A DNA stretch of 64,000 nt from Podarcis liolepis (Eukaryota): the NCBI GenBank assembly GCA_965112155.1, contig OZ218103.1. One strand, written 5' to 3'. Within the stretch, counting starts at the first letter, position 1, and every line of letters begins with the position of its first letter. The notes under the pieces are model-generated. The model was not told the DNA's origin and did no database searches. It was given only the letters and a program-made list of their open reading frames with translations. Shown piece after piece: positions 1 to 64,000 of the stretch. A program made the position numbers and the translations under genes.

Positions 1-241
1 GATGCAGTAAAATAAAAGATTTAACAAATCATACAATTTTTGCAAGCAGTGTCATACATAGAATTTAAATGCTTTCATAGCAAAACTGTCAAACAGGTAC
101 CAAATGACTATTAATACGGGGCTGGTAAATCAAAGGTAAGAATTTTAAAGAACAGTACCCGTTCAAGTGTTATGCAAGTAATGAACTAATATTATTAACC
201 AAAACATCACCAGAATCATCATAAAAGCCTTCTCTACTTAC

Positions 242-371
242 CAGCTCTTCCAAACTAATAAGCTTTCCAAATTCATCAGGCAACTGATTTAATTCATTGT
301 GCTGCAGAAGCAGACTTCTTAAATGTTTTAGTTGGATAAGCTCCTCCGGTATATCTTTTAGTCTATTATGG
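242..371 (-). CDS. LRRC40: LRRC40 coding exon 4 (gene continues off the left edge)
   Basis: Encodes (S)HNRLKDIPEELIQLKHLRSLLLQHNELNQLPDEFGKLISLEEL, leucine-rich repeats; CAG acceptor and GTAAGT donor; 130 nt, phase-consistent. Confidence 0.93.
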
Positions 372-410
372 CTGTTGATAAAATAAAAATTATGAAGAAA
401 TGCATTAGTA

Positions 411-747
411 AAGAGGGAAAGGGACCCCTGACCATTAGGTCCAGTCGTGGCCGACTCTGGGGTTGCAGCGCTCATCTCGCTTTATTGGCCAAGGGAGCCG
501 GCGTACAACTTCCAGGTCATGTGGCCAGCATGACAAACCAGAGCAGCACACGGAAATGACGTTCACCTTCCCACCAGAGTGGTACCTATTTATCTACTTG
601 CCCTTTGACGTGCTTTCGAACTGCTAGGTTGGCAGGAGCAGGGACCGAGCAACGGGAGCTCACTCCGTCGCAGGGATTCGAACCGTCGACCTTCTGATTG
701 GCAAGTCCTAGTCTCTGTGGTTTAACCCACAGCGCCACCCGCATCCC
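411..747 (-). mobile_element. Sauria SINE (lacertid type)
   Basis: Reverse complement starts GGGATGCGGGTGGCGCTGTGGGTTAAACCAC, has a B-box-like GGTTCGAATCC and ends GGGGTCCCTTT; TSD aatgcattagta (399-410) / aatgcatcagta (748-759); near-identical to the copies at 38357 and 56983. Confidence 0.9.
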
Positions 748-946
748 AATGCATCAGTACTTTGTTCTAAAACAATCTTGCCTGTTGATTTACAAATGTT
801 ACATGTCCACAAGAACCTACTATCTACACATAACTAAAAACTAATGTACTTAAACTTTCCTCACCTCAATCTTCACTTTAAAGATCTTTAAACTTTTTCC
901 ATTCCTTAAACATGTTCTGTGTACAAAGTTTGTACAATATATTTAC

Positions 947-1020
947 CTCACATTAAGTTTCTGGAGATTTTCCAGTGTTCCTATAGCAGAAGGAAGAGAT
1001 GTCAGTTGATTATCATGCAC
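947..1020 (-). CDS. LRRC40: LRRC40 coding exon 3
   Basis: VHDNQLTSLPSAIGTLENLQKLNV(S); TTTTAG acceptor, GTAAAT donor; 74 nt; too short for the ORF track. Confidence 0.93.
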
Positions 1021-1384
1021 CTAAAAATAAAAAGAAATTGTCAGCACTTTTACTTACTTCAAAAAAGCAAGAAATCAATTGCTCCCTGTACCAAACAGTT
1101 TAGGATCCAAGCATTACCATCAGCCACTGCATTATATTCTGAACTATGTCTGAAAATATGGTGATAAATAACAAAGCTCTTTAAATCTTTCCAGTTTTTA
1201 TTTAACACATTGTTAGAGTGTGTTTATTTATTTTACTTATTTCGTAAAATTTTTATACTACTTGATTGCATGAACACAAAAATGTATCTTTAACATAAGA
1301 TCTATGCATATCCCTGAAGATTACGAAACACAACAAAGCTCTTACAGAATGAAAGAGGCCTATTTCCCTCACTTTTCATCATCA

Positions 1385-1840
<456 letters not shown>

Positions 1841-2230
1841 TGAGATGAAGCAGAAATGGTTGTATTCAACTCCCCCGCCCCTCAAATGAAACCCACCGAA
1901 ATCAATCGATCTCGCGTTAGTTAACTTCAGTGCTCCTACTCCGAATAGGGCTGGCGCTGGATGCAACCCAAGCTCTCCTTTTCCCTTCGCCCAGGCTTAA
2001 GAAATAATAAGCGGGTTCTTCCCCCAGTTGCCAACCTCCATCCAGCCCCCCACAGGAAAGGCACATTATAAAACTTCAGAGGGATAATAAAATGATGGCC
2101 AATGCCCATTCAAATGTTCCCAAACTGTGGTAGACAAGAGGGAGTGGAGCAAAAAATAAAGAGACCAAAGATACAGAATGTCTGTGGAAGAGGGGAGACC
2201 CTTTTCGGACTGTGAGAAAATATTATGGTC

Positions 2231-2398
2231 AAATGAAATCGCAGGCAGGATTTGAAATATAAGCAAAGGAAGGAGAATAATAAATCATCATTATTATTTA
2301 TTTGTACTCCATACAAATACTATAGACAAATGAAATCGCAGGCTGGATTTGAAATATAAAAAGGAGAATAATACTTATTTGTACCCGGTACAAATATC
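2231..2398. repeat. Imperfect tandem duplication (about 96-nt period)
   Basis: aaatgaaatcgcaggc(a/t)ggatttgaaatataa...ggagaataata...ttatttgtac..tacaaata occurs twice. Confidence 0.75.
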
Positions 2399-2614
2399 TG
2401 ACTAGATATAATGAAATTAATACAAATTATATGTTTTAGGGGGGAGAAGTATTTAAGGCAGTAGATAAAAGATTTGAGTGGCAACCTCACAGAAGGGTAG
2501 GGAGTCAAAATGTCAAGAGAACACTGTATTGAAATTGAACTGCATTTGTTAAATTGTGTGGAATTTTTTTTAAAAAAATATTAATTATAATTATTATTAT
2601 TATTAAAAGAGGGA

Positions 2615-3300
2615 ATGAAGCCGCCCTCAGCTCAGCACACGCCCCTGGAGTGCTCGGGCCCCAACCAGCGCTCTTTCCTCAGGAATAAAGCGGGAAGCAG
2701 CCGGGCGCGACCTGAGGGGAAGACGCGGCCTCCGCAGCCGACAGGTGGGGACCGCCCGCTCCCCTCAGGAAACGCAGCGCAGCGGAGGCGGCCTCGGCCC
2801 GTGGAGACGGGGGAATCCCAGCGGCGGCCCCGCTCACCTTCGGTCAGCCCGCGGCCAGAGAGGTTCAACTGGCCGCTCTTCCGCGCCGTCCGAATCAGCC
2901 CCTGGGGCACAGCCGCAGCGCCGTCGCCCGCGCCCCGCCTGAAGCCCGCGAGAGAATCTCCCGCGCCTCTTCTTCGCGCCCCGGACATGGTCTCTGCCGA
3001 CCCGCTCGGTTGCCCGCACCGGCTGAGCCCCTCGGAGCGCGGCGCAATGCTGGGTTGAAACGCGGGCCCGCCCGCCTTTGCTCGCGTAGTAGGCGGTTGG
3101 CGCCTCCTCTTCCGCACGGGGAGGGGAGCGGCCCCAGAGGAAAGGTCTGGCTGAGCTCCCGTCAGAACTTTAGCCGAGCCGGGACTTGCTTTTTTTATTT
3201 TAACCGGGAAGCACAGCAAGATGGCTATTGAGTATATGTCGGCGGCTTTTCTCCCTGAAAGTATGCACGCTGAAGTCATAAATAAGAAGAGCCTGTGTAG
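2615..3300. promoter_or_regulatory. CpG island / LRRC40 promoter, probably bidirectional toward SRSF11
   Basis: High GC and CpG over LRRC40 exon 1; ETS-like CCGGGAAG (3204-3211) and YY1-like CAAGATGGC (3217-3225). Confidence 0.75.
2838..2988 (-). CDS. LRRC40: LRRC40 coding exon 1
   Basis: ATG at 2988; MSGARRRGAGDSLAGFRRG...VPQGLIRTARKSGQLNLSGRGLTE; donor G|GTGAGC; 151 nt, phase 1 joins exon 2. Confidence 0.94.
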
Positions 3301-4224
3301 TTGGTGGACTGAGTGGCAGAACTCACTGAGCCGCCCCACCGAATGGACCTTGGGCACAATGAAGTGTGCGTGCAAGATGCAAATTTAGTATCTAGAGACG
3401 AAGGTCTCCCAAGCCTAAGGTGCGACTCCCAGGCAGGCATCGCCTCAGCTTTTTACGAATGAAACGCTGTTTATTCCGCTCACCATTTCCTAAGAGGCTG
3501 TTCTGAGCCTGTGGAAGAGTTCTGATATACAAGTCGTGTTATAAATGACATTCCGACTCTAGGAATAACTTTATACATGAGCAACTCAGGCTAGCATCTG
3601 ACGAAGTAAGACTGTAGTCCACAATGTGCGGGCATTGGGTTGCACCATTATTTATTTATTTCCAGTTTCGATAAGCATCGGATGTTTTTTACAATCCCAG
3701 TGTGGGAAACAAAGTACCGGTAATAACAAGGAAGCAAAACGAGATACAAGCATTGCAAAAATGATATAAACAGGTCCTACGAACAACTCAACATTTCTAT
3801 TGTAAGGTTAAACAAGAAAGCTATAGCAACAAAATTGCTATTGCCAATTTAACCAAACACCCAGGTAGTGTATAAAGAAACAAATCATTCAAACTGAATA
3901 AACAACCAATGGTCTTAGCAAACTCCTCTGTTCCCTCTCACAGAGGGCGTGCAAAGAGACTCTCTCTGTTGCTTTTGAATTAACTTAACATGCATCTTCC
4001 CCTACCCTTAATGAATACTTAGTCCAACTTTCTGTCTAATGGCTGCTAAACAACCCAAGGAGCTTGTAATGCAAATGGACCCTGCTGCAAATTAAACACA
4101 CAGAGAGATAAACAGATAGAGAGAGATAAGACTTGTTCACTCCAGTTAGCCCTGTCCAAAAGCTAAGGCAGCTCACAACCCCAGCGCTAAGTAGCTGCCT
4201 TAGCAAATACAGTAGCAAAGCGTT

Positions 4225-5230
4225 CAACGCGACACGCCTCCGCAGAAAACCTAAGCGCGATTACCGCTTCGAAACCAAAGGCACATCCCACGCATGCGCA
4301 ACAAAGTGTTCTAAGGAACCCACACACACGCGCGCTCCGCAAAGAATCAGCGGGAGTGGGCATGCGCAGGACGCTAGTTCTGCGTGTCTACCGCGGCTGG
4401 GCGGCTTGCTTTGAGCAGGCGCAGGACTGAAAAGGCTCTTGCGCCGAGGAGGCGCGGGGTAGGGCCGCGGAGGGTTGTGGGATATTGCGGCCCAGGCTGG
4501 TTGGTGGCGAAACGATCGCTCGGCGGCAGTTAGTTGCGTGCGTGACGGGACTGCGATAGCTCGACGGAAAGCACTGAGGGACACAAGGAGGAGGCCACCG
4601 TCCGGTTCTCCAGGGTCGTGGCGACCCCCTCTCCCCTCGATGTGTTTGTAGTGACGGGGGCAGGAGGAGGAGGTAGCGCGATGGCTTCAAGCAGCGGCAC
4701 CGACGTGATCCAGGTCACCAACGTCTCCCCGAGCGCCAGCTCCGAACAGATGCGGACTCTCTTCGGCTTCCTGGGCAAGATCGAGGAGCTGCGCCTCTTC
4801 CCTCCCGAGTGAGTCCCGCGCGGACGCCCCCTCAGGGGCCGCTTATGGCCGCCGCAGTCGCGCCTCATACAGGCCTAGGCCTCAGGGTGGCCTAGTGGAG
4901 GCCGCGGAGCCTCGCGCTCGGCTGCCTCCGAGCGCGGCGCGCCTACCAGGCCCAAATTGGTGGGGGCGACGACGGAGGAGGAGGAGCAGCTGGGCGCGAG
5001 GTTGCGAAGGCCGCCATTCTCAAAGCCATGGTCTCGCCTCACCATCTTGCGCTCATGGAACTACAGTTGTCCCCCCCCCCCGCCATTACACTTCTCTTCA
5101 GGGGGCGAAAGCGACGCCATTAGTCGCTTCGCGTTCCTTTCCCCAGCCGTCTCTTTGAGACGTAATTTAAAGCCGGGTTTGAAGCAGGTAGAAAAGGGTA
5201 TCGTGGCGAGTACTTCGCCGTGGACCTGCA
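4225..5230 (+). promoter_or_regulatory. CpG island / proximal SRSF11 promoter
   Basis: CpG-rich; two NRF1-type GCATGCGCA motifs (about 4290-4300 and 4358-4368) and a GC-box-like GGGCGG upstream of the first coding exon. Confidence 0.8.
4681..4808 (+). CDS. SRSF11: SRSF11 coding exon 1 (RRM start)
   Basis: MASSSGTDVIQVTNVSPSASSEQMRTLFGFLGKIEELRLFPP(D); good Kozak gcgATGG; donor GA|GTGAGT. Confidence 0.95.
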
Positions 5231-8201
5231 AGGGTTTCTTAACTCCCAAGTTGTTTAATAGGAAAGGAACAATGGAGTGACTTCTGCCACCACAGTTAAG
5301 CTGGCGAAATGAAGAGAAGTTAATCTATAGTGGACTTTGCTGTGTGTAAGGACCGTGCGCTCAACTTCGTTCAGTTTAGGATGTGCTCAAAGAGGGTCGC
5401 CCCCCCCCCGTTTGTAATTGTGCCCAAGCTCCGTGTGTTTGGTTTTTTTCCTAAGCCAGGTGACTGAAAATGCTGAAATTAGCCCAATCCTTCAGCTGAG
5501 CGTAATTTATGGAGACAGTAACACATTGATTGATTTATTAAATACACGTGCTGCTCTTTCAGAGGAGCCCAAATTTATATTTGCACCAACAAATGTTCAC
5601 AATATGTTATATAAACTGTACTGTGAACACCCCTTGAACTTGATAAGGGTATTTATTGTATAAAAGGCGCCTTTATTTACACTTCTGGTGAGTGATTTTT
5701 CTTACTGGCAGTATTTCACTGATGATTTTTGTTACCTGGTTTAGCATGGCCGTATAGTGCAAGTTGCAATGTTACATATACACACTAGCAAGAGGTTTGT
5801 GTGACTCCAGTCCCATTTTATGCTATCTACAAACCATACACTTTAATTTTTAAAGTTAACATGCACTGATAATGCCGAAAAGCAGTAATCTATACTGTCT
5901 GCAAAATTTTCAAAAAATAAGGTTATGTTGGTTTGTAAATGAAACCTGGGAGCAGGAGAACATTGGTAAGGCCTCCCCCCTCTAGCGCCTCCATATTATT
6001 GCTTTTAGAGCTCTCCAGGAGTTTAAGGGCAAAGATCTGAAGTGGGGAACCTCCTCAATAAGTGCCCTGCAATGTGCAGTCCTTATTAAAATCCCAAGTA
6101 CTTTATACACTTTGGCAAATGTTAGTCATGTGGAAGTTTAGTTTTAAAAAATACAGTAGACAATGCAAGATTGACTTCAGCCAACCTTCCTTGCTCTAGA
6201 GCTCTATTATTTGTCTGATAGGGTGTAAAAACCATGTGTAAATCATATTTATACCTGCTGTGACTAACAGGGTCTGTTGTCTTGTCACCACCTGCCACAG
6301 TTCATTTCTGTGAGCCACATCTGTACATAATGTTAAGTAAATATTAATTCTCAGCCTCATCAATTAGTGTTTTCTGTCAATTAAGCTAAGGCTGCAATCC
6401 TATATACTCACTTACCTGAGAGCAAGTCCTAGTGAACTCAGTAGGACTTACTTTAAGTAGATATTAAAGGATTATTTTGTAAGACTGGAATATACGTACA
6501 CTTGTGAGGGAGTATATTTTAGAAATAGGCAGTAGAATGTGTTTTTCTGGAAAATGTAATAATACTATAAATTGATTGATATCTTGATTTGACATGTTTG
6601 AGTACAGTTAGTAAATACAACTTTTTAAAAGTATGGATTGTTTCCAAGGCTGCATCAGTTGGGTATCCCCCAACCCTGGAGGGGTGATTAGATTCTGTTG
6701 CATGCATGGAAGTCCCTTGCTTCAGCAGAGCTAAGGTGTTGGATCTGGCCCTAGGTCATATTAATCTTACATGCCGAAATACTCTGTTAGGGAAACATTA
6801 AGCAAAATGCAGTTATGCTGCAATCCTAAGCACACTTATCAGGGAGTAAGCACCATTAGCTAGAATGGAATTTACTTCAAAATAAGTAAGTACAAGTTCA
6901 AACACATTCAAAATTTTACTTGGAGATTGTTTTTATTGGATTCAATTACTCATAAATGTTTTAGGATAGGACTTGGGAACTCAATAGCATGTACTTCACT
7001 TGTTTAAAAGTTAAGGAAAGTAATATAGGTTTCACACTTCTCAATATTTAGGACAACAGTATGTTCCATTGAAAATAAGTGTATTTATGAATTTAAAACT
7101 ATGAGTGGTATATAATGATATAATTATTTGTTTATTTAAAACACTACTATACCACCCTTCATCAATAATACTGGGGTATTTTAACAGGATAATACTATTC
7201 CAATAAGAGCAATACAATAAAATACATTACAGTCCACAGTGGACCAGCCAGATCATGCCCAGGCTCCATATTAACAGCCCACAAATAGGCATTTATTGAA
7301 GAGTGAAGAGGTAGGTCTCTAGACAACATTGAAAGCCTATCAGAATTAATGCTTGTTTTATTTTGGGGGGTGGGGAGGGACATACTTAGAAGCTGGGCAC
7401 AATGATGGAAAAAGCCTTCTTGATAGTCACAAGATGCAGTTCAGCAGACTACAACACAAGTGGGAGGGCTCTATAAAAGTGCTTAGCACTCAGACAAGTC
7501 TATGATATCCAACTCCAAAGCTGTTTATATTTAATGTGCTTCTGCTTCTAGACAAAGTTCATTAAAACTTTAAAATTGCCCAGTTTGACTGATACTAGGT
7601 CCATTATTTTACTAATTAATTTCAGGAAGCAGAAGGTGTATTGTTAGAAGTGAAGAAATGTTCTGCTACATTTCATGCAGGATAAACCTTCTAGCAACCT
7701 CTGTAGATTGAAAAATATGTTTGTTCCAAATTAGGCCAGACTAGGTGCATGACAGAATCCTGTGTCAGTCACCTATTCCTTGTTTTGAAATCTGTCTGCA
7801 ACTAATTTTAGATGGTGATGGGAAATTGAAATGATGAATTTTCTACCTTTACCACTAGATGTCTCTTCCTCCAGAGATAATGGTATTGTGCTGCTGCCCA
7901 AATGATGCCCTAGTATGGTATACACATCTATTGTGCAACTGTGTATGACCTTATTTTGTAATAGCGTCTCTTGATTATTATTTTTTGCATGTAGTGACAG
8001 CCAGCAAACCACAATGGTAGTAGAGAAGGCTAATACCCATCAGATCTCTTGCCTCTTGTGGCTGCTTCATTTAATGACAATGTAGTATAACATGAAAATA
8101 AAATACCATTACAACTCAATTTCAGTTTCATCTTCAGTCAAGTAATTCACTGATTTTGTTGGTCTTGCATTTAATATTCTTCCAATTTTTTTCCTTTCTA
8201 G

Positions 8202-8335
8202 TGACTCCCCTTTGCCTGTTTCTTCCCGTGTGTGTTTTGTAAAGTTCCAAGAACCTGACTCCGCAGTTGTGGCTCAGCATCTGACAAATACTGTATTCGT
8301 TGACAGAGCGTTGATAGTCGTACCATATGCAGAAG
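8202..8335 (+). CDS. SRSF11: SRSF11 coding exon 2 (RRM)
   Basis: DSPLPVSSRVCFVKFQEPDSAVVAQHLTNTVFVDRALIVVPYAE; polypyrimidine tract + TAG, donor G|GTTTGT; 134 nt. Confidence 0.96.
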
Positions 8336-10683
8336 GTTTGTGAATTGTTTAATGATCTATGAAGCCATAGAATAATGGTACTAAATCCTGATGTAGCTTA
8401 ATAGCATGAAGTTTAGCACGTAAAACATTGAAGCTATTTACCTATTTAAAACCCTTGGTATACTGACACTGCTTGCTTTTATCCAAAAGTGAGACAATTA
8501 ATTATTCAAGCAAAAGCTGGAACTTGCCTGTCAGTCTTTTTGCAAAGGCATTTAGAATATTGATATGTTTAAGCAGCATTATTTGAATTTTTGTTTCATC
8601 AGGCCCCTTCAAGATAAGCAGTCTTTTAAAACTGATACATTTAAACAAGATAACTTGCATTAAGTAACTTGGCATGTGTTGTCGTATGATTCATTCTCAT
8701 AGAGAGTGAGTGGAAATGTGCTGCCAGTTACAAGGCAAAGTTCTGTTTACCGTAGTTGACAATAATAATAAAAAAACACCCTCAGTACAAATTCTGGTAC
8801 ACCAAGGGTTTGATCTCAATTAGACAGAAAATATATCCAAAGGTGCTAAATGAGCACTGGGTGTTAGATCTTATTCCGCATTTTCTTGTTCAGCCTTGCT
8901 ATATTATCTAGAATTTCACTAAATAATAAACTCTTCTCTCTGTTATTTGTGTGTGTGATTTTTGTAGTGGAGAAGGCAAATGCAAAGGCCCTTCCAGATG
9001 ACTGAAACAGTGGGGTCCTCTGCAGCTACAGGGGATTCTAGACATTAACTAAAGGCCAGCAAGCACTCAAGTCCCCAAGTGTTTTCCTGGTGTAATCACT
9101 TGTTAACAACATTTTTTTCTCTTCTTTTTCTTACATTTTTAGGGTGTTACAGTAATTTGAAAACAATGAGCAGGGTTTGGGAACATAATTCAATAATTCA
9201 GTACCAAGAAGACTGCTCTTCTAACGAGTTCTATTAAACTTCTGTAGATTTCATCACAACTATTTCAAAGGCACCATTAATTGATAAACTAGTTAAATCG
9301 CTTGATTACAGTAAAATATGTGTAGTCTTGCACTTAATTCCTGCACTCACAGGCAGCTGGATCTCATGGAGGTCAGTGGGATTTAAGCAGCCTAACTATG
9401 CAAGATTGTAGCGCAAGTCTTACCATTACCTGTTTTTATAAAAATATGTTTACACATTAACAAGGCAGAGGAATATGCAGTGTGCAGACCTGGCAAAGAC
9501 CTAGTTGTAGGATATTCCTCACTGAAGCTATAAGTAGTGTAAACAACTTTTAATCCTGATCAGTTTTAAATTTCAGAGTAGAATATTTTTAGAATGTAAT
9601 TGCTTCTGCTTTAGTTTGGACAAAATAACAATTGAGATATAATTTTTCTTGCATGAACATCTACATATCAGGGCCAAACTAGATATGACAGTCTTTGCAT
9701 TTAAACATAGACTTTCCCCAGTCACATAGAAAGAGCAGTTTGGAAGTTGATCTAGAACAGTTAAAGAACTGAAGTGCACAGAATCCTTCCTGTACCTGCA
9801 GCTTAACTTCCTTGCAATCTGTCCCTCTGTGTTTTTATCCTTATCTGAGCTCTGATGCTGAAAATATGCTCAATGTTTGCAGAAAGGGGCTGTGGGGAGG
9901 TAAGAGCAGGTTGGGGTAGGTTTCAGGGGCTCTCACAGTTTTGCTTTTATTATTAAAAATGGACCCGGACACCCTTTTTATGTGATTGGGGGAGGACTGC
10001 TGCACTCATATCTAGTTTGGCTCTAATAGCAGCAGTCCTGCCCTGTCAATTTCATCAAGACTTAATTTGGCTCCTACAGAATTACCATGTTTTAAGCGTT
10101 TAATATTTTTATCTTTGAAAATACAATGTTCATTGTGCTAGAAAGATAAATCTGGCACTAAGAAATCAGCCAAATATATCACTTGAGAATCTCCTGAAAT
10201 TTGTTTAATGCAACTTAAGTAGCTATTATTGACAGGGCCTCAATTTGGTGGTGTAGGATATGTGTACAGCTGTGTAATTTGTGCGAGAACTATAATTGTG
10301 GACACAGTACTGTATAAGAATACTAGGGGTTTTTTCCTGTGAACTTTAACTACTTTGTTCTTGCAATTCTTCCACGTCTATGGAATCAAACAAACTACTC
10401 ATCAGTGGTTCATATTGCAAGAACCCCATTTCTGCTAGGTACTTAAGCATCATTCAGTGAGGTATTTCAAATTGAGTGGGATTGTTCATATGCATTGAAC
10501 CACATGCTTAAGTACTCTGCTGAATTTAGATCTTGATTTTTAACTAGTGGTGATGGGTTTAACATTACCTAACTGGAAGTATTAAAATACTGTACTGTGC
10601 TAATCACAGCTCCCTGTATCACTTACATTCCTGTTCTTTGTGTGTTCATATATCTTGGTGTTGGCTATTGCTTTGTGTTCTAG

Positions 10684-10758
10684 ACTTACACAAAGTTCAC
10701 GGTAAGGCATAGTACTATAAACTTCACTATGAAATTCAAGGATTTGGAAGGAACTCAG
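10684..10758 (+). other. SRSF11: Candidate SRSF11 alternative exon with two donors (18-nt in-frame microexon to 10701; 75-nt stop-containing form to 10758)
   Basis: U-rich tract + TAG (10681-10683); donors ACG|GTAAGG at 10702 and CAG|GTATTA at 10759; long form has in-frame TAG at 10710-10712. Confidence 0.5.
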
Positions 10759-10856
10759 GTATTAACAGTGCCTTTTGGTGGGGTTGTGTAGGTTCTTTGG
10801 TTAATGTTTGTTTATTTTGTCTGTTTCTTTTTCTTCATTTCTACACATTCATGCAG

Positions 10857-10914
10857 TATTTCATGGTTCTAACAAAGCAGCAGTAAAAAACACTTGACGC
10901 ATGAAAATTAACTG
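10857..10914 (+). other. SRSF11: Candidate SRSF11 poison (PTC) cassette exon, 58 nt
   Basis: Long pyrimidine tract + CAG (10854-10856), donor CTG|GTGAGG, in-frame TGA at 10895-10897. Confidence 0.5.
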
Positions 10915-11272
10915 GTGAGGGGCCTCATTGCTTTTTTAAAAATTGTAGTTTTATTTCTGAATAACTTTTTTCCTAAAAATGAGAGGATCAGATGCATGAC
11001 TACTTAATGGATGCAGATCTTCTATGAGGTGTCTCAGGATAAGAGGATTTTTAGTTAGATGCCAGAAATGTTATAGTTGCACTATTTGTGTGTAAACATA
11101 AATAATATCCTCTGAGACATAATTTTGCATGCAAAATTATCCCATAATCTCTATAGATAATGTTTATATTGATGCATTAATGCCCTGTATCTAAATGACC
11201 TTCCCCCCTTTTCCCACCATAACTTTTGGTATTGAAATTATGACAGCTCAGTGACAGAAGAAAGATAACAGT

Positions 11273-11524
11273 NNNNNNNNNNNNNNNNNNNNNNNNNNNN
11301 NNNNNNNNNNNNNNNNNNNNNNNNNNNNNNNNNNNNNNNNNNNNNNNNNNNNNNNNNNNNNNNNNNNNNNNNNNNNNNNNNNNNNNNNNNNNNNNNNNNN
11401 NNNNNNNNNNNNNNNNNNNNNNNNNNNNNNNNNNNNNNNNNNNNNNNNNNNNNNNNNNNNNNNNNNNNNNNNNNNNNNNNNNNNNNNNNNNNNNNNNNNN
11501 NNNNNNNNNNNNNNNNNNNNNNNN
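11273..11524. other. Assembly gap (N run)
   Basis: Run of N. Confidence 1.
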
Positions 11525-11746
11525 TGTATTTCAGAAACGCTACTGGTATTTGCAAATATATAGTACAGTTGTCTTATTGAACTCTCATATTGGGGGCTTG
11601 GGCACATTAACAGATTAAGCCATACGTATAGGGCTTTTGCTGTTGGATAAAATTACAACGATCAACATTACTCTTTGTCCCACATTGGACCTCTTTAGTA
11701 AGGTTATTCTCTATTCAGGTTAGGCAGTAAAACTAGTCCCTTGCAG

Positions 11747-11851
11747 GCTACAAGGCTGCAGAGCAGAAATTTCTCCTGAAATGGCAATATGCAGCAGCAT
11801 TCTTGGTATAGTAAGCATGACAAACAGTGGAGCATGTACTTTACTGCACAG
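11747..11851 (+). other. SRSF11: Candidate SRSF11 poison (PTC) cassette exon (alternative acceptor at 11719)
   Basis: Strong donor CAG|GTAAGG at 11852; in-frame TAG TAA (11809-11814) then TGA. Confidence 0.55.
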
Positions 11852-12026
11852 GTAAGGAATGTGCCAAAATTTAGGCATTTACATAAACACATACACATGG
11901 ACACATATGCAGAACCTTTATTTGAAGCTCTGTGGAGACCTTCATATCCATGTGACATGTCAGCAAAAGCCCTACATTTTTTCTTACCTTCGCTTAAGAT
12001 TTACAAAATTGTATGGTAGGTGTAAA

Positions 12027-12302
12027 NNNNNNNNNNNNNNNNNNNNNNNNNNNNNNNNNNNNNNNNNNNNNNNNNNNNNNNNNNNNNNNNNNNNNNNNNN
12101 NNNNNNNNNNNNNNNNNNNNNNNNNNNNNNNNNNNNNNNNNNNNNNNNNNNNNNNNNNNNNNNNNNNNNNNNNNNNNNNNNNNNNNNNNNNNNNNNNNNN
12201 NNNNNNNNNNNNNNNNNNNNNNNNNNNNNNNNNNNNNNNNNNNNNNNNNNNNNNNNNNNNNNNNNNNNNNNNNNNNNNNNNNNNNNNNNNNNNNNNNNNN
12301 NN
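12027..12302. other. Assembly gap (N run)
   Basis: Run of N. Confidence 1.
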
Positions 12303-12533
12303 CCTTTTGTAGAGAAAAAGGAACAGTCAAATTTTCACACATTGAAGTTTCATTCTGGCATACAAATTAATGATAAATTATTAAGAGATCAAACATTGTA
12401 TTATAGCCAACATAAGTACTTGCAGCAAACTCAGGTGGTGTTTCAGGGAGACATTTTCTGGGTGTATTTGTGTGTGTGGTTTTTTAAAAAATCAGTGATG
12501 AGTGTCTTCTAATGCAAAGCTGTCTCTCTGCAG

Positions 12534-12643
12534 GAGTTATTCCTGATGAGACTAAGGCTTTGTCTCTCCTGGCACCAGCTAACGCTGTGGCAGGTCTTCT
12601 GCCGGGGGGTGGACTCCTGCCTACACCCAACCCACTTTCTCAG
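12534..12643 (+). CDS. SRSF11: SRSF11 coding exon 3
   Basis: GVIPDETKALSLLAPANAVAGLLPGGGLLPTPNPLSQ; CAG / GTAAGT; 110 nt. Confidence 0.96.
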
Positions 12644-14054
12644 GTAAGTATACATCTTACGAGATGCATGCTAGAATGTACAACTGCATATATCTGTATC
12701 TTCTGAGATAACACCCATTTACACCAAAACAGAAAAAAAATGTATAACAGGATTGTGGCAGGTAAGAATCCAGATAACCATGCCTCTCGTTTTAAAGAAC
12801 TCTCTGGTTTGAAACTTGATTCATGGTTATGCTTTGAAAGATGTCCCATTTATTCATTAAAATATAAAGTGGGAAGACATGCCAGGGGTGGGGAGACGAG
12901 CAGTTTTTGTAGTTGCAGAAGTGACTTTTGCAGTCTTCTGGGGTGTCCCCACTTCCAGTATAACAGTGCGCCTTCATGAGCAGTTAGTTGAGAGGATTAG
13001 CTGGCTGCATAACAAGGTTGAAGAAAGACAGTTTTCAGGCAGGCAACAAGAACTATCACACTAACACACAGTGTGATACTGGTAATGCTATTCTTATTTC
13101 TCACACAGCCTCCTCAATACTTTCCCTGCACTAGGACTGTACTGTGGAGGCTGGAGTTAATGAAAAAAGCTTTCTAACTTCAGAAGTCCCAGTAGAGGAG
13201 TATTCTAAAAGCTAACTGTAGAGATTTTCATCAAAGCTATACAGAAGAAACCTCTGCTGTAGGTTTCAGAAAACTGCTTTCTTGGGGCTTCCAAAGGTCA
13301 CTCTAGTCCTGCCCATGTTTTCTTGGATAAAACCCCTAAAATAGGTCTGTAGTCAATAAGTTTAGCAGCGCTAGATTCTGTCCATAATGGGATCTTGTTA
13401 AAAGTGTACAAGTAGTTTTAGTAGCAAAGCCGGCATTGAGCATAGGCTTGACCCTGTGCCATATGGTAGTATGTCTGTTGCAGGCTAGAATGCCACAGAA
13501 CCCAGCAACTTAATCACAGCTGCCTCTTAAACTTATTTTAAACTTGTTAGCGTGCTGTTGGTTAGACATCCATGAACTTGGACTGTCACCTGATCAAGTG
13601 ATTAAACTTTCTTTAATTGTACAAGTTGCTGTTAGCTAATCAATTGATTAAATCTGCACCTGCATAGATCAGTAGTTCTTAAGAAGCAGAGCATGTTTTA
13701 TGGATCAGGTTACTTGGAAGTAAGTCCCAATGATACAGACAATTAGTCTGCTTGGAAGTGCACATTGTGACACCTTGCCTTGGTGGCAGGGTGGTTTACT
13801 CATCCTTTTTCCTTTCAAAGACAATTTCAACAGGTGAGGTGAAGACTAGAAATTGCACCCGTGCACAAGAGTTATGAGTCGCATGCATGCATCTTTCCTT
13901 CTATCACCTGCTGATTAGAGAGGAGGGAAATGTCAGAACATTAATTTCTAAAGTCAATCAGGGACTTAACTAATTTGAAAATCTTAAATCGATTAATTGG
14001 GTTAATTAATCAAACTTTGCATTCCTAACTAGGACACACATGCTAGATAACAGG

Positions 14055-14230
14055 GAGTGATAGTATATATGCTTTCCAGAAAGCTCAGATTCAATCCCCA
14101 GAATCACTATTCAGGTAGCAAATAACAGGAAATACTTTTTCATATGCTGGAGAGCTGCTATGATTTAGCGTAGAAAATGCTAGGTTAGAATTATAGTAGT
14201 CTTACCCCTGTATAAGTCAGCTTCCTATGT
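14055..14230 (+). mobile_element. Degraded tRNA-head SINE with CR1-like tail
   Basis: gattcaatcccca B-box remnant and tail gtataagtcagcttcctatg; related to the minus-strand copy at 57859-58178. Confidence 0.45.
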
Positions 14231-14394
14231 CGCTTCATATTAATGTGCTGCAAGTCATTTTACATCAGTACTTGAACGTTATGCAGAACAGTTCAAAACT
14301 ATTCCTTGCCTTGTGCAAATGGTGGAAGCTGTTTTCTTGATTGTACATTCTGGTATAATATGCTGTCTACTTCTATTGATTCTCTTTATTATAG

Positions 14395-14487
14395 ATTGGT
14401 GCTGTTCCCTTGGCTGCTTTAGGAGCTCCAACTCTTGACCCAGCCCTGGCTGCTCTAGGGCTTCCTGCAGCAAATTTAAACTCGCAG
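14395..14487 (+). CDS. SRSF11: SRSF11 coding exon 4
   Basis: IGAVPLAALGAPTLDPALAALGLPAANLNSQ; TAG / GTATAT; 93 nt. Confidence 0.95.
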
Positions 14488-15737
14488 GTATATTGCTTGT
14501 GTTACATTCACATACACTTAAGTTTATTTTTAATTTGTGAATTTAACGGGGGGATAAAAAAATAAGCATAATTTTTTGGAAACGAAAAATATTATTAATG
14601 TATACCACCATCAGTGCACCTTAAGGGTACAGTAGCCATCAGTACAGCCATCTTGTGTCAATAATCCAAATAGGTACCCACATGAAATTGGTGTCTGTAA
14701 GACATGTGTTCAGATATAGCCAGGGCAGCGAGGTCCTCGGACCACTGCATGCAGATAGCAGGTGTTTATCCTTTAGGGCTTGCAGTATAAGTCTTTCAGC
14801 AACTAAGGGCTCACAGTGTCCATTTTTTGGTTGTGCCTTTAATTTTTGTACTGTGGGAATATAATTTCAAAGTACATGAGCATCTGCAAATATAAAGTAT
14901 TTTACCACTACAAAATTGATATGGACAGCAACTTCAGACCACTGGAGAAGTTCATAGCATATGTCTCAATGAGGTATTTTCAGCATTACACCTCCATCCA
15001 GCATTATCTGTAATAGACAGTGCCTTTCTTTACGGATGTTGTAGAGTGCAGCATACCTGGAATATTAATTTTTGCTGTATCAATCTCAATTTCAAATCTA
15101 AAGAAACATTTCATATTGATTTTGAAGCATTTTTTATTTGTTTAGGCTCTACTATATACTGCTTTGGACACTATATACTGCTTTGATCTAGAATTTAATG
15201 AAACTGATACTTAACCGTTAAGAACATTCAGCAATGAGTTAAACATGATTTTACATCAAGCATTACACCTCCAGTATAAAAATTACAATAATTAGTCTTT
15301 CTATTATTTTTATAGATTTGTAGCTATTTCCCCAAGCCCCATTTGTTTAGAGACTCCATGGAATTTACATTTGTTTAGTCCTGCAGGGTTCAAACTGTGC
15401 TTTTTAACATCATGAAAATGCAAGATTTGAGATACAATGTCACTGATATCCAACACTGTTCCTCCATTTCATATAATTCAGATGAAGCAATTGATTTGTT
15501 AAATCTTTATCTCAGCCCAGGATCAGGGCCTATAAAGCTCAGTCCGGACAAAACATTTGGTGAAACTTTGGTCTTTATCATTACTCATGTTCATATGACC
15601 AATTTGATATATAAAACACAGGGTAGCACTACCCACTGGCAGAGCTTCTTGTTGTATATATTTTATTTTGCTTTAAAAGTTTCATTTGATTGAGATTTTC
15701 TTAAATAAATGAAATGGATTGTGTGTTTAAAATCGTA

Positions 15738-15943
15738 CAGTCATACCTCAGGTTACGAACACTGCGGGTTGCGCGTTTTCAGGTTGCAGACTGCACCAAA
15801 CCCGGAAGTACCGGAACAGGTTACTTCTGGGTTTCAACGCATGTGCAGAAGCGCTGAATTGTGTCACGTGTGTGCAGATGCAGCGCTGAGGGTTGTGTAC
15901 GTGCCTCCCGCATGGATCGCGTTCGCATCCCGAGGTATGACTG
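15738..15943. mobile_element. Tc1/mariner (Tigger-like) MITE
   Basis: TIRs CAGTCATACCTC ... GAGGTATGACTG flanked by TA on both sides; CpG-rich interior. Confidence 0.85.
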
Positions 15944-16994
15944 TATTCATGTGGCCTGTCCTCAAAGCCAAAGTTTTGCAAGAGTTAGTTATTGTTACTT
16001 CATCAGCATATTCTGTATTATGAACTCTTACTCATTCTCTTTAGGGGTTGTCTCTACTCAAACAGGGCATCACGCAGGCAAGCTCTATATTTATATCTAT
16101 GGTCAATTGACCCCCACTATCCTATTTCCTAGTGTGGCTAGATTTGATTAGATTTGCTTACCTTTAAAAATTTTGCAGATGAAAATTGCTGGAATCTTTA
16201 GAGTCGCATACTTATCTATTATAAAGGTTATGTAGAAAACTTGTAATCCAGAGCAAAATTTCTAAAGTGTGAGTCTCAGTAAACTCAGTGCAACTGACTT
16301 CACACTAAACAGATTAGGATTATGTTGCACTGGCTAACTTTAAAAGCTCATAGTTATCCACCATTGGAGTTCACACTTGGGGGTAACACAACTTCTAAGC
16401 AACTATCCATCTTGGAGACTAGCTATATAAGAACTTTTGACCCGTAGTCAAGTTTAATATATAATTTAGCTTGTAAAATAAAACTATAGGCACAATTGAG
16501 AATTAAATGTGCATTGCAACTTTAAAATCTAACTTTACTGACAAGAACCACATCTGTCAATTAGATTAAAGTACCATTAATGTTTAGAAAACAATTGCTA
16601 CAAATATAGCACAAGTTTAGCTTCGCTCTTTTCACTCAACAGTTTAACTGTTAAACCCTTGGCATTTTAAACAAACAGTAAAATGAAGACCAGTTCTTCA
16701 GCAAACTGGACGCTCTCAATCAATGCAGTTGAGAATTAAGTGCTGACATTAACCACTACAGGTCAGAAAGAAAATTGCTGTTCTATGCCTGGAACACTGT
16801 GACCCTATCAGAGAACATTAGGTGACTACTTCCATGAGTCAGAGAATTTTTTTTGCATATTCGCTTCTTTAATCTGCAAATGTCTGCTCATTTGGGTTAG
16901 ATTTAGGGGCTGTTTGGATATTCTTTCCTTCCCTTCTGCAAATTTTTGACTTCTTTCAATGTTAAAAGCAATTTTTGATTAATTTTCTTTACAG

Positions 16995-17044
16995 TCTCTT
17001 GCAGCAGATCAACTACTAAAGCTTATGAGCACAGTGGATCCAAA
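16995..17044 (+). CDS. SRSF11: SRSF11 coding exon 5
   Basis: SLAADQLLKLMSTVDP(K); CAG / GTAAGT; 50 nt. Confidence 0.95.
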
Positions 17045-17190
17045 GTAAGTTTCAATTTTGATGTTTAAACTATCATATTATAAAATAAATTTATAGGACA
17101 CTTCATGTGCTTAAAGCCATAGAAGCAGTGTAAAAGATAAAAAGAGAGTAAAACACACCTGGAGAAGGGCAGTGCATGCACATCATGATA

Positions 17191-17457
17191 AACCATAGTT
17201 AATGATTTACTGTGTACATATGATTTTCCCTCTGCTTCTCCCACAGTCTGAGTGGGAGCAGCAAACCATAATCCCTGGTTTAGCATTACATCCAAATAAA
17301 GGATCATGGTTTATTTGGGTGAAGCAAACCGTGATTCTCAGTTCAGATGTAGCGCTAAGCCAGGGATCATGCTTTGCTGTTCCATTCACACTACAAATTG
17401 AATGAGAGGAGCAAATTGGGAACTATCTTGGCATTCATGATAAACCATTAACTATGG
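17191..17457. repeat. Long imperfect inverted repeat (old MITE-like element)
   Basis: ccatagttaatgattta pairs with taaaccattaactatgg; cagcaaaccataatccctggtttagcattacatc pairs with gatgtagcgctaagccagggatcatgctttgctg. Confidence 0.7.
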
Positions 17458-18022
17458 GGCAGTGTGATCCATGCTCGTAGGAAACGGAGGTCAGTTTGTA
17501 GAGAGCCTCTAGAGTATTTTTATTGTAGAAACCAACATCTTTTATTGCAGAGGAAGCAACATTTTTTAATGCTGTTGCGGATCTAAGGCCTATTACTTTG
17601 CCAGTTCTTAACTTGTCTTTTTGCTTTTAATGGTTATATTGAAGTTTTGATTTTGTATTTTTGGTCAATTGAGTTGAATATATGTACTATAGCTACCTAT
17701 TCATCCAGTTTTGGATAAACAGAGATGGGGAGCCGGACCACTCTATTGGTTCTACTAAGATGCTTCTCTTCCTTTGGTTTTTTCTCTCCTGCCACGATTT
17801 TAATCCCAACTGCATACAACTTTGAAACTTTTAGAATTAGTGCCCATGTTTGATTGAGCCATCAATCAAATGTTTTCTTACCATCACTTTTTCCTTTTGT
17901 GTTGTATCTGTTATGAGCCTATGGGTGGGGACTCCTGTTTTATTAATCATCTGTCAGTTCCTTTGTTACCATTTTCAAAAGAAGAAGGGAGTAAAAATAA
18001 ATGATATATTTTTGGTTTCTAG

Positions 18023-18150
18023 GCTGAACCATGTAGCTGCAGGTCTCGTTTCACCAAGTCTGAAAACAGATACCTCCAGTAAAGAAATAGAAGAAGCCAT
18101 GAAACGAGTACGAGAAGCACAATCCCTGATTTCTGCTGCTATAGAGCCAG
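18023..18150 (+). CDS. SRSF11: SRSF11 coding exon 6
   Basis: LNHVAAGLVSPSLKTDTSSKEIEEAMKRVREAQSLISAAIEP; TAG / GTAAAC; 128 nt. Confidence 0.96.
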
Positions 18151-18229
18151 GTAAACTGATCTTGACTGTCTTTCTTATATTACAAAAACTACTTGTTGTT
18201 AGAATGCCAATGACATCAAATTCTGCAGG

Positions 18230-19088
18230 ATGGTAAAATGGGGGCATGGGATTGAGAAGAGCTCCAAGAGATCTATCCAGTGTCAACGAATGGGCAATGA
18301 ATTGTCAAATGCTGTTCAGTGGAAGAAAGTATAAAGTGAGGCGAATTGGTGCTATCTTTGTCCATACGCTGATGGGTTCTGAACCGGCAATGTCTGACAT
18401 GAAAAGATATTATGTAGTTGTTGTGAGTAGCTCCATGAAAAAGATCAACTCAGCATGCAACAGTTGTGAAAGGCAAATTTTGTGTTACAAATAGTTTAGA
18501 AAAAGAGACCATAATGATTTCATACACCTGTGGTGTCACCACACTTGGAAGACTGTGCAGCCCTAGTCTCAAAAAAGGATATCATAGAGCAGAAAAACAT
18601 GATGCCCATCAAAATGGGCAGTTCTTCTACAAAGAAATATGATGTATGGAGCTATCTGCTTTAGCAAAAACGATGAATAAGAAAGAATGTGACAGAGGTG
18701 TATAATATTTATGCATGAAGTAGAGTTTTCTTCATTGTGGGGTCATCCAGCAAAACTGAATGCTGGGTCATTCAGGACTGACAAAAGGCGGTACTTCACA
18801 CGTGGTGATGGCTAGCTACTAACTTAGAGGGCTTTAAAGGGCAAATAGATAAATTCATGGAGGATAAGGATATCAGTGGCTACTTGTCATGATGGATGTA
18901 TACTACTTCCTAGATCGGCAGCAGTATGCTCCTGAAAATACCACTTGCTAAGTAACAACACCAGAAGACTTTTGTTCACACGCCCTGCTTATGGGCTTCT
19001 CATAGGAAGCAAATAAACTTCTGCAGAAGATGGGATCCTGCGCTAAATAAACCTTTGATGTGATCCAGCAGGGCAGCTCTTAAGATCT
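18230..19088 (+). mobile_element. Degraded CR1 LINE (RT C-terminal region and 3' UTR)
   Basis: Translation DLSSVNEWAMNCQMLFSGRKYKVRRIG resembles the CR1 ORF2 motif DL..L..W....QM.FN..KCKVMH.G; frameshifted; CR1-like 3' end. Confidence 0.7.
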
Positions 19089-19370
19089 CAGCGTTGAACA
19101 AAACTTTGGCCTGCTTGTATATTTTAGGCACTTTGGCTTTAAAAAAATACCATGAAAGTTCTTCATCTCTTAATGAATGTAAGCTTGCAATTTCATAGAA
19201 TGGTTGTGTTAAAGAATTCAGACATAGGAATTGATGGTTTTTCTCTCTTGAGTAAAAAAAACCTCATTCACTTTCTGCTTTTTGTACAGAGTGCCCCCGA
19301 AGGCAGGCAGCCAAACATAGATGTCATGTGATAATGAAAGGATTCCAACTTTTTAATATTTTAATTCCAG

Positions 19371-19452
19371 ATAAAAAAGATGACAAGAGAAGGCATTCAA
19401 GATCCAGATCACGTTCAAGAAGGAGGAGAACTCCATCTTCTTCTAGACACAG
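19371..19452 (+). CDS. SRSF11: SRSF11 coding exon 7 (RS domain start)
   Basis: DKKDDKRRHSRSRSRSRRRRTPSSSRH; CAG / GTAAAA; 82 nt. Confidence 0.95.
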
Positions 19453-19894
19453 GTAAAATTTAGTGAGGTGGGATCATTGACAGTCCAAAATCAAAGTGCT
19501 TTAGGATATTTCTCTTGTTATGCTCCTTTATAAATATATGACAATAGAAAAGAGTTTTGTGTATCTAGGATTTGAAAGTGAGTAAAAGGGCAGACTTTTA
19601 CCAGGTTATGGGTGAAATTACGTTGCACAGAACATGTTCTCAAACCCTGATTATATCCTTGATTCAACATAATAAGCTGCATTTATGGAATATTAAAACT
19701 ATCAATTTAGCATGGTTGGTGCTGGAAAGAGTTGCATCAAAAGATGGCCACAATTATTGTGAAGGTAACTTTGAAGGTCAACTTCATTGAGATAAATTGA
19801 GAAGTTGGTTATGGGGACAGCTCAATCACAGTAAGTAAAGTATGGTACAATACAATACAGTAAGATGAATATTAAATATTGTTCTGTTCAATAG

Positions 19895-20026
19895 ACGGTC
19901 AAGAAGCCGATCAAGGAGACGATCTCACTCAAAATCAAGAAGCAGGAGACGATCTAAAAGTCCTCGGCGACGGAGGTCGCATTCCAGAGAGCGTGTTCGA
20001 AGGTCTCGGAGCACATCCAAACCCAG
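19895..20026 (+). CDS. SRSF11: SRSF11 coding exon 8 (RS)
   Basis: RSRSRSRRRSHSKSRSRRRSKSPRRRRSHSRERVRRSRSTSKP; TAG / GTAATC; 132 nt. Confidence 0.95.
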
Positions 20027-20192
20027 GTAATCCCTAGAAACTTAGTACATCCTTCAATACGAAAAGTATCAGAATTACAATCTTGGCTATTAGAAAGTCA
20101 GAGCTATAGCTACAGGAGTTTGATAAATTCATTATGCAAGGACAGTGAGAGAGCTAATCTGCTTATACCTTTTTTATCTAATTGTTTTTTAG

Positions 20193-20282
20193 AGACAAGA
20201 AGAAAGAAGAGAAAGAGAAGAAACGGTCTAAAACTCCACCAAAGAGTTACAGCACAGCCAGACGATCCAGAAGCACAAGCAG
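20193..20282 (+). CDS. SRSF11: SRSF11 coding exon 9
   Basis: DKKKEEKEKKRSKTPPKSYSTARRSRSTS; TAG / GTGCCG; 90 nt. Confidence 0.93.
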
Positions 20283-21089
20283 GTGCCGTATAATCTTTAA
20301 TCTTGTATTTACTTTGCAAAAGTAATTGTGCATATCCTGCTGCATCGGACTGACCAAAAGGGTTATATAGTATCAAATAAAAGCATTTTCTTTGAACTAC
20401 AGGGCTTCACATAACAAAGATGATGTAAAACATACTTAATGAGTTCATTTATGTAAGTTTTTCCTGTCTTGAGAGCCAGCAGACCCATTTCATGCAGGCA
20501 TCTTGCAGTCTGAACTGTAGGTAGGCAGGTTGCTCTTTCCTATACACATAGCCCCCTTTTACTTTCCATTTCTAAGGAGTAACAAAACCATAGGGTTGTA
20601 TCTGACACTGCATGAGCAGAAAGCAAGCTGATGTGAGAGATCTTTACCTTCCCTTCCTCACCCCATACCTTCTCTCCGAAAAGCCTGTCCAAAGGTCAGC
20701 TGTCCCCCCACCCAACCAACCAAGGAAGGCGATTCCTTTATTGACAAAAGCTCGCACTTACAGCAGCTCCTAAGGTGCACCAGAAGCATACAAACACTTC
20801 TAGTGTTTACGTAGCTGGCATTAACTTTCCCATGTTTGTGCCCCAGTGGAGCAGTTGAAGCAACAGTGGGACCATGCGCCCTCCCCCCAGGCTTATGTAT
20901 CCTCATTTGACGGAATACACACACGCAACCTGAGACTTCTCTTGCACAGAAGTCGTTGCTGCGCCTCCCCCTTCAAGACCCTCCTGGTTCTGTATAGACA
21001 ACATGGGTATCATGGGAATGTTAAAGTGATACTTAAAAACAATGGAGATGTTTATTTGAAGGCATCTTGACTTCTGTTATTAACTACAG

Positions 21090-21185
21090 AGAAAGACGGC
21101 GCAGAAGAAGCAGAAGTGGATCTAGGTCACCTAAAAAGCCCAGGTCTCCCAAGAGAAAGCCGTCCAGGTCTCCTTCACCAAAAAG
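21090..21185 (+). CDS. SRSF11: SRSF11 coding exon 10
   Basis: ERRRRRSRSGSRSPKKPRSPKRKPSRSPSPK; CAG / GTTTGT; 96 nt. Confidence 0.94.
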
Positions 21186-22484
21186 GTTTGTTTATTTAAC
21201 AAATCCATAAACTGTAGACTTCTGCTTTGGGAAGGACACAGTGAGAAGGCATCCGTCTCATTGTTGCCAGGAAATCCTTGGAGCATGTTATTTTGTTAAT
21301 AAGTGTACTTAGATTACCATGACTGTGGCCATTTGAGCAAACTATGGTATATACTGGGATATGTTAAAAGGATTATAGCTTTTATTATGTTATTTTTATA
21401 AATGTTCTTTGCTATATAACATCATGTCAAAAGTGATGACCATATGAGTTGTAGAATTTCCTTTTTTTTATACCTGTACACATCTTGGTTTATTTAGTGT
21501 CTCCATTGTTGTCCTGCTTTATGGTTAGTTAGTGGCTAGTGCCTGATGCTGCCTGTGATCTTTTAGAAACAAAAAATACTGTGTTTTTGAAAGGAAAGGA
21601 ACAGTGTAGCTTGTGAGTTGGACCTATCACACCCAAAATTGGGTGAAATAATTTCTTAGTCTGCCATCTTGATTCAGAATGGTGCCCAGAACCCTTGTGG
21701 TGATTCTGGTAATGGTAATTTGAGAGGTGGCCGAAGCTATGTCAAAATGGCCAAAGTCACACTAAAGTGATGTTTCAGTCCACCACCTTGATTCACAACA
21801 GTGCCAAGTAGCAACAAAGTCTGCTGTCCCGCCGAAGGAACCCTCATGCTAAGTTTGGTGATGATATTGCGAGAAGCAACCAAACCTGTGCGAAAAATTG
21901 AAGAAGTGACATTTCTCTCTGCTGACTTGATTTAAAATGTCAGCCAGCATCCAAACATTTACAAAAATCACTATCTCCACTTTGTTTGGCAATGATATCT
22001 CAAGAGGCCGCTGCACCTATAGAGAACAGACGGACTGACAAATCGCTTTCCAAAATATATAATAGTTTAAAATTCTGGGCTGAGAAGGCATTTTAAAAAC
22101 TAAAATCAGATTGATAGGAGGGCCTGTTACATTCATTTTAGTGCTTGTAGCCAATACAGTTGATATTTTTGTGTGAATAATTTTATATACTTCTAAGGAG
22201 AGTGGAATTGTTTGGATGGTTTTTTTAGTAAACTAGCCTTTATAGAATTATAGGCAAGAGTAAATTTCTTTAGCTTGAATCTGAATATTACCAACAGATC
22301 AGTCCAGCAAAAATCTCACCCTCAGCAGAACCAGTTTTGGATGTACAGCTTGCCATAACCATACTTTTTGTTCAAATTTGGCTTCTGGCTACTTGAAGGG
22401 GGGCAGGGAGGAGAACTGAAATATTTCACTGATCATATAAAATGCCTATATTTCTCAGTTTCTTGAATTATCTTACTGCCTTAG

Positions 22485-22623
22485 GCACAAAAAAGAGAAG
22501 AAAAAGGATAAAGATAAGGAGAGAACCAGGGATGAACGCGAGAGGTCAACAAGCAAGAAGAAAAAGAGTAAAGACAAAGAGAAGGATCGAGAGAGAAAGT
22601 CAGAGAGTGACAAAGATGTCAAA
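22485..22623 (+). CDS. SRSF11: SRSF11 coding exon 11
   Basis: HKKEKKKDKDKERTRDERERSTSKKKKSKDKEKDRERKSESDKDVK; TAG / GTATGC; 139 nt. Confidence 0.94.
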
Positions 22624-22740
22624 GTATGCTTTAAAAATCTGTTTTGTTTGTTTGTGCAGTGTCCTAATTTATCCTAGAATCCCAAAAGCCTTTAAGCATG
22701 TCTTACATATTTTGCTTTGTGTTTTATCTTGGCAAAGCAG

Positions 22741-22932
22741 GTCACAAGGGATTATGATGAAGAAGAACAAGGCTATGATAGTGAAAAAGAGAAAAAGGAG
22801 GAAAAGGCAGCAGATTCTACTTCCCCAAAACATAGGGAGTCACCAGCCGAAAAAGGGAGCGGAGATACAACAAGGGAGTCCAAAGTCAATGGGGATGATC
22901 ATCATGAAGAGGATATGGATATGAGTGACTGA
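22741..22932 (+). CDS. SRSF11: SRSF11 final coding exon (NAGNAG acceptor; alternative start 22738)
   Basis: VTRDYDEEEQGYDSEKEKKEEK...NGDDHHEEDMDMSD*, matches the SRSF11 C-terminus; total CDS 1374 nt. Confidence 0.96.
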   Translation, partial: VTRDYDEEEQGYDSEKEKKEEKAADSTSPKHRESPAEKGSGDTTRESKVNGDDHHEEDMDMSD

Positions 22933-24035
22933 ATATTGCCTTGGCAGTGAAAACAGTTGCCGACATGCATCAGTGTCATTCCTGTGTGATTCCTTTATGC
23001 TGTACTTGTTTAACCTTTTAAGCTAGATGTACACAGCTGTAACTATAACTGGTTGTAAAGCTCCTGATATTAAATAATTACATCAAAAGCTTTAGAGAAA
23101 GTGATGTCTGGGTTTCCATTCTTGTTATTGGCCAAACTGAATTGAGTAGCCCAGCAGTTCTTATTAAACTTGGTGCTGCTTTTTTCATTTTTGAGCAAAA
23201 AGCTGCATGCATCTTTGGCAGGCATGGACTGTTTGTGTTGTATGATCTTTTTAGTAAACCAGCTCACCTACAATAGTGTTTCTAGAGTTTGATTCATTTG
23301 CGGTAATAGAGCAAAATAGGGAATGCACTGGCTGCATGTTAACTGTGGCAAGAACATCCTCATCTCCTACAACATGGTGGATCTACTAAGGGTCTTAAAT
23401 GTAGACAAAGAAACTAACATTAGCTTCATCTGGAAACAAACGTTCTGATAGACATAGATAACCTTTTTAGCCTTGTGGCTAAATCTTTTTGTTGTGGATT
23501 TGTTTGGCTTTGGCAAGGTTGAAATGCACTAGCCTTTTTTGATGCCCAATGTAAGGTGAACTTCCAGTCTAAATCCTTCTCAGGTGGTGTGTTTGATTTT
23601 TGACAACTTGGACTTCTTGAGATAGTAATGCAAAACTTCTGTAAGACAGGAGGGAGTGAACCTTGTGTAGTTAGTTCTTCATAACCTGCGTTTATTTCAT
23701 TTTGTTTGTATGTGTAAAAACCCTGCAAAAAAGGATAGTGCATTTAAAAAAATTGAACTTCATGATAATTTTAAAACATGATGATTTTAAAACAAGTCTA
23801 CTTGATAATGTACTTGATCGCAAGTTGTATAAACTAATAAATTTGTGTTACAGTCACTGAAGTAGTAACCTTTTGCACACAGTGATTTCCTGTTATTATG
23901 CAAAGTAGTTGGGCAACCTCTTTTAGTTCTGGACGTTTTTGGAGCATTTACTTTTGTGCTGGTAAAAACAAAAGTAGGCTACAGTCTGTGCCATGTTGAT
24001 GTACAGTTTCTGAAATTGTTTTACAAGACTTTGAT

Positions 24036-24041
24036 AATAAA
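24036..24041 (+). terminator. SRSF11: SRSF11 polyadenylation signal (a second AATAAA at 23836-23841)
   Basis: AATAAA about 1.1 kb after the stop, followed by U/GU-rich sequence. Confidence 0.65.
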
Positions 24042-24446
24042 ACCCTTAAATATACACTTGTATTTGTACTACAGTGTACATGTATCTATTTATGCTATTG
24101 ACTTGTATGGCATTACCTCACTTGTCTCCTATTCACGTTTCCATTTAGGACCAGGCATAAACTGATGCATAACTCTGCTTCCAGGCGTTTCCCACATTAC
24201 TTTGGGAATGGGAGAACAAAAAGCAAGTGTTACAGCAAGTCCTTAAAAGAGGAAATAATACAATGTAGTCTAAAGCTTTCTTTATCACTGGAATGTCAAC
24301 TCCTTGACCTGTATTTCTATTTTTAAAAAGTGGGAAAATAAGGTAACATCCAAGTGCCATTCATTCTGAATGCCAATCTTTCAAAGAAAACTTGCTCTGA
24401 TAACCAGTGAAGGCTGATAGAAGTTACATGTTAGTAACCATATTGG

Positions 24447-24572
24447 GTGGGTAACCTGTGGCCCTCTAAATGCTGTTGCACTCTCATCAACTCCCAGCAG
24501 TATGGCTGGGGGTTAGGATGATGGAAATTGTAGTCCAGCATCATGTGGAGAGTCACAGGTTAGCCATGCCTG
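24447..24572. mobile_element. Degraded hAT-type palindromic MITE
   Basis: aacctgtggccctct ... agagtcacaggtt inverted arms; same family as 52628 and 57918. Confidence 0.6.
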
Positions 24573-26065
24573 ACCTACATTATTTGTTTGAATTTTATAA
24601 ATTTAACACAAGTAGCATATGAAAATGACATTTTTCCACGGGTGTTTTACAGTGAAAATTGCTATTTAGAATAACTTCTTAGAATTTATGGATATGTAAC
24701 TTTCTAAATAACTGTGAGGTATTTTCTCAATATAGTGAAGTATATAAAGAATGTCTCCCAGCCTTTTTTTTCCTAGAAAAAATGTACCCTCAGAAGATAA
24801 TGAAGCGCTCTGTCTTTAGATAGCGCCACTGATGAGTATGTGCTAGAAGTCTCGGTTAATTGTTGTGGTTATTTGTGACTATACAAAGCAATTCAAAAGC
24901 AATCCATTTATGCTGAGGTCTCAAAAGTAAATTGAAACTGTTTTGGCGTTCCTAAGGGCCAAACTAGATGATGCATTAAATGTGATTGTAGTTTCATACT
25001 TTCCCAAGTTTTGTTTTTTTGAAAAAATAGCTATATGATGGGGAACTAGCCTAGGAATGCAGAGAGGAGAGCCATAACATTTTCCCCAAACTGCGTGCAC
25101 ACAAAACACACGGCTGTTCAGGGTGGAAACTGCTTTTCTCTGTCAAACAGCTTGGGGGGGTCTCCAATGCCTTTATTTAGACATGCAAATATGATTGTTT
25201 TTTAACATCTATTTTGGCCCCTTAGCGAGCTTGTGAAAAATGCATTAATAAAAAAAGCAAGTGACTCAAAACCTGGATGTAGAAATAAGTGTGGCTCAGA
25301 TGTAGACTCACTATATACTGATGCAGGATTCCTGAAGCTGGTGCATCCTGAGCAAAGTTGTCTGCAAAACAGTCGTTTTTTGGCGTTTCCCCGAGAATCA
25401 AAATGCATTCTGGTCTAGGTCAAAGCTGACCTTCAATCCCGTATAGACCATGACCTCAAGTTATGACAGCAGTTATGATACAATCTCCTGAAACACATGG
25501 TGGCTGCTAATCCAGCACCATTCCACACAGGTGCTGTGAGAGGGAGGTCCGGGCGTATGCAGCTTGTCACCTCTTGGGCAACGTAAAAGGGTGGCCATCA
25601 CTGATCAACTTTTAGCCAGGTAGCTGGTATGTGGAGATACTACCGTTTAACAAATAGGGCCTCCACATTTGTGCTGTGAGCTTGGAGGCAGCACCATGAA
25701 CTGAGCAATCTGCTCACAAACAAGCATTTTGTATATCGGGGAATGCTTTGGAGGAATCTTTTACTTCGTAGGTCTGCTGAGGGTATCTTGTTGAAATGAA
25801 TTGGTTGTGCGATTTGAATTTCCTTGGCTCCCACGTTCTGTGCCAAAAGGTATCTTTCGTACCCATTTTTGAAGCTGTCGTCTTGAGTAGAATCCTGCTG
25901 AGGAAAAAGAGCTCACTCTCCTTGACAAAGTCTCTCCTTGACTAGTCTCAAAAGGAAAGACTCAAGTGTCAATAGAGTGTACTGCTCAGCTGATTTCATC
26001 TTGATGAATATAAGGCTCACCCCATAAAGTTAGAAAACAACAAAGATGCACTGAAAATTGAGGAT

Positions 26066-26071
26066 TTTATT
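26066..26071 (-). terminator. ANKRD13C: Candidate distal ANKRD13C polyA signal (others at 26233-26238 and 29481-29486)
   Basis: AATAAA on the minus strand at the end of an AT-rich, repeat-poor tract about 3.8 kb downstream of the stop. Confidence 0.5.
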
Positions 26072-29000
26072 GAAAAATTGACCAATAAAATGTCCTTGTG
26101 AAAGTGATACACTGTAACATCCTTTTTCTTTAGCCTTCCTCTAATAAGGAGGAAGTGTCCACACATGGTAGAATATAGATTTCTGAAAATGTCCATATGT
26201 TCAGTCTCAAAAGCAAACAGCATCTTTTGGTCTTTATTCTAAGTGGTACAACCAAAAACACTATTAGTGAAAGTGAGTTTAGATTAGACAAAGAACACAT
26301 GAAATATACAAAAAAAAATGACATTAGGTTTTCACAATTATAAACTGTCAAAAGAAAAATTGCAGCATTATAGGAAGTTTGTTAATAAAGTTTAAATAAT
26401 TAACTTTTAATGAATCAAAATCAACAAGTATATATTTAAAAAATGAACTTTTTGAATATATTATGCTTCAACTTAAGGTAGGTTTCCAGCACAGATTTAT
26501 ATCCACAGTTGTACTATCTGATAACAATTGCTAGGTATCCATCAATTGCAGTTTAAAACTTAAATAAGGAGACAAACATCAGCTGCTTGGAAAGAAAGAT
26601 TATTCCCTTTGCCACAAGTTAAAGCAATAATTTGGAAGACCAGTAAAACTGAGTTTGGTTAAGGAAGAGCTCAGGGGTTTCTTTTTAAAAGGATTCCATA
26701 TTTATGCCTACCAATACACTTTGCTTGGTTTCTAAGAGGACATACGGTATTTCAGAGAAGTTTCAAAAGCCTCAAAGAAAAGTCAAGTTCATGTATACTT
26801 TTGCATCAGTCTAAAATATTCAGAATGCTACTTCCTTTACACTCTTGCTTCCCACAGATGTTATATCCAACAATGACCTATAAGCATGCAAGAGGCACTT
26901 AACCTATAATCTGGCCTCTTTCTGGTTCTTCTATTGCGATACTTTAGCACAGTTTGCATGAATGCTGTTTCACAATGCACCCCCCACCCTGCTTTCCCAA
27001 TACCCTTGTGAGATAAAAAAATCCTTGAGAAAGATTCAAATGTTCTCCAGGACACAGTAATAATGCCCAACTGAAGTTCCTAGCTGTGACACTGCTATGT
27101 CAGAAAATATAAGTGCTTAACTACTAAGTGCTAAATAATTTTGATTCATTTATGTCTACTCTTCTTTAATAACCAAGTATCAAAATCTCAGATCCAAGAC
27201 TTCCTAATCCAGCGGTAAACTCTTGGGAATATTACTGTGGGCATGGAGCTCCCTTTACAGAGGTGGTTTTTTTCCCAGAGTCAATGTACAACATTCCTAT
27301 TGCATGGGTGGCTAAACTACCTGAATTGACATACCAGGAGCTTGATGCATACCAGAGATCTGCTTGTATATGCATCTGCTTGCAGACGCTTTGCCAGCAA
27401 CAACGGGTGCTGCTTTTTCCTGAAAATCCACTACTGGAACAAAACTAAACTCCCTTTATGTAGCTACAATTTTTTTTAATGGGATGAAATACAACATAAA
27501 CTGAAATCTTTAAAGTAGGGGTGTAACAGAATAACATTGCTCCGAAATCACTTCTGTCCTCCAAAATGGTGCAGCACCTCCACCCGGTTTAAGCCCTTCT
27601 TCACAGAAGGACACAAGGTTGTGACTTGAATAGCACAAAGTTCATTGTTCTTTGTTACCGTGAAAGGAGACCCACTTGCTAGACATTAGTCTGACAGCTC
27701 ATGGGCTAACATTTATTTTTGTAGAACTCGATGAAAAACAACTTTGGCATTATTTATCCAGTAATTTTACATACGTAGGAGATGACCAATTGCATATTTC
27801 CACAGTTTAGTGGCCATCACCTATCAAGCCCATACCACACACCGTTCATTGGTGTGAGAACAGCATTGTAAATATCATTTTAAGCATCTCAGTTGTTTTA
27901 TGAAATACTCCCAGGATAGGTAACATGAAGTGTCAAGCACCTTCAAATCCAATGTCTCCTACAGAAATTATCTGGCAGGGGAAACACCATGATTTTTTTT
28001 ATATATAAAATTATATTGACAAAACAGCTCTGCCTTCAAAGTTCATTTTCTATTTACAGGCAGACAATATCCTCTGACAGTGGATACTGGTAGTGAAATG
28101 GAACTTTCCACAATATGGCAGCTACAATGATATACTAAGCCAGCAGAACTGTCAGTCTTCACTGTCAACATCACTCAGGATTGAAGCTTTAAACAAATTT
28201 ACAGTATTTGTGGAATTGGGCCCAACATTTGGGCCCCTATTTTAGGTCATGAAGATTTTTTTTCTCGTGAGTTTCCTCTCTGCACACTGCAACAGTACAA
28301 AGCTATAGGACTTGGGAATATGCTTGAAACCTTTTTCCTGGCAAAGCTTATGTGCCTCATGAGTCTGGTTTTACTGTGCACTGTGACTCACCTCAGCCCA
28401 TTTGACATTCCAAGTTATCACCAGCACTGGGTGTGTTAACTAGCATGGTGGCTTAAGTCTGAAAGTGACTTGAGCAGTTTCCAAAAGAAGAAGAAAAAAA
28501 TGACTAGACTGCACAAAGAATATACCTTTGAAAATATTTACATTTCTGTACATTTACACATCACTGGAAGCTAAAAAGTCTTGGAATACAAATGAACATA
28601 GTACTGACAATTCTGGACACATTCTTTCCAGTAGAGCAAAAAAGGATAGTTTCTCTTCAAGTTTCATACAGTGGAACCATATGAAGATTCTAATTTTTTT
28701 ATTTAAAAAAAAACAACCTTCTGAATAAAACCGAACATTCTTCTTTCTGTAGCTACCCATGCTGGAAATACCTTAATTATTCTTGTACTTTCATTTTTGT
28801 ACTCTCCATCCCCAATCTATTGCAACCCCTATTCACATCTAGGTTTGCACTTTGGGAAATGAAAGCATAAACCAAGATTATTGTAGTAATATATTCAATA
28901 TATTCCCAAATACTACTGGATAACAAATACAAGTTTAGTAGGTTTGATGGGCAGCTTTTATGGCTCTGAGGAACCCAAAAGAATGTCAGTGATTCAACCT

Positions 29001-29855
29001 GTGGGCTGTTTAATAATCTCCAAGCATGCTCTCCAACGAACACAGCAAGGACATTTCCAACCAGCTTGGGTGGGGAGGGCAGAGGGGATATCTGCAGATT
29101 TATATAAGATTAGTAACAACTTACATTGGAGAAATGATAGGTTGGCGGGGGGGGGGGGTATGAATAGCACCACAATGAATTGCACTAAGGTGCTAAAGGA
29201 GGTACCTTATTCCCTGCAGAGTGAAGGCTCTAATTCTGAAACGTATTGCAGTAAATGAATGCAACTGTTTAAATGCTTACCATTTGGTTCATTCGTCTGC
29301 AGAAAATCAATTCCTTCTACTATATGCTCAATTTACTGAACAAATATTACAGAATTTACAATATATGAAAACAAAGCTCCAAGGAAGGTTATAAGAGCAG
29401 CTTAAGTAAGATGGGTATTTTAAAGGGCTAATAGCCAGGTAAGACATTTTAGTTCTTTATGCTAATGGTCCAAGGGTGCTTTTATTACCGAGAAACGTAA
29501 AAAAATTAAGAACAAATTACAGTCCTTATAGCTGTTATGTAAGTTTTCGGGGGGGGGGCAGGGGGAACTTACTGAGGTGCCAGGCTATCATGCTTGCAGG
29601 TCTGGATGTATAAATGCATGTGACACAGCAGGAGACCAGCTTTCGTTTAGACACTAGGTGGATGCTTGCTATATGGTACAACTGACTGAGATTCACGGTG
29701 TGTTCCCTTTCTGGATTCATTTTAGCGAGTTCTGTCCCTTCGTACTTCACCCACTTTTAGACAGATGTCTGTGGGCTACCTGCATCCTCTCTCTCCCTGT
29801 CTCCTTGTGGCATGCTGGTATTTTCTTTTTATTTACTGCTAACTTTCCAGTTAAG

Positions 29856-29986
29856 TTAGAGATCAGGAAAGCGGCTAGGGTCCTCCTTGTAGTCATCAGG
29901 AATTGTGAAGATGGATTCATCAAACTCATCATAGCGAAACTCCTGAAAAGTCACAGTGGCTGTGATGGTTGGAAATACAGGTATAT
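29856..29986 (-). CDS. ANKRD13C: ANKRD13C coding exon 13 (last)
   Basis: DIPVFPTITATVTFQEFRYDEFDESIFTIPDDYKEDPSRFPDL*; TAG acceptor; total CDS 1554 nt. Confidence 0.96.
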
Positions 29987-31084
29987 CTAGGAAGAACAGA
30001 GCAAAGGATTGGGAGGTTAGAAAAGGCACAATGCACAACGGAAAAGGGCATTTCTGTGGCAGAAAAGGATTCACCAGCCACTTGCTCAACTTCCTGGTAA
30101 TCTGGCTGGAACAGTGTGTCAGAGGAGGGGTTGGGGGCTGAGTTTACAGTGGTTCTGGTCCTTTCTGGAGGGATATGTGTAAATTGTTTTTAACTTATTG
30201 TAAAGTAGCTTGAGATTGCCCTAAAGGGCAGAGTGAAAATATATTTTAAAAAATCTTCATTGTCCAACTCTGTTCACACTTCATGCAAATACTTGCACTC
30301 CTCACTGTTCTCATTTGTTAAGAAAAGAGCACAATGTTAGCCTCCAACCATGTTAAAGCACTGACAAACTTGGTGTAACTCTGTACCATCACAACACAGC
30401 AAATCCCTGGGCACTGACTGTGTGGCTTCTTTGTTTTCTATGACACCCGGTAAGCTTCTGCAGAAACTTTGGGTAGCAGGCAGACGAATTTTGTTCACGA
30501 GGGCTGACGTCTTGAAAACTGAATCATTGCTTGTGGTGTATGTTCATCCCATTTTTGGATTTTGGATAAATAGTTCTGCAGGTTTTTGTGTATTTGGGAA
30601 AACCTACTAGCCTGCTTTATCAGAGGGGACAAGGCCCTAAGATATTAAACCATGTTTGCCTCTCTTGCGAAATGCTGACTGTCTCCAGCCTTCCTTACTC
30701 TATTGCCGCACTTCTCATTGGCCAAAATAGTTTTGAAGTAAGACTATGAAGGAAACAAGTGATTTTCATGAGAGACTATGGGCATGCAGAAAAGGGTTAA
30801 TCTCCCTTCCATATACACTGTATCTCCAAATGCTAAATGTGTTTCCTACGTTGCCTACTCAATAGGCAATAACTTCACTTTCTATTATTGTGTACTTTCC
30901 ACTCTGTACACTATGAAATGGCATGCTAGTTTCACTCCAGCATCTGACTGTCTTCCTGCTAAAGCCTGAGTGACAGCCCACTGCATTTCTCACCACAAAG
31001 ATTAAAAGGCTTTTCAATACAACCCATGTTCTTGGCAGACCAGACAGTCCCTTTTAATTGATGAAATACACTTCGACAGCTCAC

Positions 31085-31185
31085 CTAACTTTACAGGAAA
31101 ACCCGGTGGTAGTTTCATCTGCACAAACTCCCGCAGTTTGTTAAAGTGCTTGAAGGGTGCAATTACTTCTAAAACATTCAATAAC
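31085..31185 (-). CDS. ANKRD13C: ANKRD13C exon 12
   Basis: LLNVLEVIAPFKHFNKLREFVQMKLPPGFPVKL; CAG / GTGAGC; 101 nt. Confidence 0.96.
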
Positions 31186-32442
31186 CTGGGGGGGAAACAC
31201 ACACATGTAACAATTTCATCTCTTAGCAGCTTTAGGATTTACCCACACACTCCTAATCAGTGCACTGTAAGAAAAAGAGGTGTCATCTCAGCAAATCACT
31301 GGAAACTGAGCCAAGACACATGCCGAGGGAAAGACGCTATTGTTCATGGCCACTGATTCAAATCAAGTAATTATACTGAACCATTTTTGTTAGCACAATG
31401 CAGGTTAAGCAAGAGTAAGCTAAATAGTCCGGCATAACTTTGGTCCAATGCAGCTCAGAGACAGTCACAACTGAGTATTCAAACTGCAGCGAGCTTCAAA
31501 TGACTTGGTAGGAGGATTTCCAGATTGTTTCTCCTTTGGGTAAAACTGAGTTTTAGCACTCATTTATTTTCTGTTAGGTGAGATTTAAATCTCAGGATTT
31601 CAATAGGTTTCGAAACTAAAACTTATTAAGAACTCCAGTAGTAAAGCGTCAAGCTTAAAACAAGTTTCCTTTTGAATCGTAACAGGAAGAATCTTCCAAA
31701 ATTCCAGTTTAGGAACTTTTCTTTATAGATGTCGGAAAACTTCCTATCCGGGCACACAAATAATAAAAGATCTGGAAAAGCATCACACTTCAAAAACTAG
31801 ACATTTCCAAGTCACTATATATTCCGAATATCTCTCATTAATTTTTTTCACATCATCTCCTCCACAGCATCTATGTAAGTGGCTAACTTATTCAGATCAT
31901 AAGTAGAGCGAATGTACTAGTATGGGTACACTGCTGAAAGGCTTCAGAACCCAACATGTTGCTTACAAGGCCTCCAGTGCCCATTCTTGCAGGGGTTCAT
32001 TAACTTCCATAACTTCAACCCCACCCTTATGATTCCTGTTCCTTGTCCCACAATCCTCCTAGCTAAAGTTCAACCTCCTTCACCCCAGATTTTTCTTCTA
32101 CTTGAAAAAGTTGCCAAAACATAGAATGCTCTTTGGCTCTTAGATGCAGAATAAATCATACACACTTCCTTTTTTATATATAGATTTGAGAACAGAATAC
32201 AGAGGACTTGAGACGTCTGGATAAAATCTGAGAACTTTACATTTAAGAATACTGGAGAAACTACAAAACAATTGGATCATTGTAGAGGTGAACCTATGGC
32301 AGGCAACATGTTTTCCCATTTATTCTATGGCAATGTATTATACTGCAGTCTTTGAACAAGCAAAATTTTATACATATCAGCGTATTTTAGCTAAATCACA
32401 TGCCCTTTCACAAACTTTTGTAGTGGACAGTTTGAGACTTAC

Positions 32443-32541
32443 GATTCAATTCCTAGAGGAAATTCTTGGCTCATGGCTATTGTGGCTTTAAATGTTTTCT
32501 TGCTTTCTTTGCAGACCAGTTCCCTACCCAAATGAGGTGCT
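32443..32541 (-). CDS. ANKRD13C: ANKRD13C exon 11
   Basis: APHLGRELVCKESKKTFKATIAMSQEFPLGIE(S); TAG / GTAAGT; 99 nt. Confidence 0.95.
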
Positions 32542-34937
32542 CTAAGTTAAAGAAAATAAAAATTAAAACCTCCCTAGAGACATAATTTATAAAAACAATA
32601 AGAAATTGGAATGCATTTCTCTTGTGCAGGAAAACAAGTTGACAGAAGTTGTTTAATGATGCCTAGAAGAGTTCAGATAGCAAAAACTGCCGAAGCAGGC
32701 AAGCTGCCCAGGGACTAACAGATTAAAGCAACTGAATAGAAGTCTGTAGAAAAGAGAAAAATATAAATACACATACACACTTTGGCCGTATGATTTCACA
32801 CAGTTAAGAATCTAGGACTAGGATCTAAAAAGCTATTCAGATGAGCCCAAGGGGAATTTGTCTTTTGACTTTGAAGAGCAAACCCTCATACTGTTTCTAA
32901 AATGTTTTGCAAGTGTGGCATGGAGCCCAATGGTCATGATAACTAGTTTAACAGTTCTTTCCATACTGGCCATTGGACACTAAAATGGAAATAGTGTGGA
33001 AGCCTTAAACAAGGCGGGGGGAAAGAAGGAATAGATACCAGAATGTTACTTTCTAATTTCTGTGATCAAACAACTTCTGCTGGACCAATGTGTAAGTATG
33101 GAAGAAATTCATACTGAAACAGACTGTCTTCCTTGAGTGCAATTTTGTTTAGAAACTTAGAACTGTTCTTTAATATTTACATTTAAACTTGTACATTTGG
33201 GATTGGATCTAGAGTTATCTTTCCACAAAGAGAAGGGCTCCCTCAAATCTTGGAAAGAAGTGAGATCCAGCAAAAAGTCTCATTAGAGTTCACTCTTGCT
33301 CATGAAGCCCACAGTGCCCTGTCCCGTGGTGGGATAATGTTTGGGTGTCTCCCATTCTCCAGAGCATCTTCCCATGGGGCTGTGGGAGGGTGGGAGGAAT
33401 TGGCAAAAATGCCTCCCCCACCCTCTCCAGTTGGAGATGCTGCTGGAAAGCTGGAGCTAACCCTCTGAATAGTGTTAAGAAAGATATCACATTCCAAAAT
33501 TTACAAGTAAGGACATGCTGAGGCATCCGAAAAATATCCAGAGTCATCCAAAGCTCTCCAAGTCCATCAATATTAGAGACTTGTCATCTTGTGTTTAGTC
33601 AAGCCTTCATGACCATTTCACCCCAAACCCATGAAAGTCCAAAATGAAGAGACCACTTCTGATTTGGTCAAGCATGTGTATAAAAGTAAAAACAACAAGG
33701 CATATATAATCAGTTTAAGATGTTATTAAAACAAAGACAATATCATGAGTTGAGGGTTAAACAGCAGTGTTGTCACAGTTAAAATCTAGGATGAAAAAGC
33801 CTTTGATTTCATGCCACTAATACTGACCAAATTCAAGATAGCTGCTTTAGCTCTAGTAATGACAATAAGATTATGTGCATGGAATAGGAGTTTCATTCAA
33901 CAGCATTCTGACATGCACATCCCAGTCTACACACATTATCAAATCATCCTTCAAAAGCTGTTTGCTATAGGGTGCGGAATGCTGCTTTTCACGAAACCAT
34001 TTGGAGCTCAGGAGTAGTTTCACGGATCTCTGGATAAGTAGATCTTATCATACTACTTTTCTTCAAGATAAATCACACCAAATACAAAGGACATATCTGA
34101 TTCCCATGAGAAAGGGACTGATTTTACACCATTGGAACAATGGGACCTAAACGTATTGGGGTCAGTCCATACAATCTAAAACCTGTGTGTGCAACTTTAA
34201 GCAGACATTTCTATTTTCAAATTTATAAGGCTTTACTGCAGGAATAGGAAGAATGGTTTCATTTAATCTTTGTTCTCAATTCTATACTAAACGTTTCAAA
34301 TGACTACCTATGAGGTGAGCCAAGGACAGCACCTTATGCAATAAATTTGGATGTCATGGCTGGTTTCATAGATAATTAAATTTCACAGATTTGCACTTTT
34401 AAACCCCAATAAAGGCCCAGAGCAGATGATATTTGAGTCCTTCATGCATTCTGATTGAAAAGATACTCTCATTGCAGAAATTGCTTGTATGCTTCCAATG
34501 AAAATAAACTAATATATAAAACTAAATATATTGAAACACACAATTTTAAATAAAAAAGCTTGAAGCATAGAAGGTTTCAATTCCCTGTAATTATTATTTT
34601 ATTATCGTATTTATATGGCTGGCATCTGTCTTTCTCAGGAGACAATGGAAAAGTGCGCCTTTGGGGTGAAGGCATATTTATATAATGCTTATATCTTGCC
34701 TTTTCCCCAGACCAAGACTCAAGGAAGTTTGCAGATAAAATAGGAAAAGCTAAAAACATAGAAAAGTAATGCCAAATAAAATGCACATGTAGGATTTAAC
34801 CAAGGAATTACAGACACCATGGGCTTCTGCTCATGGAAGTGACCCTGATTCAGTCAAAACTCATGCCTGGGGAAAAGAAAAGGTAACATTCACCAGTTCT
34901 TCCTTCCCACTGAAGCCTGCAGCGCCACCTCCGAGAA

Positions 34938-35551
34938 CAGGGCTTGGCAAACTAAGGTCCCCAAGCTATATCAGGCCCACTTGGGTCCTAAATCTGGCCC
35001 GCTCCGCAAAGCCGTAACCCGCTGCGAAGCTGAGACTCCCGGCAATGGTGGCAGCGGCTCTTCCACTCAATCGCCTGGTTTACCTCAGCGGCATTTGATT
35101 GGCAGAGACGTCCCCGTGCTGCACTGAGGTAAACCAGGCATAGCGTTTGATTGGTAAAGCCTCCACCACTTGGCCTCTTCCTCCCATCGCCAAGAATCTC
35201 AGCTTCGTGGCGGGTTCTGGCTTCATGGCGTGGCCTCTTCCTCCCGCCGGCGCCGCCCTGGTGCTCCAGTGGGCCAGAGAGCGGAGCGGACGAGCTCGCT
35301 CTGCCTACCCATGAGAAGCGATGGCGGGGAGGAGGACTACTTGCCCCCCTCGCCTCTTCTTCCAGCTCCCCTGCCCCAGGTGCTACTTCTCGGCCCGCCA
35401 CAAGGTCTGAGGGATAGTGGACCAGCCCACAGCTAGGGTCCTCCTGGGCGACATTTCACAGGGCACAGGGAAAGGAGGAATCGGTGAAAAATAACCTCCC
35501 TCCTCCCAGTGGAGTGTCTCGTGAAAAGAACTCAATTCATGTGAAGCCCTG
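34938..35551. mobile_element. CpG-rich hAT-like non-autonomous element (possibly composite) with internal hairpin
   Basis: Starts CAGGGCTTGGCAAACT...GGCCC (Charlie-like end) and ends AAGCCCTG; no clean TSD seen. Confidence 0.45.
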
Positions 35552-35614
35552 ATCCAACACATTATGTTTTGAAAACGACATTAGGTATATACGTAGCAGC
35601 GGCTATATACTCAC

Positions 35615-35694
35615 TTTCCATTTTCAGCAGATATGTACTCCTCCCATGTAATTGTGTTTGGTGGAGGTGGAGTAAGAGACTGCCTCCTGACAGG
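35615..35694 (-). CDS. ANKRD13C: ANKRD13C exon 10
   Basis: PVRRQSLTPPPPNTITWEEYISAENG(K); CAG / GTGAGT; 80 nt. Confidence 0.95.
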
Positions 35695-35954
35695 CTGTTA
35701 AAGAAAACAAATGGGAATTATTTGTAAATCCAAGCACTTCACTACTTAGTAGGCTACCATCATCTTGTCTAAAAGAACATCTGTGTCTCATGCTTCCTCC
35801 AACATTTGCCAATCTGAAGAAGAGTAAATCCAAAATTAGAACACTGCACTCCTGACAAATGAACAGCAACCAATCATTTTGACATGAAGCAGAAGTGTAC
35901 ACGTGTTAGCATGCCTGAAGAGCTGCGTACAAAAATATAAGCATTTCTTAAGGA

Positions 35955-36060
35955 TTGTTGTTGTTTAGTCGTTTAGTGGTGTCTGACTCTTCGTGACCCC
36001 ATGGACCAGAGCACGCCAGGCACTCCTGTCTTTCACTGCCTCCCGCAGTTTGGTCAAACT
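35955..36060 (-). mobile_element. 5'-truncated Bov-B (RTE) LINE 3' end
   Basis: Minus strand encodes LTKLREAVKDRSAWRALVHGVTKSQTPLND*, typical of the Bov-B ORF C-terminus, followed by a (CAA)n tail. Confidence 0.85.
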
Positions 36061-36376
36061 TTTGTCTCCCCCAGATAAATCACAAGCATCAAGACAAGAG
36101 CAAACCTTGGCTATAACTCCTGGACTGTCTGGAACAAGACAAACCATGTGCCTAGGTTTGGCTGTAACGCTAAGCCAAACCATGGCTTAAGCTCTAGCTG
36201 GTGTGGCAGCCAGAGGACTAGGAGTGGACCGAAGTGGTCACGATTTCTGCTGTGAGTACCTGCACACTTGCACATTCACACTCAGCAATGGCTTGGCTTA
36301 GCATTACATGTGAACTAGGCCAGTAAAAGGCCATCTGTTGTTAAATGTTCAATTTAAACAGAACTTTTAACTGTAC

Positions 36377-36538
36377 CTCAAAATTTTGTTCCATCAAGTT
36401 TCCACCTTTACTCAAGCTTTCCATAATAGCCTTGTTTCGAAGAATATCTTCCTCACTGAGATGTTCCCGTCTTTTCCTTGATTCTAAGACAAGTCCATTA
36501 ACCAGGTAGAAGTCTGCCAAAAAGTTTCCTACCCTTTC
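36377..36538 (-). CDS. ANKRD13C: ANKRD13C exon 9
   Basis: ERVGNFLADFYLVNGLVLESRKRREHLSEEDILRNKAIMESLSKGGNLMEQNFE; CAG / GTACAG; 162 nt. Confidence 0.96.
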
Positions 36539-36867
36539 CTGCAAACACACAAAGATAAAACACATGAAGTATTTGAGCCAAAATGCAAAACTTCTACTGA
36601 AACTCATTCAGTCTTTTCATTTATTGCCTACCTGCCAACTGCTTATGTTCTTGCCCCTAATGTCTCATTTTTATATATTTCACTCGCTTTTCTTATAACC
36701 CTAACTTTTAACACCCTCCCTTCTCCCAATCTAGATGACTGGGAAAGCAAAACTGACAGCCTATATTTTTGTCCCACGTTTCACCTGCCTTACAGGCATC
36801 TTCCCTGGGGCACACTAGCACAAGATGGATGGATGGATGTCTTAAAATAGTTATTAAAAAGTCTTAC

Positions 36868-36999
36868 TGTTTTATCTTCTCGAAAAAGCCATCCTGTTTG
36901 GGCACGTGTGAAGGTGATTGATTTGGTTGATAATGTTGCTGAATAAATATCGCTGCTCATCAAAATGTCAACTTCCTCCTCTGTTTCCATCTCAGATTC
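36868..36999 (-). CDS. ANKRD13C: ANKRD13C exon 8
   Basis: ESEMETEEEVDILMSSDIYSATLSTKSITFTRAQTGWLFREDKT; CAG / GTAAGA; 132 nt. Confidence 0.96.
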
Positions 37000-37729
37000 C
37001 TGAAAAAAGCAAGAATATTAATTGTGGTTTGGGTTTGCTTTGCGGTTTATTTTTTTAAAAAAAAACCCAAATTATTTAAACAGATTTGTTATCCTCTCCC
37101 TGTCCAATTTCTGCCTGAAATAAATAGAAGCCTTCCAGTAATAATTCCATTAGGTAGCAGTCTTAACCACTGCAAGTATGAGTACACCATATCTCCCATT
37201 GATATACATTCTCAGGTACAAGATTACTCTCCATTTAATTTCAGCTTCTTTCTAAAGCTACGCGTTCACATGTTGCCTTTGGAAACCTTCAGCGTAAATT
37301 AGTCTTCTGCAGTCTTCTGATTTCTCAGACCCTAGATGTGCATCGTATTACTGTCACTGCTATGTAAGTAATAATATATTTTGGGAGGACATTAGCAATC
37401 TATAAGGGAAAAGAGTTTAATATTGTTTGCAGTAGAACTGTTAAGCAACAAGGTATCCTGCAAAGCAACACTAAACGTAAGAGAAAAAACGGCAGTGGGG
37501 TTATAGCCCTCCTCCATGCATGTCTACTGTGTTCAATGGAAGTGCTCCCAAGTAAGGGCACAGAGGACTGCAGCCTTACATGTCTGATACCGGAATGACA
37601 ATATCTTGCAACTACCTTGTACATTTTTAAAACAAGTCATTTATTTGGGGCACAAAACAGCAGGAAACACATTTTGCTTTGTTTTTGAGTAGCATTGTGA
37701 AATATTTTACTAGCGGTGCTGCAGCTTAC

Positions 37730-37874
37730 CTCGTGATGTATTCGCTGGTAAACTTTTTGTTCGTTGTCTAAAACTACAAAGGATTCAGAGGGTGCAGCAT
37801 CACCGTTGAAAATGAAGCTCAAGTCCCCTCGTTGGCACTTCATGTCAGTAAAATCTATGAGTGTTGTGTCAAGC
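37730..37874 (-). CDS. ANKRD13C: ANKRD13C exon 7
   Basis: LDTTLIDFTDMKCQRGDLSFIFNGDAAPSESFVVLDNEQKVYQRIHHE; CAG / GTAAGC; 145 nt. Confidence 0.96.
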
Positions 37875-38135
37875 CTGGGGGAGGGGGGAACATTCCAATA
37901 CTTCAGCAGATCCAGAATATTACTTCACAAAATTGTACAAGTCAAGGAACCAGTGAGATTCGATTATTATTGTTAGAAGTAAGATTTGAAACAGAGATCA
38001 GCCCTGTTTGGGTGTGCTATCTGTGTGCAAAGGCAACATACAAGCAGGGATGAGTGTGCTAAGATCTGCCCCCTGAATCACTCTGCCCATCACCCTCCAA
38101 AAGAAGAGGGTGAGGTATGAAGAAGGGAGCCTGCT

Positions 38136-38210
38136 CTACTCATGGAGTAAACTTACTACTCATGGAGTAGACTTACTACTCATGGAGTAGACTTACTACT
38201 CATGGAGTAA
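38136..38210. repeat. 20-bp minisatellite, about 3.7 copies (ctactcatggagtagactta)
   Basis: Direct tandem repeat; each unit contains the inverted repeat TACTC-ATG-GAGTA. Confidence 0.9.
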
Positions 38211-38356
38211 TTTAGAACCCTGCACAACTGGGGTCGCCTACAACCCTCGGAATGACTTTTAACCATCCACTGAATGGGGTGGGCTAAAATGTGGCAGAAG
38301 GCAGCAAAACCTGTGGGGCCACCTTCAGCGATTAGAGCTTCTGCTCACAGAAGATA

Positions 38357-38714
38357 AAGGTAAAGGTAAAGTCACCCCTGACAATTAGGTCCAGTCATGA
38401 CCGACACTGGGGTTGCGGCACTCATCTCGCTTTATTGGTCGAGGGAGACGGCGTACAGCTTCCAGGTCATGTGGCCAGCATGACTAAGCCGCTTCTGGCA
38501 AACCAGAGCAGCGCACGGAAACGACGTGTACCTTCCCGCCAGAGCGGTACCTATTTATCTACTTGCACTTTTTGGTGTGCTTTCGAATTGCTAGGTTGGC
38601 AGGAGCAGGGACCGAGCAACGGGAGCTCACCCCGTCGCGGGGATTCGAAACGCCGACCTTCTGACCGGCAAGTCCTAGGCTCTGTGGTTTAACCCACAGC
38701 GCCATCCACGTCCC
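38357..38714 (-). mobile_element. Sauria SINE, full length
   Basis: Same sequence family as 411-747; (ACCTTT)n tail; TSD tcacagaagata at 38345-38356 and 38716-38727. Confidence 0.92.
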
Positions 38715-39384
38715 TTCACAGAAGATACCTCTACCCAATTTTCAGCAATCATTTCTCTTGCCCGCTTTCCCCACAGCATCCTGTGCTACAGCCCAGCGAG
38801 GTCTCCTGACTGCTGGGAGAGGCAGGGATGAGGCAGCTCACTCCCTTCCATGCACATTTCATTGCATACAACCCAAAATACACAACAAGACCTTGTCCTA
38901 TCAAATCTTTTGAGTCTCTGCCAAAAGAAAAGAGAAAATATTCCTACAACAGAGAACTTCTGCCACTATTACTATGCAAGTTCTGTTCAGAGAATTCTAG
39001 TGAATTCACAAGATCAGAGCAGGTAAGTCTGAGAAATTTAGCTTTTGCAGAAGAACAAACTTGCTGATGGTACATGTCTGAATAGGGAATTCCTGTATAT
39101 GAAAAATTCTCCACACACAGTACAATAAGGTGAATTTTAACAGCTAACAGTAGTGAAAAATTTCCATTAGATTAAGCATGTAGCCAGACTAAAAAGTTTA
39201 TTTTGCTTCTTTCAGCATAACACAGAATATATATTCCATTTAATTTAAAAGTTAGCAAGACGTGGAATTTTCCCTTTGACAAAAACCTGCTTAAATAGCA
39301 ACATCTTTAGTTAAAAAAATAAACCCAAAGTCCTCTTGACTTGTTTAGAATCATCCAATCACCTAACAGGCAGCTATGCCAATA

Positions 39385-39798
39385 CAGTGGTACCTCGCAA
39401 GACGAATGCCTCGCAAGACAAAAAACTCGCTAGACGAAAGGTTTTTCCATTTTCGATTTGCCTCGCAAGACGAATTTCCCCTATGGGCTTGCTTCGCAAG
39501 ACGAAAACGTCTCGCGACTTTGTTTTCTTTGTCTAAAAACAAAGACATGTTTTGTTTATAAAGTTAATTTATTTTCCCTTCAATTTTTGAACTGCTCTTT
39601 ACAGTATGTGTGACTTTAAAGAGCAGTTAATAAACTTGTTGTACCAAATTTGGCTTTGTTTGGACTTTTTTTGACCATAGGAACGCATTAATTGATTTTC
39701 AATGCATTCCTATGGGATTTCGTGCTTCGCAAGACGAAAAATTCGCTAGACGACAAAAATTGCGGAACGAATTAATTTCGTCTTGCGGGGCACCACTG
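39385..39798. mobile_element. Tc1/mariner (Tigger-like) MITE
   Basis: TA|CAGTGGTACCTCGCAAGACGAA ... TTCGTCTTGCGGGGCACCACTG|TA; internal GCAAGACGAA repeats. Confidence 0.88.
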
Positions 39799-40511
39799 TA
39801 TTCAGCTACAGGTGTTTGTTTTAGAAGCAGCCATGCAATATTCACAGGATTTAAGGAGACTGTGCTGAAGATGGTCCCTAAGCACGCACTAGCCTTAAAA
39901 AGTCAAATATGTAATTCACAAAGGTGTAGAGCGAGCCACTTTACAGAATAAATCTTATTCATCATTTGTCCAGTTGAGAGCTGAGAACATTAATAGTGAG
40001 AGAATCACGACTCTCAACAAAAGGCATTTCAGTAATGAGTTTGAAGTTAGCTCACACTAACATCACATCACAGCACCTGGGATAAAGCGGCAAAACATGC
40101 ACAACTCCATTTATCTGGAGACTCCCAATTATGAGCAGGCCATCAATGTAAACACAGCTATGCAGACCACTGGTAACTCTTGCACAGTTATCTTCTTTAA
40201 ATAATGTTTTTTTGTAATAAACTCCAATACAGGAGTTTCTTCTCCAATACCTGAAGAGTTTCTTTAAAGAGTTCGAGCTCATGAGCCCAACTCCACACCA
40301 GCAGGGGGCTGTGCAATTTTCCCTCTTAGTTGCAACTCCTTACACCATGTTAGATGCCACTCTGCAGGGCAACGTTTTGGAACATTAAGGAAACACAGAT
40401 CAAAAGGCTCTGTGAATGGGCAGTGCATGACCTCTACATCTTATCCTCCTCACCCACATCACAACAGGGTATGAAATTTGGAAATGCATGAAGACATCGG
40501 CAATAGAATTA

Positions 40512-41009
40512 CCGTATTTTTCGCCCTATAGGACACACTTTTTCCCCTCCAAAAATGAAGGGGAAATGTGTATGCATCCTATGGGGCGAATGCAGGCTTT
40601 CGCTGAAGCCTGGAGAGCGAGAGGGGTCGGTGCACACCTCTCGCTCTCCAGGCTTCAGGAAGCTCTGTGCAACCCTCGGGAGACCGGCGTCACTTCGTGC
40701 CCGCCTCCCGAGGGTTGTGCAGAGCTGCCTGCAGTCCTGGGGCGAGCGCAGCTCTGCGCAGCCATCCGGAGCGGGGCGTGAAGTTGCGCCCGCCTCCCGA
40801 TGGCTGCGCAGAGCTGCCTGCATTCTGAAGCCTGGGGAGACCGGCACGACTTACCGCTGGCCTCCCTAGGCTTGCGGATAGCAGGCTGTGCTCAGGGCTG
40901 GGATTGGGGGAAGCTCGGGGAAATGAATTTTTTTTCTTTATTCCCCCCCCCCAAAAAAAAACTAGGCGCATCCTATGGGGCGGTGCACCCTATGGGGCAA
41001 AAAATACGG
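40512..41009. mobile_element. Tc1/mariner (Tc2/pogo-like) MITE
   Basis: TA|CCGTATTTTTCGCCC ... GGGGCAAAAAATACGG|TA; GC-rich internal repeats. Confidence 0.85.
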
Positions 41010-41220
41010 TAAAACTCAATATTTTAACTTCATTATATTTAGTACAGTCCAGGGGTGTGTCATTTGTAGTCCTTCAGATGTTGTTAACTACAACTCACAT
41101 CAACCCCAGTAAGCATGGTTAGTGAGTCGAATTCCATGGGAGTCGAATTCCAGTGGCATCTGGAGGGCCACAGGTTCCCCATCCCTGGTGTAACCCTTCA
41201 AAGGTGAAGACTGTTCTTAC

Positions 41221-41287
41221 CTGATATTTATACCTTGTTTGTATATTTTACATGCATCAGAAGGCAGGATTCGGGAAAGTAAAGGCA
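41221..41287 (-). CDS. ANKRD13C: ANKRD13C exon 6
   Basis: VPLLSRILPSDACKIYKQGINI(R); CAG / GTAAGA; 67 nt. Confidence 0.95.
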
Positions 41288-41757
41288 CTGCATTTAGGGT
41301 AAAAACGACACCCTGTTACCATTAATGTCCTTCTAATGTATCTATTCAGCATACAGAACACAAAATAAAAACTATCAAACAAATCATATATAAACACATC
41401 CAACAAAGCAACTAAAACAGAGCCGTATGTAAAGCTATTAATCATGATAGCTGTATAGTACACCCATTGCCCACAGGCACCTTTCCTCCAAATACCAGTC
41501 ACTGCAGATTAACAACACGAGAGGCCTATTGCTCCATGCCCTGCTTATCGGGTTCCTAGAGGTATCTGGCTGACCACTGTGGAAAGCAGGATGCTGGATT
41601 AGACAGGCCTTCGGTCTGATCCAGCAGCTCCACTAGAATGGAAGCCGATAGAACTGTAACTAATTTAAAGAACATAATCTCTTCCACTGAAGAGTGGCAA
41701 AACACATTTCAGTTGTTTGAATTCTGACAAGCAGGAAAGCACTTTTGATATTTTATG

Positions 41758-42200
41758 CTCAGCTGTCCACGGAGGCGCAGGTCAATTCTGTGTCCAGGGC
41801 GGCTGTGTACCAGCTCCATCTGGTACACTGGCCGAGACCCTACCTGCCTATGCACTGTCTCGCCAGAGTAGTGCATGTTCTGGTTATCTCCCGCTTGGAC
41901 TACTGCAATGCACTCCACATGGGGCTACCCAGAAACTACAAGGAATCCAGAATGCGGCTGCCAGAATGGTGACTGGGAGCAGCCACTGGGACCATTTAAC
42001 ACTGGTTCTAAAAGATCTATATTGGCTCCCAGTACATTTCCAAGCACAATTCAAAGTGTTGGTGCTGACCTTTAAAGCCCTTAATGGCCTAGGACCTCAA
42101 GGAGTGTCTCCACCCCCATCATTCAGCCCAGACACTGAGATCTAGCTCCAAGGGCCTTCTGGTGGTTCCCTCACTGCGGGGAGGGAGGTTACAGGGAATC
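41758..42200 (+). mobile_element. L2-clade LINE fragment
   Basis: QLSTEAQVNSVSRAAVYQL...LVISRLDYCNAL...IQNAAAR...LYWLPV...QFKVLVLTFKALNG; near-identical to part of 50124-51290. Confidence 0.85.
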
Positions 42201-42673
42201 TAGAGAATGCTCCCAATCTCTGAAGGGATCAAGAAATATTACATCACCATCAAGCACTACCAAAATTAACAAACACAAAAGGGGCTGGATCCAGATGTCT
42301 TCAGTGGAACTCAAACTACTTGATGGTCCTGTGGGGAGGAGACTCTTTTTTTCCTCTGCAGTACCCTATGCCCCCTGAAAATATGATCCAAAGGGTTGGG
42401 TGACCTTCTGGAACAGCGTAGGAAGTGGCACTGGGCATGTAGGGGAAATCAACAAAAATTACATTTTCCTTCCATCTGCAGGAATCACCCGGCCACGAGT
42501 CCCCATGGGATCAGAGTCCCATCTGTTAACAGAAAGGACCTTTCAATTTGTGGAACATGTCTGGATCAAACTCCAACTATGTTTGTGCTTTTGCAAAACT
42601 ATCTACAACCAGTTTAGTGCAGAAAATCCAATCATTCCAAATAACAAGTCTGTTCTGGAGAAATAAGTATTTA

Positions 42674-42800
42674 GACTGGATAGCTCAGTTGGCAGAGCAC
42701 AATACTCTTAATCTCAGGGTCATGGACAAAAAGATTCTTGCATTGCAGAGAGTGGACTAGTTGACACTCATGACCCCTTCCAACTCTAGAACTATGATTT
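42674..42800 (+). mobile_element. tRNA(Lys)-derived SINE with CR1-like tail, degraded
   Basis: gatagctcagttggcagagca...ctcttaatctcagggtc head; tail gaccccttccaactcta; same family as 62453-62584. Confidence 0.7.
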
Positions 42801-42824
42801 CCATAGAAATCTTTAAAATCTTAC

Positions 42825-42870
42825 CCCAACTTTGAAAATCCCAGTGAAGTTCAAGATAGAAGTCACCTAG
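42825..42870 (-). CDS. ANKRD13C: ANKRD13C exon 5
   Basis: LGDFYLELHWDFQSW; CAG / GTAAGA; 46 nt. Confidence 0.95.
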
Positions 42871-43045
42871 CTGGAGAGAAAGAGAATTTCTGTTAAATGT
42901 TAAGAAACTGATGACTACTTTCATGTCCACCCACCCAGGAAATGCTAGCAACCATAACTTTCATTTGCACATGCTAAACTTTGGGGTAAGTGTGTATTAA
43001 CTGAAGTTTTGATTTGCACACCTTTCACATTAACAGCTTTTTAAA

Positions 43046-43080
43046 AGAAGAAGAAGAAGAAGAAGAAGAAGAAGAAGAAG
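43046..43080. repeat. (GAA)n microsatellite
   Basis: About 11 perfect units. Confidence 0.9.
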
Positions 43081-44221
43081 GGGAGTAAATTAGTCTTACT
43101 TGTTTTATCTATGGAAGTACAGAAGGAACATGATCAAAATAACAGCCCAAACTATACAATATTTGAATCAACCTAACCTTGCAATCAGATGTAATGTATA
43201 AATTCTTTTACTACAACTACAACAGCTTGGCTTCTTAAAAATGATTTTTCAAAGAGTAACTATTTTTTAGCAATACATTTCTCCTTTGAAAGCAGTCAGT
43301 GTAGGTGACAATTTTTGATAGCTGCTCCTTAACCGAGAGCTTATGTTTATAGAAAATATCCTTCTGTGCAAGATCATAATTGCCAAATGAAGCCATTCTT
43401 CTGAAGAACTAGTTATTTCTGAAGCAAGGGAATCAATCATGAAATGCTAGCTAAGCTAAACAACTTTGACCCAGATCAACAAAATGAGGAACCTGTGGCA
43501 CCTCTTATAGTACATGGGTGAGGGATATCTAGAAGCAGCTTTGAATTGGAGCCACTGAGTTTATGTACCCAGTTTATGTACAAAGTTCTAAAACAGACCT
43601 TCTCTGTCCATGGGAATTAGCATGACAAATGGAAACTGTGAAAAAGCAGTTTTTCCTTCCCTCAAATGGAAACTGTCTCTCTCCTTATATCAATAATTAT
43701 GGTATGTTCGGAACTGATCTCTGGCTCACAGTTTAAATGCTATTCAAATATTTTAACATATTTACATCAGCTTCCAATTTCACTGCAGCTTCAAAATGCA
43801 GAAGCTACATGTAAACGAAGCATTATTAACCCAGCTTGACTTTAAAACCAAAATAGAAACATAATTTTTTTCACAGTGAAACTTAATTTTTAAAATCACA
43901 ATTACGATCCATAGCAGAGACCTAACACTAAAACTCCACACCCGGAATTTAGAACATACAACCCATAGGCCATATCCAGTCACAAGCCCTTTCTCTAAGT
44001 AGGGAAGATGTCACTGCTGCAAGGTAAATCACCTACAGGTCAGTCATTCTAAGACACAGACTAGCAAGCAATATGCAATTCAGCCAGCAATTCCCAGAAA
44101 TAAAAGCCTGTGTTGAGTTGTTTGCACTTAATGAGGACACAATGGCAATCACACACAAATTGTTTGAAAAGTAATGACTCCATACTCTCCAATGTGGGTG
44201 GAAAAATCCTTACAAACTTAC

Positions 44222-44307
44222 CTCTTTCAGAGCTTTTAATAACCGAGGTCGCTTTTCCTCAACACTTTCCCTAGACTGTTGTTTCAGTTTCCTTAGAAGT
44301 GCTGTAA
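44222..44307 (-). CDS. ANKRD13C: ANKRD13C exon 4
   Basis: ITALLRKLKQQSRESVEEKRPRLLKALKE; TAG / GTAAGT; 86 nt. Confidence 0.95.
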
Positions 44308-46047
44308 CTAAATAAATATACTGTAAGTCCAATGTAAAGGCAATCATGTTAAGCATCCACTAAGCTGGGAGCTGCCTTTACCTTTTGTACTGGCTGGTGG
44401 CAAAAGAGAAATCAGCATCTATTGCAGGGCCACCTCTACTGCTGGCAGAGAAGCAGCATCGGCATCAGCACCAATTACAGGTGAGATCTTGCTGAAATCG
44501 CGCAAGATCTTGCACCCTCCACAAGATTTCACATAATTTTGGATGATACCAGTGCTGCTTCTGCCCATGGGGCTGCCATATTGGGGGCTTCTACCACCTG
44601 AGACAGTCGCCATAGTCTGCCTAATGGCAGAGGCAGCTCTGGTCAATTAGTAGCTTTTTTAGCTTTTTATTACTTAAGCAATATTGTCAAATAAATAAAA
44701 CAAAGTTCAATCAAGTAAACTGACAACAGTAAGCCATATATGGTAGATTCAGAGACAAATATACAAAGCTTTCATAGGGGAAAGTGAAAGATCTCGGAAT
44801 ACTAAGTGTTTCAGTGTTACTGAAAGTGTGATCTATCAGTAATGTGGATCGGAGATCACTGGGAGTCTCATAAACACGCACAAAGCCAACATGTGTGCTT
44901 TTCCTGAGAGTTTGCCTTTTGGAAATGAAGCAGTTACAGCAATGTTGTTTCCTCTTCAAAACCTCTGGCATACAATTCCCAGACTGTTTTCTGAAGGAAT
45001 TTAAACAGCAATTTGGGGTTTCTGTAGGGGAGTTTTCATTAAGACATTTCCAAATTCAGGTACAAACATGCTCCTTTCAGCTTTGACCATAATGCTAATG
45101 CTCCTTATGCTTAAAATAATCCCTCATTTAAGTTCTGGAGCTGTACATCAACACACCATTGATCAGGCACACTCAATGTTACAGCGTAACATTTCATATG
45201 CTATATTCTATTGCACTTGTATATAATTAAATGAATAAATCACCCATCCTGAACATTATATGTAAGTAGCAATGCGAAAGTTGTAAATACAGCTTTATTT
45301 ATTTATTACAGCTTTATTTATTTATTACATGTAATAAATAAAAAAACTGATACATACGTTATACAAAAGCTCGAGAAGCAAGGTAAATCAAGCAAGTCAG
45401 GTTTTTATAATTTGGGAACATTTCAGTTGAGAAGCAGGATAATGTAGCACCACCACACTGCCTTCTTAAAGAATGAGAACTCCGAACAGCATGGATTTCA
45501 ACACTTGCTGGTTGACTAACTCCTACCTAACAACAACAAAAGTGCAATGCTGCTCTGGATTTAGTCATACTTATTGCTAGTGCCAGTGTAAACCTTAAAC
45601 TATGATTATGACCAGGGATAATAGATGAATGAGGAGGAGAGCTCCTGTGAGCAACTCCTGATCTAATAACCATAGTTAAGGGGTAGACAGCTTTACCTCT
45701 GCATCTATCCTAGTATTGGCATTGTTGTTGTTGCAATTTATTAACTGCCTTTCACTATGGGGTCCCAGGGTGGGCTACAGCAATTTAAAATACAATAATA
45801 AAAACAGAAAATTGGGTCCTAAATCATTTAAGGCTTGAATCACTAATGTGAGGAGCTTGAGCTGGGCCTGGAATTAACCTGGACAATCCGCAGCAAGGCC
45901 TAACATGAGAACTGGCCTTTCAAAATTATCACAAGATTAGGTGTTCATGATCTGCACATTTCAGTCACAATCTGCAGTAAGCTGATTTTAATGACTAAAT
46001 GGATTTCCTGTATTTATGTCCAGACAACCAGAGTGACAGTTTCTTAC

Positions 46048-46152
46048 TCATTTGTCTATCTCCATAGCTGATGGCTTCAGCGAGAGGACTCCATCCCTGA
46101 GCATTTTTCACTTTCACAGGAGCATTGTGGGCCAAAAGCAGGTGGGCACATT
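46048..46152 (-). CDS. ANKRD13C: ANKRD13C exon 3 (ankyrin repeat)
   Basis: ECAHLLLAHNAPVKVKNAQGWSPLAEAISYGDRQM; TAG / GTAAGA; 105 nt. Confidence 0.96.
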
Positions 46153-49085
46153 CTATAACAAAGTATGAGACAATAATTATTTTCCAAATAAGACCATCAG
46201 ATTGCTTCTCTGTGAAGAGCCACTTACAGTTTGACAAAAATACTGATGTAAACAAGTTTTGAACTTATTGAAGTTTGAGCAGCACATAAAATCAAGCTAA
46301 CCAATGACCTATTTTGCATTTGAAACCATTTATGTAGCATTTGGTGCAAAGCAAAATCTATTGGGTGGTATCTTGACTAAGTCATACTCATGGCTAACGT
46401 TAAGTGAACGTGATTTCAATGGGTCTGTTCTATGACTTAGGCTGCATTCTTAACTATGTCTAGTCCTACTGAATTCAATGGTGGTTACTCACAGGTTAAG
46501 TGGGGTTAGTCTTGCAGCCACAGCTAGATACAACCTAGTGTCTGAATTGTATCCAAATGATGTCTTTCTACTGACAGAAGTCTCTGATCCAATAGAGGCT
46601 TCCATCAGCAGGACAGGGAGGTAGACAGACTTTCAACAATTCCCAGAGTCCCCTGAGCAGTGCCCCCATCGCACAATCTATTCCTGGGGGTTGGGAGAAA
46701 AAGTTAGAACCTGTGGTACTATGATGATTTTGTGATTTATACCTTTAGGAACTATTTTGATTGAGCAAGTCAATCAAAAATATTTAAGAGCAGTTTCACT
46801 CCCTATGTATACACAAATAACAGGAACAGGAGATTAACAGGAAATGGTTCGTCTTGACTGCCATAGAGGAAACCTAACCTGAATCCACCGTAATTAAACA
46901 AAGTACATTGAGCTGATGGGATTGTTTGGCGCTGTACCTTAACAAGGCAAACCAAGGAGACCAGTGGAAAATGAGGAATGGAGACAACACTTATGGCTAA
47001 CAGTTTAAAAGTTATTGGGAATTACAAATAACTTTATATCCTACGCTACACTGCTATTCTACTTGAACAAGAAATAAAAGCTGCCTTTTTAAACAAAAAA
47101 AGTAAACTCAAAACAATTTAAAATGAAAAAAATATAAACCTAAAACAAAATGAAAGCCATGGTACACCTGCATCAGCACAACCAGACACTTTCAACTACC
47201 CAAACTAAAACAAAACATGCCTCTCCCATACTGATTTCCAATGGTTTGACCTCATCCTGATGGCGTACTCTTCCAGTGCCTCCTGAGACAGGAGGATGCC
47301 AAACAACATAAAAGGCAGTCAAACACATCCCACCCACCAAAGGAAGCCACAATATCTTAAAATAAGATGCTTTGGTGCCAAGACCAAATATGGGTGCAAA
47401 GGAGAGGAAGGAATCAAATAAACCTGAGCAGCACAAAAATCAACAAGAGGATGAGGTAGTGACATTGGCAAAAAAAAAAAAAAAAGCACACACAATGCAA
47501 ATCAGAGGAAAGATAACAGAGCATGTAGTATGAATCTTAAGGATCAGACTGAGAGGGTGAAAGCAGAAAGTGAGAGCTTCTCCCCCGCAGAAATGCTGAA
47601 AGAGTATTAGATTAGTATGAAGAGTCAGAGAAACCTCAGGCATGAAGAGTGTCAGGCACAAGAGGGTAATCAGCAGTATCAAAAGCAGTAAAGTCAAGGA
47701 TAAGTAGAGAAAGGATGACAAAGCAATTTTGCTGAGGACATTTGACAATAGGGTACTAAGTGCAGAATACAGATTGTAGTGGCTCTAGACAGAGCTGAGC
47801 CTCATAGAGTAACCAGTTTGATCCTGGAGTCTGAGGGTAAAGTGTGGAAAGGAAATTAATGGAGAACAACCACTTTCACAGTAAGGGAACAGCAGATGTT
47901 AAGTGGGAAAGCACCTGCAGTGTTCTTGTTTCTAGGATCTACTTATCCAAGAATCAATTCCCAGAGAATATCTGCTTTCAGTGTTGATGGTTATGACAGC
48001 AATGCCTTCAGGATAACAAATGAACTTTCCACTAAAATTAGTTAACTGGCAAATGCAGGAATCTTTTTGCCCAATGTTCTTCTGACTGAGCTATCCCACA
48101 GGGTCTGAGTTACAATTTCTAATAACCGGAGAATCTTCTATCCAACACCTATTTAATACTGAAAAGGCATTTCAGTAACTGGAGAGGCAGAGGGTTAGAA
48201 GCTTCCACATCTGCCAGCAATGTACACTGCATTATGTTGCACTGGTAGGACTTGAACAGAGAATGAAGGCACTTGTGCACCTGCTAGCAGCTATTTTATC
48301 CTCTCTGGAAAAGCCTCTCTCATAGTCCACAGTCCCCTGTTCTACAAAAGCTATGATATGGCCTTTGTTGATTTAAAAAGAGGGACCAGTCTTTTTCCAT
48401 TATATTTTCCATTATTTCCATTATTAATATTCTAGCTTTTAGGACCAATTATTATGACTAGCCTGGTTCCTAACTTGACTGGACCTGGAGAAAATGAAAT
48501 GAAGGCAGCAGCATTCATTATTTTTTCTGAACTTTTTGCAGATAGTTCTGAACAGCATCTCATAGCTTCTCTGCCTATCATACTTCATTCCAATTTATTT
48601 GGAATTTTCTCTTAAGTCACTGCAAGACAAGCAAGGGGCAATACGGACCCTTTTCTCTGTGCCCCTTCTTGTCCCTCGCAATAAAGTAACAATGGTAAGG
48701 ATTCAGGACTGGGCAAGGTAGACATGTGAAGGGAACTCCCCTCCCCATAACCTTCTGAGCAGCTCTTGCCATTCAGAAGCAAAGGGCACTGAAAAGCACA
48801 AGCGTGACCATGCCCCCAGCTCACAGTAAAACAGCACTGGCTGCCTTTTCACAAAGGGCTCTGTGAAAGAGATGTGTTTCTTCTTCATCTAACTGCAGTT
48901 CCCAACAGCCGCCGCCGCCACCACCACCATGATCTAGGGAAAGCTATGAGAAGGTGAATTCTCCCCTTGTTTGCTCTGTTATTCCCTTTTCCATGTTTTG
49001 AGAAATATGATCTGGAGGCTCTAGTTGCTACGTTTGATGCTGCATACATTTTTTAAAAAGCAAATATAAATGAAGTCTTACCAAC

Positions 49086-49127
49086 CTTTATGCCCCAGCA
49101 TCACAGCCAGATGTAAAGGAGTGTTTC
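49086..49127 (-). CDS. ANKRD13C: ANKRD13C exon 2 (ankyrin TPLH motif)
   Basis: GNTPLHLAVMLGHK; TAG acceptor, donor G|GTTGGT; 42 nt. Confidence 0.93.
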
Positions 49128-50123
49128 CTATTTAAATGAATAAACAAACAAAGAAGATTTTAAATCAGTAATTAGACTGAATAAAACATCAAGTTTCACG
49201 CTGATAAATGGTCCTAATATCAATTATGAGTTACCGTAAATATAGCAAACCTACTATTGTCAATTTGACAATAAAGAATAAGCAGTGTTAAATCACATGA
49301 CAATTCACTTTGATACATTATCTGTATTGGGTCAATCTTCAGCTTTACTCCTGGGCAATTCAGAGGACAGGAATAATTAAAGAATATTGGAAAGAAAAAG
49401 AAAGAAATCAAGTGACATTCCGTCACTCTAAATTAATTAAGGCCTGTAAAGTCTCCAATGTTATCAAAACTGACGGATGTAGGTCACTACACATAAGGGA
49501 TATATTCTAATAAAAAATTAAACAGCATGTTTTATTTATTCATTGCATAGATCCAGTTTTACAGACAAGATATGCTATTAAAAGTACCTTAATGAAAACC
49601 AGAGAGCTTGAAGTCACTCAAAATACATAATTACTATAAAATATTACAGTAACAGCTTACAGTTATGTAAAAACAGAATTATGAGTATTGTACTGTTGCA
49701 ATATACTTGAACAGAATTCACACTGGACAGAGAAATCAGCTGCTTCAGAACCTTAACTTTTATTTTTATGGTAGTTAAGAAATGCAATGGCTGGAAAAAT
49801 CAAACAAGAATGAAAAGCTAAGCAGGATGCTTATACCACCCTAAGGCTGGTATCCAACACTGCACTATGATGAACATGCCATCTGCACAAGCATTGTAGA
49901 TTGCCAGACAGAATTGTCTCCCCACTTCTTCTCTGCATGCCGTTCTTGGGTTTCTGCTGGGTTGCACTGGGGGAGGAGAGGCGGGAAATCTCTATTTTAC
50001 AAGTGATAGTCCTTGAGAAGGGATTCCATCAATGATCACATAAAATAACCTGCCCCCAGTTAATTATATCCATAATAATTGATGACAGCTTGTATCTGGG
50101 TTGCAAAGAGAGCTCTACCTCTC

Positions 50124-51290
50124 TTTCAGAACCAGTGAAGACGCTGAAGGTCCTATGTGAGTATCTGGAGGATGGATGGCGGCTAACAGATTGAAGTTGA
50201 ATCCTGGCAAGACAGAAGTACTGTTTTGGGGTGACAGGAGGCAGGCAGGTGTGGAGGACTTCCTGGTCCTGAATAGGGTAACTGCCCCTGAAGGACCAGG
50301 TGCACAGCCTGGGAGTCATTTTGGACACACAGCTGTCCATGGAGGCACAGGTCAATTCTGTGTCCAGGGCAGCTGTTTATCAGCTCCATCTGGTACGCAG
50401 GCTGAGACCCTACCTGCCCACAGACTGTCTCGCCAGTGTGGTGAAAGCTCTAGTTATCTCTCGCTTGGACTACTGCAATGCACTCTATGTGGGGCTACTT
50501 TTGAAGGTAACCAACTAATCCAGAATGCAGCATCTAGACTGCTGACTGGGAGCAGCTGTCGAGACCACATAACACTGGTACTGAAAGACCTACATTGGCT
50601 CCCAGTACGTTTCCAGTGAGCCAGTACGTTTCCAGAGAGCCAGTGTGGTGTAGTGGTTAAGAGCGGTAGTCTCGTAATCTGGGGAACCGGGTTCACGTCT
50701 CCGCTCCTCCGCATGCAGCTGCTGGGTGACCTTGGGCCAGTCACACTTCTTTGAAGTCTCTCAGCCCCACTCACCTCACAGAGTGTTTGTTGTGGGGGAG
50801 GAAGGGAAAGGAGAATGTAAGCCGCTTTGAGACTCCTTTGGGTAGTGATAAAGCGGGATATCAAATCCAAACTCTTCTTCTTCTTCTTCTTCTTCTTCTT
50901 CTTCTTCTTCTTCTTCTTCTTCCAGGCACAATTCAAAGTGTTGGTGCTGACCTTTAAATCCCTAAACAGCCTCAGTCCAGTACACCTGAAGGAGCGTCTC
51001 CACCCCCATTGTTCTGCCTGGACACTGAGGTCCAGTGCCGAGGGCCTTCTGGCAGGTCCCTCGCTGCGAGAAGCCAAGTTACAGGAAACCAGGCAGAGGG
51101 CCTTCTTGGTAGTGGCACCCGCCCTGTGGAACGCCCTCGCACCAGATGTCAAAGAGAAAATCAACTACCAGACTTTTAGAAGACATCTGAAGGCAGCCGT
51201 ATTTAGGGAAGCTTTTAATGTTTAATAGACAATATTTTGTTGGAAGCCGCCCCAAGTGGCTGGGGAAACTCAGATGGTCGGGGTATAAGT
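50124..51290 (+). mobile_element. L2-clade LINE 3' portion interrupted by a SINE
   Basis: ANRLKLNPGKTEVL, LGVILDTQLSMEAQV, LVISRLDYCNALY, LHWLPV, RAFLVVAPALWNAL, FRRHLK motifs; followed by (TTA)n/(TTG)n microsatellite to about 51349. Confidence 0.88.
50636..50921 (+). mobile_element. tRNA-derived SINE with (CTT)n tail (Squam3-like), nested in L2
   Basis: A-box TGGTGTAGTGG, B-box-like GGGTTCACGTCTCC, CORE-like gctgggtgaccttgggccagtcac, about 16 CTT units; L2 sequence resumes after the tail. Confidence 0.82.
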
Positions 51291-52627
51291 AATATATTAT
51301 TATTATTACTATTACTATTATTTTGTTGTTGCTGTTGTTGTTGTTGTTGTAACACTTAATCAGACTTAAAACACTTAAAAAGTGCCGCTGATCAATCAGC
51401 AGTTTATTAAAATATTGTCTCCTTGTTCATACAAGTTATAAATGACAAGCAACATCTTAGAAGATGCATTTCCCCTTCGCTCACATAGGGTGGAATGTCT
51501 CCTCTGAAGTGAAACTCACTACAATAGTCATTTGAAACTGACACATTTAACTTACAGGATTTTGATTTTACGCAGTTGACAGCGAGCCAGTTGAATTTGC
51601 ACAAATTAAATGCATGGAAGGCGAAGAGCTTAAACTTTTAAGTTCTCCGCCTTGCTTACCAGGTTCTGGGAGGCTCTGGGAAGATTTCACAGGAACACAC
51701 GTGATCTTGCAAGAGCCACCCAGAGCCCAGTAAGCAAGGCAAAGAGCTTAAAAGCTTTCTGCCTTGTTGAGGGGGGCAGAGTTTAAGGCCCATTTGACAC
51801 ACCAACTCCAGAAAGTAAGAGTGCTAGCATGGGGGTGGTTCCAAGGGAGTGGTTTCACTACACATTTTTGCGCATACACACCACCCCTAGAATATAACCC
51901 TCTGTCTCTCTCTATATAACCCTTGCACAAGACGTGAGATGCTGTATATAAATAAGAACATATAAACACTTTTCTTTAAGACTATTTTTAGTAATACAGA
52001 AACATGCAGATTTAATTACTTGATGAAAATGTGCAATAGACTAAAAATCAGAAGCCAGTTTTTGCTGGAATATCATTGTGCACACAGCCTCAGCAGTGCT
52101 GATCTGTTTAACCTAGGGCACTGTTATAAACATTGCACATGCAGCTCTCTCTCTCTGTGGCTGTCAGATGCTCTAACACACACGAGTACAACAAGGCAGG
52201 TCAGATTCAACCCCATTAAGCCATCCCTGGTCTAACCAAAAGGTTAGTCTATTTGATTATCAAGCTTCCTGGGCTACAACCCAGTCTTTCTTTTGTTCTG
52301 AAACTGTTTTTATTGTGAAGCTTTTGTTCTGAAGGGCAGGTTGAAGTTCATTACAACTCCAACAGATTATTTTTTGGCATCCTGGGGCATATTTTTCTGG
52401 GGAAATCTCTAAACAAGAAAATGCATACTTCCTGGTCTTCGTTGTAATACCAATTTGAGCTTTTTACCCAACAGAAAATCACCTTTGTGCATGCAACACT
52501 AATGTCTCACAACAAATGAAACTGATCTGTAGAAAACATAACTTGAAAAAAAGAGACAATGCACGTATTTTTGTAAACTAGGAAATCTTTAATAAAAAGA
52601 AAGAAAATCACCTTTGTTTCCCTAGTC

Positions 52628-52756
52628 CAGGCATAGGCAAACTCGCCCCTCCAGATGTTTTGGGACTACAACTCCCATCATCCCTAGCTAACAGGGCCAG
52701 TGGTCAGGGATGATGGTGGTCCCAAAAATCTGAAGGGCCGAGTTTGCCTATGCCTG
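52628..52756. mobile_element. hAT-family MITE
   Basis: TIR CAGGCATAGGCAAACTC ... GAGTTTGCCTATGCCTG; perfect 8-bp TSD ccctagtc. Confidence 0.9.
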
Positions 52757-53919
52757 CCCTAGTCCCTGTGAGAAATGAGATATGACTGACCAAAGACCTC
52801 AAAATGCCAGGGTGCATTTGATGTAAAGGAATAGGCCCTAATCTACTTTGTCCTCAGCTACAATTCAGCTGACTGGATAACCATCCATGGCAGTGTAATT
52901 GGATGCTGCTAGTCAGACACAGAATTAAGTGTGTTCTAATGAGGTTCCAATATTATTCTTGGAAATGGATCAAAGCTGTAGTTAATCACACAAAACCTAT
53001 GGCTACCTTACCATCATGGTGTAAGAAAATGTGCCCATGAATGTATCACTGCACTGATCTCGCTGGTAGTCTTAAAATGGCAGGGAGACAACCTATAACA
53101 GTGACAGAAGATAAGCCACCACAATACCAGTATTTGCCCTACTGAAGTAAATCGGGCTGGAACAGCAAGCAATCAAGAGGTTATATTAATACAATCAAGA
53201 GGTTATAATAAATCAATAGGTTATAATATTGTATTACTAAACTAATATTGTGGATTTAAACTCAAAATTTGAGATAAATGAAAGCTAGTTTCCAATCTTA
53301 AATTTAGCTTAGCTCCAAGACACACACTTTGCATTATGACAACTTTTCAACAGAAATGTGTTATTTAGCCACAAACTGAAATAAACAAATACAGAAAATG
53401 GTAGCTATGCCCGTTTTTAAAATTAGTTTACAACTTAGTTCTTGCTCACTGGAAATCTTATAATTATTTGGACCAGTTTGAATTAATAATGCTCTATAAT
53501 AAAAGGCTAATACCTCAATCCTACATCTACTCAGATGTAAATCCCATTGAATTTAGTGAAGCTTACTTTCAGGTAAGTGGATCTAGGACTGAACAATAAA
53601 TATAACTCTTTCCATTAAGAAAATTCCAGTGGATTGATATGATGACATTTAGTAAATTACACAAAGTTCTACCAGATAAAAAGATCAAAGTAAAAATAAC
53701 AAGAATCTCAAAGACTTCTCATAGAAATAAATGCAACTAAAATTAACCATACCCTTTAGATCTAGTATGTATTAAAAACTGGCTGAAGTTCAAATTCATG
53801 GCTGTAGGTAAAACTGTAGGTGGCATAACAATTATTCTCCTGGAAAATCAAACCACTGAGTAAAAGTGACTAATTTCCAGAAAGGCAGTTTTCTATCTTC
53901 AGAAGAGAGATGTTCCTAC

Positions 53920-54056
53920 CACGTGTGGGGAACCTCTGGCTTTCCAGATATTGCTGAACTATAAGTCCCATCATCTCTGGCCACTGGCCATGCTTGCTGG
54001 GGTTGGTGGGAGTTGTAGTTCAGAAACATTTAGAGAGCCAAAAGTTCCTCAACCTT
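53920..54056. mobile_element. Degraded hAT-type palindromic MITE
   Basis: ggggaacctctggctttccaga ... tagagagccaaaagttcctc arms; ctgaactata / tgtagttcag. Confidence 0.6.
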
Positions 54057-54949
54057 GTTTTATATTAAGGGCCTTCCAATGGGCAGAGAGAGAAGAGATT
54101 GCATGTACTCCAATATAACTCAGAATGCACTGAATTCAACAGGTAGTACTTCCAAGGGTGCATCTGATCGCAGCAGAATAGCCTCCCCAAATAACACTAT
54201 TTGCACATTGGGCATCTCTTAGTAAAGGAAGCATTTCTGCTAACAACTATGGTTGACTACAACTGTTTCAGATCAGAAAGTGTTCATTCCTACTTCAGAA
54301 CTAACATGATACTTCAAAGTATATTGTTATTAGAGTCACACAGGCCTGTATATGAATCAGAAGCATCACAAACAGGGGGGAAATAACCATGTCTGCACTT
54401 TTGATTGGTACATCCACTCTGAGAGAAAGGAGAGATCTTATACACATTAGCTGTTTTGTTTACATGAAACATTAATTCCTCCGGTTCCGCCTTCAAAGGC
54501 AGGAAAATTGTATTCATTTGGATAGCCAATGACTAAGTGAGTCATCAACCTTTACTCTAATTTCCACTGGATAAAATAAAAGCATAATATGTTTTTCAAG
54601 TTCAGGAAGTACACTGCCCCATCAGCATTCCTGTAGGCAATTTAGAAATCAACACAGGAGCCAATTCCTCTCTAAAGTGTGTTACACAAGCATACGTGTG
54701 CATATACACATACACAGGTCTCATCAGTGTATCTTATCACAATCCAAAACTGGGGTAGTAGTAGTTCTGTCACTTACTTCCTGCTTTTTAAAACACGCTT
54801 ATTAACACCCCCCCCCTCATTAGACAAGACGCTCCAGAAGCCTTTCTGAACTAAAGCTTCTTTACTGGGTCAGGATCGGTTTAGGGCATGAGATGCCCAA
54901 GCGTAAAAGCAGACACAGATGCCAAGGGAGGTGAAGAGAGATCTCAGGT

Positions 54950-56200
54950 CGATCCGCATCTAGGTTAAGGTGATCACGGATAGAGAGGTTTAACCGGTAG
55001 CATGCCGGTGCGCAGCCGTCCCCCGCCACTGCAGAAAAGATCGGGATGGGGAGATGCTGTGTCGAAAAACACATAATAAGGGCGATGACCAGCGGAGGGG
55101 GGAACACAAGGCGCCTATAACGGGGGCATTAGACACACAGCGCGCTGGGGACAAAACGGAGCTCGAGAGACCGGGCAGGAGGATGTCCTTAACTCCGGGG
55201 AGGCCCAGGGATGCTCGACCTTCCCCCAGGGTGGCCGGGCGAGCCCTGCCGCTTACCGTGGCTGTCCTTCTGGCCGATGCCCTGCGTGCGGATCAGAGCC
55301 GACAGCCGCCTGACGTCCCCCTTGAAGACGCACTCGTGCACGGGGAACTGCGCCGACGGGCCCTTGTCCGGCTCGGCGGCGGCGGACCCGCCGGTTCCCC
55401 CCTTGAGCGGCAGCCGGTGGTGGTTGGTGGTGAAGATGCGGTGGCTCCCGGCGCGGCCGCTCTTGCCGCCCCCCGGCCGGCCCCCGGTGAAGGCTCCCCC
55501 GCCGCCGCTGCCTGGCGCGGCCGCCGCCTCTTCCTCTCCGGGCGCCAGCAGGTCCCCGTCCTCCTTGCTGGGCTTGTGGTCCCTGCGCAGCGAGCGCAGC
55601 TTCTCTCCGGTCATCGCCAGCGGCGGCCCCGGGCGCTGGGGGGCCCCGGCGGGGAGAAGCGGCGCCGCAGTCGCTGCCGCGGGGGGCTCGGCGAGCTCAG
55701 AGCCGCGGCGGAGGGTCTCTTCCGGGCTGCAGCATCCCCCCTTCCCGCCGCACACACTCGCCGCCCGCCGCCCAGGGACTCCCCGCAGGCCGAGGGGGCT
55801 CCGCGCTCCTTCCGAACCGCCTTCCACCTGCCGCTACTCTCAGCGGCTAGACCGCACCGCCATCTTGTCGGAGGGGTCTCGCGAGAGCGGAGCGGCTCCG
55901 CCGGGCGAGACCCAGGCGCTCTCGCGAGATGGTGACCTCCGGCCCCTGCCGTGGGAAGGAGGCGAGAGTCCCGGCGGGACGCACTGGGCTGTTCCGAAGG
56001 CGGGGTCGCTGCTCTGAGCGACGGGGGGGGGGGGGGGGCGGTTCTGGCTGGCTCACCTGTGGCCGCCCAGGTGCTGCCAGACTCCCAGTCCTCGCTACGC
56101 GTATGCACGTGGAGTGCTGGTGGGAGCCGGAGCCCAGGAACAGCTGGAGGCCTTGCAGGATGGCAGCCAACTCCACGGGCCGAGGTCCCTTTGCCCCGCC
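54950..56200 (-). promoter_or_regulatory. CpG island / ANKRD13C promoter
   Basis: Very GC/CpG-rich; two perfect TCTCGCGAGA palindromes (55877-55886, 55920-55929) and YY1 AAGATGGCGG on the minus strand (55857-55866). Confidence 0.85.
55257..55614 (-). CDS. ANKRD13C: ANKRD13C coding exon 1
   Basis: MTGEKLRSLRRDHKPSKEDGDLL...FPVHECVFKGDVRRLSALIRTQGIGQKDSH; donor G|GTAAGC; 358 nt. Confidence 0.96.
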
Positions 56201-56982
56201 CCTAAAATATTTTAGGGATCGTCCCCCCAAAAAAATTAATCGCCATTGCCAATCAAATGATGTTCGTGTGTGCCGCATCTTGTGATCGATTATTCAGGTT
56301 GGCACCCCTGATTTTGCAGATGAGTCTCTCCCAGGAGAGGAAGGGATGAAGGTTGCATTTGCCTGCTTTTTTCCGTGGCACACTTTTCATGGGAGTGGGA
56401 GGCGTGCACATGGCCGGTGGCAGTGGAAACGGGTGCAGAGTGGGGCTGCGGAATAGAAGACAGGAAAGGCTTTAGAGTTGGGGTAGGGGAAAGTGAGCTT
56501 AGTAGTCGCATGTGGTGGGAAGGGAGAAGCTCTGGCGGTTAGTCTTGGCGAGTGGAGTGAGCCTCCTAGTTAATTCATCATTTCTTCTCTTCTTTAGGAC
56601 TGCAGCACGAAACATACTGGGAAGAAAGCCTCATTATTTATTTATTTTTTACACCACCGTTTATCCGAGGATCACAGGGCGGTTTACAAATAAAAACACG
56701 GAAATGTGTAGCATTGGAACAAACAAAAACAACAACACCCCCACCCCCGTTTAAAAGTCCTGGGAGAAGAGGAATGATCTCAATGATTTATTTACAAGTA
56801 AATATGTAGATGTTAAGATTTCAAATGCTGTTATTCCTTGGGTTCCAAGAATCGTCCTTCAGTAAAACTTAATCCTGGTTTTGTTCATTTCTAATACATT
56901 TCAACTTTCCATTGTGTTTGAAATGGTCTATTCTTACTTGAAAAATGAAATTGGTTTATTTTATCCATGCTAATCTGGAAGT

Positions 56983-57336
56983 GGGACACGGGTGACGCTG
57001 TGGGTTAAACCACAAAGCCTAGGACTGATTAGAAGGTCAGCGGTTCGAATCCCCGCAGCGGGGTGAGCACCCGTTGCTCGTCCCTGCTCCTGCCAACCTA
57101 GCAGTTCGAAAGCACATCAAAGTGCAAGTAAATAAATAGGTACCTCTCCGCTTCGACAGGAAGGTAAACAACGTTTCCATGCGCTGCTCTGGTTCACCAG
57201 AAGCAGCTTAGTCATGCTGGCCACATAACCCGGAAGCTGTACGCTGGCTCCATCGGCCAGAAAAGCGAGATGAGCGCCGCAACCCCAGAGTCGGTCACAA
57301 CTGGACCTGTGGTCAGGGGTCCCTTTACCTTTACTT
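56983..57336 (+). mobile_element. Sauria SINE, full length
   Basis: GGGACACGGGTGACGCTGTGGGTTAAACCAC ... GGGGTCCCTTTACCTTTAC; TSD taa(t/c)ctggaag. Confidence 0.9.
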
Positions 57337-57858
57337 TAACCTGGAAGCACCACTTGTTTCAATGTAATTTTCTTCCATCAGGTTTGTAGCATCAGGTTGC
57401 AGTCTATACAAACTTACTTTCAATAAAGTCCACTGAAATAAATTGAACTTTTTGAGTATATATGTATCAAATCTGGTGGTTCTATTTTTATGTAAAAATC
57501 AACAAAAAATAGTATTGGATCGACATTTTCAAATTTCTCATTGCATTACTCAAAATGAGTTTTGAAACTACTACAATGCTGCATTTCCAGTTTACTATAG
57601 TGGGTCACAGACAATATGAGTTCTGCAGTTTCCTGAGTCATACAAACACCAGGAGATTTAGAATGCTGACTCTGTGGCAGGTTGATGCATCCACTAGAAA
57701 TATGAGTCAGCTGAGTTAAAGAAGTTCACCTCAGAATAGTCAGAAACAAAACTTCACTTAGCACCTTGTCTGTAATTCATGGATGCTCATAATGCATTAA
57801 AGTATTTATGAATATCCCCCCATTCACATGGGAAGCAAATATTGTATTCATATACAGA

Positions 57859-58178
57859 AGCATAAGAAACTGCCTTATACAATTTCAAACCATTGATCCA
57901 TCTACTGTTGTCTACACCAGGCATCCCCAAACTTGGCCCTCCAGATGTTTTGGGACTACAGTTCCCATCATCCATGACCACTGGTCCTGTTAGCTAAGGA
58001 TGAAGGGAGTTGTAGTCCCAAAACATCTGGAGGGCCAAGTTTGGGGGTGCCTGGTCTACACTGACTGGCAGCAGCTCTCCAGGGTTTCAGATGGGGTCTT
58101 TCTCAGCCCTGCCTAAAGATGTCAGGAATTGAACCTTCGCCCTTCTGCATGCACAGGAGATGATATACTACTCAGCTA
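57859..58178 (-). mobile_element. Older tRNA-head SINE interrupted by a hAT MITE
   Basis: Minus strand ATAGCTGAGTAGT...GGTTCAATTCC head and CR1-like tail GTATAAGGCAGTTTCTTATG. Confidence 0.6.
57918..58053. mobile_element. hAT-family MITE (near-perfect palindrome)
   Basis: CAGGCATCCCCAAACTTGGCCCTCCAGATGTTTTGGGACTACA ... TGTAGTCCCAAAACATCTGGAGGGCCAAGTTTGGGGGTGCCTG; perfect 8-bp TSD gtctacac. Confidence 0.92.
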
Positions 58179-59072
58179 TCCTGTTTACTGGTTTATGGAA
58201 TCAAAGAGATGGAATCATTATGCCTGCTTTATATTTTCTCCCAGTTCTTCACCATGCTAAGAGCATAGGCCATGTGATACTTGGGGACTTAAGGGCTTCA
58301 AAGGCCTAAAGGTTTTTAGGATCATTCCAGAAAGCCAAATAACTCAACACAGATACCTAAGGATTGCCACTAAAAAAAAAACACCAGAAAACTCTACAGT
58401 GTTGTAAACCTCAGCTTCAGCTTCAAGCATTAGCAGGAGGCAATACTTCGCTCTGTGCTGCGAAAGCAACTTCTGATTTCTTGCCGACCAAGCTGCTGTT
58501 AAATGCACAGGAACAGGCCAGAGTTCTTTTCTGGTTAGTTGACAGCCTTACAGATGTTGAATCTCAGAGAAGTAGATTTGTTAAAAGGGTATGTTATTAA
58601 TAGAATAAGAATTAATACAGCAAACAAACAGAAAACCTAGCAGCTCTTAACTCATTTTCAATTGGAACACACCTTGAATTCAGCTCAACAATGCTGAACC
58701 CCTGCATCTTTTTTTTCAGTATCAAGGTTAGATAAGTAGTAATTAATAAAAGTGCACCTAAACACGTGCATAATGCCTTTCTCTTAGCTCTTAGTAACCA
58801 CAGCCATTCCTAACACATCTGAGGTTAGAGGAAAGGGATTTAATATCAGAGGCTGTTGCTTAAAGACGAAAAGTTTTCCAGCACTGCTCATTGTCATTTA
58901 GAAATAAAGTGGTGAGCTGGACAGCACCAAATAGAGAACAGCTTGATCATGAACAAAGCCACTTTTTAGAACATACCTGAAGCAAACTCACCTGCTTATT
59001 CACTAAAGCTGCATCCATGTAACCAGGTCTACAGGATTTGAGTCCCTGTTTACAATGCAAATATTGTTAATA

Positions 59073-59314
59073 CAGTGGTACCTCAGGTTAAGTACTTAAT
59101 TCATTCCAGAGGTCCGTTCTTAACCTGAAACTGTTCTTAACCTGAAGCACCACTTTAGCTAATGGGGCCTCCTGCTGCTGCCGCGCCGCCGGAGCACGAT
59201 TTCTGTTCTCATCCTGAAGCAAAGTTCTTAACCTGAAGCACTATTTCTGGGTTAGCGGAGTCTGTAACCTGAAGCGTTTGTAACCTGAAGTGTTTGTAAC
59301 CTGAGGTACCACTG
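59073..59314. mobile_element. Tc1/mariner (Tigger-like) MITE
   Basis: TA|CAGTGGTACCTCAGGTTA ... TAACCTGAGGTACCACTG|TA; internal TAACCTGAAG repeats. Confidence 0.9.
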
Positions 59315-59789
59315 TAGAAACAAGCTGGCTGAATTTGCCTCATGACGTGTAACTGCTTGAAAACAATGTAATCCCATTCTTTCTATCTTTTATAACTTTG
59401 TACTGTACTCCAAATGGCAAAATTGTACAGAGAAACAGCCCCACCCTAATCATGTTTACTTGGAAGTGAGTCACACGGGGGGGGGGAGTGATTCACTTCC
59501 AAGTAAGTTTGGTTAGTATAAGAGCCAAAAAAAATTAAAGCACAATTCTATACATGTGTTCTTAACAGCATAAATGAGTACAGTGGGGCATACCCCCAGG
59601 TAAGTGGGTATAAGATTGCAGTATGAAGATTGTGTGTGTGTGGTAAATTGTCTCTTGTCATCATCAGATGACTGCCGTGATTAGTGGTTGTGGGCATTGA
59701 ACTCCCATGATTCCTGCATTGCTGAAAGGCTCTAGAAAAGGGATGGGAAAGTTTTTTAAAACCAAGGGTTGCATTGCCTAAACTTTCCA

Positions 59790-60200
59790 CTCTCCTGTGT
59801 TAATATCTACATGAAACTTTTGGGCATGGGCATTCTGGGATTTGGCGTGGATCAGTATTATATCCACTTCTCCTTTTCCATGTGAACCACATGAACCAAT
59901 CTCCCTATGAAGCGCCTTCTAAGGATCCTTAGAGTTTAGGATTGGAAATGAACTGGCCGAGGGTGAATAAACTGAAACTCAATCCAAGCAAGGAGTTGTT
60001 CTTAGATTGCAGCCCTAGAGTGGTGAAAATGCCTGTCTCAGATGGGCACATACTGTTCCCCAAAATATGGGATTTGTAGATTGGGATCCACTCATCCTTG
60101 ATGGCTGGGCTAAGGCTTTGCCCAAGACCATGTTCTATCAACTTATCTGCAATAATAAACATGACTGCCATTTTAAGCATGCTTTGTTAGTGATCCCCAC
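59790..60200 (+). mobile_element. Highly degraded L2-clade LINE fragment
   Basis: aactggccgagggtgaataaactgaaactcaatccaagcaag resembles the W..NKLKLNP.K motif. Confidence 0.5.
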
Positions 60201-60716
60201 CAAATTGCTAGTGGGCTTCCTATTAGCCCCTGGCTGGTCACTATGACAACAGAATGCTGGACTTTATAGGCCTTTTGTGTAATGCAGCGGGACTCCTCTT
60301 ATGATGATTGCCAGATTGCTTACTGCCCCTGGTTCATATTCCTTTTATCAGTAGATTACTCACATGCTGATTCCTGCAATTCAGCCTCCTGTTAAGAACA
60401 CAGGAGCAGGAGAGCAATTTTCCTCCCTATCTCTTGATATTTCGAAAACTTGCTACTGGGTAGTAAGTGCCATTGAACACATTTTGGAGCTATGATTAGA
60501 GGGGAAGTTGCAATTTTTAAGGAACTGAGACTTTAAAGCCTTGGAAAGTGTGGCTGTATGGCACTATAGTAAAAATAAACAAATCCCCATCTCCCCTCCC
60601 AACAAGCAACACCACATCATTAGGCAATTTCCAGAGGGGTAGCCATATTCATCTGTTGCAGCATAACGAGCCCCCCAAATGGGCTTGGATAGACCCATTG
60701 AATTCAATGGATATGC

Positions 60717-61001
60717 TAGGGTTGCCATATGTCCGGAAATTTCCAGACACAGCTGGTATTCAGCCCCCTAAAGCAGTGTCTGTGTGGAAATCACTGAAAT
60801 GTCCAGGAAAATCCAGACATATGGCAACCCATGTCTGAAGTATAGATTTTGCCGAATTTCCTTAAAAGCAGCTCAAAAACCTCATTTTTTTCCAGATTTT
60901 GCAAAGAAAAAACAAAACAAAAAGCTCAGTAACTTTTGGCAAAAAAAGTGCTCCACAACTTTTATGTCCAGATTTTCACTTTTTGAAATATGGCAACACT
61001 A
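60717..61001. mobile_element. hAT (Blackjack-like) MITE
   Basis: TIR TAGGGTTGCCATA ... TATGGCAACACTA; 8-bp TSD ggatatgc / ggatatga. Confidence 0.8.
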
Positions 61002-61649
61002 GGATATGACCAGCGTAGGTCAGTGGGGCTGCTCTAGCCTACCTGGATGCAACTAATATGAACAAACTGATAATAGCAGAAGCTTTTGAGAACTACAGTC
61101 TACATCATACATACATACAAGAGTGGTGGTGGTGGTGGCTAATTGTAAGCAGTGGGCTCAGAAGCAAAGGAAAGGCAGAAAAATACATGGCGAGAAAAAC
61201 ATAGTTTATTTCCTTTGTTTTTAAGTCAAGTTTAAGAGTTAGCTACCTTCAGGCCTGGTCCCAGATTGGGGGTGTGGGGCTTAGCTGCTCCCCCAGCACT
61301 CTCCCTTGGCCACTCTGGCAGGTGCCGCTGCTGCAGCTGCCAACTCCCCACCTCCTGGCACCCTGAAACCGCTTGCAGCTTGTGAACTCGATTGGTGTTG
61401 GTGGCTATTTCAAAATAAAAAATGCCAGCACTGCATTTGCCCTTTTCTTTTTCTGGGGGGAGGGGGGAGAGAGACACGTGTTCAGAGAATTCAGGGAGGC
61501 AAAGGAGCAAAATCCTAGGGTCCGAGATCTCAATAAAATATTTGAGGGCGGCGGCCCCCCCACCCCCAAAGTTGTTGGGCAATGCCATTCAAATAGTGTG
61601 CGTGTTGTGATCGGTTATGGGAATGGGGCTTACCTAGCCCCCCGCCCCC

Positions 61650-62420
61650 CAAATCTTTTATTCAAGTGGGGGGGTGCTGCAGGGAGGACGGGCTGTTGTT
61701 ATCTGTCGTCGAAGCTGCTTGGCTCGCTGCCGATGGCAGGCAGTGCACCTTCGCCCCGGGCCCCAGCCGACGGCCCCACGCCGCCCTCTCTGCTCCCCGA
61801 CCCCGAGTCCACCCCGGTCGCGGCGCGACGCGCCTCCGCCAAGCGCCAATGAGGGACCCCGGCCGGGCCAGCGCGTGGCGGGATAGGGCTGCCCCATCTC
61901 CACCCACCGCCAGGCGAGGCGACTCACTGGCCGGGCGGCTCGCCGGGGTGGAGCTTCGCCCGCCTTAAGGCAGCTGCCCCTGCCAGCCACAGGGAAGCCG
62001 GCGAGCCGCGCAGGAGAGAATAGGCAAATCTGACCCGAGATTGCACCAGCGCTCCTCCTCGCCCTCGCCCTCGGACGTGCTCGAGCCAGCGGCATCCGCA
62101 GCAGCGACCCCAGTTCACCCCGCGGAGCCAAGAGCCCAGCGCCGCCGCTCCTCCGACACCCAGGAAGGAAGGATCGCTTGCCGCCGAAATGGAGAACGCC
62201 AAGCAGAAGCACGCCGGTTTCCTGCCGCCCTTCAGGCACTTCGCCACGCAGGCCATCCACGCGGGGCAAGAGCCCGACCAATGGAAGTCCCTGGCCGTGG
62301 TGCCCCCCATCTCCCTCGCCACCACCTTCAAGCAGCAGGCGCCGGGGCGGCACAGCGTGAGTGAGGCGGATGGGGCAAGCAAGGCTTCAGAGCCGGGCAT
62401 GTGGGGGAAAGGGCGGGACT
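61650..62420 (+). promoter_or_regulatory. CpG island / CTH promoter
   Basis: GC/CpG-rich; CCAAT at 61846-61850 and GC boxes upstream of the CTH ATG. Confidence 0.8.
62189..62356 (+). CDS. CTH: Cystathionine gamma-lyase exon 1 (gene continues beyond the window)
   Basis: MENAKQKHAGFLPPFRHFATQAIHAGQEPDQWKSLAVVPPISLATTFKQQAPGRHS, the CTH N-terminus; donor AGC|GTGAGT; 168 nt; syntenic position. Confidence 0.95.
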
Positions 62421-62452
62421 TGGAGGGAGAGGGTCCTTCTCTGTCTTCACAC

Positions 62453-62584
62453 AATCGTAGAATTGGAAGGGACCTCTAGGGTCATCTAGTCCAATCCCCT
62501 GCGATGCAGGAATCTTTTTGCGCCACGTGGGGCTCGAACCCGGGACCTTGAGGCCAAGAGTCCTATGCGTCTACCGACTGAGCT
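62453..62584 (-). mobile_element. tRNA(Lys)-derived SINE with CR1 3' tail (Squam2-like)
   Basis: Reverse complement AGCTCAGTCGGTAGA...GGGTTCGAGCCCCACG + GGACTAGATGACCCTAGAGGTCCCTTCCAATTCTACGATT. Confidence 0.8.
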
Positions 62585-64000
62585 GTTTGCTTTAGTTAGG
62601 GGCTCCCCTGCCTTATATGCTTCTGGATGCAACCTCACAACTCGCATCTTCTTTCTGCCAGCTCTCAGAAAACAGCGCCCCCCTCTCCATCTAGTCAAAT
62701 CGACCCTTTCTGTCTGCCCCAAGCCACACACCTGTCTGTTCTGCTCAGAGGGCTCTTCAGCTTACCCATAACTCCTTTCCTTCTCGCTCAATGCGCCTAA
62801 CCAAGGCTGTAGCCCAAGCTATGTTTCCTCAGGAGTTAACTCCACAGACTACGACAGGGTAAGTGAGGTTAGGATTGTAGGCAAAGGCTGCGATCCTAAG
62901 GTTTTATGGCAAGTGGTAGAAACAGGTCTGCACAGAGGTAAATCCTGTGAGTTCGGTGGCACTTACTCTCTAGTAACTCTGTACATGATTGCAGCCCCTC
63001 TCTGTGTTCTAATTATCAAAACCACACACACACACTTTATATATCTACATATCTCTAGATATAGATCTATCTCAAAATCCTAGCTTGCAGTTTATGAAGA
63101 TTTTCAGTGTATGTCTGTTATTGATTCCTACATCAAAAAGGCTAACCCGTATTGGCTAAATTGTACATTTCATTATGATAATCCTCACTGAATTGTGAAA
63201 GTCCAGCAGAAGCACCTGTTGCTTATTTATGAGGCAAGAGGATGACATCGCCTCCTTTTTGATCATTTAGCCTTACCGCTTTGCATTTTGAGGGCCAAAC
63301 AAGACAATCCTGTCTCTTGTTTTTCCGCAGAGCAGCTGCAGGTGTGTGATCATGATAAGGACTTTGGCTTGTGGGGAGGACTTTGTACCACAGCCCCTGT
63401 GAAAATTGCTCTCCTCCACCTTCCTTCAAAGCCGTTGTGCTTTGTTGGATGGTTGGCACCAGTGGCAGCTTCCCTTCCGGGGCAAAGAGCGGTTCTAGAG
63501 GGAGAGATTTTAATTGGGACGGTAATATCGGGGGTGAGGTTAACCCCAGTCCTAACCAGGCACACACTGCTGCTAGTTTGAAACGCAAGAGACACGTGCA
63601 TTTCAGTGTGAAATTAACAGACCTAACCTACTCTGAAAAGGACTAACTTTGGATACAACCTTCAATGTATCATTTAGCCTGACCACACTAAAACTTAGCG
63701 TGGAACCTGACGCTGGGTGAATGCAGGGGGAAAGGGGAATTGGCAAAAATTGCTTTGATCCCCTTCCATCAGTGAAAGTCATTTCTATGCTTGGAAGGAG
63801 CTCTTTCATTAACCAAAGGCCAGCTCAGGATCCAAGCCAAAGTCTTCAGAAGTAGGCCTATGTCTTGCTTTCCCAGAAAGCCAACCTAAGGTGGCTTGTA
63901 CACCTATGGAATTGATAGTGTTTGTTCACTTTGTTATCATAGAGAATCTAGATAGCATCTTTGCATTCTAGTGTTTTCCCTAGTCTATCTTTAAAAACAA

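Follow-up and report, generated by a model that had tools for sequence, protein, structure and literature searches.

A candidate 18-nt cassette in intron 2 of Podarcis liolepis SRSF11 lies among stop-codon exons

Does a short splice-like site in intron 2 of SRSF11 in the lizard Podarcis liolepis mark a neural microexon, a poison exon or a chance arrangement of signals? SRSF11 helps to activate neural microexons, and poison exons keep the level of SRSF11 itself in check. The initial annotation of the window, a stretch of 64,000 nt from contig OZ218103.1 (assembly GCA_965112155.1), had proposed that a single acceptor at 10684 may switch between an 18-nt microexon activated by SRRM4 and a stop-containing exon of 75 nt, forming a feedback loop within the microexon machinery. 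We weighed this proposal against the structure of the gene, annotated proteins, RNA reads and published catalogues.

The plus strand of the window carries SRSF11, with coding exon 1 from 4681 and later exons out to about 22900. Coding exon 2 (8202–8335, +), which encodes the second half of the RRM and whose peptide is identical to the lizard and snake versions, ends in phase 1, and exon 3 (12534–12643, +) is entered in phase 1. An 18-nt exon between them therefore inserts six residues, DLHKVH, in frame and with no stop; the gene identity, phase arithmetic and insert first assigned to this site are correct. Intron 2 is 4.2 kb long and includes two unreadable runs of N. The RRM covers residues 12–78 (Pfam), and in a predicted structure of low confidence (mean pLDDT 56; RRM blocks 69–85) the insert would enter behind residue 87, in the stretch that separates the final strand (81–84) from a helix (93–100). 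According to this model, six extra residues should lengthen the linker, leave the RRM unbroken and be tolerated. A structure search turned up no solved structure of the SRSF11 RRM. Two other features border the region. A head-to-head gene, presumably LRRC40, runs leftwards from 2989 (–), starting 1.7 kb upstream of SRSF11, with a leucine-rich-repeat-like first exon. At the end of intron 2, the translation of 12366–12533 (+) is 68–76% identical to the alternative N-terminus of annotated mammalian isoforms of 422–454 aa; ATG is absent at the place of the mammalian alternative start and the frame is broken ahead of exon 3. The conservation here looks non-coding, and the 422–454 aa mammalian isoform appears doubtful as a real protein.

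Read from the sequence, the candidate 18-nt cassette occupies 10684–10701 (+) and is followed by the donor ACG/GTAAGG at 10702, which has a GTRAG core and a G at –1. A candidate 75-nt cassette (10684–10758, +) shares the acceptor, ends at the donor CAG/GTATTA at 10759 and contains an in-frame TAG at 10710–10712. Upstream lie a UGC at –15 to –13 (10669–10671, +), a candidate SRRM3/4 element, and an AG-free zone of 74 nt with a U/G-rich tract (10608–10683, +), closed by the acceptor TAG that ends at 10683. The positions originally given for the UGC, the acceptor, both donors and the TAG all hold. Motif matches predict branch points at 10625 (–59) and 10648 (–36), and also at 10603 (–81) and 10572 (–112). 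The tract had been described as U-rich, and it is rich in T (27 T, 12 G, 7 C and 4 A in 50 nt), but its composition is U/G-rich rather than CU-rich, and the 160 nt upstream of 10684 contain lone UCU triplets and neither UCUC nor CUCU. Scored against a nine-position donor consensus, the donors at 10702 and 10759 each fit six positions, level with those of exons 1 and 2 and below those of most other SRSF11 exons. The site is present in a single copy in its own genome. RBFOX motifs, present at 10993 and 11126, show no enrichment (intron 2 has 3, against 13 across 18 kb).

An early stop more than 50–55 nt upstream of a later junction usually leads to NMD. Since the TAG lies 46 nt before the 10759 donor, with another 110 nt to the exon 3/4 junction and more junctions downstream, NMD is predicted for the 75-nt form under this usual rule. 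The stop is in frame, as the initial annotation stated, but it is not a special property of the 75-nt form, because plain read-through past the 10702 donor meets the same codon. All routes from 10684 except clean inclusion of the 18 nt run into a stop, including the 18 nt joined to the downstream exon at 10857.

We compared how exon 2 is continued in annotated proteins, using 434 SRSF11-like sequences: the best 120 of 850 matches, the best 120 of 1,181, and 30 clusters that each contributed no more than 15 members, the largest sampled clusters having 458, 476 and 103 members. These sets cover rare or brain-only reptile isoforms poorly and under-sample NMD targets. DLHKVH, or any motif like DLHKV, occurs in 0 of the 434. 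The end of exon 2 is present in 402 proteins, 317 of which run straight into exon 3; three carry 5, 11 or 13 extra residues that correspond to exon 3 extended upstream, 42 continue into retained intron sequence and 40 more enter other short tails. Of the 320 proteins in which both exon ends are present, 317 thus lack an insert, and all 48 full-length squamate SRSF11 proteins, picked by name, join exon 2 directly to exon 3. The proteins sampled, which reach from lungfish and coelacanth to mammals, show no change in length at this junction. Searching proteins with the open frame 10563–10709 gave no candidate. Pattern scans of metagenome contigs found 0 loci for the cassette and 0 for the conserved exon at 10857, and hence are uninformative on conservation.

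The same tails reveal other stop-codon exons in intron 2. The translation of a conserved exon at 10857–10914 (+; VFHGS...), starting 155 nt downstream of the 10702 donor, is matched by 11 annotated truncated isoforms from mammals and a crocodile; its donor would be CTG/GTGAGG at 10915. Further upstream, two alternative acceptors 30 nt apart, at 8968 and 8998 (within 8968–9006, +), serve one exon and lead to the same early stop, the former matched by one platypus tail (P0026) and the latter by three turtle or bird tails (P0037, P0233, P0235). The tails matched at 10857, 8998 and 8968 all end within a few codons, and these neighbours are conserved at the translated level. By contrast, the 10684 acceptor begins none of the 85 non-canonical continuations found among the 402 proteins, whereas five other such continuations are annotated. 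On these tail matches, annotation has repeatedly caught stop-codon exons of intron 2 across amniotes and has not caught the 10684 acceptor, and the exon at 10857–10914 is better supported than the 10684 cassette. Another two common tails of exon 2, seen in 11 and 10 proteins, go unmatched in readable intron 2. Two further sites were seen in the intron. At 9143 (+) a very strong acceptor (90% pyrimidines, AG-free zone of 63 nt, stop after 31 codons), to which 0 of the 402 proteins have a matching tail, is a candidate further poison exon; 11699–11851 (+) is a candidate cassette with an AG-free zone of 67 nt and an early in-frame stop, followed at 11852 by CAG/GTAAGG, the strongest donor of readable intron 2 (eight of nine consensus positions).

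We tentatively favor, while stopping short of calling it probable, the explanation that the 10684 acceptor is one more rarely used poison or decoy cassette of the intron 2 cluster and would mostly lower SRSF11 output. This reading draws on the match of three readable intron 2 acceptors (10857, 8998 and 8968) to annotated truncated amniote isoforms, from the greater density of long AG-free acceptors in intron 2 (7 of 126 YAG sites, 10684 among them, vs 7 of 503 in the rest of the gene), from the stops on all but one route, and from published precedents. Published work describes a pair of poison exons in human SRSF11 that have retained introns on either side and are associated with nuclear speckles (PMC12052203), complex poison junctions plus retention in that region (10.1101/2023.11.21.568046), a mouse Srsf11 cassette whose inclusion isoform is an NMD target (PMC5311500), and a fall in SRSF11 poison-exon inclusion after neuronal depolarisation (PMC12129014). 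PMC6097662 describes decoy clusters: in splicing-factor genes, large retained introns carry groups of short cryptic cassettes that have alternative splice sites. These cassettes favor intron retention or NMD, and in normal cells they often go undetected or are rare.

Under the poison or decoy reading, the long AG-free acceptor at 10684 would recruit the early spliceosome, as its neighbors would. The spliceosome might stall there, leaving intron 2 retained; alternatively, splicing might be completed to the 10759 donor, giving the 75-nt exon, or the 18 nt might be joined to the 10857 exon and still stop. Every such product would contain an early stop followed by many later junctions, and its fate would be nuclear retention or degradation by NMD, reducing productive SRSF11 mRNA. 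The clean 18-nt in-frame product, the only route that alters the protein, would be a minor by-product. Against the poison or decoy reading, no junction was seen among six reads and 0 of 85 annotated continuations begin at 10684, and two cassettes 100–170 nt apart are possible at best.

The six reads, four from X23 and two from X24, came from two single-cell runs of a near relative, of unspecified tissue, about 6/100 of each being covered. The target was 10340–10830 only, with no flanking exons, so that a fully spliced read containing just the 18 nt could not be placed. By depth bins, the X23 reads span 10443–10593, 10575–10703, 10645–10795 and the left end of the target, and the X24 reads span 10587–10737 and 10594–10671. 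No splice junction occurs in these six reads on 10340–10830, joints and loose ends staying below the listing threshold. All three reads across the 10684 acceptor are unspliced, two of them crossing the first donor and one the 10759 donor; this fits retention or pre-mRNA, and fits a pseudo-exon equally well. Two contig sets (X3, X21) hold 0 records on 10340–10830, which is no proof of absence, and contig runs of doubtful RNA status were left out of the evidence for expression or retention. The fit of one X23 read covers 129 of its 151 letters and stops at 10703; the other 22 letters are unplaced, on a side that is not given. Its end would suit a splice at the first donor, except that it overshoots that donor by 2 nt, beyond what a join to exon 3 (expected end 10702) or to 10857 (expected end 10701) explains, and the unplaced part may lie at the other end; an adapter or template-switch tail at the left end would be as likely a source. 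We rejected this read as a first-donor splice on the grounds that it is single, overshoots by 2 nt and has an ambiguous unplaced side.

It is somewhat unlikely, and still the strongest of the rival explanations, that 10684 is a pseudo-exon, in which signals resembling splice sites have paired up by chance within a U-rich intron, with no meaningful use. The absence of the insert from the protein collection and of junctions from the reads would agree with this, as would donors fitting just six of nine positions, although the reads are far too few for use to be excluded, and the protein sets under-sample NMD targets. A UGC at –22 to –5 occurs at 25 of 67 comparable pyrimidine-rich YAG sites, so the UGC at 10669 adds little. 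A loose microexon pattern (YAG, 20 nt free of AG, at least 0.6 pyrimidines, UGC, a length of 3n from 3 to 27 nt, GTRAG) is expected 0.3–0.4 times per 20 kb of the gene's composition, with a 27–33% chance of at least one occurrence, and both strands of the window together have four occurrences. The gene contains eight long AG-free YAG sites that are rich in pyrimidines, vs 6.7 in shuffles. On the other side, the 74-nt AG-free zone ranks sixth among 629 YAG sites in the gene, and a tight pattern, which adds an AG-free zone of at least 55 nt to the loose one, has a single occurrence across 18 kb of the gene vs 0.04 on average in 300 Markov shuffles, its limits having been picked after the 10684 site was seen. 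The site also falls in the one intron for which regulated cassettes are known. Thus the 10684 acceptor does somewhat better than expected by chance, and the UGC on its own does not. Microexon-like patterns also occur in SRSF11 introns at 6301–6309 (9 nt, UGC, GTGAGC) and 8703–8705 (3 nt, GTGAGT), both on the plus strand; this is about the chance number.

Distinctly less plausible is a neural switch in which SRRM3/4 acting on the UGC would favor the 18-nt donor in neurons, while skipping or the 75-nt poison form would prevail elsewhere, giving feedback that is most likely limited to reptiles. In layout the cassette resembles SRRM3/4 neural microexons, which measure 3–27 nt, usually keep the frame and have a UGC enhancer and a long branch-to-AG distance (10.1101/2024.09.17.613571, PMC12871342): it shares the 18-nt length, the kept frame, the UGC at –15, the long AG-free zone and the GTRAG donor. 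The branch-to-AG distance has a median of 45–47 nt in neural microexons vs 34 nt (PMC12871342), an extended arrangement that the 74-nt zone and the branch candidate at –59 fit, and a size threshold for SRRM4 dependence near 30 nt, given in PMC11648925, would separate the 18-nt from the 75-nt form. The insert, moreover, would fall in a linker outside the Pfam RRM, where it is predicted to be tolerable. Weighing against the switch are the proteins, squamate ones included, that join exon 2 to exon 3 with no insert, and the lack of UCUC and CUCU, given that the top CLIP motifs of SRSF11 in 10.1101/798009 are UCUCUC and CUCUCU. According to 10.1101/2024.09.17.613571, an upstream CU-repeat element bound by SRSF11 and PTBP1 is not obligatory for SRRM3/4-dependent microexons, and cryptic microexons with UGC exist. 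UGC is found in 74–79% of neural microexons and is not strictly needed (PMC12871342, 10.1101/2024.09.17.613571).

The literature searched, mostly as titles and listings, holds no report of a microexon in SRSF11. We take chr3 158.00–158.04 Mb to be the position of Srsf11 in mm10. No coordinate in that interval occurs among the 2,987 mouse microexons in the MicroExonator supplements (PMC7821500), in whose table number-prefix matching worked on a control; sequence words had no match in these tables, the format of which possibly defeated part of the search. In 12 of the 19 files of PMC7935315, SRSF11 is absent from 314 human SRRM4-induced exons (the control KIF1C is present), and the sole SRSF11 event is VastDB HsaEX0057640, of 117 nt. 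Zebrafish microexon supplements gave 0 for srsf11 in 12 of 13 files, to which, with no positive control, we attach no weight; PMC4379411 does not mention SRSF11. The absences from the mouse and human catalogues count against a neural microexon shared across amniotes, though not against one confined to reptiles. An orthologous event is, then, missing at the assumed mouse position, from the human target list and from the protein collection. With a listed orthologue and the CU element both lacking, we do not file the cassette as an SRRM4 microexon. What stands of the original microexon and poison proposal is the stop outcome, the setting in a known poison-exon intron and the fit of the AG-free and branch layout; use, neural specificity, SRRM4 control and feedback found no support in the proteins, reads, catalogues or CU search.

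It is quite improbable that donor choice itself acts as a size switch, with SRRM3/4 picking the near donor in neurons, so as to add six residues behind the RRM of its own co-factor, and the far donor giving the 75-nt poison exon elsewhere, such that part of a reptile poison cluster would have turned into a coding microexon with feedback. Use of the 18-nt exon at a low level or in non-neural tissue, independently of SRRM4 and giving a minor protein variant, would accord with the G at –1 and GTRAG core of its donor, its stop-free frame and a linker predicted to be tolerant, but is likewise quite improbable given 0 of 434 proteins, no junction in six reads and the length-invariant exon 2–3 junction.

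Among known systems, the 10684 cassette appears to work like, and is a candidate member of, the SR-protein poison and decoy cassettes. With the SRSF11 poison exons and retained introns (PMC12052203, PMC5311500, 10.1101/2023.11.21.568046 and HsaEX0057640) it shares the gene, an early stop-codon cassette behind the RRM exons and predicted NMD or retention; it differs in matching none of the annotated isoforms collected and in its in-frame 18-nt route, which is missing from the matched cassettes. The decoy exons of PMC6097662 include six exons of 29–56 nt in SF3B1 intron 4 and cassettes with alternative splice sites in OGT and ARGLU1. SRSF11 intron 2 has in common with them a splicing-factor gene, several short cryptic cassettes, alternative donors, a large size (4.2 kb, above the 1 kb by which such introns are defined) and junctions that are expected to be rare unless NMD is blocked. 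For the published decoys, conservation and a role in promoting retention are established, whereas our cassette is a candidate read from sequence. From SRRM3/4 neural microexons with demonstrated neural inclusion it differs also in lacking a CU repeat, a listed mouse or human orthologue and a protein match. A precedent for cross-regulation is the 71-nt poison exon of Luc7l under PRPF40A, a microexon co-factor, which ties a small poison exon of a splicing factor to the microexon machinery (PMC11648925); unlike the 10684 cassette, that exon is described there as abundant (53% inclusion) and SRRM4-independent, with no in-frame short form.

Should the 10684 cassette be no more than a further poison or decoy exon, a known control region gains one element, and the finding is of small importance. 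If SRRM4 does toggle between a six-residue insert and decay, the cassette would let the microexon programme feed back directly on one of its own components, and would be an example of a coding microexon born within a poison-exon cluster.
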